Below are positions 1 through 64,000 of a DNA stretch of 64,000 bases, one piece after another. Source of the DNA: Eubacteriales bacterium (GTDB lineage: Bacteria > Bacillota > Clostridia > Oscillospirales > CAG-272); the NCBI GenBank assembly GCA_045653945.1, contig JAZOML010000003.1:7270-71269 (forward strand), in the 5' to 3' direction. Every line of letters starts with the position of its first letter. Within the stretch, counting starts at the first letter, position 1. The position numbers and the translations under genes were made by a program. The notes under the pieces are model-generated. The model had not been told where the DNA came from. It did not search any database and saw nothing but the letters and a program-made list of their open reading frames with translations.

Positions 1-1480
1 CTTTGGGAACGGACTCGGATACGGGCGGAGTATAAACGGGACGGAGCGGCTGAGCAGGTGCAGACTCCGTAACGCTTTCGTACTCATAGTCATCATCCTC
101 GGCTACGTCATCGACGTCCTCTTCCTCGACGTCCTCAACGTTATCATCATATACAGAGGTGTAGACTTGAGCCGCCTCGTCATTTGCCTCACCTTCGTCC
201 ACGTTATCCTCGGGAATTTCGTAATCCTCCGCGCTTTCAACGTGTACTGGGGGAACGGGTGCATAATTTTGCATCGTCGGAGCGCCTTCGGGCGCACGCT
301 CTCTTGTGCGCTCGGACTCATCATCTATACCCTGCGCCTGCTTTTGCATACGCTCCCAAACCTGCTCCGTTGCAGCATCGCCGACAGGCAAAGCCGCGCC
401 AACGTTATCACGTTTTGGCTCCTTCATACTGCGAACAGGATTTGTAAACGGAGAATACGCCTCAGCTTCTCCCGCATCATCGCCGTAAACGATAGGCTCG
501 GCGTTTTGCGCCGCCTTTGGCAGGGTAAAGGGCGAATATGCGTGGTCAAGATTAATCTTCGTGGGAGTCGGAGCAGGCTTTTCCTCGCTACTCTCTGAAT
601 ATATGTCGGTTTTTACCTGAGTCGGCTGATTTAAACCGAGCTTTTCCATAAGATTTTCGGGAACAAACGGCTTTGCCGTTTGCTCTTCCCTATCAAAATT
701 CACCGTTTCTATCGTGTGTCTGCCGTCGCTGACCGAAAACTCACCTGCTCCAATCTCGGTGGTGCTCACGCCGGCGGTAAGCTCCGGATAGGGTGTGGGC
801 TCGGAAGCTCCCAGCATGGTTTCAACTCTTGTCGGTGAAACGTCGGGTTGAGGCAGCGCAGGAGCGCGCCTTTCATTATCCTTTTTAACTTTAGTTTCTT
901 TTTTAGCATTTTTCTTAGGCGCAACAGGCTTTTCTGCAATATGAAAAACAGTTCTCCATATACCAAGCTTTGTTTTTCCAAGCGTCAGGGTGGCTACCAA
1001 AAGCATTGCTATAACACACACCACTGCCGCAAGCGTGGAAGATAGCATAACGGATAGCAAAATACCTATTGAGCCAAAAAGTCCACCGCTCTGTCCAAGC
1101 GTACCGTCTGTCCAGATTTTTGCAAACGTGGTGTCCGTCCCCGACTCGCCAAGCAGGGTAAGAAGCGATGAGCCGAGAACTGTAAGAGATGCGAGCATTA
1201 TGCATTTGTACCGGAGCGTACCCCTCTTTTCAAGGTCGGCAAAGAATATCGCAAGTACAGTAGCTCCAATAAAAAGAACGTGTGCGGAGTATCCAAAAAG
1301 TCCCAAAAATAGCGTCCGCATAGCTCCCGACGCCCCTGCATCGCCGCCAAGCACAAGACAGCTCTCAAGCACCAGAGAAACGGCGAAAATTATGAAGGGC
1401 GCGAGCGCTTTAAGTATAACCTTTACTGTGCTGTTTCCCTTATTTGTATTGCTGCTTCCCATTGCTTTTTTAGTTGCCAT
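1..1480 (-). CDS. ftsK: DNA translocase FtsK/SpoIIIE, N-terminal membrane domain plus acidic/Pro-rich linker (5' part only; gene runs off the left edge)
   Basis: Absent from the ORF track because there is no stop in the window. Manual reverse-strand translation from ATG at 1480 (MATKKAMGSSNTNKGNSTVKVILKALAPFIIFAVSLVLE...) stays open to position 1; codons 1-180 were checked one by one. Several hydrophobic helices are followed by a long low-complexity linker, as in FtsK N-termini. The motor domain is not visible. Confidence 0.65.
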   Translation of the reverse strand, partial: MATKKAMGSSNTNKGNSTVKVILKALAPFIIFAVSLVLESCLVLGGDAGASGAMRTLFLGLFGYSAHVLFIGATVLAIFFADLEKRGTLRYKCIMLASLTVLGSSLLTLLGESGTDTTFAKIWTDGTLGQSGGLFGSIGILLSVMLSSTLAAVVCVIAMLLVATLTLGKTKLGIWRTVFHIAEKPVAPKKNAKKETKVKKDNERRAPALPQPDVSPTRVETMLGASEPTPYPELTAGVSTTEIGAGEFSVSDGRHTIETVNFDREEQTAKPFVPENLMEKLGLNQPTQVKTDIYSESSEEKPAPTPTKINLDHAYSPFTLPKAAQNAEPIVYGDDAGEAEAYSPFTNPVRSMKEPKRDNVGAALPVGDAATEQVWERMQKQAQGIDDESERTRERAPEGAPTMQNYAPVPPVHVESAEDYEIPEDNVDEGEANDEAAQVYTSVYDDNVEDVEEEDVDDVAEDDDYEYESVTESAPAQPLRPVYTPPVSESVPK

Positions 1481-1644
1481 TTGTTTTCCCTGCCTTGTCC
1501 TTTCGTACTTCTTTAACATTTATAAAATTTAGTGGATAGTTATACAATTATACTATAACACATTTTTTATATAATTACAAGAGTTAATATTGTAAACATT
1601 TATTTGCATATTAAGAAAAATCGGGCGTTTTCGCCCGATTTTTG

Positions 1645-1782
1645 TCATTTTGAAGAATTACTTTTCGCTGTGCCGTTCTTAGCAGTGTTCATTTCGGATT
1701 TTTTATTTTCGGTCTGATTTACTACCTTGACGTTTGTTTTTTTGTTTTTTGCCTCGTTTTTTTGTTTGTTTTCGTTTGCCAT
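1645..1782 (-). CDS. small Lys/Asn-rich hypothetical protein (45 aa)
   Basis: Manual ORF MANENKQKNEAKNKKTNVKVVNQTENKKSEMNTAKNGTAKSNSSK. Strong RBS GGAAAGGAG lies upstream and a hairpin terminator at 1618-1645 follows. Too short for the ORF track. Confidence 0.3.
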   Translation of the reverse strand: MANENKQKNEAKNKKTNVKVVNQTENKKSEMNTAKNGTAKSNSSK

Positions 1783-1947
1783 CGCTTATCTCACTCCTTT
1801 CCGATAATATTTTCGTCTTTTTTGTAATTTTTTATACTTAATATCGGGAGATAGGTAAATTTTTTTTAAATTCAAGGGATACGTTATTGCAATTTTGATA
1901 GCTTAGATGTATAATCTAAATGTAAAACCAGCGAAAGGAGTAGCGCT

Positions 1948-2586
1948 TTGGACACCGAAAACAAGGATTTAAAAATCATTTTCGCCGAAAACCTCACGAA
2001 TTTGCGCACTGAGGCGAAAATGACACAGCTGGAGCTCGGCAATGCAATAAGTTATTCCGATAAGGCAATTTCAAAATGGGAACGCGCCGAAGCAATTCCA
2101 GATGCCTACGTGCTTATGGACCTTGCTAAAATATTCGGAGTTACGGTAGACTACCTGCTCCACGACCATAAGGGCAGAGCAAGAGCAAAGAAAATTAATT
2201 ACGCAAGCGTTATTATGCTTGCAATAATCGCCATTTACACAGTTTTTTCAATACCGTATATCACCATTTTTCTCACTGCGGGTATTAGTTATTGGATGTT
2301 TTTTATCTACGCCACCGTCGTTTCACTCGTCGTTTTAACTGTATTTAGCTTTGTGTGGGGAAAAACTCATCTCAGTATGATTATTATGTCGGCTATGGTG
2401 TCAAGTATTATCTTTATGATTTACTGTATTTTCCTGCCTTGGGGTAATTTCTGGCAAATACTTTGCCTCATTCCACCCGCAATTTTAATCGTAATCTGCT
2501 GCTTCAAAATAAAAATCGTTAAATTTTCATTTATTAAGCGATTATCAAAAAAAGATACCTCAAGCACCAAAAAAGAGGTAAACTAA
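1948..2586 (+). CDS. XRE-family HTH transcriptional regulator with C-terminal multi-pass membrane domain
   Basis: The N-terminus LRTEAKMTQLELGNAISYSDKAISKWERAEAIPDAYVLMDLAKIFGVTVDYLL is a classic HTH_3. Four or five hydrophobic helices follow. TTG start. Confidence 0.8.
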   Translation: MDTENKDLKIIFAENLTNLRTEAKMTQLELGNAISYSDKAISKWERAEAIPDAYVLMDLAKIFGVTVDYLLHDHKGRARAKKINYASVIMLAIIAIYTVFSIPYITIFLTAGISYWMFFIYATVVSLVVLTVFSFVWGKTHLSMIIMSAMVSSIIFMIYCIFLPWGNFWQILCLIPPAILIVICCFKIKIVKFSFIKRLSKKDTSSTKKEVN

Positions 2587-2605
2587 CCCCAAAAAACTAT
2601 AAAAC

Positions 2606-2640
2606 AAGGCAACTCTACGGCTTGTAGAGTTGCCTTTTCT
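2606..2640 (+). terminator. rho-independent terminator
   Basis: Hairpin aaggcaactctac-ggct-tgtagagttgcctt followed by a T-rich tract. Confidence 0.55.
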
Positions 2641-2801
2641 ATTTAGTAGAGTTGATACACCAACCAAGTAGAGCACCTTATCAAAACAGTAGGTTGTCTT
2701 TTTCCCCTCTGCCGTATATAATTAAAACGTAAAGCCGAGGGCGGTGAATAAAAGCCGCCAAAAAAGGCAAAAATAACCAAAAACCGAAAGGATTATTTAC
2801 T

Positions 2802-3689
2802 ATGAGTTACATTCTGAGCTGCTGCTCCACCGCCGATTTGACCAAGGAACACCTTGATTCAAGAAATATAAAGTACGCATACTTCCATTATTATCTTGAC
2901 GACGTTGAATACCCCGACGATATGGGACATACGATTGCCTTTGATAAATTCTATCAAATGATGGACGAGGGAGCAGACACACGCACCTCTCAAATAAACG
3001 CCGACGAATTCGTTACACTCTTTACTCCTTATTTAAAAGAAGGTAAGGATATCGTCCACGTAACCACCTCATCGGGAATTTCGGGCGTGTATAACTCCGC
3101 TATCATAGCAAGAGATATTTTAAAGGAAGAATTTCCCGAAAGAAACGTATATATCGTTGATAGCCTTGCGGCGTCCTCGGGCTACGGACTGCTTATGGAT
3201 AAGCTTGCAGACCTAAGGGATAGTGGTATGAGCGCCGCCGAGCTTGTCGCTTGGGCTGAGGAAAACAAAAAGAGAGTACAACACTGGTTCTTCTCCACCG
3301 ACCTGAAATTCTTCGTTAAAGGAGGACGTGTGTCAAGGGTTGCAGGCTTTGTAGGCTCTATACTTAAAATTTGTCCTCTTCTTAACGTATCTGACGAGGG
3401 TAAGCTCGTGCCCAAGGAAAAAATACGCTTAAAGAAAAACGCCATCCTTGCCGCCTTTGAAAAAATGAAGGAAAACGCAGAAAACGGCGCGGATTATGAC
3501 GGCAAATGCTACATCTCCAACTCCGCCTGCGAGGAGGACGCACGCGAGCTTGCCGCCCTTATCGAGGGCTACTTCCCCAAAATGAACGGCAAGGTCGAAA
3601 TTATGAGCATCGGCACTACTATCGGCAGTCATACAGGCCCCGGCACAGTTGCACTGTTCTTCTGGGCAGGCAACACCGACAGAGGCTAA
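2802..3689 (+). CDS. DegV-family fatty-acid-binding protein
   Basis: 295 aa. DegV-like pattern: TRTSQINADEF...VHVTTSSGISGVYNSA...VDSLAASSGYGLL...IGSHTGPG. Confidence 0.85.
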   Translation: MSYILSCCSTADLTKEHLDSRNIKYAYFHYYLDDVEYPDDMGHTIAFDKFYQMMDEGADTRTSQINADEFVTLFTPYLKEGKDIVHVTTSSGISGVYNSAIIARDILKEEFPERNVYIVDSLAASSGYGLLMDKLADLRDSGMSAAELVAWAEENKKRVQHWFFSTDLKFFVKGGRVSRVAGFVGSILKICPLLNVSDEGKLVPKEKIRLKKNAILAAFEKMKENAENGADYDGKCYISNSACEEDARELAALIEGYFPKMNGKVEIMSIGTTIGSHTGPGTVALFFWAGNTDRG

Positions 3690-3756
3690 GCTTTAATATT
3701 CATTGGCATAAGCAACAACCAATTTCCCCCTTTTATATTTATATAGGTAACACAAA

Positions 3757-4338
3757 ATGAGCAAAGAAAACAAAAATAAACTCGCAAAATTCATTCGCGC
3801 GATTGCTATACCGCCTACGTTTGTGGTAATTCTCGCAATTTCACTCTACCTTTTAAATCCATCGGCATTCAGACACGCAGGCGACCTACTCTTAACGGTA
3901 ACCTTTCTTGCACTTTTACCCGCACTTGCGTATCCGTTTGCTAAAATTATTCCTTCTTTTAAAATAAAAGGTAGAGCAGGCTCGCGCACACTCGCATTTT
4001 TAACGAGCACCGTAGGATATATCGGCGGCACACTCTACGCATTTTTAACTAACGCAACCGATGACCTTAAATTTATTTTCATCGGCTACCTCGTAGCTCT
4101 TGCCGCACTGACGGCTTTCAATAAAATCTTCAAGCTCAAAGCAAGCGGCCACGCCTGCGGCATTCTCGGACCACTGCTCTACGCCGTATATTTCTTTGGC
4201 CTTGGTTGGCTTATTCCCTGCGCCATAGTCGGCTGCGCCGTCGTATGGGCGTCTATCTACCGAGGCAGCCACACACCAAAGGAGCTGCTGCTCGGCGGTA
4301 TGTGCGCAATAGCAGGCTTTTGCATAGGACTCATATAA
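3757..4338 (+). CDS. integral membrane protein, possibly PAP2-like phosphatase
   Basis: Five or six TM helices. Weak PAP2-like motifs KIKGRAGSRT ... SGH ... YRGSHTPKE. Confidence 0.55.
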   Translation: MSKENKNKLAKFIRAIAIPPTFVVILAISLYLLNPSAFRHAGDLLLTVTFLALLPALAYPFAKIIPSFKIKGRAGSRTLAFLTSTVGYIGGTLYAFLTNATDDLKFIFIGYLVALAALTAFNKIFKLKASGHACGILGPLLYAVYFFGLGWLIPCAIVGCAVVWASIYRGSHTPKELLLGGMCAIAGFCIGLI

Positions 4339-4382
4339 CACCAAACTAAAAAGTAAAAAAATTGTGAATATTCAAAAACAAC

Positions 4383-4411
4383 TTGCATTTTATAAAATAA
4401 TATGATATAAT
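4383..4411 (+). promoter_or_regulatory. sigmaA-type promoter for rpsO
   Basis: TTGCAT - 17 nt - TATAAT, with TG at the extended -10 position. Confidence 0.5.
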
Positions 4412-4529
4412 TCAGTTCAAGCGACGAAAAGTAAAACTTCGCAGCTTATACCCTTGCTCAGTGTACGGACGGATTCACCTACCTGCACTTAGCTTTGGGA
4501 AGAAAATCTAAAGAAAGGTGATAAAAACA

Positions 4530-4793
4530 ATGATGAAAGACGTAAAGCAGTCAATTATCGAGGCTAACAAGACTCACGAGAACGACACAGGCTCGCCTGA
4601 GGTTCAAATCGCTCTCCTTACCTCGAGAATTCAAAACCTTACCGAGCATCTCAAGAAGAACGACAAGGACCACCACAGCCGTCGCGGACTTCTTAAAATG
4701 GTCGGCCAGCGTCGTAAGCTCCTTGCTTACCTTCAGAAGAAGGACATCGAGCGTTACCGCGCAATCATCGAAAAGCTCGGCATCAGAAAGTAA
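4530..4793 (+). CDS. rpsO: 30S ribosomal protein S15
   Basis: [71 protein letters not shown] at 4530 is preferred over the track GTG at 4518 because of RBS AAAGGTGA spacing. Conserved rpsO-pnp pairing. Confidence 0.92.
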
Positions 4794-4824
4794 TTTGGAC
4801 GCCCGCTCACAGATGTACCCAAAC

Positions 4825-4862
4825 GGGCAATTTCCGGTAACGGAAATTGCCCTATTCTTTTA
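4825..4862 (+). terminator. rho-independent terminator after rpsO
   Basis: gggcaatttccg-gtaa-cggaaattgccc followed by a T tract. Confidence 0.6.
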
Positions 4863-4924
4863 ATTAAAACGGAAAATAGGGAATATCTACTTTTATTCTG
4901 CCACTTCCAAGAGGTTGCACGAAG

Positions 4925-5032
4925 TATTCTTTTACACCGATAGACCGCAAGCGCAAAGCTTAAAGCTTAGAAAAAACAACGGGCCTATCGGTGTAAAAGA
5001 GTTCTTTGCGCCACTTTCTTGCAAGAAAGTGG
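4925..5032. repeat. intergenic mosaic repeat (hairpin-core family)
   Basis: Long inverted repeat cttttacaccgatag (4929-4943) / ctatcggtgtaaaag (4985-4999), then tail agagttctttgcg, then core hairpin ccactttcttgcaagaaagtgg (5011-5032). Confidence 0.8.
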
Positions 5033-5095
5033 TAAAAATAAAAGCTCGATTTTCCCCATTTACCGCTTAAATATAAAAAATGGAGGAATTTTAAA

Positions 5096-7282
5096 ATGTT
5101 TGAGAAATTCAGAAGCTTCGAGTATGAGCTCGCAGGCAAAAAGCTCGTTATCGAAACGGGCAAAATGGCAGGACTTGCAAACGGTGCTTGTCTTGTAAAG
5201 CTCGGCGAAACCAGCGTTCTTGCAACCGCAACCGCAAGTGCAAAGCCCCGCGACGGCATCGATTTTCTTCCCCTTTCGGTAGACTTCGACGCACGTCTTT
5301 ATGCAGCAGGTAAGATCCCCGGCTCTTTCAACAAGAGAGAGGGCAGACCGACTGAAAAGTCTATTCTTTCTTCAAGAGTTATTGATAGACCTATCCGTCC
5401 CCTTTTCCCCAAGGATCTCCGCAATGACGTTGCAATCAACCTTCTTATCCTTTCGGTAGAGCCCGACTGTGAGCCTGAGGTTGCAGCAATGATCGGTGCA
5501 TCTATTGCACTTTCTATTTCCGATATTCCGTGGAACGGACCTATCGCAGGTCTTCACGTAGGACTTGTTGACGGCGAAATCGTTCTCAACCCGAACTACG
5601 AGCAGAGAAAGGTAAGCGACCTTGAGCTTACCGTAGCAGGCTCTCTTGAAAAGGTCGTTATGATAGAGGCAGGCGCAAAGGAAGTTCCCGATGACGTTAT
5701 GTTCGACGCCATTATGAAGGCTCACGAGGAAATCAAGAAGCTTTGCGCATTTATCAACGGCATCGTTGCTGAAATCGGCAAGCCCAAATTCGATTACCCC
5801 TCTTGCGAGCTTGACCACGATATGTTCGATAAGGTTTTCGCATTTTGCGAGAAGGACCTTATGTTCGCTCTTGACACCGATGACAAAACCGTCCGTGATG
5901 CTCGTGTAGAGCCTATCAAGGACGCTATCGTTGAAAAGTTCAGCGAGGAATACCCCGAAATCGGTGCTATAATGGAAGAGCTTATCTACAAGCTCCAGAA
6001 GAAGATTGTTCGCCGTTGGCTGCTCGTTGACAAGAAGCGTGTTGACGGAAGAAGAATGGACCAAATCCGTCCCCTCGATGCTCAGGTTGAGCTTATCCCG
6101 AGAGTTCACGGAAGCGGTATGTTCACCAGAGGTCAGACTCAGGTTCTTACCATCTGTACGCTCGGCAGTCTTTCCGAGGCTCAGCTCCTTGACGATATAG
6201 ACGACCAAACCGAAAAGAGATATATCCACCACTACAATATGCCCGGCTTCTCCACAGGCGAGGCTAAGGCTGCTCGTACCCCCGGTAGACGTGAAATCGG
6301 TCACGGTGCTCTTGCTGAAAGATCACTTCTCCCCGTACTTCCCAGCCCCGAGGAGTTCCCCTACACCATCCGCTGTGTATCCGAGGTTATCTCCTCTAAC
6401 GGCTCTACCTCTCAGGCATCCGTTTGCGGCTCCACCCTTGCTCTTATGGACGCAGGCGTTCCGATAACTGCTCCCGTTGCAGGTATTTCCTGCGGACTTA
6501 TCACCGAGGAGGACGGCTCTTGGTCTACTATGATAGACATTCAGGGACTTGAGGACTTCTACGGCGATATGGACTTCAAGGTAGCAGGTACTCACAAGGG
6601 TATCACCTCTATTCAGATGGACCTCAAGATTGACGGTCTTACCCCCGAAATCATCAAAGAGGCTTTCGCAGTAACCCATAAGGGAAGAGATTACATCATC
6701 GACGAATATATCCTCAAGGCTATCCCCGGTCCTCGTTGCGAGGTTTCCAAGTACGCTCCCAAGATGACCACCTTCCAGATTGACCCCGACAAGATTCGTG
6801 AGGTTATCGGTAAGGGCGGTAGCGTAATTCAGAAGATTTGTGCAGACAGCGGCGCAAAGGTTGACATCAACGACGACGGTATCATTACTATCGCGGCAGT
6901 TAACGGCGAGAGCGCAGCTATTGCTAAGGCTATGATCGATGCTATCGTATTCGAGCCTGTTGTTGGCGAAATCTACGACGGTAAGGTTGTTAAAATCCTT
7001 GCAAGCAAGGATAAACCCACCGAGGACGTAGGCTGCTTCGTTGAATACGCCCCCGGCAAAGAGGGTATGGTTCACATCTCCAAGATTTGCGCAAAGAGAA
7101 TCAACAAGGTAACCGATGCAGGTATCGACGTTGGCTCCGAGGTTAAGGTTAAGTATCTTGGTCTTGACAAGAAGGGCCGTATGGATTTCTCTATCAAGGA
7201 CGCAACCGCTCCCGACACCTTAGTTCAGGAAGCCGAGGTTGAGGAAAAGCATTATAGCAGACCTCTCCGTAAGCCCGAGTAA
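5096..7282 (+). CDS. pnp: polyribonucleotide nucleotidyltransferase (PNPase)
   Basis: 728 aa. Two RNase PH domains, KH and S1 (GKGGSVIQKI..., GEIYDGKVVKI...). RBS GGAGG. Confidence 0.97.
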   Translation: MFEKFRSFEYELAGKKLVIETGKMAGLANGACLVKLGETSVLATATASAKPRDGIDFLPLSVDFDARLYAAGKIPGSFNKREGRPTEKSILSSRVIDRPIRPLFPKDLRNDVAINLLILSVEPDCEPEVAAMIGASIALSISDIPWNGPIAGLHVGLVDGEIVLNPNYEQRKVSDLELTVAGSLEKVVMIEAGAKEVPDDVMFDAIMKAHEEIKKLCAFINGIVAEIGKPKFDYPSCELDHDMFDKVFAFCEKDLMFALDTDDKTVRDARVEPIKDAIVEKFSEEYPEIGAIMEELIYKLQKKIVRRWLLVDKKRVDGRRMDQIRPLDAQVELIPRVHGSGMFTRGQTQVLTICTLGSLSEAQLLDDIDDQTEKRYIHHYNMPGFSTGEAKAARTPGRREIGHGALAERSLLPVLPSPEEFPYTIRCVSEVISSNGSTSQASVCGSTLALMDAGVPITAPVAGISCGLITEEDGSWSTMIDIQGLEDFYGDMDFKVAGTHKGITSIQMDLKIDGLTPEIIKEAFAVTHKGRDYIIDEYILKAIPGPRCEVSKYAPKMTTFQIDPDKIREVIGKGGSVIQKICADSGAKVDINDDGIITIAAVNGESAAIAKAMIDAIVFEPVVGEIYDGKVVKILASKDKPTEDVGCFVEYAPGKEGMVHISKICAKRINKVTDAGIDVGSEVKVKYLGLDKKGRMDFSIKDATAPDTLVQEAEVEEKHYSRPLRKPE

Positions 7283-7375
7283 GCAAGCGCCTACGGGCAA
7301 AAGGCGATGCGAGCTTTAGTGCGAACATATCAAACATCGCTAAGCCGGGTTCAGATTAAATATTAAACAAAAATT

Positions 7376-7404
7376 GACCGACCTTGATAGGTCGGTCTTT
7401 TTTT
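7376..7404 (+). terminator. rho-independent terminator after pnp
   Basis: gaccgacc-ttgata-ggtcggtc followed by ttttttt. Confidence 0.7.
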
Positions 7405-7520
7405 GGAAAACACCAAATTAAAATAAGTTTGTTTTTTCGTATATTATGTTCTTTTTTTATTATGGGTATAATAGTATAATAAATATAGAAATACCCATTT
7501 AATAAGGAGCATAGCACAAA

Positions 7521-8168
7521 ATGAAAATTTTTATTGATACTGCAAACGTAGATGAAATAAAGTCGGCGGCACGCCTTGGAATACTTTCGGGCGTAACCAC
7601 CAACCCCTCTCTTATCGCAAAGGAAGGCAAGAAATTCGAGGACGTTATAAAGGAAATCACCGAGATAGTTGACGGGCCTATCAGCGCCGAGGTCCTCTCG
7701 CCCATAGCCGAGGGTATGATTAGCGAGGCAAAGGAGCTTGCCAAAATTCACCCAAATATAGTTATAAAAATCCCCGTTTGCGCTGAGGGACTTGTGGCAG
7801 TCAAGGAGCTTTCGGCTCTTGGTATCAAGACCAACGTAACCCTTATTTTCAGTGCGGCGCAGGCGCTTCTCGCCGCAAAGGCAGGAGCAACCTACGTAAG
7901 CCCCTTTATCGGCAGACTTGACGATATTGCGGACAACGGCAGCGAGCTTATTGAGGATATTGCGGACATCTTCGCTATCCACGGCATTGAAACCGAGATA
8001 ATCGCGGCTTCAATAAGAGGACCGCAGGACGCTATCCGCGCAGCAAAGGCAGGCTCCCATATCTCCACTATTCCTTATAAAGTAATTTTGCAGATGATAA
8101 GCCACCCCTTGACCGATAAGGGCATCGAAAAATTCAACGCCGACTGGGCGCGTGGCACACGAGCTTAA
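7521..8168 (+). CDS. tal: transaldolase / fructose-6-phosphate aldolase family (short TalC/Fsa type)
   Basis: 215 aa. [14 protein letters not shown]...GVTTNPSL...IKIP...TNVTLIFS...[13 protein letters not shown]. Confidence 0.9.
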
Positions 8169-8181
8169 ATGAACACAGCGA

Positions 8182-8248
8182 GTGCCACTCCGAATATTTC
8201 TCTTGGTTAAAACCAAGCTTTTGCTCAAGCAAAAGACGAAATACTCCT
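8182..8248 (+). repeat. family-B intergenic repeat
   Basis: gtgccactccgaatatttctcttggttaaaaccaagcttttgctcaagcaaaagacgaaatactcct. Two further copies lie at 20785-20934. Confidence 0.8.
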
Positions 8249-8428
8249 ATGGTTTATCGGATATTCGTAGTGCCTGCAGGGATAAGGCGGCACGAGCTTT
8301 GGGCGTTCAAATCGAATGCCGCTAATCAAGCTTTGTATAAGACTTGTTGCATAAAATCAAGAAAGGACGGCGAAAAGAAGGTAAGGAACAGCTTAAAACT
8401 TACTGCTCGGTTTTGGGTACGGTTGTTA

Positions 8429-8467
8429 AGAAGTTCTTTTGCTTTCTTTTCTTTCAAGAAAAGAAAG
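8429..8467 (+). repeat. hairpin-core repeat abutting the start codon
   Basis: Tail aagaagttcttttg plus hairpin ctttcttttctt-tc-aagaaaagaaag (8442-8467). Confidence 0.75.
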
Positions 8468-9699
8468 TGGTAAAAATACTAAATTTTGGTTCGTGTAATA
8501 TAGACTTGGTATATACACTTGATCATATCGCGGTTTCGGGTGAAACGGAAAGCACACTCTCTCTTCGTACCTACCCGGGCGGAAAGGGACTGAACCAATC
8601 CGTTGCGGCGGCAAAGGCTGGCGCAAAAATATACCACGCAGGTCTTGTCGGTCAAGACGGACAGGAGCTGCTTGATATTATGCAAAAAAACGGTGTTGAC
8701 ACAACCTTTGTCAAAACCGTAAACGAAAAAAGCGGACACGCAATAATTCAGGTAACCCCCGAGGGTGAAAACAGTATCATCACCTACTCGGGCGCAAACA
8801 GAAATTTCACTCAAAATTACATAGACGGGGTGCTTGAAAGCTTCGGAAAAAACGATATTTTGCTCCTGCAAAACGAAATCAACCTCGTTCCTTATATTGT
8901 AGATAAAGCACACGCAAAGGGTATGAGAATAGTCCTCAATCCCTCACCCGCAGACGATGATTTGAAAAAAATTGACTTCGGTAAGCTTACCTACCTTATT
9001 TTAAACGAGTTTGAGGCAAAGGGGCTTACAGGCACCTCGGACGCCGATGCAAGCATTATGTACCTTAGCAGACTCTACCCGAATTTAAAAATTATGCTCA
9101 CGCTCGGTTCAAAGGGCTGTGTTTACGCCGACGGAAGCGAGCGAATCTTCCACCCCGCATTTAAGGTTGACGTCATTGACAAAACGGCGGCAGGCACAAC
9201 CTTTGCAGGATATTTTATAGCCGCCATTTCCAAGGGCGAGACGGTTTACGATGCAATTCGCTTTGCTTCGGGAGCGGCAGCGCTGTCCGTTTCAAGAAAG
9301 GGCGCAGCCCCATCTATTCCAAGCGAAAGCGAGGTGCTTGACGCACTTAAATTTCTCCGCCCTACCAAAACGGATAGCGAGTCGGAAAACCAAGTTAAAC
9401 AAATTATCGGATATCTCGAAACTCATATCACCGATGCAAGACTTGACGAACTTGCATCACTTCTCGGATACTCCTCGGTCTACACAAGCGGACTCATCAA
9501 AAAGCTTATTGGCAAAACCTTCTCCGCGCTTTTGCAGGAAAAACGCTGTCATATCGCCATCAAGCTGCTTCGTGAAACCGATATGCCTATCGAGGAAATA
9601 ATCTTTGCGGTAGGCTACGAAAACGAAAGCTTTTTCCGCCGTATTTTCAGAGAAACCTACGGCATAAGCCCACTAAAATACCGTAAGAAAAACAGATAA
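8467..9699 (+). CDS. PfkB-family sugar kinase (ribokinase-like) fused to a C-terminal AraC-type HTH domain
   Basis: Kinase part VKILNFGSCNIDLVY...GGKGLNQSVAAAKAG...DKTAAGTTFAG. C-terminal part LLGYSSVYTSGLIKKLIGKTFSALLQEKR...IIFAVGYENESFFRRIFRETYGISPLKYR. The track start at 8344 reads through a repeat, so GTG at 8467 is chosen. Confidence 0.7.
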   Translation: MVKILNFGSCNIDLVYTLDHIAVSGETESTLSLRTYPGGKGLNQSVAAAKAGAKIYHAGLVGQDGQELLDIMQKNGVDTTFVKTVNEKSGHAIIQVTPEGENSIITYSGANRNFTQNYIDGVLESFGKNDILLLQNEINLVPYIVDKAHAKGMRIVLNPSPADDDLKKIDFGKLTYLILNEFEAKGLTGTSDADASIMYLSRLYPNLKIMLTLGSKGCVYADGSERIFHPAFKVDVIDKTAAGTTFAGYFIAAISKGETVYDAIRFASGAAALSVSRKGAAPSIPSESEVLDALKFLRPTKTDSESENQVKQIIGYLETHITDARLDELASLLGYSSVYTSGLIKKLIGKTFSALLQEKRCHIAIKLLRETDMPIEEIIFAVGYENESFFRRIFRETYGISPLKYRKKNR

Positions 9700-9702
9700 T
9701 TT

Positions 9703-9733
9703 AAAAACCGAGGCTTTAAAGCCTCGGTTTTTT
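9703..9733 (+). terminator. rho-independent terminator
   Basis: aaaaaccgaggc-ttta-aagcctcggtttttt, identical to the hairpin at 10155-10186. Confidence 0.7.
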
Positions 9734-9906
9734 ATTCTTTTTCATAAAGACCTGCCACAGCAAACTGCATCCCCTTGCGAAATCCGTCAATTTTACACAC
9801 CTCTATCTCAAACACACACTTGACATCTAGTAAATGTCATTATTCATATTATAACATAATATAATTAAAAATGTCAAGCACTAAATGTCAAAGAGAGGCT
9901 ACGTGT

Positions 9907-10149
9907 ATGTTTAAAAATAAGGCGAACGGCAAAAATAATATTTGCGGTGAAAATATAAAAGAAATAAGACTTAATCAAGCTCCCAAAATGTCGCAAAGAG
10001 CTCTTGCGGATAAGCTCCAACTACTCGGCGTTGACGTTGATAAAAACGCAATTCAACGTATCGAAAGCGGTCAGAGATTTGTAACCGATATTGAAATTAA
10101 AGCGATAGCAAAAATTTTCGGCACAACCGTTGACCAGCTGTTAATCTAA
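9907..10149 (+). CDS. small XRE-family HTH protein
   Basis: IKEIRLNQAPKMSQRALADKLQLLGVDVDKNAIQRIESGQRFVTDIEIKAIAKIFGTTVDQLL. ATG at 9907 follows AGAGAGG; the track start is 9871. Confidence 0.75.
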   Translation: MFKNKANGKNNICGENIKEIRLNQAPKMSQRALADKLQLLGVDVDKNAIQRIESGQRFVTDIEIKAIAKIFGTTVDQLLI

Positions 10150-10154
10150 TATAT

Positions 10155-10186
10155 AAAAACCGAGGCTTTAAAGCCTCGGTTTTTTT
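10155..10186 (+). terminator. rho-independent terminator (duplicate of 9703-9733)
   Basis: Same 31-nt sequence, aaaaaccgaggctttaaagcctcggtttttt. Confidence 0.7.
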
Positions 10187-10250
10187 GTTATACCAGCTCT
10201 TTAAAAATCATTTGAGCCAACACGACAAATTTCTTTTGTATATAATAGTC

Positions 10251-10282
10251 AAAAAAAGCCAATCCAAAGGGATTGGCTTTTT
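10251..10282. terminator. bidirectional hairpin terminator
   Basis: aaaaaaagccaatcc-aaa-gggattggcttttt, directly 3' of the minus-strand gene ending at 10287. Confidence 0.6.
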
Positions 10283-10286
10283 ATCA

Positions 10287-11453
10287 TTATTTTACGTATT
10301 CAACGTAGTGGTAATCTCCCGGCCTGTAAAGACTCCAATACTCCGACCACCTCTCGGTGTCCTTTTCCGTACCCCTTACCGTTATACGTGCGTCGGTGCT
10401 CAAAAACGCCGAACCGTCAACGAATTTTATCGCCTTTGCATTGAGCACTACCCCATCAAGCGAGGTACAACCCGAAATAGCGCAAATACCAAGACCATCA
10501 AGCGAAACACAGGGAAGCTCTATCCTTGTCAGCTTTCTGCACGAATCAAATGCGCTACGCTCTATCACACCAACCGTATGAGGTAGGTATACCTCCTCAA
10601 GCAGCATACTCATCTTAAACGCTCCCTCGCCTATCTGCTCAACGGGACCGGTAAATACAACAACGTGATTTTTCCCCACCCTTGCGGCATCGCTTCTGAT
10701 AACTTTAACCGTCGGGGGGACTATAACGTTTGCAAGGTCAGGCATCTTTACAACGGTAGTAACTCCATACGGAATTATAACGTCCTGACTCATTTTTCCG
10801 CCCTGCGGATTTATACCCATAAGCTTATCGTAATCAAGCTTAAAGTAATTTTCCCATATATATTTTCGTGCAAACTCACTGTATCCCGAAATATTTTCCC
10901 AAATCCTTGCAACTCTTTCGCTTTTGGGCACTCCGTAGCCTTTTTTGTAATACTCCGCAACGTTTTTCATAGCCTCATCGTCATAGCAACAAGCCGCCTC
11001 CTGCATATACTGTGCAGAATGAACGGCATCATTTTTGTTTTCGCCGTAAAGCTCCGCAAGTGCCTTTGCTATTTTGATAACAACCGTTCTTTTTTCGCCC
11101 TCGTAAGCTATCGGATATATATTTGCCTTTATAAAGTCAAGCGCACCGACAAAGCACTGTTCAGCCTCGTCATATCTACCCATTTTGTAAAGGCAAAGTC
11201 CTGCGTTAAAGCTCGCTTTTGAATAAAAGCAGCCCGTTTCCGCAAACATTGAAAGAGGAGCAACCTTGTTCTTAATGATGTGCGTTATATCCTTAACCAG
11301 CGCCATAAAGCCGCCAAGCGCCTCAGTAAATTGTCCGCAATCAGAAAATTTAATAAACGTATCAACGGCATTGTCAAGCTTTTCGTCGCCCGTTATATCG
11401 GTATAGTAAGTAAAATCCGCCATACTATTCACCCTACTTTCGTATTTTGTCAA
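10287..11453 (-). CDS. cytoplasmic Sel1/TPR-like repeat protein with C-terminal BspA-type LRR module
   Basis: N-terminal half has Sel1/TPR-like helices (AGLCLYKMGRYDEAEQCF, AMKNVAEYYKKGYGVPKS). C-terminal half reads IPYGVTTV...IGEGAFKMSMLLEEVYLPHTVGVIERSAFDSCRKLTRIELP. It ends in the same cap type (RGTEKDTERWSEYW...YVEYVK) as the LRR genes at 29.5 and 39.6-48.2 kb. No signal peptide. Confidence 0.7.
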   Translation of the reverse strand: MTKYESRVNSMADFTYYTDITGDEKLDNAVDTFIKFSDCGQFTEALGGFMALVKDITHIIKNKVAPLSMFAETGCFYSKASFNAGLCLYKMGRYDEAEQCFVGALDFIKANIYPIAYEGEKRTVVIKIAKALAELYGENKNDAVHSAQYMQEAACCYDDEAMKNVAEYYKKGYGVPKSERVARIWENISGYSEFARKYIWENYFKLDYDKLMGINPQGGKMSQDVIIPYGVTTVVKMPDLANVIVPPTVKVIRSDAARVGKNHVVVFTGPVEQIGEGAFKMSMLLEEVYLPHTVGVIERSAFDSCRKLTRIELPCVSLDGLGICAISGCTSLDGVVLNAKAIKFVDGSAFLSTDARITVRGTEKDTERWSEYWSLYRPGDYHYVEYVK

Positions 11454-11512
11454 TTTGATTGCTTATTAAAATGCGCGCCTGTTCGGGCGCACATTTTATA
11501 TAAAGTTCAATA

Positions 11513-12883
11513 TCACTCAACAACCGGCAGCTTTGCAAGTGCCTGATTGATTTCGTCATCGGTGGGAACGTAGTCGGTCATCTTGCCGTCGTGGAACTTT
11601 TCATAAGAAAACATATCAAAATATCCCGTTCCGGTAAGACCGAATACGATAGTTTTGCTTTCGCCCGTTTCGATGCACTTCTTTGCCTCGTCTATTGCGA
11701 CCTTGATTGCGTGAGAGCTTTCGGGAGCAGGGAGTATTCCCTCAATTCTTGCAAAGTATTCCGCCGCCGCAAATACCTCGGTCTGGCTTACCGAAACTGC
11801 TTCCATAAGTCCGTCATCGTAAAGCTGGGAAAGGGTACTGCTCATACCGTGATAACGGAGTCCGCCCGCGTGAGAAGCGGCAGGAATAAAGCCGCTACCG
11901 AGCGTATACATCTTCTGAAGCGGACAAATCATACCCGTATCGCAGTAGTCGTATGCGTATTTTCCTCTTGTGAAGCTGGGGCAGGACTTTGGCTCAACCG
12001 CGATAAATCTGTAATCACGCTCGCCTCTTATCTTCTCACCCATAAAAGGAGCGATAAGTCCGCCGAGGTTAGAGCCGCCACCCGCACAGCCGATGATTAT
12101 ATCAGCCTTTTCGCCGTATTTATCAAGTGCAGTTTTGGTTTCAAGACCGATAACCGACTGGTGGAGCATAACCTGATTCATAACGCTACCAAGCACGTAG
12201 CGATACCCTGCGGTTGTGGTTGCCTTTTCAACCGCCTCGGAAATTGCACAGCCAAGACTTCCCGTTGTGCCGGGGTGCTCGGCGAGTATCTTCTGACCGA
12301 CCTTGGTTTCCATTGATGGCGAGGGTGTTACACTTGCACCGTAGGTACGCATAACCTCACGTCTGAACGGCTTTTGCTCATAAGAGCATTTAACCATATA
12401 TACCTTACAGTCTAGGTCAAAGTAGGAACAAGCCATAGAAAGAGCCGTACCCCACTGACCTGCTCCTGTTTCGGTGGTAACTCCCTTGAGTCCCTGCTGC
12501 TTTGCGTAGTAAGCCTGAGCAATAGCGGAATTGAGCTTATGCGAGCCGCTCGTGTTATTGCCCTCGAACTTATAGTAAATCTTTGCAGGTGTGCCGAGCT
12601 TCTTTTCAAGGCAGTACGCTCTTATAAGGGGAGCAGGGCGGTACATTTTATAAAAGTCGCGTATCTCCTCGGGGATTTCAAAGTATGCAGTGGTATCGTC
12701 AAGCTCCTGCTTTATAAGCTCCTCGCAAAAAACACCGTCAAGGTCCTTTGCCGTCATAGGCTTATGCGTTTCGGGGTCAAGGAGCGGTGCGGGCTTATTT
12801 TTCATATCTGCACGCAGGTTATACCAAGCCTTTGGCATCTCGCTTTCTTCAAGGTAAATTTTGTAAGGTATCTTCTTTTCCAT
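11513..12883 (-). CDS. trpB: tryptophan synthase beta-chain-like PLP enzyme (TrpB2 type), stand-alone
   Basis: 456 aa. Long TrpB2-type N-terminus, FEGNNTSGSHKLNSA (PLP lysine), GGGSNLGG. No trpA nearby. Preceded by a Trp T-box. Confidence 0.85.
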   Translation of the reverse strand: MEKKIPYKIYLEESEMPKAWYNLRADMKNKPAPLLDPETHKPMTAKDLDGVFCEELIKQELDDTTAYFEIPEEIRDFYKMYRPAPLIRAYCLEKKLGTPAKIYYKFEGNNTSGSHKLNSAIAQAYYAKQQGLKGVTTETGAGQWGTALSMACSYFDLDCKVYMVKCSYEQKPFRREVMRTYGASVTPSPSMETKVGQKILAEHPGTTGSLGCAISEAVEKATTTAGYRYVLGSVMNQVMLHQSVIGLETKTALDKYGEKADIIIGCAGGGSNLGGLIAPFMGEKIRGERDYRFIAVEPKSCPSFTRGKYAYDYCDTGMICPLQKMYTLGSGFIPAASHAGGLRYHGMSSTLSQLYDDGLMEAVSVSQTEVFAAAEYFARIEGILPAPESSHAIKVAIDEAKKCIETGESKTIVFGLTGTGYFDMFSYEKFHDGKMTDYVPTDDEINQALAKLPVVE

Positions 12884-12995
12884 TTTTTCACGCTTTCTGA
12901 AGAAAGCTTAGCAAAGACTTCTCTTGCCACGCTTCCTTCTTATTTTGGTTTAAATTTTTACTTTTATTATTTGTGTATGATTTCGTCGACGAAAT
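12884..12995 (+). repeat. hairpin-core mosaic repeat between the T-box terminator and the trpB start
   Basis: gctttctgaagaaagc (12892-12907), then ttagcaaagacttctcttgccacgc, then tttaaattttta. Also a solo palindrome atttcgtcgacgaaat (12980-12995), which equals the closing stem of the structured repeat domain. Confidence 0.8.
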
Positions 12996-13046
12996 ATTAA
13001 CTTTCGCCGGTTTCCCCGGTTGCGTAAAGCTTCTTTGATGCTTTGA

Positions 13047-13320
13047 GAAAATATAAGTCCCGAGCACCGTAAACGGTACTCGGGACGAAATTACTATTTC
13101 CGTGTTGCCACCCGATTTTAACAGCCGAAGCCGTCCTCTTTGCGTACCTTCATACGCCGCGCTACGATAACGGTGCGCTCTCCGTCAGGGAATACTGCAA
13201 TTTTCTGCCCCACCCTCGAAAGTCCATTTACGCCCTCTCCCCTTGCCGCGCTTCCACCAAGCGCGCGTGCTCTCTGTAAGGTTTTAGAGTACGCTACTAC
13301 TCTTTCTCATCGGTTTACAT
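13047..13320 (-). promoter_or_regulatory. T-box riboswitch leader, tryptophan specifier (UGG)
   Basis: On the minus strand the elements are:
- GA/AGUA motifs CCGATGAGAAAGAGTAGTA.
- AG bulge AGAGAG and distal loop GGTGGAA.
- Specifier TGG-A (13223-13226) directly 5' of CTTTC, which pairs with GAAAG.
- T-box GGGTGGCAACACG (13101-13117).
- Terminator hairpin 13057-13086 plus a U tract. Confidence 0.85.
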
Positions 13321-13325
13321 TACGA

Positions 13326-13354
13326 ATTATACACCCTTTAAAGCGTTTTGTCAA
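13326..13354 (-). promoter_or_regulatory. consensus sigmaA promoter driving the Trp T-box leader
   Basis: Minus strand TTGACA (13349-13354) - 17 nt - TATAAT (13326-13331). Confidence 0.7.
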
Positions 13355-13374
13355 GGGATTTTTAAAATTTTGCT

Positions 13375-14022
13375 TTATTTTTGGCGTTTGGCTGCCTCGT
13401 TTGCGGAATATACGCAGCCGCAAAAGTCCTGACGGTACAGTCCGTATTTTTCCGAAAGCTCGCAGGAGCGTTTATATCCGTTCTTTTTCTTAAAATCGGA
13501 ATAAAGGTAAGGGACTCCGTATTTTTCCGAAAGCTCCGCTCCGATTTCATTTAGCACCTGTGCGTTTTTGTGAGGACTTATGCTAAGCGTTGTGCAAAAG
13601 TAGTCATAGTCGCCCTCCTTTGCCAAAACCGCCGTTCTTTCAAGACGCAGGCGGTAGCACTCAAAGCATCTTGCTCCGCCCTCAGGGATATCCTCTTTTC
13701 CCTTTGCAATTTCGTAAAAATCGCTTGGCGTGTACGGTAAAACGACTACCTTTATATTCTCCGCGCCCTCTATTCTTTCCTCTTTCATAGCGTAAGCAAG
13801 ACGAACAAGCTCTTTGTCGCGTTTATTATATTCGTCCTCAGGAAAAATGTTCGGGTTATAGTAAAGAAGAGTAATATCAAAGTATGGACAAAGGTATTCA
13901 AGCACGTAGGTCGAGCAAGGAGCACAGCAGGCGTGCAAAAGCAGGCGGGGGCGAATACCGCACCCGTCTATCTCTTTCAGCTTATTTTCAAGCAATCTGT
14001 TGTAATTTATTTTTTCGTTCAT
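13375..14022 (-). CDS. queH: epoxyqueuosine reductase QueH (DUF208)
   Basis: LLLHACCAPCSTYVLEYL...YYNPNI...CFECYRLRL...DFCGC cysteine pattern. 215 aa. Confidence 0.85.
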   Translation of the reverse strand: MNEKINYNRLLENKLKEIDGCGIRPRLLLHACCAPCSTYVLEYLCPYFDITLLYYNPNIFPEDEYNKRDKELVRLAYAMKEERIEGAENIKVVVLPYTPSDFYEIAKGKEDIPEGGARCFECYRLRLERTAVLAKEGDYDYFCTTLSISPHKNAQVLNEIGAELSEKYGVPYLYSDFKKKNGYKRSCELSEKYGLYRQDFCGCVYSANEAAKRQK

Positions 14023-14723
14023 ACTATGCTCTCGTAGAAGCTCTCTACCGCCTTAATATACTCAAGCGGATTGCTTTTAACTATATTGTGTCCGCCCTCA
14101 ACTGTAACAAGGCGCGCTCCCTTGATGCTATCCGCTATAAGCTGACTGTGTTCGGGCTTTATCGCATCTCGGCTACCGACAAGAACGAGCGTAGGTATAT
14201 CAAGCTCCGCCAAATCATCGGGAGAAATGCTCGGCTCGTGTACCATAAGCGCAACCATTTCATAGGTATCCCTTGCCTTTACGCTATCAGGATTTTTGCG
14301 ATAGGCTCTTTTTGCCCTTTTGTAGCTTTTCATTATCCACTTTTGGTCCTTACGCTCAAGCCCGTCGGGGAACATATTTGCGCCGTTAAGCACCATAGAG
14401 TTAACCCTCTCGGGATACTTCATAGCAAAAAGCATTGCAATATTACCGCCGTCGCTGTATCCTATGATATCCGCCTTTTCAATACCGAGCGTATCTATAA
14501 ATTCCTTTAAATCATCGGCAAACTGAACGAGCGTAAAAGGCTTATCTCCCTTAGGGGTACAGCCGTGCCCTCTCGTATCGACGTTTATTACCCTGCGAGT
14601 CTTTCCAAAATGATAGGTTACATAGAAAAAGCTGGAACTGTTCCCGCCGTTTCCGTGAAGCAAAATCATCGGCACTCCGCCGTTTTCCGCACCCACGTCT
14701 GTATAAAAAAGCTTGGTATCCAT
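14019..14723 (-). CDS. alpha/beta-fold hydrolase
   Basis: MDTKLFYTDVGAENGGVPMILLHGNGGNS...IGYSDGGNIAM (nucleophile elbow GxSxG). ATG at 14723 has RBS GAGGAA. The track extension to 14792 reads through a repeat hairpin. Stop overlaps the queH start (ATGA). Confidence 0.8.
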   Translation of the reverse strand: MDTKLFYTDVGAENGGVPMILLHGNGGNSSSFFYVTYHFGKTRRVINVDTRGHGCTPKGDKPFTLVQFADDLKEFIDTLGIEKADIIGYSDGGNIAMLFAMKYPERVNSMVLNGANMFPDGLERKDQKWIMKSYKRAKRAYRKNPDSVKARDTYEMVALMVHEPSISPDDLAELDIPTLVLVGSRDAIKPEHSQLIADSIKGARLVTVEGGHNIVKSNPLEYIKAVESFYESIV

Positions 14724-14744
14724 AAATTCCTCACAAAAGATTTT

Positions 14745-14790
14745 GTAGCTTTCTTGAAAGAAAGCTACGCAAAGAACTTCTTTTCCACCC
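14745..14790 (+). repeat. hairpin-core repeat
   Basis: gtagctttcttgaaagaaagctac (14745-14768) plus gcaaagaacttcttttccaccc. Confidence 0.8.
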
Positions 14791-14929
14791 ATACCATAAA
14801 GATATAGGTGGAAAAGAAATGTTTTTTATAATTTATTTCGAGAAAACACATACCCTTTTGCAAGGAATATATGTATATCACTCTATTTTAACAAATAACC
14901 GTTAACCACATACCGCAAGATAGTTGCTC

Positions 14930-15038
14930 TGATTTTTCAATCTTCCTGCAAGAAAATCAGAATACTTCTCTCGCAAACGGGGGAAGTAATACCTCGTTTG
15001 TGAGAGAAGTTCTTTGGTTCTTTCTTTCAAGAAAGAAC
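14930..15038 (+). repeat. hairpin-core mosaic repeat
   Basis: Inverted repeat cttctctcgcaaacg / cgtttgtgagagaag, tail gttctttg, core hairpin gttctttctttcaagaaagaac (15017-15038). Confidence 0.8.
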
Positions 15039-15053
15039 GAAAAAAACACAGTA

Positions 15054-16691
15054 CTACCTTGTTGTTTGTGCTTCAACAAGACGTCCGCCGCAGTAGATTT
15101 CGCGGAGCTTTGGCTTTTCGATTTTACCGGTAGGATTGCGAGGAACCTTTGCGAAAATTATCTTCTTTGGACGCTTGTAGCGAGGCATACCAAGACAGTA
15201 TTCGTTGATTTCCGCCTCAGTGCACTCAACTCCGTCTTTAAGCTCGATAATAGCGGCGGCAATCTCGCCAAGACGCTCATCGGGGAGTCCAATAACCGCA
15301 ACGTCTTTGATTTTATCGTGAGCTCGGAGAAAGTCCTCTATCTGAACGGGGTAAAGGTTCTCGCCGCCCGAAATAATAACGTCCTTTTTGCGGTCAACAA
15401 GATAGATAAATCCGTCCGCATCACGCTTAGCCATATCGCCTGTGTAGAGCCACTCGCCCTTTAAAATTTCATCAGTTGCGGCGGGGTTTTTGTAGTAGCA
15501 CTTCATAACGCCGGGGCCTTTAACCGCAAGCTCACCGACCTCCTCAGGCTCGGTAACCTCTTTACCGTTATCGCCTACAATTTTAACCTCCCAAAGGTGT
15601 CCTGCAACACCGATAGCACCAACCTTGTGTACGTTTTCAACGCCAAGGTGTACGCAACCGGGGCCAATGGACTCGCTTAGACCGTAATTCGTATCGTAAT
15701 CGTGGTGAGGGAATACCGAAAGCCAACGCTTGATAAGGCTCGGTGGAACGGGCTGAGCGCCAACGTGCATTAAGCGCCACTGGTCAAGGGCGTAGTCCTC
15801 TTTTTTGAGTGCGCCGCTATCAAGTGCATCGAGAATATCCTGTACCCACGGAACAAGAAGCCAAACTATCGTTGCCTTTTCCTCGGAAACGGTGCGGAGC
15901 ACCCACTCAGGGCTTACGCCACGCAAAAGAACCGTTTTTGAGCCTGCAAGGAGCGAACCAAACCAGTGCATTTTTGCGCCCGTATGGTAAAGGGGCGGTA
16001 TGCAAAGGAAAACGTCGTCCTTTGTTTGGCTATGGTGAGCCTGCTCGGTGCGGCAGGAGTTGATAAGCGCCTTGTGGGCGTGTAAAATAGCCTTCGGAAA
16101 GCCCGTTGTACCCGACGAAAAGTAGATAGCCGCATCGTCGTCCTCGGAAAGCTCAACGGGGGGAATTTCGGGAGAGCAGTAAGAGGACATTTTTTCAAGG
16201 CTCTCGGCAAACTCAGGCACGTCTTTGCCTACAAAGAAGAATGTACGTACCCTTGAAAGCTGAGGCAAAACTGCCGCTACACGCTCGGTAAAGTCAGGAC
16301 CGAAAACGAGGTAATCAACGTCAGCAAGGTCAACGCAGTATGCAATTTCGTCTGCGGCGTAGCGGTAGTTCATCGGAACGGCAAGTGCGCCCGCCTTTAA
16401 AATTCCAAAGTATACAGGAAGCCACTCAAGGCAGTTCATAAGAAGTATAGCGACCTTGTCGCCTTTCTTAATGCCTCTTGAAAGGAGCAAATTCGCAATG
16501 CGGTTTGCCCTGCGGTCAAATTCCTTCCAAGTCATTTCACGGCGATACTTTTCGCTCTTTGCCGTTTCAATAAGTGAAAACTCCTTATAAGTCATACGGT
16601 CATCGGGGCGCTGTGCAGGGTTAATCTCCACAAGCGCAACCTCGCTGCCGTGAAATCTCGCATTTCTTTCAAGTAATTCTGTAATTATCAT
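15054..16691 (-). CDS. AMP-dependent synthetase/ligase (acyl-CoA synthetase superfamily)
   Basis: YFSSGTTGFPKAILHAH, YHTGA, TGDMAKRDADGFIYLVDRKKDVIISGGENLYP, PRNPTGKIEK. ATG at 16691 has RBS GGAGGAG. The track start at 16748 reads through a repeat. Confidence 0.85.
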   Translation of the reverse strand: MIITELLERNARFHGSEVALVEINPAQRPDDRMTYKEFSLIETAKSEKYRREMTWKEFDRRANRIANLLLSRGIKKGDKVAILLMNCLEWLPVYFGILKAGALAVPMNYRYAADEIAYCVDLADVDYLVFGPDFTERVAAVLPQLSRVRTFFFVGKDVPEFAESLEKMSSYCSPEIPPVELSEDDDAAIYFSSGTTGFPKAILHAHKALINSCRTEQAHHSQTKDDVFLCIPPLYHTGAKMHWFGSLLAGSKTVLLRGVSPEWVLRTVSEEKATIVWLLVPWVQDILDALDSGALKKEDYALDQWRLMHVGAQPVPPSLIKRWLSVFPHHDYDTNYGLSESIGPGCVHLGVENVHKVGAIGVAGHLWEVKIVGDNGKEVTEPEEVGELAVKGPGVMKCYYKNPAATDEILKGEWLYTGDMAKRDADGFIYLVDRKKDVIISGGENLYPVQIEDFLRAHDKIKDVAVIGLPDERLGEIAAAIIELKDGVECTEAEINEYCLGMPRYKRPKKIIFAKVPRNPTGKIEKPKLREIYCGGRLVEAQTTR

Positions 16692-16702
16692 ATTCTCCTC
16701 CG

Positions 16703-16796
16703 CTTTCCCCACTTTTTGAAAAAAGTGGACAAAAACTTCTCTTACCACGCCACCGTGATATTAAGCTTTAAATTTTACACTAAATCAATTATTTGC
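16703..16796 (+). repeat. full-length hairpin-core mosaic repeat between the T-box terminator and the ligase start
   Basis: ccactttttgaaaaaagtgg (16709-16728), then acaaaaacttctcttaccacgccaccgtgatat, then tttaaattttacac, then atcaattatttgc. Confidence 0.85.
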
Positions 16797-16805
16797 TTTA
16801 CCTTT

Positions 16806-17076
16806 ATAAAACAAGCCCTCTGCAATTTCTTGCAGAGGGCGTAGTATACGCGGTTCCACCTCTTTTTCACTCTACTCTTACAAGTAAAGCCTCACCAAGC
16901 GCTCCCAAAAAATCGGGGTTACGCTTTGACCTCATAACGGTAGTCAGCCGTCGCCACTTTTCATAGCGCCGCTCAGCAAATGTATTCACCAAATTTCCCC
17001 GCACTGTCTTGCACCCACCGACAGCTCTCTGCAACGGCAAAAAACGGCTACTTTTTTTGCGTCCCTGCGTTTTTAC
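16806..17076 (-). promoter_or_regulatory. T-box riboswitch leader (amino-acid identity unresolved)
   Basis: On the minus strand the elements are:
- AGTA box, AGAGAG bulge and distal loop GGTGCAA.
- Candidate specifier TAC-A directly 5' of TTTGC, which pairs with GCAAA.
- T-box AGGTGGAACCGCG.
- Terminator gccctctgcaa-gaaa-ttgcagagggc (16815-16840) plus a U tract. Confidence 0.8.
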
Positions 17077-17082
17077 TACATT

Positions 17083-17111
17083 AGTATAACATTTATAAAG
17101 GCATTTGTCAA
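17083..17111 (-). promoter_or_regulatory. sigmaA promoter driving the second T-box leader
   Basis: Minus strand TTGACA (17106-17111) - 17 nt - TATACT (17083-17088). Confidence 0.65.
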
Positions 17112-17114
17112 GTG

Positions 17115-17291
17115 TTAGTTAGAATTTTTGCTTTTTCTTTCGTTTTCTTCCTCGTATTTTCTTATCAAAAGCCCGTCGTCGGTCATAATAAGCTCCACCT
17201 TACCCGTCAATTCCAGCCGTTCTCTTATATTCTTCGGTATTCCTAACCTGCCGACTCCGTCTATCACTTTAATAAATCCTATTGGTTTCAT
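17115..17291 (-). CDS. AbrB/MazE/SpoVT-family DNA-binding protein (58 aa)
   Basis: Manual ORF MKPIGFIKVIDGVGRLGIPKNIRERLELTGKVELIMTDDGLLIRKYEEENERKSKNSN, with the looped-hinge-helix signature D..GR..IPK.IR..L. Below the ORF-track size cutoff. Confidence 0.7.
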   Translation of the reverse strand: MKPIGFIKVIDGVGRLGIPKNIRERLELTGKVELIMTDDGLLIRKYEEENERKSKNSN

Positions 17292-17407
17292 AATATCACT
17301 CCTTTTTTACTGTATAGGTATATTATAGCGACTTATCGGTTACTTTTCAATAGTAACCTATAAATTACATGTTATAATTTTTTAAACAATTTATAAGGAG
17401 ATTTTTT

Positions 17408-17623
17408 ATGTTTCGTTATAAACGCCTTCGTGATTTACGTGAAGATAAGGATATGACCCAGGCAGAGGTTGCCTCAATTCTGGGGACTGTACGTGAGCAG
17501 TACAATAAATACGAGCTTGGCAAACAAGAAATTCCGTTCCACCATGTTATAACTCTTGCGAAATTTTATAACGTTTCAATAGATTATATTGCGGACATAA
17601 TTGATAAACCGAGGAAGCTGTAA
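17408..17623 (+). CDS. XRE-family HTH protein (71 aa)
   Basis: LRDLREDKDMTQAEVASILGTVREQYNKYELGKQEIPFHHVITLAKFYNVSIDYI. Confidence 0.8.
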   Translation: MFRYKRLRDLREDKDMTQAEVASILGTVREQYNKYELGKQEIPFHHVITLAKFYNVSIDYIADIIDKPRKL

Positions 17624-17845
17624 TGCACTATTATCAAAGGCTTTGCGATATGCGAGAGGATAGCGACAAAAAGCAATCGGAAATTACCGCAGGCTTGGGA
17701 TAACCACGCAACAATATCAGCTTTTCGAAAGCGGAAAACGAGAAAACAAGGCTCACCACCTTGTTTTCTTGCAAGATTTTACAACGTTTCGGTTGACTAC
17801 CTACTTGGACTGATAAACACACCCGAAAGGCTTGATGGAAATTAA
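17623..17845 (+). pseudogene. frameshifted paralogue of the preceding XRE HTH gene
   Basis: ATG overlaps the upstream stop (TAATG). MHYYQRLCDMREDSDKKQSEITAGLG* is followed, in another frame, by TTQQYQLFESGKRENKAHHLVFLARFYNVSVDYLLGLINTPERLDGN*. Together they form one HTH_3 domain broken near 17700. Confidence 0.65.
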
Positions 17846-17849
17846 TATC

Positions 17850-17882
17850 AAAAGAGGTCAGCTTTTTAGCCGACCTCTTTTA
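17850..17882. terminator. bidirectional hairpin terminator
   Basis: aaaagaggtcagc-ttttt-agccgacctctttt, between convergent genes. Confidence 0.55.
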
Positions 17883-17896
17883 TATTCCACACCGAA

Positions 17897-18661
17897 TTAA
17901 ATTTTAACTACTTTACGCTTTTTGATACGAACTATGATAATGACCGCCACAATGCCACCGATTACCGCTACGCCTCCAAAGATTATAAGCATAATTATAA
18001 CTGTATCAATACCGCATTCGCTTATTTCAACCGAAACGGTGGAGTAGTCAACGTCCGAATCGTATCCCGAAAGCAGAAGATCTATCTGCATTATCTGTGA
18101 GTTAACCGAGGAAATTTGCTCTATCAGGCTCATCTTTTCCGAAACGGTTATATTCTCACCAAGAAGTGCTTCATACTGCGCCTTTCGTTCAACTAGAGCT
18201 TGTTTTTTTGCTTGTGCGCTGACGTACTGCGTGGTTATATCATCTGTATTTACATATTTATCGGTTAATTTTCCACCGCTTTCAGCCACTGCAAGAAATT
18301 CGTTCAGCTTTTCGGTAGGTATGCGGTACGTAACGTTACAATTCGAGGTTTTTCCGTCTTTATAATACTGTCTGTCAGTTTCAATGTATCCTCCAAGAGC
18401 AACCGCCTTTTCCGAGAGAGATTTATAAATTCCCCCAACGTCTTCCGACTCAATTTCAAGCTCAACGGTATAAACAATTTTACGGTTAACACTACCGGTA
18501 ATTACGGTCTGTCCCCCATTGCCCATATCGGCGTTGGTAAGCTTTCCCACGTATTCGTTTTCCGCATTAGCAGCGCTGTCATCAGTACCGCAGGAAAAAA
18601 ATGAAAAGCAGAGCGTAAGCGTAAGCATAAGAGAAAAAATTGCAAAAATTCGTTTTTTCAT
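17897..18661 (-). CDS. lipoprotein with coiled-coil region and C-terminal TM anchor (DUF4349-like)
   Basis: Signal peptide plus lipobox FSFFSCG, central coiled-coil (AQAKKQALVERKAQYEALL), C-terminal TM helix and KKRK tail. Confidence 0.7.
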   Translation of the reverse strand: MKKRIFAIFSLMLTLTLCFSFFSCGTDDSAANAENEYVGKLTNADMGNGGQTVITGSVNRKIVYTVELEIESEDVGGIYKSLSEKAVALGGYIETDRQYYKDGKTSNCNVTYRIPTEKLNEFLAVAESGGKLTDKYVNTDDITTQYVSAQAKKQALVERKAQYEALLGENITVSEKMSLIEQISSVNSQIMQIDLLLSGYDSDVDYSTVSVEISECGIDTVIIMLIIFGGVAVIGGIVAVIIIVRIKKRKVVKI

Positions 18662-18794
18662 AACTTCTACCCTTCCCTTCTTTAAGATGTTATTATTATA
18701 CCATAAAATTTTCCAGCCGTCAATACGAAGTATATAAAAGAAAAAAGCGCTTTTAAAAGCGCTTTATATCTGCACATAAACGCCTATGCAGATA

Positions 18795-18824
18795 AAAAAA
18801 GCAACCCTTATCGGGTTGCTTTTT
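18795..18824 (-). terminator. terminator of the tRNA operon
   Basis: gcaaccc-ttat-cgggttgc flanked by A/T tracts, immediately 3' of tRNA-Tyr. Confidence 0.65.
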
Positions 18825-18909
18825 TGGTGGGAGCGGGTGGATTCGGACCACCGAAGTCAGTGACAACAGATTTACAGTCTGCCCCCTTTGGCCGCTCGGG
18901 AACGCTCCC
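18825..18909 (-). tRNA. tRNA-Tyr (GTA), long variable arm, encoded CCA
   Basis: Reverse complement GGGAGCGTTCCCGAGCGGCCAAAGGGGGCAGACTGTAAATCTGTTGTCACTGACTTCGGTGGTCCGAATCCACCCGCTCCCACCA. Seven-bp acceptor stem, anticodon loop CTGTAAA, discriminator A. Confidence 0.9.
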
Positions 18910-18931
18910 TTGTCTCCAAAATCATTTGGAA

Positions 18932-19006
18932 TGGAGCTGGTGATCGGAGTCGAACCAACAACCTGCTGATTACAAATCAGCTGCTCTGCCATTGAGCCAC
19001 ACCAGC
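18932..19006 (-). tRNA. tRNA-Thr (TGT), encoded CCA
   Basis: Reverse complement GCTGGTGTGGCTCAATGGCAGAGCAGCTGATTTGTAATCAGCAGGTTGTTGGTTCGACTCCGATCACCAGCTCCA. Anticodon loop TTTGTAA, discriminator T. Confidence 0.9.
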
Positions 19007-19030
19007 GTATCCGTTTGACTTGCGGATATC

Positions 19031-19059
19031 ATTATATCACAATGATTTTCGTTTGTCAA
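19031..19059 (-). promoter_or_regulatory. consensus sigmaA promoter of the tRNA-Thr/Tyr operon
   Basis: Minus strand TTGACA (19054-19059) - 17 nt - TATAAT (19031-19036). Confidence 0.7.
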
Positions 19060-19194
19060 GTAGTTTTTCAAAAAATTTTTTTACGCTCTTTAATTTCCAA
19101 TATTTTCCCGTTCTTATTATTTGCAAGACTTGACAATAAATAGTTTTTTTGATAATATTAAATTACAACTAAAAACAAGGGAGAAAAATATATT

Positions 19195-19710
19195 ATGTCT
19201 GTACGTTTTATAACACCCGTCAGCGCCAAAAGCGACGTTTCATTTAACCTTTCCGGAAAAGAGTTTGAGTATTTTACTCCTACCTCCGAGCAGGAAGCAG
19301 CGCTTCTTGAGGAAATCAAGGGCTGGCAGCTTAAAATCAAAGAGGAAAAGAATATGGACCACGACGAATACGGCGAGTATTTCGTTTCAGAGGAAACCGT
19401 TTGCATACCGATTAGCGATATGTTTGCTTTGACACAGACCATACACGGAAGCTTAACCGCAGGCGAAATTATAGTTATCGACGGAAAATTTGTCGGCGTA
19501 GTAGTTTTCACGGGCTACACCACCAACCGCGACGGTTCAAGTAAAATCACACCCGTTGTGCTCGGCAAGGAAAACACCGACCACAACGTTAAGTTTTCCT
19601 TTTATTACACCGACGGCACCGTTGAAAATAAGGATAAGCGTATGTTTGCCGACTGGTGTGAGAGAGGAATTTATTACTACGAAAATCAATACACCCTTGA
19701 AAAAGTGTAA
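19195..19710 (+). CDS. hypothetical cytoplasmic protein (171 aa)
   Basis: ORF with RBS AGGGAG and upstream TTGACA-17-TAATAT. No recognisable motifs. Confidence 0.6.
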   Translation: MSVRFITPVSAKSDVSFNLSGKEFEYFTPTSEQEAALLEEIKGWQLKIKEEKNMDHDEYGEYFVSEETVCIPISDMFALTQTIHGSLTAGEIIVIDGKFVGVVVFTGYTTNRDGSSKITPVVLGKENTDHNVKFSFYYTDGTVENKDKRMFADWCERGIYYYENQYTLEKV

Positions 19711-19716
19711 AAATAT

Positions 19717-19744
19717 AAAAAAGCACCGTATTGGTGCTTTTTTT
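19717..19744. terminator. bidirectional terminator
   Basis: aaaaagcacc-gtat-tggtgcttttttt, between convergent genes. Confidence 0.65.
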
Positions 19745-20207
19745 ATTTCTTTCCTCTTTTTTTAGGCAGGAGTGAGCGAAGCTCGTCAAGAAACGTTTCA
19801 ACGTCCTTGAATTCACGGTAAACCGATGCAAAACGAACGTAGGAAACCTCGTCAATTTTACGGAGCTTTTCCATAACCATTTCACCGATTTCCGAGGTAG
19901 TTATATCGTCGCGAAGTGAGTTAACTATCTCGTTTTCTATTTCCAAAACAAGCTCTGCAATCTGTTCCTCGGTTACAGGGCGCTTGTAACACGCACGGCG
20001 CACGCCTGCGGCTATCTTATTTTGGTCAAAGATTTCTTTACTTCCGTCCTTTTTAACGACGAAAATAGGAGTAGCCTCGATAATTTCATAGGTAGTAAAG
20101 CGCTTTCCGCAGCCAAGGCACTCACGGCGGCGGCGGATACTTGACTTATCCGAGGGACGGGAGTCGATAACCTTACTTTCGGTATTAGAGCATACGGGAC
20201 ATTTCAT
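19743..20207 (-). CDS. nrdR: transcriptional repressor NrdR
   Basis: MKCPVCSNTESKVIDSRP...RRRRECLGCGKRFTTYE zinc ribbon plus ATP-cone. Confidence 0.95.
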   Translation of the reverse strand: MKCPVCSNTESKVIDSRPSDKSSIRRRRECLGCGKRFTTYEIIEATPIFVVKKDGSKEIFDQNKIAAGVRRACYKRPVTEEQIAELVLEIENEIVNSLRDDITTSEIGEMVMEKLRKIDEVSYVRFASVYREFKDVETFLDELRSLLPKKRGKK

Positions 20208-20340
20208 AATTTTCTTTATCCTTTCTTTGCTTTATAGCATATCATAAAAGTAACCTTGTCGAAAGGTTTATGTTTAAGCTCGTCTAAAGGTGAGCAAAAT
20301 ATAATCGGCACGTCAAAAACATTTAAAGGGGTTACTTAAA

Positions 20341-20784
20341 ATGCAAGTTAAACGAGGAGATATTTTTTACGCCGACCTAAGTCCTGTAATCGGCAGTGAG
20401 CAGGGCGGACTTCGTCCTGTGCTTATAGTACAAAATGACGTCGGTAACAAATACAGTCCAACGGTCATCGCCGCCGCAATTACAAGCAGAACTTCGAAAA
20501 CCAAGCTTCCCACTCACATAGACGTTTATCACACCGCCGAAAGCTCACTAAGCGGTGGTCTTGCAAGAGATTCCGTCATTTTGCTTGAACAAATACGTAC
20601 CATTGACAAGCGCCGTCTGCGTGAGCACATCGGTCATCTTGACGATATAACTATGCGGCGTGTAAACACTGCGCTTTCGGTCAGCTTCGGGTTATTTTCA
20701 GAGGGGATTCCCACCACCACTATTGCTACTGAAACAACGGTTTTTACAGCTACGGATACCGTAAATGGCGGGGGCGTGGGTTAA
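20341..20784 (+). CDS. mazF: MazF/PemK-family endoribonuclease toxin with about 30-aa C-terminal extension
   Basis: [48 protein letters not shown]...[17 protein letters not shown]. Thr/Gly-rich tail. The stop codon lies inside a family-B repeat. Confidence 0.85.
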
Positions 20785-20934
20785 AAACCAAGCTTTGCTC
20801 ACGCAAAGACGAAATATTCCTAAGCTCTATCTGTATAGTTAGTGGCACGTCAGCTCTTACAACATAAGCGGTGCCACACCGAATATTTCTCTTGGTTAAA
20901 AACCAAGCTTTGCTGACGCAAAGACGAAATATTC
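20785..20934 (+). repeat. family-B intergenic repeat, two tandem-spaced copies
   Basis: ggttaaaaaccaagctttgctcacgcaaagacgaaatattcct (20780s) and gtgccacaccgaatatttctcttggttaaaaaccaagctttgctgacgcaaagacgaaatattcct (20866-20932). Confidence 0.8.
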
Positions 20935-21252
20935 CTACGCATTATCCGTATAATGACAAATTACACTTCTTTCGTTGCCCGAAAGAATATCAACGCCCGA
21001 AATTATGACACCGCCAAGGCTCATAAGCTCGGAAAAATCCGTTTCGTCAATTTTTGAGCGAAAAACGTCCTTTTGCGAGGCGAAAACAATAAACTCGTCG
21101 CCTCTGACTATCAGTGCGCCCTCTCGCCCGACTATAACGTCATCCTCGTCTTCAAGACGCTCCATAACGTATTTGAGGTGCTTGCCGTGAAGACGGTCCG
21201 CCATTTTTCGGCGGAAACGCACCTCTTTGCTTATCTTACCAAATCCAAACAT
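20935..21252 (-). CDS. hypothetical protein (105 aa)
   Basis: MFGFGKISKEVRFRRKMADRLHGKHLKYVMERLEDEDDVIVGREGALIVRGDEFIVF... ATG at 21252 has a GGAG RBS. The track start is 21339. Confidence 0.55.
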   Translation of the reverse strand: MFGFGKISKEVRFRRKMADRLHGKHLKYVMERLEDEDDVIVGREGALIVRGDEFIVFASQKDVFRSKIDETDFSELMSLGGVIISGVDILSGNERSVICHYTDNA

Positions 21253-21345
21253 TTTTTGCTCCGTTTTTAACTGAATATCGTTTAGCGGCGTTCTATGTGT
21301 TAGCACTTTGCTTACGCCGCCACTTGCCTGCAGGCGCACGCCTGC

Positions 21346-22275
21346 TTAATCGCCGGTTGCCATTTGCATAAGGCGTTTATTAAATTCCTCGGCGGTGTTG
21401 TGTCCCATATACTTCTGGCGCTGATTCATCGCCGCAATCTCAATAATAACCGCAAGGTTACGTCCGGGGCGGACGGGTATGCAAACGCTGGGAATTTGTA
21501 TTCCCATAATCTCCATCATTTCGTTTGAAAGTCCCATACGGTCATACATTTTGCCCTCAACCCAAGGCTCGAGCTTGATTACAAGCTCGATTTTTTCTGT
21601 TTCCTTAACCGAGCCAATACCAAAAAGACGGCGGACGTCAACTATGCCGATACCTCGGAGCTCAATGTAGTGCTTGATAAGGTCAGGAGCTCGGGCAACG
21701 AGAGTTTTGGAGCTTACTCTACGAATTTCAACCGCATCGTCGGCTATAAGTCGGTGTCCTCTTTTTATAAGCTCAATAGCCGTTTCACTCTTACCGATTC
21801 CCGAGTCGCCGAGGATAAGAATACCGATACCGTATACCTCGACCATAACGCCGTGTCTTGTAAACATCGGGGCAACCTTGACACGAAGAGAGTTGATAAG
21901 AGTTGCCATAAATTCCGAGGTTCGCTCCGCTGTACGCAAAAGCGGAACGTCGTACTTTTTTGCATATTCCTTAAACTCATTATGAGGCTCTATTGAGCTT
22001 GAAACGATAACGCAAATCGGCTTCGCCGCCATAAACTTCTCAACGTTGGTCTTACGCGTTTGCTCGTCAAGTCCGTCAAGATAGGCGTGCTCCTCTCTAC
22101 CGATTATCTGGAGTCGGTGAGGCTGATAAAGCTCGGTAAAGCCTGTCAGCGGCAGTCCCGGTCTATTAACGTCGGGCGTATTAACGATAACGTCGTTTTC
22201 ACCCATATAGAGTATTTCAAGCTGAAATTCCTCAATTATATCCTTAAGATTTACACCTTTTCCCTGTTCTTCCAT
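21346..22275 (-). CDS. hprK: HPr kinase/phosphorylase
   Basis: GVMVEVYGIGILILGDSGIGKSETAIELIKRGHRLIADD...IELRGIGIVDV. Confidence 0.95.
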   Translation of the reverse strand: MEEQGKGVNLKDIIEEFQLEILYMGENDVIVNTPDVNRPGLPLTGFTELYQPHRLQIIGREEHAYLDGLDEQTRKTNVEKFMAAKPICVIVSSSIEPHNEFKEYAKKYDVPLLRTAERTSEFMATLINSLRVKVAPMFTRHGVMVEVYGIGILILGDSGIGKSETAIELIKRGHRLIADDAVEIRRVSSKTLVARAPDLIKHYIELRGIGIVDVRRLFGIGSVKETEKIELVIKLEPWVEGKMYDRMGLSNEMMEIMGIQIPSVCIPVRPGRNLAVIIEIAAMNQRQKYMGHNTAEEFNKRLMQMATGD

Positions 22276-22356
22276 ATTAAGCTCCTTTTTTTGTTTTTTC
22301 GCTTTCTTGAAAGAAAGCTTGCAAAGAACTTTTGTACTGTTTTATTATGTGTAGAT

Positions 22357-22480
22357 ATTCCGTCGCCGTTTTACTGTGTAAAACGCTCTCGTTCTACTTC
22401 GTTTAAAAGGCTCACGCGAACAAGTTCCCATCGCCTTTTTTAGCTCGTATCACTGCCACGCACACGTGGTCGACGAAATT
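22357..22480 (-). repeat. structured repeat domain, subtype alpha (copy S1, 5' of hprK)
   Basis: Sense strand reads aatttcgtcgacc-[ccacg tgtg cgtgg]-cagtgat-[aaaaggc..gaac tt gttc..gcctttt]-aaacgaagtag-[cgtttta cacag taaaacg]-gcgacggaat. Confidence 0.8.
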
Positions 22481-22560
22481 GTTTAAACTTTGTACATTAG
22501 TTCAAATTGTGCGGAAGTTCCGACTTTAGCGGAGTGTAGTGCGATGCTCTATGCTCGAGC

Positions 22561-22672
22561 ATTTCGGCAGTAACGAAGTTACGCTATGTTGAGGGAAAAA
22601 GCGGAGAAAGCTTGCTTTTGAGAGCCTTTTCCCGAAACATAATCGACCTACTTTAAAAAGTAGGGACGAAAT
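22561..22672 (+). repeat. structured repeat domain, subtype beta (copy S2)
   Basis: atttcggc-[gtaac gaa gttac]-..-[aaagc tt gcttt]-..-[cctactt taaa aagtagg]-gacgaaat. Confidence 0.8.
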
Positions 22673-22771
22673 GCCCACACAAATAAAATGCCATAAAAGC
22701 TTTTGCGAGCTTTTCTCGAAAAGCGAAAAGAAAAAATAAACAACAAAATTTACTCAAAAAGTTTGGTTAGC

Positions 22772-23953
22772 TCACTCATACATAGACATAAACTGAACGT
22801 CCATTTTTGCAAACGCCTCGTCTTCCAGTGCAGAAAGGTCTGCCTTTTCCTCCTCGGCTATGACCTTGCTAAGCTCGGGGCGGGTTTTCGGGTGTCTTGG
22901 AGTGAACACCGTACAGCAGTCCTCGTAGGGCAAAATTGAGGTATCAAAGGTATTGATTTTTCTTGCAACCTCAATAATTTCCTCTTTATCAAGTCCGATA
23001 CAAGGTCTGAAAACAAGCATATCCGCCGCAGGGTCGGTTACTCCCATTGCAAGCATCGTTTGGGACGCCACCTGACCAAGGCTCTCGCCCGTAATCAGTG
23101 CGCCGCACCCTCTTGACTTCGCCACTCTTGCCGCAAGTCGCATCATAACTCGGCGCAGCAAAAGTGTGAAATATTCCTCTTGTACGGTATCTCGCAGGCG
23201 CTCCTGAATTTCGGTTACCGAGATGCAGTTTACCCTTACAGTACCGCAGTATGCGCTCATAAGTCTTGCAAGCTCAAGCACCTTTTCCTTTGCGGCGTCC
23301 GATGTGTACGGGAAGCTTTCAAAATGCACCGCCTCGATTTTTGCGCCTCGCTTTGCCATCATATAACCCGCAACGGGGCTATCAATTCCACCCGAAAGAA
23401 GAAGCATTGCTCTGCCTGCCGTTCCAATAGGCATACCGCCTGCGCCCTTAACCGCATCGGCGTGTACGTATGCGTGATTTTCACGCACCTCAACCGTTAC
23501 GGTAGCCTCAGGGTTATCCATTGATACACGAATTCTACCACTCGTAGCCTCAAGCACTGCGCCACCTACCTGAGCCGCAATTTCGGGAGATTTAAGCGGA
23601 AAGCGCTTGTCCGCCCTCTTTGCGTTAGCTCTGAACGTTTTCTTGCCTGCAAGCAGCGGCGGAACGTATTCCTTTACCGTTTTAAGTATAGCGTCCATAT
23701 TCTTTTCCGTTTCAGCTGCCCTGCAAACGGTTGAAAGTCCGAAAATTTTGAGCAGTGCCTCAAAAACTGAGTCGCTATCCTCGATTTCCTCAACAGGCTC
23801 AACGTAAATAGTTGACTGCGCACGCTTTACCTCAAATTTGCCAAACGGCGCTATGCGGTATTTTATTTCCTTGATGAGAGCGCTCTCAAACTGACCTTTA
23901 TTAAGTCCCTTGAGCGCAAGCTCACCGTATTTACACAAAAATATTTCTTTCAT
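22772..23953 (-). CDS. thiI: tRNA 4-thiouridine synthase ThiI
   Basis: 393 aa. THUMP region plus PP-loop LLLSGGIDSPVAGYMMAKRG. Confidence 0.92.
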   Translation of the reverse strand: MKEIFLCKYGELALKGLNKGQFESALIKEIKYRIAPFGKFEVKRAQSTIYVEPVEEIEDSDSVFEALLKIFGLSTVCRAAETEKNMDAILKTVKEYVPPLLAGKKTFRANAKRADKRFPLKSPEIAAQVGGAVLEATSGRIRVSMDNPEATVTVEVRENHAYVHADAVKGAGGMPIGTAGRAMLLLSGGIDSPVAGYMMAKRGAKIEAVHFESFPYTSDAAKEKVLELARLMSAYCGTVRVNCISVTEIQERLRDTVQEEYFTLLLRRVMMRLAARVAKSRGCGALITGESLGQVASQTMLAMGVTDPAADMLVFRPCIGLDKEEIIEVARKINTFDTSILPYEDCCTVFTPRHPKTRPELSKVIAEEEKADLSALEDEAFAKMDVQFMSMYE

Positions 23954-23989
23954 TTGCGATTTTCCCTTGATTTATATTAATTTAAAATT

Positions 23990-24018
23990 ATTTTATCATA
24001 TAAAAAATGAGTTGTCAA
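23990..24018 (-). promoter_or_regulatory. sigmaA promoter for thiI
   Basis: Minus strand TTGACA (24013-24018) - 17 nt - TAAAAT (23990-23995). Confidence 0.55.
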
Positions 24019-24059
24019 GCACCACAGGGGTATGCGGAAGTTTTGGGTGTTGGTTTTTA

Positions 24060-24265
24060 TTTCCACATTTCTTGAAAGAAACCGTACTTTTCTTGAAAGA
24101 AAAGTAGGCAAAAGAACTTCTATTACCACGCCACCATGTTGTGTGGTGGAAATTTTACACCAAATCAATTATATGCCCGTCGGTGCTTACCGACTCTTGA
24201 AAGAAAAGTAGGCAAAAGAACTTCTCTTACTACGCCGCAGTGTTTTGTAGTGGAAATTTTAGGCG
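24060..24265 (+). repeat. two tandem hairpin-core mosaic repeats
   Basis: tacttttcttgaaagaaaagta (24085-24106), then ggcaaaagaacttctattaccacgccacc...aaattttacaccaaatcaattatatgc. A second truncated copy follows: ctcttgaaagaaaagtaggcaaaagaacttctcttactacgcc... Confidence 0.85.
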
Positions 24266-24320
24266 TTAACTTTCTCGGCTTTTCGCCCGTTTTTTGAAAA
24301 AATGTAGCAAACTGACAACC

Positions 24321-26198
24321 TTATCTATTGTTAAGTTTAAGCCAAATAAGGAGTACTGAAATATCAGCAGGCGATACGCCACTGATACGACTTGCCTGAC
24401 CTATATTTAAGGGGCGGACCTTGTTTAATTTTTGTCTTGCCTCGATGCGAAGTCCGATTATTTTATCGTAGTCGATATCGGCGGGCAGGAGTCGTGTTTC
24501 CAGCTTTTCAAGGCGGTGTGCGTCCTCGATTTGTCTTGCGATATAGCCGTCGTATTTGAGCTGAATTTCAGCCTCGGCTTTGACTGTTGGGTGTAAAAAG
24601 AGGTAGGTATCGTCTATCTCTCTCAGCGCCTCGTAGCTCAGCTGTGGGCGGCGTAAAAGCTCGGACAGGCGTATTCCCGTTGTTACGGGGGTGGTGCCAT
24701 TAGCGACCAAAATTTCGTTCAGTTTCTCACTTGGCGGAACGCTTTTTGCTTTTACTCGCGCGATTTCATTATCTATTTGTGTTTTCAGGCTTACAAGCTC
24801 TGCGTACCGTTCCTCGGACAGGAGTCCCGAGCGTTTGCCCTCGTCCATAAGTCGAAAGGCGGCGTTACTTTGTCGGAGCAGGAGTCGGTATTCGGAGCGT
24901 GAGGTCATAATTCTATACGGCTCGTTTGTGCCTTTTGTAACGATATCGTCGATAAGTGTGCCGATATACGAAGAATTACGGGTAAGCACGAGAGGGCTTT
25001 CACCCTTGATTTTATATGCGGCGTTAATTCCTGCGACAAGTCCCTGTGCCGCCGCCTCCTCGTAGCCTGACGTACCGTTGAACTGACCTGCACCGTAAAG
25101 TCCCGATACGCTTTTGAATTCAAGTGTGGGGAGCAGCTGAGAGGGGTCTATGCAATCGTATTCAATAGCATAAGCAAAACGCATTACCTCGGCGTGTTCA
25201 AAGCCCTCAATTGAGTGCAGCATTTCAAGCTGAACCTCAGCGGGCAAAGAAGAAGAAAAGCCTTGTAGGTAAATTTCGTCGGTATCGTAACCCATCGGCT
25301 CGGCAAATAGCTGGTGTCTTGGCTTATCAGAAAAGCGCACGACCTTATCTTCGATGCTTGGGCAGTATCGGGGGCCCGTACCTTCAATTTTGCCACTGTA
25401 AAGTGGTGAGCGGTGAAGATTTGAACGTATAATTTCGTGAGTTTTTTCGTTAGTATATGCAATATAGCAGGGGATATGGTTTTCTGCGCTCATATCCTTT
25501 GTTGCGTGAGAAAACGGAACAGGCTCGTTTTCGCCGTCCTGTCTTTCGAGCTTTGAAAAGTCGATGGAGCGGCGGTGAATTCTCGGCGGTGTGCCGGTTT
25601 TGAAGCGAAGCAGCTTGACGCCAAGCTCTGCAAGGCACTCATTAAGTCCAACTGCGGGCAGGGAGTTATCGGGGCCTGCCTCGTAGGCGGTGTCGCCGAT
25701 GATAATTTTACCGCGCAGGTATGTACCCGAGCAAATAATAGCGGCCTTGACCTCGTATCTGATACCAAGTCGGTTGGTAACGGCGCAAACGGCTCCGTCT
25801 TTGACCTCAAGCGAGGTGATTTCGCCTTGAATTACACGAAGGTTTTCGGTAGCCTCAAGCGTTTGCTTCATTATGGAGTGGTATGCCATACGGTCTGCCT
25901 GCACTCTTTTGGAGTGGACGGCAGGGCCTTTACCGAGGTTAAGGGTGCGGCTTTGCATTGTAACCTTATCAGCGGCTTTGCCCATTTCTCCGCCGAGGGC
26001 GTCTATCTCGTAAACGAGGTGTCCTTTACCTGTGCCGCCTATTGACGGGTTACACGGCATATTTGCAATTTGGTCGAGGCTTAGGGTGAACAGTATGGTG
26101 TCAAGTCCCATTCTTGCGCCCGCAAGCGCCGCTTCGACGCCGGCGTGTCCTGCTCCTATTACCGCTATATCCGCTTTTGTTTCATTAAATGTGTTCAT
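24321..26198 (-). CDS. mnmG: tRNA uridine-5-carboxymethylaminomethyl modification enzyme MnmG (GidA)
   Basis: 625 aa. [22 protein letters not shown] motif and full-length GidA pattern. Confidence 0.97.
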
Positions 26199-26229
26199 TT
26201 ATTTGTCCTTTAACAGTTACTTTGTGCCG

Positions 26230-26297
26230 AGGGGTTTTATCTTCTTTCTTGAAAGAAAGAAGCAAAGAACTTTTGTATAATTTTATGCGGTGTAAGG
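26230..26297 (-). repeat. tail plus core hairpin of the mosaic repeat, 5' of mnmG
   Basis: cttctttcttgaaagaaagaag (26241-26262) plus caaagaacttttgtataattttatgcggtgtaaggg. Confidence 0.8.
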
Positions 26298-26413
26298 GTT
26301 TCGTCGCGTTTGGCTTGCCAAACAAAACGTTCTGTGTTGATAAAAGACTCGTGTGAGCAAGCTCTCGCCGTCTTTTTATCTACACATCACTGCAACTGCG
26401 TTGCCGACGAAAC
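26298..26413 (-). repeat. structured repeat domain, subtype alpha (copy S3, 5' of mnmG)
   Basis: Sense strand reads gtttcgtcg-[gcaac gca gttgc]-agtgat-[aaaagac..gagc tt gctc..gtctttt]-[gtttggc aa gccaaac]-gcgacgaaac. Confidence 0.8.
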
Positions 26414-26446
26414 TGTTCAAGTGAAGTGCAATTAATTAGAGATTAT

Positions 26447-26872
26447 TCAATGGTGGTAGTGTCCTCCGCCGAGGATATTGAGTGCACGATAGGTTTGTTC
26501 AAGCAAAATTACACGCATCAGTTGGTGTGGAAAGGTCATTTTTGAAAACGAGAGTCGGTAATCGCACATAGCTTTTACGCTTTCGGGGAGTCCGTCCGCA
26601 CCGCCTATAACGAGGGTTATATTTCCTTGTCCATGCACCGTCGCCTTATCAAAAAGTGCCGCAAGTTCCTCGCTTGAAATTTGCTTTCCCTCGACGCACA
26701 GTGCGATTTTATAGCTTTTGCCCTCAACGGCTGATTGGAGCTGTGCGTCGTTTTTTAGCTCTACGGTGGTGAGCTTACAGTATGCCTGCAAACGCTTTTC
26801 GTATTCCTTTACGGCATCGCGTAAAAATTGCTCACGCAAAGTACCTACACAAACTATTTTTATGTTAAGCAT
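26447..26872 (-). CDS. rlmH: 23S rRNA (pseudouridine1915-N3)-methyltransferase RlmH
   Basis: MLNIKIVCVGTLREQFLRDAVKEYEKRL...LVIGGADGL...LSFSKMTFPHQLMRVILLEQTYRA. 141 aa from ATG at 26872. The track extension to 27043 reads into repeats. Confidence 0.9.
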   Translation of the reverse strand: MLNIKIVCVGTLREQFLRDAVKEYEKRLQAYCKLTTVELKNDAQLQSAVEGKSYKIALCVEGKQISSEELAALFDKATVHGQGNITLVIGGADGLPESVKAMCDYRLSFSKMTFPHQLMRVILLEQTYRALNILGGGHYHH

Positions 26873-26907
26873 ATACGTAATCCTTTTCAAAAGTTGTTGT
26901 CCAATGT

Positions 26908-27022
26908 GTTTCGTCAGTAACGAAGTTACACTGCGAAGTAGCGAAAAGGCGGAGAAAGCTTGCTTTTGAGAGCCTTTTTGCTGACTCGCAGAATATCCGC
27001 TTGTAAAAAGCGGGGACGAAAC
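26908..27022 (+). repeat. structured repeat domain, subtype beta (copy S4)
   Basis: gtttcgtc-[gtaac gaa gttac]-[ctgcga..[aaaaggc..aaagc tt gcttt..gcctttt]..tcgcag]-[ccgctt gtaaa aagcgg]-gacgaaac. Confidence 0.8.
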
Positions 27023-27039
27023 ATCTGCACCGTGCGGGA

Positions 27040-27170
27040 GCACTATACAGAAGTCTTTGCTAAGCTTTCTTCAGAAAGCGAAAAAAACAACAAAGGCTCA
27101 AAACTTACATAAAACACCACGGTGGCGTGGCTACAAAAGTTTTTGCCGAGGCTTTTTTCAAAAAGCCGGA
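27040..27170 (+). repeat. repeat tails with two core hairpins
   Basis: cagaagtctttgc-ta-a-gctttcttcagaaagc (hairpin 27064-27079), then caccacggtggcgtggctacaaaagtttttgc-cgaggcttttttcaaaaagccgg (27146-27168). Confidence 0.8.
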
Positions 27171-27179
27171 AAAACCAAC

Positions 27180-27959
27180 CTAAGAAAGCAGCGAAATGCA
27201 GTCCTCTCTTGGTGCGGCGGCGAGGAAATCAAGATGCGCATCGGTGCGACGCATTTCCATTGAAACCTCGTGAACGGCAAGGTCGGGGGTGTTGTTTTCG
27301 GGGCTGATGTGAGCAAGAAGAACTCGTTTCACCCCTGTTTTAGCGAGGCGTGAAACGAATTTTGCGCAATCGACGTTTGAGGTATGTCCGCTATCGCCCA
27401 TTATGCGATATTTGAGCACCTGACTGTACGGCCCACAGATGAGCATAGCCTCGTCGTAGTTTGCCTCGGTTATGACGTTTTCGCAGTCCTTGAAGAATTC
27501 AAAAAGCTCATCGGTTGGCTTTCCTGCATCGGTGCAGATACCAAGCGAAACTCCACCTGAAATTCGGTAAGCAACACAAGCGGCGCTGTCGTGTCGGACA
27601 GGCATAGCCTCAACCGTTAAGTCGCCCACGTCTATACAAAAATCGGTATCCGTTACCGTAAAATCGTTTTTGTTATCAAAGCCCTTCCCTCTTATGTAGC
27701 TGATATATGAGGGCTGAGTTATGTAGACGGGTATATTATAGCTTTTCATAAAGGTCGGCAGCCCCGCAACGTGGTCGCTGTGCTCGTGAGTAAGGAAAAC
27801 AGCGGACACGTCGGCAAGATTTACACCAAAATCCGCAAGAGCGTTCTTGACTCTTTTGCAGGACAAACCGAAGTCTATAAGAATGTGAGTTGCGCCCGAG
27901 CTTACAAGCGTACAGTTAGCCTTTGAGCCTGAGGCGAGTGATATAATTTGCTTTTGCAT
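27180..27959 (-). CDS. MBL-fold metallo-hydrolase (YycJ/WalJ-like)
   Basis: LIDFG...FLTHEHSDHVAG metallo-beta-lactamase motif. Sits next to rlmH as yycJ does in Bacillus. Confidence 0.85.
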   Translation of the reverse strand: MQKQIISLASGSKANCTLVSSGATHILIDFGLSCKRVKNALADFGVNLADVSAVFLTHEHSDHVAGLPTFMKSYNIPVYITQPSYISYIRGKGFDNKNDFTVTDTDFCIDVGDLTVEAMPVRHDSAACVAYRISGGVSLGICTDAGKPTDELFEFFKDCENVITEANYDEAMLICGPYSQVLKYRIMGDSGHTSNVDCAKFVSRLAKTGVKRVLLAHISPENNTPDLAVHEVSMEMRRTDAHLDFLAAAPREDCISLLS

Positions 27960-27979
27960 TTTGTTACCTTTTGGTTTTA

Positions 27980-28021
27980 AATAAAGATAAGCCCGAAACG
28001 CCTTTGTTCAGCGTTTCGGGC
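27980..28021 (-). terminator. rho-independent terminator after galK
   Basis: gcccgaaacgc-ctttgttca-gcgtttcgggc, with a T tract on the minus strand. Confidence 0.6.
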
Positions 28022-28034
28022 GTTGTGTGTTAAA

Positions 28035-29318
28035 TTACTTAACCTTTATCGCACCCTCGGCACGAATATTGAGGGTAGCACAAGCGCCTTGACCAAATGC
28101 GGCATCAAGAGTCGCTCTGAACTCGTCCTTAAGCGCTACGGGAACAAATGCCTGAACAGTTCCTGCAAATCCGCCGCCGTGAACACGCCAAGCTCCGCCC
28201 TTGCCGCCGAGCACGTGCTTGCAAAGTGCAAGAGCAACGGAAAGCCCCTGCTCGCCTACGTTCTTTACGGTGTATACGTTTTGAAGCTGCTTGAAGCTTG
28301 AATCGCCCGATGCGAGAACGCCCTCAAGGAAGCCGTTAAGGTCGCCTGCCATAAGACAAGCCTTTTGAAGAGCAACACGCTCGTTTTCCTCAATGAAGTG
28401 GAGCGCACGCATAAGGTGGCGATCTCCGAGCTTTTCACGGATTTCGGGGAGCTTCCCGAGTATATCGTCATAGGTAAGTCCACGCAAAACCTCACGTCCG
28501 AACATAGCCGCAACAGCCTTCATTTCGGCAGGAACAGATGCGTAGTCATCGTTTAAGTCAGCGTGGTTACCGCCGGTGTTTACAATGCACAGGCAGTAGC
28601 CCTGAGCTGCGAGGTCAAACTCAAGCTTTTCAATAATGGGCTTGGTGGGGTCAGCAAAATCTATTGCGACAAATCCACCGACTGCACAGGCGGTCTGGTC
28701 CATAAGTCCGCAGGGCTTACCGAAGAATACGTTTTCGGCGTACTGCGAAATCTTTGCAAGTTCAGGTGAGTCGATTTTACCTTCGTTATAGAAGTGGTTG
28801 ATTACGTTACAAATTTGTACTTCAAATGCGGCAGACGAGGAAATTCCCGAGCCCTTGAGAACGTCGCTTGTGGTGTAAGCCTTAAAGCCGCCGTAAGCAA
28901 AGCCACGCTTTGCAAAGCCGTCGCAAATACCCGCTATAATAGCGGCTGAGCCGTAGTTTTCGTAGTTATCGGGGTTAAGGTCGGATATATCGACCTCGTC
29001 CTTATCAAAGCCCTTGCTTTTGACCTCAATCCTCATTTCAGCAGTCTTTGCTGCAACCGCGATAATGTCAAGGTCGAGTGCCGCCGCAAGAACGCAGCCG
29101 CGATTGTGGTCGGTGTGGTTGCCCGAAACCTCGGTTCTGCCGGGAACGGAGAAAAGAGTTACGTCATCATCACCGTAGATGCCGATAAACTCGTTTATGG
29201 CGTCGGTGTATCTTGTTTTTTGAGCGCAAACACGCTCCGCACCGTAAAGATGCGCAAGAGTAGAATCAAGAGCGCCGTTTTCTATGTCTTTAATCAAAAG
29301 TGATGCTTTCATTTGCAA
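28035..29318 (-). CDS. galK: galactokinase-family GHMP sugar kinase
   Basis: 427 aa. PGRTEVSGNHTDHNRGCVLAAA, GSGISSSAAFEV (GHMP motif), GGGFAGTVQAFV. Confidence 0.75.
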   Translation of the reverse strand: MQMKASLLIKDIENGALDSTLAHLYGAERVCAQKTRYTDAINEFIGIYGDDDVTLFSVPGRTEVSGNHTDHNRGCVLAAALDLDIIAVAAKTAEMRIEVKSKGFDKDEVDISDLNPDNYENYGSAAIIAGICDGFAKRGFAYGGFKAYTTSDVLKGSGISSSAAFEVQICNVINHFYNEGKIDSPELAKISQYAENVFFGKPCGLMDQTACAVGGFVAIDFADPTKPIIEKLEFDLAAQGYCLCIVNTGGNHADLNDDYASVPAEMKAVAAMFGREVLRGLTYDDILGKLPEIREKLGDRHLMRALHFIEENERVALQKACLMAGDLNGFLEGVLASGDSSFKQLQNVYTVKNVGEQGLSVALALCKHVLGGKGGAWRVHGGGFAGTVQAFVPVALKDEFRATLDAAFGQGACATLNIRAEGAIKVK

Positions 29319-29466
29319 AGTATCCTCTCTTTTAAATATATTTTTTTATAGTATATCATAAAAATATTATAATTTCAAGGGGAATAGTAAAATTTCGCTT
29401 TACAAAAGAACATTTTAATGTTATAATTAAGATGCAAAAATTTAAAAAGACAAACGGAGAACAAAA

Positions 29467-29832
29467 ATGTCAGATTTTTATATAATTTATGATAAACTTT
29501 TCAAATATGAGGGTAAGGGCGGCGACGTTTTTATTCCCAGCGGTCTGAAGACGGTAGGCATATACGCCTTTGTAAATAACGATAAGCTTGAAAGCGTGGT
29601 CATACCCGACACAGTAACCGAAATCGAGCTTTGCGCCTTTGAAGCGTGTGAAAATTTGTGGGACGTCGAGATGTGGTCTAGCGTAAAGGTTATAGGCTCA
29701 GGGGCATTTCGAGGCTGCCGCCGCCTTGAACAAATAAGGTTTCACGGAACTCCCGAAGAGTGGGATGCAATAAAAAAAGACTGGGGCTGGAATACCGATA
29801 TCTGTCCCGATTGCAAAATAAGATTTTTCTAA
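29467..29832 (+). CDS. single-module BspA-type LRR protein (121 aa), no signal peptide
   Basis: YEGKGGDVFIPSGLKTVGIYAFVNNDKLESVVIPDTVTEIELCAFEACENL...IGSGAFRGCRRLEQIRFHGTPEEWDAIKKDWGW. Same cap as the 39.6-48.2 kb LRR genes. Confidence 0.75.
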   Translation: MSDFYIIYDKLFKYEGKGGDVFIPSGLKTVGIYAFVNNDKLESVVIPDTVTEIELCAFEACENLWDVEMWSSVKVIGSGAFRGCRRLEQIRFHGTPEEWDAIKKDWGWNTDICPDCKIRFF

Positions 29833-29878
29833 GAGTTTATTCAACCGTACATATCCTTCAAAAAGGCGAAAAACGAAA

Positions 29879-30211
29879 ATGAACATAATTGGACGAAAAA
29901 TTCATATTATAATCGAGCGCCCGCTCGGTAGCACCCACCCAAAACACAAAAATATCAAATATGAGGTAAATTACGGCTACACGCCCGACTTTATGGGCGG
30001 CGACGGCGAGGAGCAGGACGTTTACCTGCTCGGATATGATGCACCGATAAACGAAACCTACGCAACCGTAATTGCGGTGATCCACCGCCTTGACGATAAC
30101 GAGGATAAATGGGTAGCGGCGCCAAGCGGCACAACCTTCACCGCCGATGAAATTATGCAGACGGTCAATTTTCAGGAAAAATTCTTTAAATCAGAACTAA
30201 TAATGAGTTAA
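29879..30211 (+). CDS. truncated family-I inorganic-pyrophosphatase-like protein (110 aa)
   Basis: IIERPLGSTHPKHKNIKYEVNYGYTPDFMGGDGEEQDVYLLG...VIHRLDDNEDKWVAAP matches the PPase core pattern E.P.GS..KYE...NYG.IP....DG...DV.....R..D....D.K.V..P. Confidence 0.65.
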   Translation: MNIIGRKIHIIIERPLGSTHPKHKNIKYEVNYGYTPDFMGGDGEEQDVYLLGYDAPINETYATVIAVIHRLDDNEDKWVAAPSGTTFTADEIMQTVNFQEKFFKSELIMS

Positions 30212-30222
30212 CGAGGCAAACT

Positions 30223-30999
30223 ATGGGTATTTTGGATAAACTTCAAGGCGATGGCGGATACGTCTTTGTTTCGCATAGCCACCTTGATATAAAAAAGGTT
30301 CGCACGATAAGAAATTTACTTGAAGAAAAAGGCTTTGAGCCTATACTTTTCTACCTCAAAAGCCTAGACGACAGCGAACAGGATAAAACGGAATTTTTGC
30401 GTTCCCTCATTTACGACGAGATTGATGCAAGGGAATTCTTTTTGTACCTTGACAGCGAAAACGCAAGGAAATCCGATTGGGTACGGCAGGAGCTTGAATA
30501 TATAGAAAAATATGCTCCGCACAAGCTTACAACCGTTGATTTAGAGGAAAACGACGATAGTATAAAAAAGAAAATCGAGGCACTTGCCTCGCGAATGCGC
30601 ATCTTTATTTCCTACTCGATGCAAGACAAGGAAATCGCTCAAAAAATCAAGAAAGCGCTTGTAAATTCCGACTTCAGAGTCTACGACACCCTCGATATTC
30701 CGCCCGGCATCGAGTGGGAATTAAACACGGCAAATATGATAAACGAAGCCTCAAAGGAGGGAATTATTATGTTTATCGTGTCGGAAAAGTCTACAAAATC
30801 CCAAATAATACTCAACGAGTTGGAATACGCACTCAAAATACACGCAAGAATTCTTCCTATTTTCATCGACAAGTGCTACCTCGATGCTAAACAAAATCCA
30901 ATTCTCTTTGCGCTAAGAAACTATCAAGGCTTTTTCTTTGAAAACACACAATGCGATGAAGAAATCAAAAAACTTGTAAAAATACTCCGCAATATATAA
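30223..30999 (+). CDS. tandem TIR-domain protein (two TIR-like domains)
   Basis: Domain 1: GYVFVSHSHLD...SDWVRQELEYI. Domain 2: RIFISYSMQDKEIAQKI...IIMFIVSEKSTKSQIILNELEYA. Both keep the Glu of the TIR catalytic motif. Starts 11 nt after the PPase-like gene. Confidence 0.75.
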   Translation: MGILDKLQGDGGYVFVSHSHLDIKKVRTIRNLLEEKGFEPILFYLKSLDDSEQDKTEFLRSLIYDEIDAREFFLYLDSENARKSDWVRQELEYIEKYAPHKLTTVDLEENDDSIKKKIEALASRMRIFISYSMQDKEIAQKIKKALVNSDFRVYDTLDIPPGIEWELNTANMINEASKEGIIMFIVSEKSTKSQIILNELEYALKIHARILPIFIDKCYLDAKQNPILFALRNYQGFFFENTQCDEEIKKLVKILRNI

Positions 31000-31023
31000 C
31001 CACAAACAAAAGGATAGCAATAT

Positions 31024-31800
31024 ATGTCTACTTTTAACAACATATTTACTCAAGCATTAAAACTGAACGCTATATCTCTTACCGAAAAGCAGATGCAACT
31101 GTTCGAGAACCTCTATACTGCGCTCGTTGAGACCAATAAGCTCCACAACCTGACCGCCGTAACCGATGAACAGGGCGTTGCAGGACTACACTTTTGCGAT
31201 AGCTTGATGGCTCTTCCCTACCTCGATGAAATTTTAAATAAAAAAGCCGATTTGGAAACAAATTTCACATCAAATACCTCAAAAAACGCTAAAAAACTGC
31301 TTGATATCGGCTGCGGAGCAGGTTTTCCCTGCCTTCCAATAGCCATAGCTCGTCCAGATTTAAGTGTTTTAGGAGTTGATAGTACCGCAAAAAAAGTAGC
31401 GTTTTCTACCGAATTTGCGGCAAAAAACGGACTAAATAACTTCAAATCGCTGTCCGCACGAGCCGAAGAACTCGCTAAAACCGAGCAAAGAGAAGACTTT
31501 GAAATTGTAACCGCAAGAGCCGTCGCAAGACTAAATATCCTTGCCGAGCTTTGCTTACCATTTGTAAAAATCGGCGGATATTTTCTCGCAATGAAGGGTG
31601 CAAAAGGTGTAGAAGAGCTTAAAGAAGCGGAAAACGGCATCAAAAAGCTTGGCGGCGAGGTTGTAAAAGTCGAAGAAAAAGAGTTGATTTTGCCAAGCGA
31701 AAGACAAGTAAGAACCTTTATTTTGATTAAAAAAGTATCAAAAACTCCCGAAGTCTACCCAAGAGCGTACGGAAAAATCAAAAAAACACCGTTAAAATAA
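31024..31800 (+). CDS. rsmG: 16S rRNA (guanine527-N7)-methyltransferase RsmG (GidB)
   Basis: LHNLTAVTDEQGVAGLHFCDSL...LLDIGCGAGFPCLPIAIARPDL...VTARAVARL. Confidence 0.92.
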   Translation: MSTFNNIFTQALKLNAISLTEKQMQLFENLYTALVETNKLHNLTAVTDEQGVAGLHFCDSLMALPYLDEILNKKADLETNFTSNTSKNAKKLLDIGCGAGFPCLPIAIARPDLSVLGVDSTAKKVAFSTEFAAKNGLNNFKSLSARAEELAKTEQREDFEIVTARAVARLNILAELCLPFVKIGGYFLAMKGAKGVEELKEAENGIKKLGGEVVKVEEKELILPSERQVRTFILIKKVSKTPEVYPRAYGKIKKTPLK

Positions 31801-32045
31801 CCAAAATAAGAGAAAAATACAAGGGAAAAATACCGTGAGCTTTAAAAACCTATATTAAATTGTGTCTAAATATGAAATTTTGCAAAATAAGTGTCGTTTA
31901 AGTGTTTAAGCGTCGATAAAGAAAAACACAAAATAAAAGTATATGCCGATAAAACCAAAAATATTATAAAAATTGCTCGCAAAATCCCCCAAAAACCTTA
32001 CTACAATATACATATAACGTTAGCATTTTCCAAATTAACACACAA

Positions 32046-32075
32046 ACCGCCGTAATTCTACGGCGGTTTTTTCTT
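32046..32075 (+). terminator. rho-independent terminator
   Basis: accgccgta-attc-tacggcggt followed by tttttt. Confidence 0.65.
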
Positions 32076-32125
32076 TGTTTTACTTAAATTTGCTGATATA
32101 ATACGCATAGATACGAATTCAACAT

Positions 32126-32141
32126 TGTTTCACGTTAAACA
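32126..32141. other. parS-like site (1 mismatch)
   Basis: tgtttcacgttaaaca compared with consensus TGTTNCACGTGAAACA. Confidence 0.7.
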
Positions 32142-32165
32142 ATTCAAGTTATTAGATAAAACTAA

Positions 32166-32181
32166 TGTTTCACGTGAAACA
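32166..32181. other. parS site (perfect palindrome)
   Basis: tgtttcacgtgaaaca. Confidence 0.9.
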
Positions 32182-32203
32182 ACACAAAAAAAGGAGTTAA
32201 ATT

Positions 32204-33019
32204 ATGATATTAACCGAAAAAAACGTAGAAAAAACCGATGAAAAAGAAATAATTTACATAGATATTGATACAATAATGCCTAACAGAGCACAACCAAGAA
32301 CGTTTTTTGAGTCCGAAGCGCTCAACGAACTAGCCGAAAGCATAAAACGATACGGTATTTTGCAACCGCTAACGGTGAGAAGACTGCCGGAAAGCTCTAT
32401 TTATTCGCACTATAAATACGAGCTTATAGCCGGCGAAAGACGACTCAGAGCCTCAAAGCTACTCAAAATGGAGAAAATACCCTGCATTTTGATAGAAAGC
32501 GATACAAAAACATCTGCCGAGCTAGCAATTATTGAAAATCTACACCGACGTAACTTAAACGTATTTGAGGAAGCCTGCGCAATAGCATCACTAATCGAAA
32601 TACACAAGTTAACACAAGAACAAATTGCAACAAAGCTCGGAATAACTCAAGCGGCAGTAGCAAATAAGCTACGACTCCTTAAACTAACCGACGAAGAACG
32701 TTCGTTGATTTTACTTAATAACCTCACCGAAAGACACGCCAGAGCATTGCTTCGTATAAAAGACAAGAAGGAACGACTCAAACTGCTGCAAAAAATCGTA
32801 GAAAAATCACTAAACGTAAAGCAAACTGAGGAATTAATAGAAGAGAAGCTGGTATTTACACCCGAAGCACCCGAAAAAACAAAAGTGCGTGATACAAAAA
32901 ATCTTATTAAATATATCGAAAAAGCAATATCCGAAACAAGAAAAAGCGGTGCAAAAATAAAAACTCAGCAAACCGAAACCTCAAGCGAATTTATATTCAC
33001 CATATCAATAACAAAGTAA
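32204..33019 (+). CDS. noc: ParB-family protein in the Noc position (nucleoid-occlusion-like)
   Basis: PNRAQPRTFF...GILQPLTVR...ELIAGERRLRASK...IIENLHRRNLNVFEE. The QPRT.F variant and the rsmG-noc-parA-parB order match Firmicutes Noc. Confidence 0.7.
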   Translation: MILTEKNVEKTDEKEIIYIDIDTIMPNRAQPRTFFESEALNELAESIKRYGILQPLTVRRLPESSIYSHYKYELIAGERRLRASKLLKMEKIPCILIESDTKTSAELAIIENLHRRNLNVFEEACAIASLIEIHKLTQEQIATKLGITQAAVANKLRLLKLTDEERSLILLNNLTERHARALLRIKDKKERLKLLQKIVEKSLNVKQTEELIEEKLVFTPEAPEKTKVRDTKNLIKYIEKAISETRKSGAKIKTQQTETSSEFIFTISITK

Positions 33020-33092
33020 ATAAATAAAACGAGCGAAAAGTATGCAAAACACTTAATCTTTGTTTGACATGCAAAACGCTCGTTTTTCATTC

Positions 33093-33108
33093 TGTTTCAC
33101 GTGAAACA
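33093..33108. other. parS site (perfect)
   Basis: tgtttcacgtgaaaca. Confidence 0.9.
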
Positions 33109-33259
33109 AAATGAAACAATTTATTCCACATATAGCACCCACAAAATTGCCCACAGAATAAAGAAGATACCAAATAGCAATTTTACGTCATTTTTTAGCC
33201 ATTTTGTAAATTTGAAAACAAAAAATTTCGTTTCTTCCTCATTTTTTATAATAAAATCA

Positions 33260-33288
33260 TTGACAAATAAAAATAATATTGATATAAT
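33260..33288 (+). promoter_or_regulatory. consensus sigmaA promoter for parA-parB
   Basis: TTGACA - 17 nt - TATAAT. Confidence 0.7.
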
Positions 33289-33336
33289 TGTATTAGCCCT
33301 ACAAGGAAGTGCGAAAGCACAGAAAGGAAGAGCACA

Positions 33337-34104
33337 ATGATAATATCATTCACAAACCAAAAAGGCGGCGTCGGAAAAACAACAACGGCAGTAAACATCG
33401 CCGCTACCGTTGCCGCATTAGATAAAAAGGTTCTGCTCGTAGACCTCGATCCGCAAGGAAACGCCTCAACAGGTGTGGGTTTTATGGACAGAAACCACTT
33501 AAATTCAACCTACAACGTAATCACCGAGGGTATGTCAGCCCCCGATGCTATATATCACACCGAATTCAAAAACCTTGACCTGATGCCTGCAACCATCAAT
33601 TTAGCAGCCGCCGAGCTTGAAATCAAGGATTTTGAAGCAAGAGAACGCATTTTAAAGGGCGCGCTTTCAGTTATTCGTGACAAATACGATTACATTTTCA
33701 TTGATTGCGCACCGACGCTCGGACTCCTGACAATCAACGCCCTCGTAGCAAGTGATGGAATAATTATCCCTTGCCCCTGCGAATTCTATGCACTCGAGGG
33801 ACTAGTCCAGCTCACAAACACCGTTGAAAGCATAAAAGAGTATCATAACCCCAACCTCAAGCTTATCGGTGTACTTATCACTATGTATAATAGTCGACTC
33901 AATCTCACACAATCCATAATGAACGATCTTCGAGGTTATTTTGGCAATCTGATATTCAAAACCCACGTTGTACGCAACGTTAGACTTGCCGAAGCACCCT
34001 CATACGGCACACCCGTTTTATACCTCGATAAATTCTCAAAAGGCGCACAAAACTACATAGAGGTATCAAAGGAACTAATTGAGCGCGTGGAATACGACGG
34101 TTAA
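33337..34104 (+). CDS. parA: chromosome partitioning ATPase ParA/Soj
   Basis: IISFTNQKGGVGKTTTAVN deviant Walker A. 255 aa. Confidence 0.95.
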   Translation: MIISFTNQKGGVGKTTTAVNIAATVAALDKKVLLVDLDPQGNASTGVGFMDRNHLNSTYNVITEGMSAPDAIYHTEFKNLDLMPATINLAAAELEIKDFEARERILKGALSVIRDKYDYIFIDCAPTLGLLTINALVASDGIIIPCPCEFYALEGLVQLTNTVESIKEYHNPNLKLIGVLITMYNSRLNLTQSIMNDLRGYFGNLIFKTHVVRNVRLAEAPSYGTPVLYLDKFSKGAQNYIEVSKELIERVEYDG

Positions 34105-34111
34105 AAGCCAT

Positions 34112-34127
34112 TGTTTCACGTGAAACT
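34112..34127. other. parS-like site (1 mismatch)
   Basis: tgtttcacgtgaaact. Confidence 0.7.
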
Positions 34128-34183
34128 TTTTCACACTGTGCCGCAACCACCATATATAATAAATAGGAAAGGAATTTTGATAG

Positions 34184-35065
34184 ATGCAAAAAAGAGCACA
34201 AGCTAAAGGACTCGACGCCCTTTTTAATACTCAAGGCGTCAAAAAATCAGATTCCGAGAGCCCCAAAACTCTTAGAATAACCGAAATCGAGCCTAGAAAA
34301 GACCAACCTCGCCGCCATTTTGACGAAGCAGCACTCCAACAGCTCGCCGAGTCAATAAAATCCAACGGCGTTATTCAGCCGATAATAGTAACCAAGCTAC
34401 CCAACGGTTTTTACAGTATAATTGCAGGCGAACGCCGTTACAGAGCATCAAAACTTGCAGGACTTACCGAGGTTCCGGTTGTCGTAATCGAGGCAGATGA
34501 AAAGAAAATTGCTGAAATTTCACTGATAGAGAACCTGCAAAGAGAGGATCTAAACCCAATTGAAGAAGCGATGGCATACCGTGCGCTTATGAGCGACCAC
34601 AAAATGACTCAAGAGGAGCTTTCAACACGCATCGGAAAAAGCAGAAGCGCAATAGCTAATAGCACAAGACTCTTAGACCTCCCCGAAGAGGTTACCGCAA
34701 TGGTAATTGAGGGCAAACTTTCAGCAGGACACGCAAGAGCCCTTCTCGGACTCACAAACAAGGACGACGTCGTAAAGACAGCTCAAGCAATCGTAAGCCG
34801 AGAGCTTTCAGTCAGAGCAACCGAAGCACTGGTAAAAACCCTCAATTCGTCAGCAGCAAAAGCAGAAAAAGAATCTAAAACCGAAAAAATCAAGGTAGAT
34901 TACTGCGCAGAGCTCGAAAAGAGAGTAGAGGACGTCATCGGCAGACACGTAAAAATCACCTCAAAAGGCAACAAAAAGCGCATCGAAATCTCATTTTCAT
35001 CAAACGAGGACCTTGAAGAGCTCCTCAAAATGCTTTGCGGCGATGAATTTTTTGAGGATTTTTAA
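34184..35065 (+). CDS. parB: chromosome partitioning protein ParB/Spo0J
   Basis: PRKDQPRRHFDE...GVIQPIIV...IIAGERRYRASKLAG...LIENLQREDLNPIEEA. Confidence 0.93.
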   Translation: MQKRAQAKGLDALFNTQGVKKSDSESPKTLRITEIEPRKDQPRRHFDEAALQQLAESIKSNGVIQPIIVTKLPNGFYSIIAGERRYRASKLAGLTEVPVVVIEADEKKIAEISLIENLQREDLNPIEEAMAYRALMSDHKMTQEELSTRIGKSRSAIANSTRLLDLPEEVTAMVIEGKLSAGHARALLGLTNKDDVVKTAQAIVSRELSVRATEALVKTLNSSAAKAEKESKTEKIKVDYCAELEKRVEDVIGRHVKITSKGNKKRIEISFSSNEDLEELLKMLCGDEFFEDF

Positions 35066-35144
35066 TCTTTTATAAATTTAAACCACCCACAACACAAAAC
35101 AAAAAACATTATTACGCAAAATCAAATCGAAAGAAGGCAAAAAA

Positions 35145-36416
35145 ATGTTAGACATTAAGGTTATAAGAGATAATCCCGACGAGGTTAAGGCTCGTCTTGC
35201 AACAAGAAACAAGGATTATAGCGCGGATATAGATAAAATCCTTGCGCTCGACGAGGAACGCAGAGCGCTCATCAACGCCACCGAAACAATAAAGGCTAAG
35301 AAAAACGAGGTTTCCAAGCAAATCCCCGCTTTAAAAAAGGCTGGTCAGGACGTCGCTCCCATTTTTGAAGAGATGAAGAAGCTCTCCGACGAGATGAAAG
35401 ACGACGAGGACAAGCTCGCGCAGGTTGACAAAGACCTTGAATTCCTGCTTTTATCCATTCCAAACCTCCCCAACGCAACAATTCCCGTAGGCAAGGACGA
35501 CAGCGACAACGTTGAAATCCGTAAATACGGCGAACCGAGAAAATTCGAATTTGAGCCCAAGGCTCACTGGGAGCTTGGTCAACGCCTCGGAATACTCGAC
35601 CCCGAAACCGCAGGCAAGGTAACCGGCACCCGTTTCCACTTCTACAAAGGACTTGGCGCACGTCTCGAAAGAGCAATCATTTCATTTTTCCTCGACACCC
35701 ATACAACCGTAGGATACACCGAGGTTTTCCCACCCTTTATGGTAAACAGAAACTCTATGCAGAGCACAGGACAGCTTCCTAAATTCGAAGAGGATGCTTT
35801 TAAGGTAGCAAATACTGACTACTTTTTAATTCCTACCGCCGAAGTTCCTGTAACTAATATGCACAAAAACGAGATTTTAAGCGCAAACGAGCTTCCAATT
35901 AAATATTGTGCATATTCCGCTTGTTTCAGAGCTGAGGCAGGAAGCGCAGGAAGAGATACCAGAGGTCTTATCCGTCAACACCAGTTCAACAAGGTAGAGC
36001 TTGTCAAATTTGCTCACCCCGACACCTCTTATGACGAGCTCGAAAGCCTTACTCTTGATGCACAAAACGTACTCAAGCTCCTCGGACTTCCTCATAGAGT
36101 TGTATGTCTTTCCAGCGGCGATATAGGATTTAGCTCCGCTAAAACCTATGATATTGAGGTTTGGATGCCTTCTTACGGCAGATACGTAGAGATAAGCTCC
36201 TGCTCCAACTTCGAGGATTATCAAGCAAGAAGAGCTAATATCCGTTTTAAGGATGATCCCAAGGGCAAAGCCCGTTACGTACACACTCTTAACGGCTCCG
36301 GTGTTGCAGTCGGCAGAACTGTTGCAGCAATTATGGAAAACTATCAGCGTGATGACGGTGGAATTGACATTCCTGAAGTTCTTCAAAAGTATATGGGAAC
36401 TGACGTAATTAAATAA
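35145..36416 (+). CDS. serS: seryl-tRNA synthetase
   Basis: 423 aa. N-terminal coiled-coil and class II motifs ([30 protein letters not shown]). Confidence 0.96.
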
Positions 36417-36448
36417 AAACCGAAGGTTACACCCCAAAAAAGACAGTT

Positions 36449-36485
36449 ATAGCGGCATTTTGACTAACAAAATGCCGCTATTTAC
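36449..36485 (+). terminator. rho-independent terminator after serS
   Basis: atagcggcatttt-gactaac-aaaatgccgctat followed by ttt. Confidence 0.6.
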
Positions 36486-36499
36486 AAAAACAAACACAT

Positions 36500-36515
36500 T
36501 GTTTCACGTGAAACA
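36500..36515. other. parS site (perfect)
   Basis: tgtttcacgtgaaaca. Confidence 0.9.
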
Positions 36516-36534
36516 AATCGCGAAAGGATAACAA

Positions 36535-37275
36535 ATGAATTTAAGTGATATATTTTTAAGCGACGGCTCACTTTCACCCACCTTGATACTTTGGACCTTC
36601 TATTTAGCCGTCGTAATAGGCACCATTATCTACTATCTAACCAATGCGCAAATCTGCAAGCTCGTATCGAAGCTGATAGAAATAGGAGCCGACAGCCCCG
36701 AAACAGCGGTATATCTAAAGGACACTGAAATTAGCCTCGGATTTTTACTTCAACTTTCACTAAAATCCCCAATCAACTACAAAAATTTACTAGTGGCAAT
36801 CACTTCCGAAGGCAAATTTTATGCCAATTCATTTTACACCGATACGCCGCCCGCAATCAAAGAACTTAAAGCTATAACGCGCGTTAAAAGGTCAAAAGTC
36901 AAAGAAAAAGACAACACCCCCGATACTGAAAACACAGAAGCACACCTCAAGGCAACCGACACTATCACAGCAGAGGAAACCGCAAATAATATCACAGAGG
37001 CTTTAAACACAAAAGAAAGCATTTCTAAGGCGCAGGAAAATACACCGAAAAACCAAGCAGTATATACCCAAAATACCCCTCAACGGGTGAAATTTAACCC
37101 ACTTAACACAAAATACTACATTCCAAAGCAAGTGCACGACAGAGCAAAAAATCTATACAAAACACCAAAAATAAAATTAACATATCTTATTTTGGCTCTA
37201 TTAGGATTCGCCGTCGTAACCTTCTTGGCAACACTTGCGCTCGATACGTTTATAGAGATGTTTTCCTCTATCTGA
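36535..37275 (+). CDS. hypothetical membrane protein with Thr/Asn-rich central linker
   Basis: N-terminal TM (LILWTFYLAVVIGTIIYYL) and C-terminal TM (YLILALLGFAVVTFLATLAL). 246 aa. Confidence 0.6.
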   Translation: MNLSDIFLSDGSLSPTLILWTFYLAVVIGTIIYYLTNAQICKLVSKLIEIGADSPETAVYLKDTEISLGFLLQLSLKSPINYKNLLVAITSEGKFYANSFYTDTPPAIKELKAITRVKRSKVKEKDNTPDTENTEAHLKATDTITAEETANNITEALNTKESISKAQENTPKNQAVYTQNTPQRVKFNPLNTKYYIPKQVHDRAKNLYKTPKIKLTYLILALLGFAVVTFLATLALDTFIEMFSSI

Positions 37276-37284
37276 AACTAAACA

Positions 37285-37317
37285 TAAAAAATCCACCGAG
37301 TTTTCGGTGGATTTTTT
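37285..37317. terminator. bidirectional terminator
   Basis: aaaaaatccaccga-gttt-tcggtggatttttt, between convergent genes. Confidence 0.7.
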
Positions 37318-37347
37318 ATGTAGCAATTTTTGTCTAGTTTTAAGCTA

Positions 37348-37917
37348 TCACTTTACAAGCTCGCCGTAGCACTTGCCAAATCCGCAAACCGCATTGGATT
37401 CATCGGTATCAATATGCATTGCAAGAGCGAACTTAGGGCTTACTCTGACAACAACGTCGCCAAGAAGCGCAGTTCTGCCACTTTCAACCTTAACACTGAC
37501 AACCTGACCGTTTTCAACGCCATAATTTGCCGCATCCTCAGGAGTCATATGAATATGACGCTTAGCAATGATAACACCGTTTACGGTTTCAACCTCGCCA
37601 CAAGGACCAACGAGCTTAATTCCGGGTGTACCCTCAAGGTCGCCGCTCTCGCGAAGAGGAGCATCAACACCAAGAGTTCTGGCGTCAGTATAGGATACCT
37701 CAACCTGTGTTGCAGGACGAACAGGTCCGAGAATAATAACGTTTGCTATTTCTTTCTTAGGTCCAACAATCTTAACTCTCTCCTCACAGGCGAACTGACC
37801 GGGCTGGCTGAGGTCCTTTTTATGTGTAAGAGTTGCGCCTGCTCCAAAGAGAGTTTCAAGGTCTGCCTGGCTTAAATGTACGTGTCTTGCTGAAGTTTCA
37901 ACTAAAATCTTTTCCAT
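37348..37917 (-). CDS. pduL: phosphate propanoyltransferase PduL-family protein (stand-alone)
   Basis: VETSARHVHLSQADLETLFG...IAKRHIHMTPEDA...HIDTDESNA, the duplicated PduL motif. Confidence 0.85.
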   Translation of the reverse strand: MEKILVETSARHVHLSQADLETLFGAGATLTHKKDLSQPGQFACEERVKIVGPKKEIANVIILGPVRPATQVEVSYTDARTLGVDAPLRESGDLEGTPGIKLVGPCGEVETVNGVIIAKRHIHMTPEDAANYGVENGQVVSVKVESGRTALLGDVVVRVSPKFALAMHIDTDESNAVCGFGKCYGELVK

Positions 37918-38048
37918 ATTTTTTGTTTCCTTTCGGTATAATTCATTACTAAATCATTATACTATATTTGACTAAAAAAGTAAAGAGGTTTTGGCATTTT
38001 TTTGCCGAAATTTTTGAAAAATCAAAGAATACGTCAAAGGAGATTAGT

Positions 38049-39302
38049 ATGAAAAACGACAAAAAAAGCTCCACAAAGGAGAGCAAATCAACACTTATTC
38101 CCAAAAGCAGGATAAAAAGCGAGGACCTTCCTTTTAATAGAGAACTGGCAATAGAGCATCAAGTTCACGGAAATAAAATGACGCACGACGAAGTGGTCGG
38201 TGGCGGTCATACAATCGACGTTTTACAGGGGCAGGGAAGTCAGTTTTCGGATTTTGTATTCGGAAAAAGCGGCTCGCAACCACCCTGCAGTAACAAAGAG
38301 AAGCCCGAAAACGGACATGCAACGCCCAATTATGAGGGTACTGTCGGCGGCGCGGACAAGGTTGGCACAACGCCCAATTACGAGGGCACTGTCGGCGGTG
38401 CGGACAAGGTTGGCGCAACGCCAAATTACGAGGGTACCGTTGGCAAAAAGAGCAGCGACGCAGATAAAAAAAGCAATTCATACGCAATCAAAAGGGAACA
38501 CGCAGAGCCTCTACGCGACAATTTCGGACAAGTACCGCCGGCTGTTAACAGTGTTTACGGAAACACGGATATAAGCAGGCGCACCTACGGAGATTTTAGC
38601 GAAAGCAATTTAAAAAACAGCACCGCTACCGACAACAAAGGCGGCAACAAGGATGAAAAAAACAGCGAAAGCACAGAAAAAAACAAGAAAAAAGACCGCG
38701 CAGTAACGGTAAAAAGCAACAAAAAGCTTATAAAAACCATTGTGATAGCAGGGCAAATCGAGGGACACACTCAGTTACCGCAGGAGCAAAAGGCAACGAA
38801 GTATGAGGAGCTTATCCCACAGCTGATTGAGATAGAGGAAACCGACGAAATCGGCGGACTTTTACTGATTTTGAACACCGTCGGCGGCGACGTCGAAGCA
38901 GGTCTTGCCCTATCCGAGCTTATCGCAGGAATGAAAAAGCCAACCGCTTCCCTTGTGCTCGGCGGTGGGCATTCGATAGGAGTGCCACTCGCAGTTTCGA
39001 CAAAGCGTTCATTTATTGTACCAAGCGCAACTATGACGTTACACCCCGTCCGTGTTACGGGTATGGTTCTCAGCGCTCCGCAAACCTACGTTTATCTTAA
39101 CAATATGCAGGAGCGCATAATAAATTTCGTTTGTTCGCACAGCAGCATAAAGCGGGAGCGTTTCAGTGCCCTTATGCTCGCAAGAGAGGAAATGTCAACA
39201 GATCTCGGTTCGGTTCTCGACGGCAAAAAGGCGGTAGATGAGGGGCTTATAGATACGTTGGGAACACTCAGCGATGCAATGGAGTATCTATCCTCTTTCT
39301 AA
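38049..39302 (+). CDS. ClpP/TepA-like serine protease domain with long disordered N-terminal extension
   Basis: C-terminal part LLILNTVGGDVEAGLALSELIAGMKKPTASLVLGGGHSIGVPLAV...ATMTLHPVR. N-terminal roughly 230 aa is low complexity, with three tandem TPNYEGTVGGADKVG repeats. ATG at 38049 has RBS AAGGAG. Confidence 0.75.
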   Translation: MKNDKKSSTKESKSTLIPKSRIKSEDLPFNRELAIEHQVHGNKMTHDEVVGGGHTIDVLQGQGSQFSDFVFGKSGSQPPCSNKEKPENGHATPNYEGTVGGADKVGTTPNYEGTVGGADKVGATPNYEGTVGKKSSDADKKSNSYAIKREHAEPLRDNFGQVPPAVNSVYGNTDISRRTYGDFSESNLKNSTATDNKGGNKDEKNSESTEKNKKKDRAVTVKSNKKLIKTIVIAGQIEGHTQLPQEQKATKYEELIPQLIEIEETDEIGGLLLILNTVGGDVEAGLALSELIAGMKKPTASLVLGGGHSIGVPLAVSTKRSFIVPSATMTLHPVRVTGMVLSAPQTYVYLNNMQERIINFVCSHSSIKRERFSALMLAREEMSTDLGSVLDGKKAVDEGLIDTLGTLSDAMEYLSSF

Positions 39303-39438
39303 CCGTACTTTTCTTGTAAGAAAAGTACGGTTAGCACCAGCAAGCGAATAATTGATATAGTGTAAATTTAAACTGTATATCACGGCGGCGTAGTAAGAGA
39401 AGTTCTTTTGCCTACTTTTCTTACAAGAAAAGTACGGT
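39303..39438 (+). repeat. full-length mosaic repeat flanked by two core hairpins
   Basis: ccgtacttttcttgtaagaaaagtacgg, then gcgaataattgatatagtgtaaatttaaactgtatatcacggcggcgtagtaagagaagttcttttgc, then ctacttttcttacaagaaaagtacgg. Confidence 0.85.
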
Positions 39439-39453
39439 GGAATATAAAACCGA

Positions 39454-39482
39454 AAAAGCAAGGTTTAAAACCTTGCTTTTTT
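39454..39482 (+). terminator. rho-independent terminator
   Basis: aaaagcaagg-tttaaaa-ccttgctttttt. Confidence 0.65.
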
Positions 39483-39485
39483 ACC

Positions 39486-39514
39486 TTTACAAATGCAAAT
39501 ATTTATGATATAAT
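39486..39514 (+). promoter_or_regulatory. sigmaA promoter of the TIR/LRR operon
   Basis: TTTACA - 17 nt - TATAAT. A leader of about 100 nt follows, containing the inverted repeat gtgtaata...tattacac. Confidence 0.6.
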
Positions 39515-39614
39515 AATAAATAATAAATATCAAAATGTGTAATATATGTTTAAATTCACCGAGTTTAAGATAGAATTCGGATTTAGGTATTACACTTAAA
39601 AAGGAGTAAGCTTT

Positions 39615-40667
39615 ATGTCAACGCCCACACCGTATAGCGGTAGCGAGCCTTTTATATTTCTGAGCTTTTCGGAAAAGGACAGCACTGCCGTATTGCGATT
39701 AATCTCAAAAATGCAAGTCGACGGCTACCGCATCTGGTACGATGACGGCACAAGCCTCGAAGAGAATTATTCTAAAACCGTTGCAGACAAAATAAGCAGC
39801 TGCGAGTTTTTCATCGCAATCTTTACTTCAAGCTTTATTTCCACAGATGCCTGCATTTCTCAGCTTGATATGGCACAGAAGGAAAGAAAAAGCGGCACCG
39901 CAATATTCTTAGAGGAGCTCACCCTCTCGCTGGGTATGAGATTTCGTCTTTTGCAGTTCGACGGCTTTCATAAGTACGCATATACAAACGAAAACGACTT
40001 TTGGGACGAGCTATACGAAAGCGATAATTTCGGATTGTTTAATTTATCCGATGCGCCCAAAAGACCTACCCCCGAAACCTCAAGTCCCAACAAAGATTTT
40101 TTAATAGAGAACGGAGTGCTTTCGGCTTATTCGGGCGATGACGAATACGTCGTCATACCGGAGGGCGTACATAAAATAGACCGTATGGCTTTTGCGTTCA
40201 ACAATAGCATAAAGACCGTCTTTGTACCAAGCTCAATAACGTTTATTGACGAAATGGCGTTTTATCAATGCACAAGCCTTGTTGAGGTTTTCCTGCCCGA
40301 CACTATAAACCATATCGGCGAAAAAGCCTTTGCGGGCTGCACGTCCTTTGCTCGTTTTTTCGCTCCCGAGAAAGTTAAAAAAATACTGCCCGGCACTTTT
40401 TGGGGCTGCACCGCGCTTGTAAGGGTAATTATTAGCAACAGTGTTACAGAGATAGGCGCCCAAGCATTCAAGCTTTGCGAAAATCTTAACGAGGTAGTTA
40501 TCGGTAGCGGACTCACAAGTCTTGCCGCCGACGCCTTTGACGACTGCAAACGTCCGCTTACCATACGTTACAAGGGTACGCGGGAAGCGTGGTATAAAAT
40601 CATAGAAGCTCTCGGCTGGAAAAAGGGCGAGGGAAAATATATAGTTCACTATAACCAAAAGGGCTAA
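39615..40667 (+). CDS. TIR-domain / BspA-type LRR protein (TIR catalytic Glu replaced by Gln)
   Basis: N-terminus PYSGSEPFIFLSFSEKD...GYRIWYDDG...FFIAIFTSSFISTDACISQLDMA (Q83, codon 39861-39863). About six LRRs of the form IPxxVxxIxxxAFxxCxxL follow. Cap YKGTREAWYKIIEALGWKKGEGKYIVHY. RBS AAGGAG. No signal peptide. Confidence 0.8.
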   Translation: MSTPTPYSGSEPFIFLSFSEKDSTAVLRLISKMQVDGYRIWYDDGTSLEENYSKTVADKISSCEFFIAIFTSSFISTDACISQLDMAQKERKSGTAIFLEELTLSLGMRFRLLQFDGFHKYAYTNENDFWDELYESDNFGLFNLSDAPKRPTPETSSPNKDFLIENGVLSAYSGDDEYVVIPEGVHKIDRMAFAFNNSIKTVFVPSSITFIDEMAFYQCTSLVEVFLPDTINHIGEKAFAGCTSFARFFAPEKVKKILPGTFWGCTALVRVIISNSVTEIGAQAFKLCENLNEVVIGSGLTSLAADAFDDCKRPLTIRYKGTREAWYKIIEALGWKKGEGKYIVHYNQKG

Positions 40668-40672
40668 AAATT

Positions 40673-41581
40673 ATGGACAAGATGAATGATTTTGTAATAG
40701 AAGACGGAATGCTGACCGAATACATAGGAGATGGCGGGCGTGTCATTATACCCGACGGTGTCAGAAGTATAGGCGACGAGGCGTTTGCCGCTTGCGAGCC
40801 TATTACGGAAATTTTAATACCAAACACCGTTGTTTCAATAGGAAATAAGGCGTTTGAGGGCTGCGAGGGTATTACCAAAATAACTCTGCCCGACAATCTT
40901 AAATTTATCGGCAAATTTGCATTTGTCGGATGCACCTCTCTTGAAGAAATTAACATTTCGGAAAGCAACTCCGCCTATAAATCGCTTTTCGGAGTGCTCT
41001 ATTCAAAGGACGGAAGAACACTTATTTGCCACCCCGCAGCAAAAAAGGGCGGAACGTTCTTTGTGCCCCATAACGTACAGCGCATAGACCTCGGCGCATT
41101 TTGGAAATGCAAAAGCCTTGAATGTATTATGCTACCGTTCGGCTTAAAGGAAATTTGCTATGGCGCATTTAACGAGTGCGTATCGCTTTCCGTTATTTCA
41201 ATACCAAGCACCGTAACGACGCTTGGCGGACTTGCCTTCGGCTCCTGCAAGGCGCTGACCTCGATAACCCTGCCAAAGAGCATAGTTGAAATATCAAACT
41301 TCACCTTTTCGTACTGTACCGGACTTAAAAGCTTCAAGGTACATAACGGAATAAAGAAAATCGGCAACTATGCGTTTTTTAACTGCAAAAATCTTACCGA
41401 GATATATATTGGCAGCTCCGTCAATTCACTAGGCGAAAGCGCACTTTCCTATTGCAACAGTCCGCTTACCGTAAAATACGCAGGCTCAAAGCCGACCTTT
41501 TATAAGCTCATTGAAAAGCAGGGCTGGAAAAAGGGCGAGGGTAAATACATAGTATATTACAACCAGGAAGAGCCTACATAA
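40673..41581 (+). CDS. BspA-type LRR protein, no signal peptide
   Basis: MDKMNDFVIEDGMLTEYIGDGGRVIIPDGVRSIGDEAFAAC... About nine repeats. Cap YAGSKPTFYKLIEKQGWKKGEGKYIVYY. Starts 5 nt after the upstream stop. Confidence 0.8.
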   Translation: MDKMNDFVIEDGMLTEYIGDGGRVIIPDGVRSIGDEAFAACEPITEILIPNTVVSIGNKAFEGCEGITKITLPDNLKFIGKFAFVGCTSLEEINISESNSAYKSLFGVLYSKDGRTLICHPAAKKGGTFFVPHNVQRIDLGAFWKCKSLECIMLPFGLKEICYGAFNECVSLSVISIPSTVTTLGGLAFGSCKALTSITLPKSIVEISNFTFSYCTGLKSFKVHNGIKKIGNYAFFNCKNLTEIYIGSSVNSLGESALSYCNSPLTVKYAGSKPTFYKLIEKQGWKKGEGKYIVYYNQEEPT

Positions 41582-41601
41582 AAGAAAGCGAAATACCGAA
41601 A

Positions 41602-42396
41602 ATGAACGAGCTACACGATTTTAATTTCGAGGACGAGGCGATTTGCGGATACACCGGCAAGTCAAACGACGTCGTTATCCCCGACGGAATAGAGCATATA
41701 AGACACACGGCGTTCAGCCATTACGAAAGACTGACCTCTCTTACTGTTCCAAGCAGCGTCAAAAAAATAGGCGATCTTGCATTTTCGGGCTGTCGAGGAC
41801 TTAAAAAAATAACCTTAAGCGAGGGACTTGAGGAAATCGGCTACGGCGCCTTCCGTGAGTGTACAGAGATAACGGAAATCGTTATACCGAGCACAGTAAA
41901 GAAAATAGGGCGCGAAGCGTTTGCCGCTTGTTATAGCCTGACCTCTATCACACTTCCCCCCGACCTTACCGAGCTTAAAGAGGGTGCGTTTTCGGGCTGC
42001 CATAGCCTGCCCGCCATTGACCTGCCGAAGGGAAGTACCAAAATAGGCGCAAGTACATTTGCCTCTTGCAAGGCACTGAGCGAGCTGAAAATACCCGACG
42101 GTGTTACCGAAATAGAGGAACGAGCCTTTTGCAACTGTCCGGGACTTACTGTATTTGAAATTCCCGATGGCGTTGTAAAGCTCGGCAAAAGAGCATTTTG
42201 GAAATGCGAAAATCTACATACGCTAATCATCGGACGGGGACTTAAGAGCATCGGGCAGGGCGCATTTGAGGATTGCCCCTCACTCAAGGTAATAAAATAC
42301 GCATCCTCAAAGCGAGATTTTGAAAAAATCAAAAAGCCAACCACGTGGAAAGATGACCTCAAAGGCTACCAAGTAGATTTTAACTGTAAGAACTGA
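41602..42396 (+). CDS. BspA-type LRR protein, no signal peptide
   Basis: HDFNFEDEAICGYTGKSNDVVIPDGIEHIRHTAFSHYERLTSLTVPSSVKKIGDLAFSGC... Cap YASSKRDFEKIKKPTTWKDDLKGYQVDF. Confidence 0.8.
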   Translation: MNELHDFNFEDEAICGYTGKSNDVVIPDGIEHIRHTAFSHYERLTSLTVPSSVKKIGDLAFSGCRGLKKITLSEGLEEIGYGAFRECTEITEIVIPSTVKKIGREAFAACYSLTSITLPPDLTELKEGAFSGCHSLPAIDLPKGSTKIGASTFASCKALSELKIPDGVTEIEERAFCNCPGLTVFEIPDGVVKLGKRAFWKCENLHTLIIGRGLKSIGQGAFEDCPSLKVIKYASSKRDFEKIKKPTTWKDDLKGYQVDFNCKN

Positions 42397-42479
42397 ATAA
42401 AAGGAGCGTTTCGTGTATTTTACACACCTTATACGGATAAGAGTCATCCGCACAACCGCAACTAAAAAGTGAGATAAAA

Positions 42480-44102
42480 ATGATAAATTTAAAAGACTTC
42501 GTAATCGAAGGGGACACCCTCGTATCATACAAAGGCAGAGAAAAAAACCTTAAAATCCCTTTTCTTGTAACTAAAATAGCGGAAAAGGCGTTTTTCGGCA
42601 ACGACTTTATCAAAACCCTTGCCCTGCCAATAAGCGTTACAAGTATTGCGCCTCGTGCGTTTTTCGGCTGCACGTCGCTTGAGAGCATATACCTACCACC
42701 CTCACTTGAGAAAATAGGCGACGAGGCGTTTAAAAAATGCTCCTCGCTTAAATACGTGCTTTTCGGCGGCAACGAGAATGAGTGGGAAAGGGTGGAAAAG
42801 GGTAACCTTTGGTGCACCCCAACGGGCGAATTTTGTATGAAATTCAACTGTCCTTCGAGTATACAAAACAACCCAAAGGACTTTATAATTGAGGACACCA
42901 CGCTCAACACCTACACAGGCACCGACGCACACGTAATAGTCCCCGACGGCATAACGGTTATCGGAGATTGGGCGTTTGATGAATCGCATAACCTACAAAC
43001 AGTTTACCTTCCTGCAAGCATTACGGAAATAGGAATATACGCCTTTGCACACTGCCCCGACTTTGCCGTAATTTATTTTGGCGGCAGCAACGAGCAGTGG
43101 GAGAATATAATTACGGGGATATTTTGGGATTTCGGCGTAGAGGATTACACCGTAGTTTGCGACTGTAAGCCGAATACTGCCGAGGACTTCGTCATCGAGA
43201 ACGGAGAGCTGCTCAAATACGTAGGCGACAGTCGGGCAGTCAGCATCCCCTACGGCGTAAATAAGGTCGCCGACGGTGCGTTTGCGGAATCAGACTTTGT
43301 TACGTCGCTTATCTTCCCCGACACCGTCGATACAATAACGGCAGGCTCACTTGAAGGACTCCGTAACCTCAGAGTCGTTCAAACGGGCGACGGCGTTACC
43401 GAAATACTTCCGAATACCTTTTCTATGTACCCCGAAATTGAGGCGGCTATCCTCGGTAAAAGCGTACACACCGTTGAAAGCTTTGCGTTTTGGTGCTGCA
43501 CAAAGCTAAAAAAGGTCATCTTTTCCGAGGGTGTTTACCACCTTCACAACGGAGCATTTTCAGGTTGCACAGCGCTTAAATGGGTAACGCTTCCGAGCAC
43601 CCTTGAGGAAATAGGCGACCAAGCATTTTTCGGTTGTACTGCGCTTGAACGGGTAGACTTTGACTGCGGAGTCAGACGTATCGGCTGGAGCGCCTTTGAC
43701 GGCTGCACCTCGCTTAAATGGATAGACCTGCCCGAAACGCTCAACCAAATCGGTTGGCACGCATTCAGCGGATGCACCTCTCTTGAAAAGGTAATACTTC
43801 ACGACAGACTTTACATAATCGGACGAGGCGCATTTGAAGAGTGCGCACTGACGGAAATAGATATTCCCGAAAAAACGCATACGATAGGAGATAAAGCGTT
43901 TTTCGGATGCCGAAAGCTTAAAACCGTAAATATCGGCAGTGATTTGCACACCCTCGGCAAGCACGCATTTGAGGGCTGCGACCACCCCGTTAACATAACC
44001 TTTAACGGCACCCGCTTCAGATGGAGCTGTATAATCCGCGAGCTTGACTGGAAAAAGGGCGAGGGAAAATACATCCTGCGCTACCTGAAAAAAGAAGACT
44101 AA
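42480..44102 (+). CDS. BspA-type LRR protein with three LRR-plus-cap modules
   Basis: Three units each begin (K/E)DF(V/I)IE...L..Y.G. They end in the caps GGNENEWERVEKGNLW, GGSNEQWENIITGIFW and NGTRFRWSCIIRELDWKKGEGKYILRY. Confidence 0.8.
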   Translation: MINLKDFVIEGDTLVSYKGREKNLKIPFLVTKIAEKAFFGNDFIKTLALPISVTSIAPRAFFGCTSLESIYLPPSLEKIGDEAFKKCSSLKYVLFGGNENEWERVEKGNLWCTPTGEFCMKFNCPSSIQNNPKDFIIEDTTLNTYTGTDAHVIVPDGITVIGDWAFDESHNLQTVYLPASITEIGIYAFAHCPDFAVIYFGGSNEQWENIITGIFWDFGVEDYTVVCDCKPNTAEDFVIENGELLKYVGDSRAVSIPYGVNKVADGAFAESDFVTSLIFPDTVDTITAGSLEGLRNLRVVQTGDGVTEILPNTFSMYPEIEAAILGKSVHTVESFAFWCCTKLKKVIFSEGVYHLHNGAFSGCTALKWVTLPSTLEEIGDQAFFGCTALERVDFDCGVRRIGWSAFDGCTSLKWIDLPETLNQIGWHAFSGCTSLEKVILHDRLYIIGRGAFEECALTEIDIPEKTHTIGDKAFFGCRKLKTVNIGSDLHTLGKHAFEGCDHPVNITFNGTRFRWSCIIRELDWKKGEGKYILRYLKKED

Positions 44103-44115
44103 AGGAGATTTGAAT

Positions 44116-45963
44116 ATGGAAATTCCAACCCCATATAAAGGAAACGAGCCATTTATCTTCGTCAGCTACGCGCATAAGGACGCGCCCACCGTTTACCCAA
44201 TCCTTGAAAAGCTACTGGGGGACGGCTACCGCATCTGGTACGACGAGGGCATTCCGCTTTCAAGCATTTGGGAGGACGTAATCCTTGAAAAGCTCCACAC
44301 CTGCGAATACTTTATTTTTTTCGTATCGGAAGCATCCGTCAAATCGGAGTGGTGTCAAAGGGAGCTACAAATCGCTCACGAAAAATCAAAGAAAATAGCC
44401 CCTATATACTTGGAGGACGCAGCTCTTACGGATATTATGCACAGCATTTTGCATAAGCTCCAAGCCCTTTTGAAATACAAATACGATGACGAAAGTAACT
44501 TCTTTACCAACCTCTACGACCAGGAGGACATAAAGCAATTCAGACCTCAGGATTTCGATATCGTCGGAGGCGTGCTTACGAAATACAACGGCAGGGAGGA
44601 AAACATCGTAATCCCCGAGCTTGTAAAACAAATAGGGCAAAAGGCTTTTTACAGTAACAGGCAGATAAAAAGCGTACACGTACCCTTTGGCGTAAAAAAA
44701 ATAGAGAGCCTTGCCTTTTTTGATTGCAAAAGCTTAAACGTTATATCCTTTACCGACGGCATAACCGAAATCGGCGCTCAGGCATTTTCGTATTGTGAGA
44801 AGCTGGAAAGCCTTGACTTTCCGGACAGTATCGAGAGCATAGGCTACGGGGCATTCAGTAATTGCACCTCGCTTTGCTCGGTATCCTTGCCAAGCAAAAT
44901 AAATGTGATACCGCAATGGGCTTTTGCCGACTGCCGCTCTCTTACCAATATAGCTATACCAAGCTCGGTTACACAAATAGACAGCTTCGCCTTCAATAAT
45001 TGCTACTCACTTGAAAGCGTTGATATTCCCGTAAGCATAACGGAAATAGGCGGCTCTGCCTTCAAAAGCTGCTCGTCGCTTTCCTTAATCAATTTCGGCG
45101 GCACAAAAAAACAGTGGGATGCCATTGAAAAGTATGAAACGTGGGATGCGGACACCCCAAGCTACACCGTAAAAATCAATAAAAACGGAGCATTTAAAAT
45201 CTTTGACGGTACGTTAAAGGGATATGACGGAAACGAAAAAAACGTAACCGTACCGAGCAAGGTCAAAAAAATAGGCAACGGAGCATTTTCGGATAACGAG
45301 CATATAGAAGCTATAACCCTGCCGCGCTCCATTACCGAAATAGGCGACGGCGCATTTTCGACGTGCAGAGAACTTAAAAGCATATGCTTACCGAACAGGC
45401 TCTCAAAAATCGGAGAAAACGCATTTTGCTCCTGTACAAGCCTTGAAAGCATAACTATTCCCAAAAAAATCAAAAAAATACCGTGGGCGGCCTTCAGAAG
45501 CTGTCATAACCTACGGCTTGTCGAACTTCCGCCAAATCTCACCGAAATAGGAAAATACGCATTTTGCTACTGCGAGAAGCTTGAAAGCATCGTATTACCA
45601 AACAAAATAAAGAAAATAGAGATGAGCGCATTTGCAAGCTGTGGACTTTCAAGTATAAGCCTGCCAACAGGCTTAACCGAAATAAGCACTATGACCTTTG
45701 CGAGCAACCCATTTGAAGCAATTAAAATACCGAGCGGCGTTACCGAAATAGGTAGCTTTGCGTTTTTGTGCTGCACAAAGCTTTCAAGCATCACACTCCC
45801 CCTCTCGCTCAAAAAAATAGGCGACGGCGCATTTAAACTTTGCTCTGCCCTTTCGGATATTTACTTTTGCGGCACGAAAGAGCAGTGGGAGGCAATAGAA
45901 AAGGAGGAAGGCTGGGACAGTGAAGCAGGCAGCTACACCGTCCACTTTGAATGCAAGGAGTAA
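44116..45963 (+). CDS. TIR-domain / BspA-type LRR protein (two LRR modules)
   Basis: PYKGNEPFIFVSYAHKD...GYRIWYDEG...YFIFFVSEASVKSEWCQRELQIA (Glu kept). Caps GGTKKQWDAIEKYETW and CGTKEQWEAIEKEEGW. ATG at 44116 has RBS AAGGAG; the track TTG is at 44110. Confidence 0.8.
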   Translation: MEIPTPYKGNEPFIFVSYAHKDAPTVYPILEKLLGDGYRIWYDEGIPLSSIWEDVILEKLHTCEYFIFFVSEASVKSEWCQRELQIAHEKSKKIAPIYLEDAALTDIMHSILHKLQALLKYKYDDESNFFTNLYDQEDIKQFRPQDFDIVGGVLTKYNGREENIVIPELVKQIGQKAFYSNRQIKSVHVPFGVKKIESLAFFDCKSLNVISFTDGITEIGAQAFSYCEKLESLDFPDSIESIGYGAFSNCTSLCSVSLPSKINVIPQWAFADCRSLTNIAIPSSVTQIDSFAFNNCYSLESVDIPVSITEIGGSAFKSCSSLSLINFGGTKKQWDAIEKYETWDADTPSYTVKINKNGAFKIFDGTLKGYDGNEKNVTVPSKVKKIGNGAFSDNEHIEAITLPRSITEIGDGAFSTCRELKSICLPNRLSKIGENAFCSCTSLESITIPKKIKKIPWAAFRSCHNLRLVELPPNLTEIGKYAFCYCEKLESIVLPNKIKKIEMSAFASCGLSSISLPTGLTEISTMTFASNPFEAIKIPSGVTEIGSFAFLCCTKLSSITLPLSLKKIGDGAFKLCSALSDIYFCGTKEQWEAIEKEEGWDSEAGSYTVHFECKE

Positions 45964-45966
45964 AAA

Positions 45967-46476
45967 ATGGACTTTAAAATCAGCTACGGAGTTCTTAATA
46001 TGTATACGGGCGAGGGCGGTAATGTTACCGTCCCCGACGGCGTAACGAAAATAGAGGCAGGAGCGTTTATCGGACACAAGACCTTGACGGGAGTTTACCT
46101 GCCCGATAGCGTTACGGAAATTGGCGGAAAAGCATTTGCGAGCTGCTCCGCGCTTGAGTTTGCCGAGCTTGGACAAGGAATAGAGTTTGTTGGCAAATGG
46201 GCATTTGCATACTGCTCATCACTCAAAAAGCTCTCCCTGCCCGAGGGCGTAAAACGAATCGGCTGGGGCGCGTTTTCAAGCTGCACGTCGCTTAAAAGCC
46301 TAACCCTGCCCTCTACACTCACCCAGATAGACTGGTGCATAATTGAATTTTGCAAGTCGCTAAAGGAAATCAATTACCGTGGTACTCGCGAGCAGTGGGA
46401 AGCCATCGAAAAGGACGAGGACTGGGATACAGATGCAAGCGAGTACACCATAAACTTTAACTTCAAGGGAAAATAA
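45967..46476 (+). CDS. single-module BspA-type LRR protein
   Basis: MDFKISYGVLNMYTGEGGNVTVPDGVTKIEAGAFIGHKTL... Cap YRGTREQWEAIEKDEDWDTDASEYTINFNFKGK. Starts 3 nt after the upstream stop. Confidence 0.8.
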   Translation: MDFKISYGVLNMYTGEGGNVTVPDGVTKIEAGAFIGHKTLTGVYLPDSVTEIGGKAFASCSALEFAELGQGIEFVGKWAFAYCSSLKKLSLPEGVKRIGWGAFSSCTSLKSLTLPSTLTQIDWCIIEFCKSLKEINYRGTREQWEAIEKDEDWDTDASEYTINFNFKGK

Positions 46477-46495
46477 CTTCAAAGGAGAATATACG

Positions 46496-48199
46496 ATGAC
46501 AAAGCCTGTTCCATACGAGGGAAACGAGCCGTTTATTTTCATAAGCTACTCACACAAGGATAGAGAAGAGGTATTCAAGGTTCTCTTTAACCTGCAAGAA
46601 AACGGATATCGTTTTTGGTACGACGAGGGCATTGACTCCGGCACTGAGTCGAACGAGGTTATAGCCACCACTATCGAAAAGTGCGACTATTTCATTGCGT
46701 TTATTTCCGCGAACTCACTTGTATCCAACACCTGCAGGCTCGAGCTTAACTTTGCACACAATTTGGATAAAAATATACTGATTATTTACCTTGATAACGC
46801 AACGCTGCCAATCGTTATGAGGATGCGATTCGGACGACTGCGGGCAATACATAAATATAAATATGAAAACGAGGATGACTTTTACAAAAGGCTTTATAAA
46901 TCCGATGGTATAAAAATTTTTAAAAACGTAACTCAACCCGACTGCAATCCCGATGATTTTGAAATAGTTGACGGCGAGCTTGTTAAATATGAAGGAAATA
47001 GTGCAAATATTTTTATCCCGGACAGTGTAACGAGCATAGGCGAGTGTGCTTTCCTTGATTGCGACTCACTTACAAGCATAACTATCCCGAGTAGTGTAAC
47101 TAGTATTGGCTATCGTGCGTTTGAGGATTGCACATCGCTTACAAACGTAACTATCCCCGATAGTGTAACGAGCATAGACTCTTATGCGTTTGAGGATTGC
47201 ACATCACTTACAAGCATAACTATCCCGGTTAGTGTAACGAGCATAGGCAATTATGCGTTCTCAGGTTGCACCTCACTTACAAGCATAACTATCCCGGGTA
47301 GTGTAACGAGCATAGGATTTTCTGCGTTCTCGCGTTGCTCCTCGCTTACAAGCATAACTATTCCCGATAGTGTAACTAGGATTTGCTATCATGTGTTCAA
47401 GGATTGCACATCACTTACAAGCATAAAAGTTGATGAAAACAACACTGTCTATAAATCCGAAAACGGAGTTTTGTATACCAAAGACGGCAAAGCTTTAATT
47501 TATTATCCTGTCGGTAAAACCGACACAAGCTTTGTTATTCCCGATAATGTAGAGAGCATTGGCTATTCTGCGTTCTTTGGTTGCGACTCACTTACAAGAG
47601 TAACTATTCCCGATAGTGTAGAGAGCATAGGCTCTTTTGCGTTTGAGGATTGCACATCGCTTACAAGCATAAACGTTGATGCAAACAACACTGTCTATAA
47701 ATCCGAAAACGGCGTTTTGTATACCAAAGACGGCAAAGCTTTAATTTATTATCCTGTCGGTAAAACCGACACAAGCTTTATTATTCCCGACAGTGTAGAG
47801 AGCATTGGCTATTCTACGTTCAAGGATTGTGAATCACTTACAAGCATAAACGTTGATGTAAATAACACCGTCTATAAATCCGAAAACGGAGTTTTGTACA
47901 CCAAAGACGGTAAAACTTTAATCCAATTTCCCGCCGGTAAAACCGACACAAGCTTTGTTATTCCAAACGGCATAACCGGTATTGAGGATTTTGCCTTCAG
48001 TGATAGTGCACTTGAAAGCATAACTATTCCAAGCAGCGTAAACAGTATTGGCGAAACGGCGTTCGATACTTGCTTTTTCCTTAATACTATTAATTTTTGC
48101 GGCACACGTAAACAGTGGAACGCCATTGAAAAGGGCGAGGAATGGGACTACACCATCTCCGCTAACTACAAAATAAACTTCAACTACAAGGGAAAATAA
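46496..48199 (+). CDS. TIR-domain / BspA-type LRR protein with highly repetitive LRR region
   Basis: PYEGNEPFIFISYSHKD...GYRFWYDEG...YFIAFISANSLVSNTCRLELNFA. Then 23-aa repeats SLTSITIPxSVTSIGxxAFxxCT, three YKSENGVLYTKDGK units, and cap CGTRKQWNAIEKGEEW...NFNYKGK. Confidence 0.8.
   Translation: MTKPVPYEGNEPFIFISYSHKDREEVFKVLFNLQENGYRFWYDEGIDSGTESNEVIATTIEKCDYFIAFISANSLVSNTCRLELNFAHNLDKNILIIYLDNATLPIVMRMRFGRLRAIHKYKYENEDDFYKRLYKSDGIKIFKNVTQPDCNPDDFEIVDGELVKYEGNSANIFIPDSVTSIGECAFLDCDSLTSITIPSSVTSIGYRAFEDCTSLTNVTIPDSVTSIDSYAFEDCTSLTSITIPVSVTSIGNYAFSGCTSLTSITIPGSVTSIGFSAFSRCSSLTSITIPDSVTRICYHVFKDCTSLTSIKVDENNTVYKSENGVLYTKDGKALIYYPVGKTDTSFVIPDNVESIGYSAFFGCDSLTRVTIPDSVESIGSFAFEDCTSLTSINVDANNTVYKSENGVLYTKDGKALIYYPVGKTDTSFIIPDSVESIGYSTFKDCESLTSINVDVNNTVYKSENGVLYTKDGKTLIQFPAGKTDTSFVIPNGITGIEDFAFSDSALESITIPSSVNSIGETAFDTCFFLNTINFCGTRKQWNAIEKGEEWDYTISANYKINFNYKGK
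47066..47410 (+). repeat. five tandem 69-bp (23-codon) repeats inside the TIR-LRR gene
   Basis: Units start at 47066, 47135, 47204, 47273 and 47342. Each reads tc(a/g)cttacaa(g/a)c(a/g)taactat(c/t)cc....gtgtaac.ag.at.... Confidence 0.85.
47429..47975 (+). repeat. three near-identical ~120-130-bp repeats inside the TIR-LRR gene
   Basis: gttgatg.aaa.aacac.gtctataaatccgaaaacgg.gttttgta.accaaagacgg.aaa.ctttaat... begins at 47429, 47675 and 47852. Confidence 0.85.
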
Positions 48200-48218
48200 C
48201 TTCAAAGGAGAAAAGGCT

Positions 48219-50312
48219 ATGGCAATTTTACGTCCGTACAAGGGCGATAAGCCGTTCATTTTCATAAGCTATGCACATAAGGACAAGGGCAGTGTGCATA
48301 AAATTATCAAAAATATGCTTGATTGCGGTTACCGAGTTTGGTACGACGAGGGCATTGACCCCGGCACCGAGTGGGACGACACCATTGCCGAGCACGTCGA
48401 AAACTGTGGCTATTTTATTGCGTTCATTTCAAAAAATTATCTTGCCTCGGACAACTGTATGGACGAGCTTGACTACGCACGCGACTCAAACAGAAAGCGA
48501 CTGCTCGTTTATCTTGAAAACGTATCCCTGCCGGGCGGTATGAAAATGCGACTCAACCGCCTTCAGGCTATACATAAGTACAAATATGAAAGCGAGGACG
48601 ACTTTTTCGAGAAGCTTTATACGGCTGACCAAATCGGGAATTTCAAGGAAGAAGTAGATTTGCCGCCTATAAAAGAAAAGCCCACCGCAAAAGTCAAATC
48701 AGCGACAAAGAAAACGCCTTCGCCCAAAAAAGCCGAGCAAAAGGAAATAGTTATCACCTATCCCAAGGTTAACATAGCACCGCCTGTCATAACACCCACA
48801 GAGGATTTTGACTGGGAGCTTCTTTTCCCGACAAGCAAGGAAAAGACCACTTTCGCTTTCTCGGACTACAAAAAACCACCCACCAGCCTTCTTAAGCAGG
48901 ACGATTTTATGCCCGACGCACCGCTTGACGAAATACATAAAATAATAAGTGTCCTGCAAGAGTCCTTTGAAGCATTTAAAATTAAAATAAAGGACGTAAG
49001 CTGCACCGTTGCCCCTTCCTTTTTACGCTTCGAGGTAACCCCCGAGGCGGGTGTTTCGCTCAAGAAAATACTAGATTTACAGTTTGATTTAAGCGCTGCG
49101 CTAGGCTTACACGGACTTGCCACAGGAAACGTTCGCATTGCCATAATACCCGGCAAACGTGCAGTAGGAATAGAGGTTCCGTTAAAATCCGCCGCTAACG
49201 TTCCGCTTCGCGGTCTTTTGGAAGACCCAAAATTTAAATCGGCAAATAGCCCCGTAACCGTTTGTCTTGGCAGAGATTCCGCGTGCGAGCCGGTATTTGC
49301 CGACATAAACGAAATGCCTCATCTTCTTATCGGCGGTCAAACAAGGTCGGGTAAATCTACTCTTATCAACTGTATGATAACCAGCCTTATTTATAAGTCC
49401 TCCCCCGACGACGTTCGCCTGCTGCTTATCGACCCGAAAATGGTAGAATACCGTATGTATAATCTTCTGCCGCACCTTATTATGCCTGTTGTTGACAACG
49501 CTCAAAGGGCGGTGTCGGCGCTTAAATGGGTAGTTGACGAAATGGACCGCCGCTATAAGCTGCTTGAAAAGGCTCAGGCAAGAAACCGCAAGGAATACTA
49601 CGAAATCGGAGATAACAACCCCGATTTTGAGCCAATGCCCCATTTGGTGGTAATAATAGACGAGCTTGCCGACCTTATGCTTCAAGCAAAGAATCCCATC
49701 GAGGAATATATTAACCGCATAGCCACCTTGGCAAGAGCGTGCGGGATTCACCTCATAATCTGCACTCAAAGACCGACGGTTGACGTTATTACGGGCGTTA
49801 TCAAAGCGAATATCCCCTCAAAAATCGCTTTCAAGGTAGCTTCGCACGTCGACTCAAGAACCGTTCTCGGCGTACCCGGAGCTGAAAATCTTATAGGGCA
49901 CGGCGATATGCTTTATATCGGCCCGACAGGAAACGAGATGAGAATTCAGGGCGCAAACGTTGACGTAAACGAAATTAAGAGCATCGTTAAATACGTTATA
50001 GAAAATAACGGCAGCGCAAAGTTCGATCCCGACGTATTTAAAGCCGTACAAAAATCGGAAACCGTTTCCCGCCTTGGCGGAGATGCCGACTTTGAGATGC
50101 TTTGCAGCGCAACAGAGCTTTTCCTTGAAATGGGTATAGCCAGTTTAAGCCTTATGCAAAGACACCTGCGCATCGGATTCAACAAAGCCGCAAACCTATT
50201 TGATAAGCTCGTAGAAATAGGCTTTATATCACAAAGAAACGGCTCAAAGCCTGCCACAGTGCTCATAACAAAAGAAAAGTATCTTGAATGGAAAAAAAGA
50301 TATACGGAATAA
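48219..50312 (+). CDS. TIR-domain fused to a complete soluble FtsK/SpoIIIE DNA-translocase motor (alpha, beta, gamma domains), no membrane anchor
   Basis: - aa 1-135 form a TIR domain: PYKGDKPFIFISYAHKD...GYRVWYDEG...YFIAFISKNYLASDNCMDELDYA, with E83 at 48465-48467.
- A Lys/Pro linker follows.
- Motor motifs: Walker A HLLIGGQTRSGKST (about 49335-49358), Walker B HLVVIIDELADL, ICTQRPTVDVITGVIKANIPSKIAFKVAS..DSRTVLG..GAENLIGHGDMLY.
- Gamma winged helix: SLMQRHLRIGFNKAANLFDKLVEIGFIS. Confidence 0.85.
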   Translation: MAILRPYKGDKPFIFISYAHKDKGSVHKIIKNMLDCGYRVWYDEGIDPGTEWDDTIAEHVENCGYFIAFISKNYLASDNCMDELDYARDSNRKRLLVYLENVSLPGGMKMRLNRLQAIHKYKYESEDDFFEKLYTADQIGNFKEEVDLPPIKEKPTAKVKSATKKTPSPKKAEQKEIVITYPKVNIAPPVITPTEDFDWELLFPTSKEKTTFAFSDYKKPPTSLLKQDDFMPDAPLDEIHKIISVLQESFEAFKIKIKDVSCTVAPSFLRFEVTPEAGVSLKKILDLQFDLSAALGLHGLATGNVRIAIIPGKRAVGIEVPLKSAANVPLRGLLEDPKFKSANSPVTVCLGRDSACEPVFADINEMPHLLIGGQTRSGKSTLINCMITSLIYKSSPDDVRLLLIDPKMVEYRMYNLLPHLIMPVVDNAQRAVSALKWVVDEMDRRYKLLEKAQARNRKEYYEIGDNNPDFEPMPHLVVIIDELADLMLQAKNPIEEYINRIATLARACGIHLIICTQRPTVDVITGVIKANIPSKIAFKVASHVDSRTVLGVPGAENLIGHGDMLYIGPTGNEMRIQGANVDVNEIKSIVKYVIENNGSAKFDPDVFKAVQKSETVSRLGGDADFEMLCSATELFLEMGIASLSLMQRHLRIGFNKAANLFDKLVEIGFISQRNGSKPATVLITKEKYLEWKKRYTE

Positions 50313-50314
50313 GT

Positions 50315-50346
50315 AAAAAAGACGGGCTAAAAACCCGTCTTTTTTA
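50315..50346. terminator. strong bidirectional terminator ending the TIR/LRR operon
   Basis: aaaaaagacgggc-taaaaa-cccgtctttttt. Confidence 0.75.
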
Positions 50347-50664
50347 TAGCAAATCCTTGCAAACCGTCAATTTAATAAGCAACCCCGTATCATCGTCCTG
50401 CGCTGACTTGTTGCGACGGATAGCTCCACATTTCTTACACCTCGACACAATAATATAACCCTTCTTGGGATCAGGTAGGCTCTGAACGGGAACAAGCAAC
50501 CCACCGCAATCAGAGGCTCTGTCGCCAGGATTTACGTCAACGTGAAGCGAGTGAAGACAAAAGGGACAGTGATTGCGAGAGGTGTAACCAAGCGGCGACA
50601 CATCGCTACCACAATTTGCACATATAAAGCCACTATCGTTTTTTTGAAATCGCTTATCTTCCAT
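50344..50664 (-). CDS. RNHCP-domain zinc-ribbon protein
   Basis: FICANCGSDVSPLGYTSRNHCPFCLHSLHVD...CGG...CKKCG. Confidence 0.75.
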   Translation of the reverse strand: MEDKRFQKNDSGFICANCGSDVSPLGYTSRNHCPFCLHSLHVDVNPGDRASDCGGLLVPVQSLPDPKKGYIIVSRCKKCGAIRRNKSAQDDDTGLLIKLTVCKDLL

Positions 50665-50796
50665 AAAGCTCTCCTTTTAATAGGTAAATTAACACTTTGG
50701 TAAAAAACCCATAATCTTGTATTTATATTTTTTTGGTATCCTTACTAGGAATTAGTATTTTGATATACGGAATATACATTTGAAAGGATAAATAAT

Positions 50797-51117
50797 ATGT
50801 TTACCAATAAGAAAAGAATTTTTTCTATCCTTATTTTCGCGCTTGTTCTTGCACTTCTCACTTGCGCTATGATTGGATGCGGCACAGGAGTTGAGCACGA
50901 CCACGACGGAGACGGCGTTGCCGACCACACCGATTCAGAGCACAAAACCCTTTGGGATAAATGGGTAGCTTGGTGCGCAACTACTACGGGACAAATCTGG
51001 GGCTTCAGCCTCTCGGGCGCCTTCCTTGTTGCAGCTATCGTTTTCATAGTCCTTTGGATTCCCAAAAAGACCGACAAAAAGGAAAAGAAGGCTGTTGCAA
51101 AAAGGAAAGACCAATAA
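50797..51117 (+). CDS. small lipoprotein/membrane protein with His/Asp-rich segment
   Basis: Signal peptide plus LLTCAMIGCG lipobox-like region, HDHDGDGVADHTDSEH, C-terminal TM helix and Lys-rich tail. Confidence 0.6.
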   Translation: MFTNKKRIFSILIFALVLALLTCAMIGCGTGVEHDHDGDGVADHTDSEHKTLWDKWVAWCATTTGQIWGFSLSGAFLVAAIVFIVLWIPKKTDKKEKKAVAKRKDQ

Positions 51118-51132
51118 TTAAATCTTCAACCC

Positions 51133-51165
51133 AAGCACACTGCATTTTTGCGGTGTGCTTTTTCT
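51133..51165 (+). terminator. rho-independent terminator
   Basis: aagcacac-tgcatttttgcg-gtgtgctt followed by ttt. Confidence 0.55.
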
Positions 51166-51175
51166 TTTTCCCCCC

Positions 51176-51416
51176 GCTTTCTGAAGAAAGCTTGGCAAAG
51201 ACTTCTCTTACCACGCATCCGTGATATATAGTTTAAATTTTGCACTGTATCAATTATTTGCCAGCGGGTGCTACCCGCCGCTACCTTGATATGTAGTTTA
51301 AATTTTGCACTTTATCAATTATTTGCCAGCGGGTGCTACCCGCCGCCACCGTGATATGTAGTTTAAATTTTACACCAAATGGATTGTATGCCATCGGGTG
51401 CTACCCGCTCGGTGCT
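51176..51416 (+). repeat. core hairpin plus three tandem 65-bp units of the mosaic repeat
   Basis: gctttctgaagaaagc (51176-51191), then ttggcaaagacttctcttaccacgc. The unit tgatat.tagtttaaatttt.cac...atcaattatttgccagcgggtgctacccgccgc.acc starts at 51222, 51287 and 51352. Each unit carries the mini-hairpin gcgggt-gct-acccgc. Confidence 0.85.
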
Positions 51417-51423
51417 ACCGACC

Positions 51424-52824
51424 TTACTTTCCCACACAAAAATTGTGGAAAATTGCATCGGTAATGTCGCCCGATACGGCTCTGCCGTCTACCTCGCCAA
51501 GATAGGCGAGCGCACTTTCAAGGTCAAGACCGCACACGTCGGCGCAAAAATGCGCTTCAAACGCTTCTATTGCTCGCGCAACGGCATTTTTTGCCATCGT
51601 AACCGCCGAAAACTGCCTTGCATTTGCAAGGACTGCCTCTCCGCTGTAATCTATCTCACGTTCGCAAAAAAACGCCTCAGCGATGTTTTTTATATCCTGC
51701 ACACCATCGCCACTCTTTGCGCTAACGTTAAGCGCCTTTGCCCTCTTATATTTCGCACAAAGTCCATAAATCAACTCATTAAGAGCGCCGCTATACACCT
51801 GCGTATCCGACTTGTTGAGCGCAAAAATGACGCATTTGCCGTTTTCAAGAAGCTCCCTTGCAAGTGAAATTACGGCATCGTCCTGCTCACTTATGGCGGA
51901 CGCAGTATCAAAAACCGCAATCACAAGCTCCGCCTCGCGCGCCTTTTGAAGCGCAAGTGAAATACCGATTTTCTCGACCTCGTCGGAGCTTTCGCGAATA
52001 CCCGCAGTGTCAAATAGCCGCAAAATTATGCGCCCTGCCGTGATTTTTTCTTCAATAACGTCGCGCGTAGTACCTGCAATATCGGTAACGATAGCTCGCT
52101 TTTCACCGAGAAGCGCATTGAGAAGCGAAGACTTTCCCGCATTGGGCTTACCTACAAGCGTAGCCTTTACGCCCTCACTTACTGCCTTTCCGTGTCTATA
52201 TGTGGACGCAAGAGCGTCAAGCTCGGAAAGAATTTCTCTCATTTTCGCACCAAACTGCTCGTCGCTGACCTCGGCAAGGTCCTCCTCTGGATAGTCGATT
52301 TTAACGTAAACCGAGGAAAGAAGATTAAGAATTTTTGCATAAATTTCATCGCAACACCTCTTTAAAACTCCGTCGGTATGCGATGCCGAAAGCTTTAATT
52401 TTTCCTCGTTTTCCGCATCAATGAGTCCAATTATTGCTTCAGCCTCGGAAAGCGAAATCTTGCCGTTCAAAAACGCTCTCTGCGAGAACTCGCCCGGTCC
52501 CGCCTGAACAGCGCCGTTATCAAACGCCGCTTTCAGCACTCTCTCACTGAGCAGTATTCCGCCGTGGCAGGAAATCTCAACAACGTCCTCGCCTGTAAAC
52601 GATTTGGGCGCACGAAAAACTGTGGCAATACCGTCATCTATACGTTTTCCCTCGCTTATAATTTCTCCGTATATCGCAGTACCGCCCGACACCTCTTTAA
52701 GGTTGCGTCCGCCCGCCGTTTTGAACATTTTTGTCGCTACGTCAAGTGCGTTTTCGCCCGATATTCTTATTACAGCTATCCCTCCCCGTCCAAATGGGGT
52801 GCTTATCGCCGCAATTGTACTCAT
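51424..52824 (-). CDS. mnmE: tRNA modification GTPase MnmE (TrmE)
   Basis: MSTIAAISTPFGRGGIAVIRISG...GKPNAGKSSLLNAL...DTAGIR...FCVGK C-terminus. ATG at 52824 lies 8 nt after AGGAGA. The track start at 52950 reads through repeats. Confidence 0.93.
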   Translation of the reverse strand: MSTIAAISTPFGRGGIAVIRISGENALDVATKMFKTAGGRNLKEVSGGTAIYGEIISEGKRIDDGIATVFRAPKSFTGEDVVEISCHGGILLSERVLKAAFDNGAVQAGPGEFSQRAFLNGKISLSEAEAIIGLIDAENEEKLKLSASHTDGVLKRCCDEIYAKILNLLSSVYVKIDYPEEDLAEVSDEQFGAKMREILSELDALASTYRHGKAVSEGVKATLVGKPNAGKSSLLNALLGEKRAIVTDIAGTTRDVIEEKITAGRIILRLFDTAGIRESSDEVEKIGISLALQKAREAELVIAVFDTASAISEQDDAVISLARELLENGKCVIFALNKSDTQVYSGALNELIYGLCAKYKRAKALNVSAKSGDGVQDIKNIAEAFFCEREIDYSGEAVLANARQFSAVTMAKNAVARAIEAFEAHFCADVCGLDLESALAYLGEVDGRAVSGDITDAIFHNFCVGK

Positions 52825-52872
52825 AGGTTTCATCTCCTGGTGTATTTTGAAAGTTTTAAGTTTTTTGTTTTT

Positions 52873-53051
52873 CCGGCTTTTCGAGAAAAGCCTCGGCACC
52901 GTTCTTTTCTTGAAAGAAAAGAAGGCAAAAGAACTTCTCTTACAACGCATCAGTGGTGTGTTGTGGAAGTTTTGAGCTTTGTTGTATACAGTTCTATTGA
53001 AAGGAGTTGAGAGTCTTTCAGAAGTTTTTGTCCACTTTTTTTAAAAAGTGG
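52873..53051 (+). repeat. mosaic repeat block with three core hairpins
   Basis: ccggcttttcgagaaaagcctcgg (52873-52896), ttcttttcttgaaagaaaagaa (52902-52923), then ggcaaaagaacttctcttacaacgc...gtggaagttttgagctttgttgtatacagttctattgaaaggagttgagagtctttcagaagtttttg, then ccactttttttaaaaagtgg (53032-53051). A copy of the roughly 130-nt internal segment lies at 56200-56345. Confidence 0.85.
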
Positions 53052-53069
53052 GGAAAGCGGGGGGAAACA

Positions 53070-53098
53070 TAAAACGGGCTGTTAAAATCAGCCCGTTT
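53070..53098 (-). terminator. hairpin terminator/attenuator after jag
   Basis: aaacgggctg-ttaaaat-cagcccgttt. Confidence 0.5.
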
Positions 53099-53103
53099 GT
53101 TTA

Positions 53104-53814
53104 TTATTCTTCGTCGTCAGGAATATCCTGTTCAGCTTCGGGCTTATCCTGCTTACGAGGCTTATTTGCGCCTCCGACGTAATGGATAACTACCTTGCGA
53201 TGCTCGTCGCTTCCAACCGACGCGGTCATAACCAGCGGGTCGTTTTGGAGTGCGGAGTGAATTATTCTTCTTTCGTATGGAGTCATAGGGTCAAGAGCGA
53301 TGTTTCTCTTGTATCTCTTAACCTTTTCAGCGGTTCTCTTAGCGAGATTGCGTAGCGTTTCCTCACGTCTTGCTCTGTATCCTTCAATATCAACCGATAT
53401 TTTAGCGCACTCCATACCGCTCTTTTCGAGCGCCTCATTGAGGGCAAGATTTGCAAGATACTGAAGTGCATCCATTGTTTCGCCGTGTCTTCCGATAAGA
53501 ATACCCGTATCTGCGCCTTCGATTTTGATTATTTTGCCGCCCTCGGAGTTAAGCTCACGAGAGAGTGTTGCACGGGTGTTTTTCATACCCATAGCGTCAA
53601 GCACACCGTTTAAGTAATCAATAGCGGTTTGCTCAGGACCAATTTCAACGAAAACTCTTACCTTTGCTGCCGTTTCGCCAAAGCCGAGGAAGCCTTTTTT
53701 AGGTGCTTCGATAACCTCGTATTGAATTCTCGCAACGTCAACGCCGAGCTTTGCTGCGCCGTCAGCTATTGCCGCTTCAACTGTGCGGCCACATCCGATT
53801 TCTTCTTTTAACAT
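53104..53814 (-). CDS. jag: RNA-binding protein Jag/KhpB (Jag_N, KH, R3H)
   Basis: GRTVEAAIADGAAKLG..., IGRHGETMDALQYL (KH), MTPYERRIIHSAL (R3H). Confidence 0.9.
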   Translation of the reverse strand: MLKEEIGCGRTVEAAIADGAAKLGVDVARIQYEVIEAPKKGFLGFGETAAKVRVFVEIGPEQTAIDYLNGVLDAMGMKNTRATLSRELNSEGGKIIKIEGADTGILIGRHGETMDALQYLANLALNEALEKSGMECAKISVDIEGYRARREETLRNLAKRTAEKVKRYKRNIALDPMTPYERRIIHSALQNDPLVMTASVGSDEHRKVVIHYVGGANKPRKQDKPEAEQDIPDDEE

Positions 53815-53849
53815 AGCTATATCCTTTCGTATATATGGCAGGAAAGCGA

Positions 53850-54950
53850 TTATTTCTTACCGCCGCCCTTTTTATCGTCGTAATTTTTCATTTTTGCACC
53901 GCCGAGCGCACCCTTAGAAGCGGGCGTGTTTTCGGTATTCTGTACCTTTTGGCTAGCCTCAACCTTAGCGTTGTACTCATCGTCGTCGATGTGGTGAAGC
54001 GAGGGAACGTAGGGTTTATTGGGGTCGCGCAGGGATTTCATTCCGCGCTTATTCTTTTTCTTTTTGCCGAAAATTTCGCGTTCAGCCTCCTTGTAATCGT
54101 CCTCGGTGAACTTTGGGAAGGGCTTAAGCTTAACTAAAATGAACTGCTGAACAAGACCGAGAAGGCTCTGGAATATCCAGTAAACACCAATAGCCGCAGG
54201 AACGCTGAATGCAATCCAGGTAGACATAAGCGGCATTACGAGGTCCATTATAATAGATGAGGTTTTTGCATCTGCACCGCCCGTCTGCATAACGGGAGAT
54301 TGATACGAGAGCTTTCTCATAAGCTTTGAGGTAAGAAGCGTTGCGAGGAAGTTGAGTACGGGAATGAGCATAAGCCAAGTCCACCACTCAGGCGTCAGAG
54401 CAAGGTCAATCGCACCGAAAAGGTTGAAGTTAGGTAGCTTTTCGGCAAGCGCCCCTGCATCCATACCCGTTACCGACGTATACGCACCGAGGTTTCCTCT
54501 CATTGCGGAGAGCATTGCAATTTCATCGGTTGTGCCGCCTGCAAGAGTTGATATTCCTGCAAGAATTTCCTCGGAAAATCCGCAAATGTAGGTAAGAGGC
54601 TTTCTGATAACGTTATAAATGAAGATAACGATAGGCAACTGAATAAGCATCGGCAGGCATCCTGCAAATTGGCTATATCCCGCCTTTTGCTGAATTTCCT
54701 GAATTTCCATTTGGCGCTTTTGCTGACTTGTTCTATCGTTTCTGCCCGCATACTTCTTTACGATAGCAGCCTCCTTTGGGCGAAGGGACGCCTGCTTTAA
54801 TGAGTTGTTGTGCTGCTTTATACCAAGCGGCAGCATTAAAACCTTTACGATTACCGCAAAGAGCAAAAGCGCTAGGGCATAGTTGCTGAACATCGCCTTG
54901 TAGCAAACGTTCAGTATCCACGCAATTGTTTCATACAAAAAATCAAACAT
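53850..54950 (-). CDS. yidC: membrane protein insertase YidC/Oxa1 family
   Basis: Multi-TM. GCLPMLIQLPIVIFIY and a Lys-rich C-terminal tail. Lies between jag and yidD/rnpA. Confidence 0.9.
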   Translation of the reverse strand: MFDFLYETIAWILNVCYKAMFSNYALALLLFAVIVKVLMLPLGIKQHNNSLKQASLRPKEAAIVKKYAGRNDRTSQQKRQMEIQEIQQKAGYSQFAGCLPMLIQLPIVIFIYNVIRKPLTYICGFSEEILAGISTLAGGTTDEIAMLSAMRGNLGAYTSVTGMDAGALAEKLPNFNLFGAIDLALTPEWWTWLMLIPVLNFLATLLTSKLMRKLSYQSPVMQTGGADAKTSSIIMDLVMPLMSTWIAFSVPAAIGVYWIFQSLLGLVQQFILVKLKPFPKFTEDDYKEAEREIFGKKKKNKRGMKSLRDPNKPYVPSLHHIDDDEYNAKVEASQKVQNTENTPASKGALGGAKMKNYDDKKGGGKK

Positions 54951-54979
54951 TTTATATTTCCTTTCAACTAAAAGGGGTT

Positions 54980-55303
54980 TTATATATAGTTTCCGTAGGT
55001 AGTGAGATACGGATAGCTTACAGGGGTGTTATCTACTCGAGCAGCCTTACCGAAAACCGCTGTTTTGGGTACTAGCTTTCTCTTTTTGCGAGGTACAGGA
55101 TTGTAACCGCCCCGAAAAAGCGGATTGCAGCGCAAAATCCGAAAAACACCCATTGGCAGACCGATAAGCGCCCCCCACTCGTTTATAGCTGTATATGCAT
55201 ATTTTGAGCAGCTCGGTTCAAATCTACAACACGGCGCACTCTTTCTTTGGGATAGGTGCTTACGGTAAAGCTTAATCGGAGCTAAAAACAAGCGTCTTAG
55301 CAT
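54980..55303 (-). CDS. yidD: membrane protein insertion efficiency factor YidD
   Basis: LAPIKLYRKHLSQRKSAPCCRFEPSCSKYAYTAINEWG...RILRCNPL. Confidence 0.88.
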   Translation of the reverse strand: MLRRLFLAPIKLYRKHLSQRKSAPCCRFEPSCSKYAYTAINEWGALIGLPMGVFRILRCNPLFRGGYNPVPRKKRKLVPKTAVFGKAARVDNTPVSYPYLTTYGNYI

Positions 55304-55695
55304 TGTCCGTCCTCTTTTTTATCGGCGTACATTTCAAGTCTTTCAAGCTGATTTCTCATCTCGGCAAGTATGTCTGTGGACTTGGCAGTAGTAGCGTCCT
55401 CGCGTGCGCAAATTACTACAAGGAAGCCTTTTTTTATTTCCCTCTCGCCACAAGCCGCTGAAAAAGCCGCGCGTATAACTCGTTTTGCTCGGTTTCGCTG
55501 CACAGCTCCGCCTATTTTCTTAGACACCGTAATTCCTATGCGGTTGACTAGCTTCTTCTCAGGGTGAGCCTTTTTTAACAAATACGCCTTCTTATCCTTT
55601 AAAACGTATATGACCGTGTAGCGTCCACCCATCTTTTTGCCGCCTGCGTACACCTTCTTGTAAAGATGATTTTCTTTAATGGCTATCGGTTTCAT
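55297..55695 (-). CDS. rnpA: ribonuclease P protein component
   Basis: KENHLYKKVYAGGKK...RIGITVSKKIGGAVQRNRAKRVIR. Directly downstream of rpmH. Confidence 0.92.
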   Translation of the reverse strand: MKPIAIKENHLYKKVYAGGKKMGGRYTVIYVLKDKKAYLLKKAHPEKKLVNRIGITVSKKIGGAVQRNRAKRVIRAAFSAACGEREIKKGFLVVICAREDATTAKSTDILAEMRNQLERLEMYADKKEDGQC

Positions 55696-55888
55696 ATCCT
55701 AATCACCAATTTTTATCACTTTAAATAAGCGTTTATAAACAAAAAAATGAACCTCGGCCTATTGCCTGCGTTCATTTCTAAAATCTCTGCATTATTTTTT
55801 GTGCTTGAAGTACACGCAAGTAAAGAACGCAGATTGTCTTTACTCGCGTGATATTTCTGCATCAAGTGGTTTCAAAAGCAACCTAAAA

Positions 55889-56023
55889 TTAATAGGTAAG
55901 TCTTTCTCTTCCTTTTGCGCGTCTTCTCTTCAAGACCTTTCTTCCGTTAGCAGTCTTCATACGCTTGCGGAAGCCGTGCTCCTTTTTTCTCTGACGCTTT
56001 TTGGGCTGGTATGTTCTTAACAT
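55889..56023 (-). CDS. rpmH: 50S ribosomal protein L34
   Basis: Manual ORF, below the track cutoff: [55 protein letters not shown] upstream. Confidence 0.95.
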
Positions 56024-56183
56024 AGTCGTACTCCCTCCGTTTCTAATTTCGTCCGTTAACGCAACCATAATCGGCTACATCAACGCATAAGTTTGCATCG
56101 TAATCAACATTATATACTATTTTATAACTATTTGTCAACCCATTTCAAAATTTTTACAAATTCTTAACAAGTATCCCCCCCCC

Positions 56184-56392
56184 GCTTTTCGAGAAAAGCT
56201 TGGCAAAAGCTTCTCTTACCACGCCACCGTGATGTAGTGTGGAAGTTTTGAGCTTTGTTCTATTTAAATACAGTGTAATTATTTAAAGATTACTCGTTGT
56301 TGTATACAGTTCTTTTGAAAGGAGTTGAGAGTCTTTCAGAAGTCTTTGCCAAGCTTTCTTCAGAAAGCGGGAAAGCGGGAAAGCGGGGGAAA
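56184..56392 (+). repeat. mosaic repeat block upstream of dnaA
   Basis: gcttttcgagaaaagc (56184-56199), then ttggcaaaagcttctcttaccacgccaccgtgat...gtggaagttttgagctttgtt[40-nt insert]ttgtatacagttcttttgaaaggagttgagagtctttcagaagtctttgcc, then a-gctttcttcagaaagc (hairpin 56353-56368), then gaaagcgg three times. Confidence 0.85.
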
Positions 56393-56400
56393 AAGTAAAC

Positions 56401-56500
56401 ATTGTGTAAATTATAATATTAATTATTGCATAAATTATATAATTATGTTATTATAAATATAATTAAATTAAATTTTAAAATATAATAGTGATAAAAGTAG
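56401..56500. other. extremely AT-rich tract upstream of dnaA (candidate DNA-unwinding element and dnaA promoter region)
   Basis: About 100 nt of almost pure A/T (attataatattaattattgcataaattatataattatgttattataaatataattaaattaaattttaaaatataat). No DnaA boxes within it. Confidence 0.35.
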
Positions 56501-56521
56501 TAAAAAAGAAAGGAAAAGTGT

Positions 56522-57982
56522 ATGCAGGAATTTGACGAAATATGGGATGCCGCACTTGAGGAGCTTAAAAAGAGCACCTCTGACGTTGTTTTCAACCTTT
56601 GGTTTAAGGTGCTGAAGCTTGTTGACTTAACGGACACTCACGCGGTTTTTTACACTGAAAGTCCATTCAAACGCGAGAGAATTGAAAAGAATTTTTCTAT
56701 ATCAATAGCTCAAACTCTTGAAGCGGTGCTAGGATATAAGGTTGAGCTTGTTTTCACAAGTGGAAACGGAGAAATAAATCAGAGCCAGACTCAAACTCCG
56801 GAACAAACACAGGCGCAGACGGACAAGCCTGCCGAAAGTATATCAAGTGAGCCCGTTACAAGCGAGGAGCAGGACGAGGTTGCCGAAAACGAGCCAAAAT
56901 TTATAGTAACCGACGGAGATATGCCGGTAGACGTTCCAAGCGACTATACATTTGATAATTTTATTGTAGGAACGTCAAATAACTTTGCTCACGCGGTATG
57001 CTTATCAGTTGCAAAGCTGCCTGCACCTGCAGCGGCAAATAAAGACTCAAGTATGAGTATAAGAGAGAGTAATCCGCTGTTTATTTACGGCCCGAGCGGT
57101 CTTGGAAAAACTCACCTTATGTTTGCGATGATAAACGAAATCAAGAAAAATTATCCTCATTATAAGGTTGTTTACGACAAGGGTGATGAATTTACCAACC
57201 AAATGGTAGATAGCATTAACGCCAAAAACCCCGCGCAGTTCCGCGAAAAATTCCGTAAGGCGGACGTTCTCTTTATTGATGATATTCACTTCATAGCGGG
57301 ACGCGACGGAACTCAAGAGGAGTTTTTTAACACCTTTAACGACCTTCACCAGCATAACAAACAGATAATTTTGACGTCGGATAAGCCGCCAAAGGATATA
57401 TCAAGACTTGAGGAGCGACTCCGCACAAGATTTGAGTGGGGAATGATTGCCGATATTCAGCCGCCCGACTTTGAGCTACGAGTTGCTATTATGGCAAAAA
57501 AGGCGGAAAACCTAGGTATGCCACTACCTACCGAAGTCCTTAACTACCTTGCGGAAAAGCTTACCAATAACGTAAGACAAATGGAAGGCGCACTAAAACG
57601 TATCATAATGTACAGTAAGCTTAACAGTGAGCCGGTTACAATACCTATGGTTAATACCTGCATAGCAGACCTTCTTCAAAATAACGGCCCTATGCATATA
57701 ACACCTGAAAAAATTGTTGCGAAGGTTTGCGACAAATACAAGGTTTCCGAAAAAGACGTTTGCGGAAACAGCAGAGTTTCACATATTGCAAAGGCAAGAC
57801 ACCTGTGCGTTTACCTTATGGTAAAGCTCCTTTCAATGTCCTATTCCGAAATCGGAAGATTTTTCAAGAAAAAGGACCACACCTCAGCGCTTAATTCCTT
57901 TAAATGGATTGATAACGAAATAAAAAATAACGCCGTTTTTGAAATTGAAATCAACGACTTAATAAAAGAAATTCAATCATAA
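56522..57982 (+). CDS. dnaA: chromosomal replication initiator protein DnaA
   Basis: NPLFIYGPSGLGKTHLM, LFIDDIHF, and C-terminal DNA-binding helix (ARHLCVYLM...SYSEIGRFF..KDHTSAL). 486 aa. Confidence 0.97.
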   Translation: MQEFDEIWDAALEELKKSTSDVVFNLWFKVLKLVDLTDTHAVFYTESPFKRERIEKNFSISIAQTLEAVLGYKVELVFTSGNGEINQSQTQTPEQTQAQTDKPAESISSEPVTSEEQDEVAENEPKFIVTDGDMPVDVPSDYTFDNFIVGTSNNFAHAVCLSVAKLPAPAAANKDSSMSIRESNPLFIYGPSGLGKTHLMFAMINEIKKNYPHYKVVYDKGDEFTNQMVDSINAKNPAQFREKFRKADVLFIDDIHFIAGRDGTQEEFFNTFNDLHQHNKQIILTSDKPPKDISRLEERLRTRFEWGMIADIQPPDFELRVAIMAKKAENLGMPLPTEVLNYLAEKLTNNVRQMEGALKRIIMYSKLNSEPVTIPMVNTCIADLLQNNGPMHITPEKIVAKVCDKYKVSEKDVCGNSRVSHIAKARHLCVYLMVKLLSMSYSEIGRFFKKKDHTSALNSFKWIDNEIKNNAVFEIEINDLIKEIQS

Positions 57983-58003
57983 ATCAAAGCGCAAAAAATT
58001 GCC

Positions 58004-58116
58004 TGTGGATTACTTAATTTTACCACACACCTTATCCACAAGTTACCCACTAAAATAGGCAAACATTTCCACATACTTTTTTGTAGGTTTTAAGGCAAAA
58101 AACCTACTTATCCACA
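58004..58116. promoter_or_regulatory. DnaA-box cluster in the dnaA-dnaN spacer
   Basis: Perfect TTATCCACA at 58032-58040 and 58108-58116. One-mismatch box tgtggatta at 58004-58012. Weaker ttacccact and atttccaca. Confidence 0.8.
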
Positions 58117-58210
58117 AGTTCCACACCCTCTAGTGCTACTACAACGACTACCTTAATTTGTATTTGTATTTGTAGTTTTCACTTCAAAAAGCAGGTAAAT
58201 CACCTGCAAA

Positions 58211-58341
58211 CAAATAATTGATTTATTTTAAAAATTAAACTTAACACGAAGTAAGCGTAGTAAGAGAAGTCTTTGCTACGACGTTTGCAAAGCAAACTCG
58301 CAAGTTCGACGAAGACGAACACTAGCTTATCTTCAGAAAGC
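58211..58341 (+). repeat. mosaic repeat immediately 5' of dnaN
   Basis: caaataattgatttattttaaaaattaaactt...gcgtagtaagagaagtctttgc...gcttatcttcagaaagc, followed by gtgaaaaaATG. Confidence 0.8.
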
Positions 58342-58349
58342 GTGAAAAA

Positions 58350-59495
58350 ATGAAGATAAAAGTAGATAAAAGTGAATTTGAAAAGGCGATAGCGCCTATT
58401 ATGGGAGCTGTTTCGGGAAGAAACAACACCATACCAGCAGTTGAAGGAATACTCCTTACAACTCACGGGGATACCGAGGTAACGCTAACCTCATTTGATA
58501 TAGAAAAGGGATACAGAATAACTATATCTGCAAAGGTAGTTGAGCCCGGTAGCTATATAATAAACGGAAACAGACTTAAAAATATTGTAAACGCAATGCC
58601 AAACGGTGAGTTAACCGTTCATATAGATACTAAGATGACTGTAAAAATTTCGGGCGGCAAGTCAGAGTTTGAGTTAAGCGCAATGGACGGTGCGGATTTT
58701 CCGACACTACCTGAATTTAAGAGCGACCTGAAATTTACCGTAAATCAGGGAACACTTCTTGATATGATAAACCGAACAAAGTTTGCTATTGCAAAAAGCG
58801 ACGAAAGAAAGGCACTTTCAGGAGCATTCTTTGAATTTAAAGAAAATGAACTGAAGATAGTTGCTTGTGATGGAAACAGACTTGCTGTAAGAGAGCAAAA
58901 ATGTGAGGTAACATCAGTAACGGACAGAAAACCTGAAATAAGCTTTATTCTGCCCGGAAAAACCATTGAAGAAGTAACAAAAATTCTTAAAAAAGACGAA
59001 GAAAACGTTACTATTACAATAACAAGAAGAAACTGTGTATTTGAATGCTGCGGACTTCTGTTCTTCTCAAGACTTATTGAGGGTAACTATCTTGAATATA
59101 ACAAATTCATTCCTCAAAACAGTAAATATGTTGTAGAGGTTGATACAAACGAATTCCTTGAAAGCCTGTATAGAGCATTCCTTGTAACCGAGGATAGAGC
59201 TCTTGGTCAAACAAAAAGTTTTGTAAAATGTAATTTCAGCGAGGGAATGCTTAACATATCGTCTGTATCGGTAAACGGCAGAGTTTTTGATGAAATAACC
59301 ATTGAGGGAATGAACGGAGAGCTTGAAATAGGATTTTCCTGTAAATATCTTATAGACGCTCTTTCTGTTTGCGGAACTGAAAAGGTTATCTGTGAGCTTA
59401 ATACACCGTATACCTGTATGGTAATAAAGCCTGCCGAAAAAAGTGATAACGAGGACTTCCTTTACCTTGTTCTGCCCGTCAGAATGAAGGGTTAA
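58350..59495 (+). CDS. dnaN: DNA polymerase III beta sliding clamp
   Basis: 381 aa. Three-domain clamp pattern and conserved position after dnaA. Confidence 0.95.
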   Translation: MKIKVDKSEFEKAIAPIMGAVSGRNNTIPAVEGILLTTHGDTEVTLTSFDIEKGYRITISAKVVEPGSYIINGNRLKNIVNAMPNGELTVHIDTKMTVKISGGKSEFELSAMDGADFPTLPEFKSDLKFTVNQGTLLDMINRTKFAIAKSDERKALSGAFFEFKENELKIVACDGNRLAVREQKCEVTSVTDRKPEISFILPGKTIEEVTKILKKDEENVTITITRRNCVFECCGLLFFSRLIEGNYLEYNKFIPQNSKYVVEVDTNEFLESLYRAFLVTEDRALGQTKSFVKCNFSEGMLNISSVSVNGRVFDEITIEGMNGELEIGFSCKYLIDALSVCGTEKVICELNTPYTCMVIKPAEKSDNEDFLYLVLPVRMKG

Positions 59496-59502
59496 AAAAT
59501 AA

Positions 59503-60558
59503 ATGTACTGTAACAAAATAATCTACAATAATTTTAGAAACGTAGAAAGCGCAGTCTTAGAGCTTGATAAAGAGGTAAACGTTCTAAACGGATTCAATGC
59601 GCAGGGAAAAACAAACCTGCTTGAGGGAATTTACCTTTTTGCCTGCGGAAAAAGCTTTAGGGGAGCAAGTGATAAAGAGCTTGTTAAAATAGGAAGCGGC
59701 TTTGGGTCGGTTGCTTTGAATTTTACCGATAAACAAAGACAGCGAAGCTTTGAAATGCGATTTTTTGAAAACGAACGAAAAATTTGCTTAAAAGAGGGTA
59801 TCAAGGTATCCAAAATGAGCGAATTTATAGGCGCATTCAGAGCAGTTTTATTCTCGCCTGACCACCTATCAATAGTAAAAGACGGCCCCGCCGAAAGAAG
59901 AACGTTCCTTGATGTAGCACTAAGTCAGCTTTATCCAGCTTACGTTGATGCTCTTTCAAAATATAAAAAGCTGCTTAGCGAAAGAAATTCACTGCTAAAA
60001 GACCCCGACGTTATAGGATTTAACGATATAATAAGTGTAATAAGTGAGCAAATGGCAAGGCAGGCGGCTTTTATAAGCGCAAAAAGATACGATTACGTAA
60101 AAAGACTTGGTGTTCACGTTAAGGATATAATCTCTGATATGACGCTCGGCGCCGAAAAATGCGATTTAAGCTACGAAACACCAAGAGATGAGTTGGAATA
60201 TAAAAAACTTCTTTTTGTTAATTTAGAAAAAGAAAAAGCGGCGAAAACGACACTTTATGGAGCACACAAGGACGACATAGCGGTTAAGCTGAACGGACTT
60301 GATAGCAGAGTGTACGCATCACAAGGTCAACAAAGAAGCATTGCTCTTGCAATGAAAATAGCCGAAGGCGAAATTTCAAAGGAAATTTCAGGCGAATACC
60401 CTGTATTTTTATTTGACGATATACTTTCGGAGCTTGACAGTAAAAGAAAAGATTTCATTTTGTCAGGACTTGACGGCAGGCAGGTTATAATAACCGGCTG
60501 CGAGGAAATAAACAAAGGTAAAATATTTAAGGTTTCGATGGGAAGGGTAATTATATGA
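59503..60558 (+). CDS. recF: DNA replication and repair protein RecF
   Basis: VNVLNGFNAQGKTNLLEGIY Walker A, SQGQQRSIALAMK signature, LFDDILSELD Walker B. Confidence 0.93.
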   Translation: MYCNKIIYNNFRNVESAVLELDKEVNVLNGFNAQGKTNLLEGIYLFACGKSFRGASDKELVKIGSGFGSVALNFTDKQRQRSFEMRFFENERKICLKEGIKVSKMSEFIGAFRAVLFSPDHLSIVKDGPAERRTFLDVALSQLYPAYVDALSKYKKLLSERNSLLKDPDVIGFNDIISVISEQMARQAAFISAKRYDYVKRLGVHVKDIISDMTLGAEKCDLSYETPRDELEYKKLLFVNLEKEKAAKTTLYGAHKDDIAVKLNGLDSRVYASQGQQRSIALAMKIAEGEISKEISGEYPVFLFDDILSELDSKRKDFILSGLDGRQVIITGCEEINKGKIFKVSMGRVII

Positions 60559-60564
60559 TTTTTA

Positions 60565-60668
60565 TTCTTTCTTGAAAGAAAGAACCAAAGAACTTTTCTT
60601 ACAAAACGGAGCAAGAACTTTACTGCAAATTTTAAAATATGATTTTTTTGCCCCGTTTTGTAAGAAAA
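60565..60668 (+). repeat. hairpin-core repeat with long inverted repeat
   Basis: ttctttcttgaaagaaagaa (60565-60584), then ccaaagaacttttcttacaaaacgg ... ccgttttgtaagaaaa. Confidence 0.8.
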
Positions 60669-60757
60669 TAAAGGTTTTTTATTCAAAATAGAGTAAAATT
60701 ATATATTTACCGTTTACTCAAAAACTTAAAAATTTACTTCATTTAAAAGGAAAAAAG

Positions 60758-61006
60758 ATGTTTATAACAATTTCGCCTGAAAAGGTTATAAAAACCGATG
60801 AAATTGTCGGAATATTTGACCTTGACACTGCATCGCAAACCAAAACTGCAAGGGATTACTTTAAAAATGCCGAAAAAAACGGCAGAGTAAAAATGACAGG
60901 CACAGAGCTTCCTAAATCATTTGTAGTAATGATAGACGGCACAGTGTATCTGAGCCAATATTCAGCAAAAATTTTAACTGCACGAACAAAATACGTGATT
61001 AGGTAG
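60758..61006 (+). CDS. remB: DUF370 protein (RemB/YaaB-like)
   Basis: 82 aa. IVGIFDLD motif. Lies between recF and gyrB, as yaaB/remB does in Bacillus. Confidence 0.7.
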   Translation: MFITISPEKVIKTDEIVGIFDLDTASQTKTARDYFKNAEKNGRVKMTGTELPKSFVVMIDGTVYLSQYSAKILTARTKYVIR

Positions 61007-61013
61007 GGTTTCC

Positions 61014-61431
61014 GGCTTTCTTGTAAGAAAGCCTCGCCAAAAGTCGGGGCCGCCCGACAGCGGTAACGGCTACGCCCAAGAAGTTCTAATCGTATTAACA
61101 CTCATACTGCTGTGTGTTCACACAGTAAGTTAGAGTTTGCATAAAGTTTAAACAATTTCGTCGACCGCGTGTGCGCGGCGGTGATACAAGTGAAAAAAGG
61201 CGTTGGGAGCCAAGGCTCACAAAAGCCATTTAAACGAAGTAGCACAAGGCGTTTTGTAAAGCAAAACGGCGACGAAATCCCTACACCAAACCAAATGCCA
61301 CAAAAGTTTTTGCCGAGGCTTTTTTCAAAAAGCCGGAAAAAAAGCCGAAAAAAAATAAAAAGTAAAAAATTTAAATTAAATACGAAGTAAGCGGGGCAAG
61401 AGAAGTCTTTGCTAAGCTTTCTTCAGAAAGC
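61014..61431 (+). repeat. 420-bp non-coding block of mosaic repeats 5' of gyrB
   Basis: Core hairpins ggctttcttgtaagaaagcc (61014-61033), ccgaggcttttttcaaaaagccgg (61313-61336) and gctttcttcagaaagc (61416-61431). Structured domain S5 lies in between. The block ends gtggaaaaATG. Confidence 0.85.
61155..61278 (+). repeat. structured repeat domain, subtype alpha (copy S5, 5' of gyrB)
   Basis: atttcgtcgacc-[ccgcg tgtg cgcgg]-cggtgat-[..gagcc aa ggctc..]-aaacgaagtagc-[cgttttg taaag caaaacg]-gcgacgaaat. Confidence 0.8.
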
Positions 61432-61439
61432 GTGGAAAA

Positions 61440-63353
61440 ATGGAAGAAAACAAAACACCACAGTATGACGAAAACCAAATACAAGTCCTTGAAGGACTTG
61501 AAGCGGTAAGAAAAAGACCGGGTATGTATATCGGTACAACCTCGGAAAGAGGACTCCACCACCTCGTATATGAGATAGTGGATAACTCAATCGACGAGGC
61601 TATTGCAGGCTACTGCACCGAGATAACGGTTACACTTCATAAGGACGGCAGCTGCTCCGTTCAGGATAACGGACGCGGAATACCGACAAGTACACATAAA
61701 ACAGGCAGACCGACACCTGAGGTTGTATTTACGGTTCTCCACGCGGGCGGTAAGTTCGGCGGCGGCGGATACGTAATATCGGGCGGACTTCACGGAGTTG
61801 GAGCATCGGTAGTTAACGCACTTTCCGAGTGGCTTTACTACGAGGACTGCCGCGACGGTCAGGTATACGGACAAAAATTTGCCCGCGGTAAGATAGTTGA
61901 AGACTACCACTATATAGGAACAAGAGAAAAAAGCGGACTTTATGTACGCTTTATGCCCGACGGACAAATTTTTGAAAGTCTTGACTTCAAATATAACGAG
62001 CTTATGGTAAGAATGCGTGAGCAGGCGTTCCTTAACGCAGGTATCCGCATCATATTCCGTGATGAGCGCCCCGAGGAGCCCGTTGAAAATAACCTCTACT
62101 ACGAGGGCGGTATCGTTTCCTTTGTTTCGCAGATAACAGCGGCCAAAAAAGACGATAAGCCTATGAGCGAGGACGTCGTATATATGAAGGCGCAAAACGG
62201 CGTTAACACCGCCGAGGTCGCACTCCAATACAACGACGGATATTCTACCGATATATATAGCTTTGCTAATAACATAAGAACAACCGAGGGCGGTATGCAC
62301 GAAATGGGCTTTAAAGAGGCTCTGCACAGCGCAATAAACACCTACGGCAAAAAGTACGGACTTATCAAAGAGGGTGAGGAGCTTAAGGCAGAGGACACCC
62401 GTGAGGGACTTGTTGCTATCATTTCGGTTAAGCTTCAGGACGCACAATTTGAGGGACAGACCAAAACCAAGCTCGGAAACTCCGAGATGAGAGGTATGGT
62501 AAGAGAGCTTGTAAAAGAGAAGCTCGGCGAATACCTTGAAGAAAATAAAGCGGTTGCAAGAGCAATATTTGATAAAACTCTTGAAGCGGCAAGAGCAAGA
62601 GAGGCGGCAAGAAAGGCGCGCGATGCGGCAAGAAGAAAGAGTCCGTTTGGCGGCACCTCGCTCCCCGGAAAGCTTTGGGACTGCCAAGAAAAGAGAGTCG
62701 AGGTTACAGAGCTTTACCTTGTTGAGGGTAACTCGGCAGGAGGCTCTGCAAAGGGCGGACGTGATAGCCGTTACCAAGCAATCCTTCCTCTTAGAGGTAA
62801 GGTTCTTAACGTTGAAAAGAGCCGCTCCTCAAAGGTTTACGACAACGAATCCCTGCTCCCGATAATCCAGTCGGTAGGATGCGGAGTAGGACCTGAATTT
62901 GATATTGAAAAGCTGCGCTACGGCAAGATAATCATAATGGCGGACGCGGACGTTGACGGCTCACATATCCAGATACTTCTGCTGACCTTCTTCTACCGCC
63001 ATATGAAGCCCCTTATTGAACAGGGACATATCTATCTTGCAATGCCACCGCTGTTTAAGATAAGCAAGGGCAAGACGGTACGCTACGCATACTCCGACGA
63101 GGAAAGAGATGCTATAATTGCTGAGCTTGGCGACAGATGTGAGGCTGAGCGATACAAAGGTCTTGGTGAAATGGACCCCGAGCAGCTCTGGGAAACCACT
63201 ATGGACCCGATGCGCCGTACCTTAAAGCAGGTAACAATCGAGGACGCAATCATTTGTGATGAGGCGTTTACGCTTCTTATGGGTGATGAGGTTGAGCCTC
63301 GCCGAGATTTCATAGAGAAAAACGCAAAGTACGTTTCTAATCTTGATATTTAA
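61440..63353 (+). CDS. gyrB: DNA gyrase subunit B
   Basis: 637 aa. GLEAVRKRPGMYIG, GGLHGVGASVVNALS, EGNSAGGSAK, PLRGKVLNVE, IMADADVDGSHI. Confidence 0.97.
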   Translation: MEENKTPQYDENQIQVLEGLEAVRKRPGMYIGTTSERGLHHLVYEIVDNSIDEAIAGYCTEITVTLHKDGSCSVQDNGRGIPTSTHKTGRPTPEVVFTVLHAGGKFGGGGYVISGGLHGVGASVVNALSEWLYYEDCRDGQVYGQKFARGKIVEDYHYIGTREKSGLYVRFMPDGQIFESLDFKYNELMVRMREQAFLNAGIRIIFRDERPEEPVENNLYYEGGIVSFVSQITAAKKDDKPMSEDVVYMKAQNGVNTAEVALQYNDGYSTDIYSFANNIRTTEGGMHEMGFKEALHSAINTYGKKYGLIKEGEELKAEDTREGLVAIISVKLQDAQFEGQTKTKLGNSEMRGMVRELVKEKLGEYLEENKAVARAIFDKTLEAARAREAARKARDAARRKSPFGGTSLPGKLWDCQEKRVEVTELYLVEGNSAGGSAKGGRDSRYQAILPLRGKVLNVEKSRSSKVYDNESLLPIIQSVGCGVGPEFDIEKLRYGKIIIMADADVDGSHIQILLLTFFYRHMKPLIEQGHIYLAMPPLFKISKGKTVRYAYSDEERDAIIAELGDRCEAERYKGLGEMDPEQLWETTMDPMRRTLKQVTIEDAIICDEAFTLLMGDEVEPRRDFIEKNAKYVSNLDI

Positions 63354-63378
63354 GTTAGCCTTGTGCTTGCTGTTTTTC

Positions 63379-63484
63379 GCTACTTTCTTGAAAGAAAGTA
63401 GCCAAAGAACTTTTCTTACAACCGCAGCCGTGAAAAGTGTGCAGGTTTTAAAATAAGTTTTTTGGGGCCACGGTTGTAAGAAAA
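63379..63484 (+). repeat. hairpin-core repeat with long inverted repeat, 3' of gyrB
   Basis: gctactttcttgaaagaaagtagc (63379-63402), then caaagaacttttcttacaaccg ... cggttgtaagaaaa. Confidence 0.8.
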
Positions 63485-63565
63485 TTACTCCGTAATCTCT
63501 TAAAAGAAAAAAACGAAAAAAGGCAAACGAAAAGCAAACCAAAAAATCAAAGTAAATAAATGTTT

Positions 63566-63767
63566 TGTGGATAGTGTGTATAGAGTTATCCACAGGGTGT
63601 GGATATAGGTGTGGAAAACTTCTTAAAAATTGCGATATAGAGTGGCAAAGTTGCTCTTTTTCGCAGTCGAAAAAAGTCGCAAAAAACACCGAAAACACTG
63701 ATAAATACTGGAAAATACAAAGTTATCCACAGTTTTCCACCGAATTTTGCCCACAGGCAGTGGATAA
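63566..63767. promoter_or_regulatory. dense DnaA-box cluster downstream of gyrB
   Basis: Perfect TTATCCACA at 63586-63594 and 63723-63731. One-mismatch boxes at 63566-63574 (tgtggatag), 63598-63606 (tgtggatat), 63610-63618 (tgtggaaaa) and 63759-63767 (agtggataa). Several two-mismatch boxes as well. Confidence 0.8.
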
Positions 63768-63849
63768 CTCAAAATTTGCAGTGGACAACCTGTTGATTTA
63801 GTGTGTATATTAAAAATTACACAAAGCGAAAGACACCTCATCAGCCACA

Positions 63850-64000
63850 TAGTGGCAGCAATACGTCAATGGAAAAACGGGAAGAACTTGTTCTTCAGAG
63901 TTTTTTCCTGACGGAGAGCGTGTCCGCTTTTAAAAAGCGGTGATGAGATGTCGGATAAAATGCGCCGGGCGGGAGCCTTATACAAAAGCTTTTGCCGATG
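63850..64000 (+). repeat. degenerate copy of the structured repeat plus tail (truncated by window end)
   Basis: tccgcttttaaaaagcgg hairpin, then ...ccttatacaaaagcttttgc tail, as in copies S2 and S4. Confidence 0.55.

Follow-up and report, generated by a model that had tools for sequence, protein, structure and literature searches.

A TIR domain stands in for the membrane anchor of an FtsK-type DNA motor in a strain-variable gene cluster from a gut Clostridia genome

The locus encodes a soluble fusion of a TIR domain and an FtsK motor

The window analyzed in this study is a stretch of 64,000 nucleotides from a Eubacteriales bacterium (contig JAZOML010000003.1). On its forward strand, positions 48219–50312 (stop codon included) hold an open reading frame that starts with ATG and translates into a protein of 697 amino acids with four Pfam domains, which we call TIR-FtsK. 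The TIR domain (aa 1–145; 48219–48653, with DEGIDPGTEWD at 48345–48377) was delimited by Pfam (TIR_2 at aa 14–133, E = 2.2e-22), structure prediction and Foldseek. It is followed by a Lys/Pro-rich linker, predicted to be disordered (aa 146–219; 48654–48875) from its composition (15 Lys and 10 Pro over aa 136–219), its low identity within the family and its low pLDDT—below 50 at aa 147–197 in a full-length model with a mean pLDDT of 89.4. The remainder comprises an FtsK alpha domain (aa 220–325; 48876–49193; Pfam FtsK_alpha at aa 220–321, E = 2.1e-14), a RecA-type beta motor (aa 326–590; 49194–49988; FtsK_SpoIIIE at aa 330–520, E = 6.9e-55) and a gamma winged helix (aa 626–697; 50094–50309; FtsK_gamma at aa 626–684, E = 1.7e-16), all three on the forward strand.

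The N-terminal 4TM anchor of FtsK/SpoIIIE is missing from this protein, in which aa 1–145 form the TIR domain instead, and no hydrophobic window of 19 residues, i.e., no transmembrane helix, was present. These features agree with a sequence-only reading of the same DNA, which had proposed that a TIR module joined by a Lys/Pro-rich linker replaces the membrane anchor of a complete FtsK motor, and that the product is an extra, soluble FtsK paralogue. The same reading had placed the canonical ftsK at the left edge of the window (positions 1–1480); this part stands with a qualification. The translated segment, which starts at 1480 on the reverse strand and matches the N-termini of 51 canonical FtsKs in BLASTP, looks like the membrane part and acidic linker of such a protein, but Pfam did not detect FtsK_4TM in it, and the gene, of which only this portion is visible, runs off the window. 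A separate membrane-anchored FtsK is probably encoded there, and the sequence supports the description of TIR-FtsK as an additional, soluble paralogue with a catalytically plausible TIR domain.

Structure and conservation of the TIR domain

AlphaFold modeling of aa 1–145 (pLDDT 93.3) predicted a TIR fold, and the best PDB matches of the model, all found by Foldseek with a probability of 1.00, were SPARTA TIR-APAZ (TM 0.72–0.78), SARM1, RPP1 and AbTir, and thus include the NADase-type TIRs of SPARTA, SARM1 and AbTir. Sequence identity to the SPARTA TIR is about 20%. The closest solved relative by sequence is the CRISPR-associated TIR protein Cat1 (E = 2.2e-07), the SDWCWDELEQA segment of which aligns on SDNCMDELDYA; the two share the C.DEL motif, whereas the CARF domain of Cat1 is absent from TIR-FtsK. 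The glutamate of this motif, already singled out in CMDELDYA by the sequence-only reading, is E83 (codon at 48465–48467, within NCMDELDYA at aa 79–87, 48453–48479), and it was invariant in the relatives of three alignments (13/13, 54/54 and 55/55). We take its position in the C.DEL helix to be that of the catalytic glutamate of SARM1 and plant TIRs. The fold of NADase TIRs, combined with a glutamate that never varies at the putative catalytic position, makes this domain the right kind of effector for a conflict protein and, judging from sequence and model, it would be expected to cleave NAD.

Motor motifs and the gamma domain

All motifs of the alpha and beta domains claimed for the window protein were found intact: Walker A (GQTRSGKS, aa 373–380, 49335–49358), Walker B (VVIIDELADL, aa 477–486, 49647–49676), the TQRP motif (CTQRPTVDVITG, aa 515–526, 49761–49796), VDSRTVLG (aa 544–551) and GHGDMLY (aa 560–566). 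The FtsK structures of E. coli (2IUS, E = 2.2e-95) and P. aeruginosa (2IUT, E = 3.6e-92) match residues 200–697 across all three domains, and this end-to-end similarity to canonical FtsK/SpoIIIE (E ~1e-95) extends to a proline-rich linker before the motor; the canonical proteins differ in carrying the 4TM anchor where TIR-FtsK has its TIR, and in a motor that evolves more slowly. Soluble FtsKs of Bacillales (P0067 and P0068) align over the motor only, i.e., 67% of the query. In a neighbor-joining tree of beta domains, the TIR-FtsK motors—about 50% identical to canonical FtsKs—sit on branches so long that the tree is compatible with a single or a multiple origin of the fusion.

The motif set of a DNA translocase is complete in the window protein but not in the whole family. 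Among 13 aligned relatives, four carry both K-to-M in Walker A and D-to-S in Walker B, and the TQRP arginine is gone from seven, with the TIR domain retained throughout. Because Walker and TQRP residues are lost where the TIR persists, the feature that unites the family cannot be translocation driven by ATP, and the relatives with a dead Walker A indicate that translocation is not required in it. The gamma winged helix, which reads KOPS/SRS-type motifs in FtsK/SpoIIIE translocases, is likewise present as previously read, but its recognition helix (LMQRHLRIGFNKAANLFDKL, aa 645–664, 50151–50210) departs from the canonical pattern: at a position that presumably maps to E. coli N1296/R1300/E1303, 105 of 105 canonical FtsKs from Clostridia have R or K, and TIR-FtsK has Asn.

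A soluble alpha–beta–gamma FtsK with intact motor motifs, encoded alongside a probable anchored paralogue that is partly visible in the window, could in principle be a housekeeping translocase like SftA of B. subtilis, acting in chromosome partitioning with the TIR merely as a module for localization or protein binding. We know of no TIR in SftA. The B. subtilis protein shows that FtsK homologues can lack a transmembrane domain; it has kept gamma and occurs together with an anchored paralogue (PMC4744071). Against such a role stand the ATPase motifs lost in relatives, the Asn in the recognition helix (gamma is canonical in SftA) and the invariant catalytic glutamate, a residue dispensable for a domain that served purely as an adaptor; genomic context and distribution, described below, also bear on this alternative.

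Genomic context, allelic replacement and selection

TIR-FtsK is the last gene of an origin-proximal group. Seven co-oriented LRR genes lie upstream (39615–48199, forward strand; ORF list and Pfam, BspA-type LRR_5), three of them with an N-terminal TIR (39615–40667, 44110–45963 and 46496–48199), and none of the seven encodes a transmembrane or signal-like segment, which indicates cytoplasmic products. The TIR of TIR-FtsK is 36%, 46% and 54% identical to those of genes 39615, 44110 and 46496, respectively, in keeping with the earlier view that all share one module. Given the common orientation and the intergenic gaps of 3 to 83 bp, the upstream LRR and TIR-LRR genes and TIR-FtsK probably form one operon; the best promoter-like site in a consensus scan (39486–39514, forward strand; 11/12 matches and a TG extension) is located ahead of the first TIR-LRR gene. 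The surroundings are housekeeping genes beside the replication origin rather than a classical defense island, and in other clades the neighbors of TIR-FtsK are metabolic genes. An origin-near position, beside mnmG, recurs in L010 and L013, as a housekeeping protein of the SftA type might lead one to expect.

Comparison with two syntenic relatives, L003 and L001, revealed that the segment running from the linker through alpha and beta into the beginning of gamma (48700–50098, forward strand) has been swapped for a divergent allele: blastn gave 65–73% identity or no alignment over it, against 96–97% (L003) and ~81–83% (L001) in the flanks. While the housekeeping proteins of L003 are 97–100% identical to those of the window, its TIR-FtsK is only 49% identical—a value hard to reconcile with the vertical inheritance of a partitioning gene—and bears a TIR whose counterpart in the window sits on gene 46496. 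TIR and motor have been reshuffled independently of each other, with TIRs exchanged between TIR-LRR and TIR-FtsK genes. The locus turns over at strain level, within a species-level lineage, as sampled by three genomes; apart from two short fragments, the L003 contig was the only further sequence found to encode the identical Jag protein.

The arrangement of the putative operon suggests that its products could work as one multi-protein TIR system, in which a protein ligand would be detected by the LRR proteins, a mixed signaling complex would be built through TIR–TIR contacts among TIR-LRR and TIR-FtsK, and the FtsK motor would either act on DNA as the executing arm, for example by stripping or pumping that of an invader, or tether the complex to the nucleoid. 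Eight co-oriented genes behind one strong promoter-like site, four paralogous TIRs with 36–54% identity, the TIR exchange just described and the pairing of TIR-FtsK with a TIR-MORN gene in L005 are compatible with such a system. However, TIR-FtsK has no TIR-LRR or other TIR neighbor in L006, L010 and L013, L003 has kept it although two of the TIR-LRR genes of the window are missing there, and motors with dead ATPase motifs could not pump DNA; we regard this arrangement as unlikely.

Within the TIR-FtsK family, the TIR is the conserved part and the motor the variable one: pairwise identities average 64% for TIR, 50% for beta, 42% for gamma, 32% for alpha and 25% for the linker. The dN/dS ratio between the window and L001 is 0.05 for TIR and 0.22–0.37 for the motor, and that of dnaA, dnaN and jag in the same genome pair is 0.05–0.06, such that the TIR is as constrained as these genes. 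Fast motor evolution and the loss of motifs in some relatives could also be features of a decaying ftsK duplicate with no function of its own. This explanation is highly improbable in view of the intact reading frame of 697 aa with all motifs, dN/dS values well below 1 in both parts of the protein and an architecture that has been kept across families of Clostridia.

Distribution and other fusions of the TIR subfamily

The TIR-FtsK architecture is rare: a GTDB scan detected it in 5 of 185,579 species genomes, and about a dozen clusters at 50% identity, all unnamed, were found among 1.84 billion representatives. Architectures were counted from the GTDB scan and an ORF census; a TIR-only homologue search returned proteins of at most 251 aa and is unfit for counting architectures. 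So patchy an occurrence is not that of a housekeeping gene. Together with the 49% identity between near-identical genomes, it sets the rare, strain-variable TIR-FtsK apart from SftA, a conserved partitioning factor, and makes an SftA-like role decidedly unlikely.

The sequence-only reading had asked whether the gene might belong to conjugation or sporulation; database searches indicate that it does not, and the architecture turned out to be unannotated. A conjugation or type VII secretion ATPase was rejected, as the NCBIfam models EssC, EccC and TraB scored far below their cut-offs and matched the P-loop domain only. An origin from a mobile element was rejected as well: searches with the TIR subfamily gave a single match, at 29.5% identity, in 50,697 phage records, nothing above 36% identity in plasmid records and nothing in IMG/VR viral contigs, and the GC content across the locus (0.41–0.50) is ordinary for a window with a mean of 0.44. 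In the literature searched, we found no description of a TIR fused to FtsK or FtsZ; TIR and FtsK/HerA are mentioned together there only for a TIR fused to Orc/Cdc6.

Members of this TIR subfamily also occur as fusions with FtsK gamma alone, with FtsZ, with part of DnaA and with LRR, Sel1 and MORN repeats, pointing to a portable effector that is combined with many C-terminal modules. The TIR-FtsZ proteins (about nine clusters) contain the FtsZ core and have lost the C-terminal tether peptide, and TIR-DnaA includes domain IV and part of domain III of DnaA. One TIR-FtsZ relative adjoins a gene for NADAR, a domain of NAD/ADP-ribose metabolism. That FtsZ and pieces of DnaA are among the partners hints at a connection to the cell cycle rather than to DNA sensing as such.

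On this basis, TIR-FtsK could act as a guard or decoy, the FtsK part of which, instead of being a free DNA sensor, would mimic or co-assemble with the cell's own FtsK, so that a phage attacking or hijacking FtsK would release the TIR activity; TIR-FtsZ and TIR-DnaA would be sister guards. The occurrence of one TIR subfamily on all three partners is consistent with this idea, as is the parallel between a TIR-FtsZ without tether peptide and a TIR-FtsK without 4TM anchor. Some members of both families have decayed NTPase motifs next to an intact TIR, and the direct neighbors of TIR-FtsK in L007 and L008 are a canonical 4TM ftsK and a truncated third paralogue. The possibility that FtsK-family motors form mixed oligomers has, moreover, been considered (PMC4744071). 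On the other hand, the divergence of the TIR-FtsK motors from canonical FtsKs would make mixed rings less likely, and most fusions of the subfamily, according to the ORF census, involve repeat domains rather than cell-cycle proteins. To our knowledge, no phage inhibitor of FtsK has been reported for these hosts, which also speaks against the proposal, and we consider it rather doubtful. Equally doubtful, in our view, is its extension to an "integrated-decoy" family of gut and rumen Clostridia, in which the conserved TIR would be mounted on stripped-down, self-assembling and often NTPase-dead cell-cycle paralogues (anchorless FtsK, tether-less FtsZ, a DnaA fragment or gamma alone). These mimics would co-assemble with or imitate the real machines, and a phage attack on replication, segregation or division would trip NAD destruction.

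Comparison with known systems

PADLOC recognized no known defense system at the TIR-FtsK locus and gave domain-level matches only (SspH, mad8 and ThsB). The SIR2-HerA and DUF4297-HerA systems, like the mechanism proposed here, join a ring-forming FtsK-HerA superfamily ATPase to an effector that consumes NAD. In SIR2-HerA, the Sir2 NADase is turned on upon assembly with the HerA hexamer, and in at least one such system ATPase activity is dispensable, a parallel to the TIR-FtsK relatives with a dead Walker A (PMC11514289). SIR2-HerA, however, consists of two genes with a SIR2 effector, and TIR-FtsK is a single polypeptide with a TIR. Membership was rejected, since the ATPase, which has alpha and gamma domains, falls into the FtsK rather than the HerA clade: the DUF87 model of Pfam reached 20.3 bits (cut-off, 23.2), the PADLOC HerA model gave 1.1e-06 with no significant stretch and the best matches were all FtsK. 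No separate SIR2 or DUF4297 effector gene was found among the neighbors.

SPARTA, the closest structural match of the TIR, recognizes nucleic acid of foreign origin and uses its TIR to deplete NAD, the sequence from nucleic-acid binding via oligomerization to TIR NADase activity following the logic proposed for TIR-FtsK (PMC13276650). Its Argonaute, APAZ and guide RNA have no counterpart in TIR-FtsK, where the FtsK motor would be the sensor. TIR-FtsK is analogous to SIR2-HerA and SPARTA and a member of neither. ThsB models of Thoeris match TIR-FtsK weakly (PADLOC, 1.3e-05), and the partner ThsA (SIR2 or Macro with SLOG) was found neither in the operon nor in its flanks.

A proposed function for TIR-FtsK

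The interpretation that we favor, with a probability of roughly 45%, is that TIR-FtsK is a cytoplasmic conflict protein of the immune type, triggered by DNA, in which the TIR would be the effector and the FtsK alpha–beta–gamma part the sensor and assembly platform. The N-terminal TIR would be silent in the monomer. Upon binding double-stranded DNA, the motor module would close into a hexameric ring of the FtsK type and bring six TIRs, on flexible linkers of ~80 residues, to a high local concentration; TIR–TIR contacts would then create active sites, NAD would be consumed and the infected or invaded cell would stop growing. The choice of trigger DNA would be set by alpha, beta and gamma, which change fast. 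The switch for the TIR would be the assembly of the ring on DNA, by analogy with the systems above, and defense would be the outcome. The sequence-only reading had likewise envisaged DNA-driven clustering of TIRs leading to NAD depletion or signaling, an interpretation that our results support in part.

A conflict role fits the allelic replacement between near-identical genomes, the combination of a conserved TIR with a variable motor and the tandem TIR paralogues, and the placement in a strain-variable gene cluster makes a DNA-triggered defense switch more likely than a cell-division protein. The same reading is weakened by the housekeeping, origin-side neighborhood and the metabolic neighbors in other clades, by a TIR with much stronger conservation than immune effectors usually show, by the fusions of the TIR subfamily to FtsZ and DnaA, by the relatives with a dead Walker A, by a sampling of the locus in three genomes and by the failure of PADLOC to recognize a known system.

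Implications

TIR effectors combined with interchangeable sensors are an established theme of bacterial immunity, and an FtsK-clade DNA motor in the role of the sensor is undescribed in the literature searched. If the proposed mechanism is right, TIR-FtsK would convert the formation of a ring on DNA into the destruction of NAD within a single polypeptide chain. The findings also carry a warning for annotation, in that matches to "DNA translocase FtsK" in Clostridia can conceal different biology. Finally, the presence of the TIR on tether-less FtsZ, DnaA pieces and gamma alone leads to the idea that effector-tagged mimics may guard the replication and division machinery—and the integrated-decoy version of this idea, if true, would parallel in bacteria the integrated decoys known from the immune receptors of plants.

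Domain architecture of the TIR-FtsK protein

The TIR-FtsK gene (48219-50312, plus strand) opens, by ORF list and translation, with an ATG and encodes 697 residues, in which Pfam recognizes four domains in the order TIR_2 (aa 14-133, E 2.2e-22), FtsK_alpha (aa 220-321, E 2.1e-14), FtsK_SpoIIIE (aa 330-520, E 6.9e-55) and FtsK_gamma (aa 626-684, E 1.7e-16). The sequence-only reading, which had described a TIR domain and an FtsK motor in one protein, is correct in this overall observation, and all the motifs it quoted were found where it had placed them. The motor is intact, as it had claimed: Walker A, Walker B and TQRP are all kept, and residues 200-697 align without large gaps, gamma domain included, to two crystal structures of the motor, 2IUS (E. 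coli FtsK, E 2.2e-95) and 2IUT (P. aeruginosa FtsK, E 3.6e-92). No hydrophobic segment was found along the whole protein. Lys and Pro abound between TIR and alpha, in line with the linker noted earlier, and a full-length model (mean pLDDT 89.4) is confident outside this linker (aa 147-197), which is predicted to be disordered (pLDDT < 50).

The assignment of the N-terminal fold as a TIR, made by Pfam, was borne out by a structural model of residues 1-145, derived from 54 relatives (pLDDT 93.3). Its top matches among solved structures were all true TIRs, with NAD-cleaving ones leading—SPARTA TIR-APAZ (TM 0.72-0.78), SARM1, plant RPP1 and AbTir among them. Among solved proteins, Cat1, a CRISPR-associated TIR, comes closest in sequence, and its SDWCWDELEQA aligns on SDNCMDELDYA of the window protein. 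Residue E83 is invariant across TIR-FtsK proteins (13/13), TIR relatives (54/54) and TIR ORFs from named genomes (55/55), and its equivalent is the glutamate that we take to be catalytic in SARM1 and plant TIRs.

A separate, membrane-anchored FtsK had also been proposed, and its presence is probable. An ORF on the minus strand, starting at 1480 and running off the left window edge, reads on translation as the N-terminal part of a probable canonical FtsK, in which a long acidic linker comes after several hydrophobic helices, and BLASTP matched it to 51 canonical FtsKs over their N-terminal 20-200 residues. Pfam made no FtsK_4TM call in this ORF, and its motor lies outside the window.

Genomic setting

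TIR-FtsK closes a run of eight co-oriented genes (39615-50312) separated by gaps of 3 to 83 bp, and the sole strong promoter-like site of the set lies at 39486-39514. By Pfam, the seven preceding genes (39615-48199, plus strand) are BspA-type leucine-rich repeat (LRR) genes, three of them with an N-terminal TIR; all seven encoded proteins lack signal peptides and membrane segments, so the eight-gene set is cytoplasmic throughout. Downstream, on the opposite strand, lie mnmE, jag and yidC; in the two contigs syntenic with the window, L001 and L003, yidC is followed by rnpA, then dnaA and dnaN, and the locus therefore adjoins the replication origin. Its GC content is unremarkable.

The TIR-bearing upstream genes are 42-47% identical to those of L001, against 78-80% for the LRR-only genes, and gene 39615 has Gln in place of the catalytic-position Glu (ACISQLDMA). 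A ClpP-like protein of 444 aa (37968-39302, plus strand; dN/dS 0.15 against L001), with a long N-terminal extension that includes tandem TPNYEGTVGGADKVG repeats, is encoded ahead of the TIR-LRR operon in the window as well as in L001 and L003. Between this gene and the first TIR-LRR gene, L003 (L003:4425-4972) and L001 carry a 127-aa LRR_5 gene where the window has 290 bp (39324-39613) with the promoter-like site—another indel in the locus. Convergent with TIR-FtsK is a mosaic RNHCP-domain gene (50344-50664, minus strand), 92% identical to L001 and 78% to L003, though L003 is closer elsewhere. At two loci of a distant clade (L010:8200-11965 and L013:8200-11668, the latter without a gamma domain), TIR-FtsK lies directly 3' of mnmG (gidA), which is also origin-proximal, recalling the mnmE-adjacent site in the window.

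Distribution of the fusion and of its TIR domain

Database searches revealed an architecture that is rare, has no name and is not described in the literature searched. Among 5.8 billion proteins, a word-indexed search yielded 12 other TIR-plus-FtsK clusters at 36-55% identity, all from metagenomes or MAGs and none of them (0/12) named. When 1.84 billion representatives were searched exhaustively with a profile, 11 proteins gave a match that begins in the TIR; the architecture was Pfam-confirmed in three of the multi-stretch matches, and some of these had tandem motors. Four proteins with two motor domains per chain (P0222, P0223, P0225 and P0226; possible assembly gene-fusion artefacts) include one with an N-terminal DJ-1/PfpI domain replacing the TIR and one with a second TIR after gamma. 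Across 185,579 species, with one genome each, gut and rumen Clostridia have 184 loci of the TIR subfamily, and an FtsK part is encoded at only 5 of them; phage, plasmid and viral collections yielded no member of the subfamily.

Relatives of the TIR, up to 68% identical, sit on many small proteins, and several complete genes combine it with the FtsK gamma domain alone. These TIR-gamma genes (217-237 aa; P0122, P0125, P0174, P0176, P0180 and L092:5453-6112) have ordinary chromosomal surroundings. Partners in the 55 TIR ORFs from named genomes were Sel1 (6), MORN (5), LRR_5 (3), FtsK (3), a full FtsZ core (1), part of DnaA (1) and TPR. The ORF L052:9992-11191 joins a TIR to a partial DnaA ATPase domain and DnaA DNA-binding domain IV; a pattern search found no DnaA-type Walker A (G..G.GK[ST]H) in it. 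TIR-FtsZ proteins make up a family that is itself small, with about nine clusters (L036:4767-6308, P0367-P0375 and L094:8001-9410), and have neither the C-terminal linker nor the tether peptide of FtsZ; the GTP-binding loops are altered in several, and one of the proteins is encoded directly 3' of a NADAR-domain gene in two assemblies. The occurrence of this TIR on FtsZ and DnaA would suit a more unusual reading, in which such fusions act as guards or mimics of the cell-cycle machinery.

Conservation and recombination

For the window and L001, dN/dS of the TIR is 0.05 (at dS 0.68), compared with 0.05-0.06 for dnaA, dnaN and jag and 0.16-0.17 for the LRR-only genes; orthologous motors of L001 and L003 gave 0.22, and the Walker-A-dead motors of loci L007 and L008 gave 0.37. 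Mean identity within the family decreases from TIR (64%) through beta (50%) and gamma (42%) to alpha (32%), and in a beta-domain neighbour-joining tree the TIR-linked motors occupy far longer branches than canonical FtsKs. G....GMS and ...ISEL replace the Walker A and Walker B motifs in P0010, P0011, P0012 and P0014, and the TQRP arginine is gone in P0006, P0007, P0008 and P0010-P0014. At one gamma recognition-helix position, Arg or Lys is present in 105/105 canonical Clostridia FtsKs, Asn in the window protein and Ser or Ala in four of its relatives. Three FtsK paralogues stand in a row at L007:4498-11992 and L008:4509-11995: a canonical 4TM FtsK, then (after an Mbeg1-like gene) a 353-aa alpha-beta fragment with intact Walker A, and a dead TIR-FtsK with Walker A K->M.

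Strain variation was assessed in a small sample of three genomes (window, L001 and L003). Identity to the window in L003 and L001, respectively, is about 96-97% and about 81-83% for flanking nucleotides, 95-97% and 78-80% for LRR-only genes, and 49% and 55% for TIR-FtsK; housekeeping proteins reach 99.8% (SerS), 100% (Jag) and 96.9% (MnmE) in L003 and 82-97% in L001. Two upstream genes, 44110 and 46496, are absent from L003. High DNA identity to L003 extends over the initial 400 nt of window gene 46496, which align to the start of the L003 TIR-FtsK; beyond them the sequences are only 65-73% identical or cannot be aligned, until high identity returns at window 50098. The window protein and P0002, its L001 counterpart, are 94% identical in the TIR, 42% in alpha, 56% in beta and 53% in gamma, and P0002 resembles P0003 in the motor (beta 80%) but not in the TIR (64%); each of the three genomes thus has its own combination of TIR and motor cassettes. 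A housekeeping role as a soluble FtsK is possible in principle, as SftA is a soluble FtsK with such a role (PMC4744071), and we argue against it for TIR-FtsK on account of its variability, its rarity and its altered gamma helix.

Proposed function

The pattern is that of an immune or conflict protein and not of a partitioning factor: the TIR shows housekeeping-grade conservation and an invariant putative catalytic residue, the C-terminal module coupled to it changes fast and recombines, and the locus, very patchily distributed, is not the same even in near-identical genomes. The most economical mechanism, reasonable but unproven, is the one put forward in the sequence-only reading: the FtsK module would bind DNA and close into a ring, which would gather the TIRs and switch on NAD cleavage. 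The key step, DNA-dependent TIR activation, we infer from purely computational evidence. This mechanism needs one amendment: ATP hydrolysis and translocation cannot be a family-wide need, since some members, the Walker-A-dead relatives, have lost both. The HerA hexamer turns on Sir2 without ATPase activity (PMC11514289), and in SPARTA NAD depletion by the TIR is coupled to the binding of nucleic acid (PMC13276650); SIR2-HerA and SPARTA serve as precedents only, the window TIR-FtsK being a member of neither. The effector-plus-sensor TIR is a known theme, and the TIR-FtsK architecture is a new variant of it.
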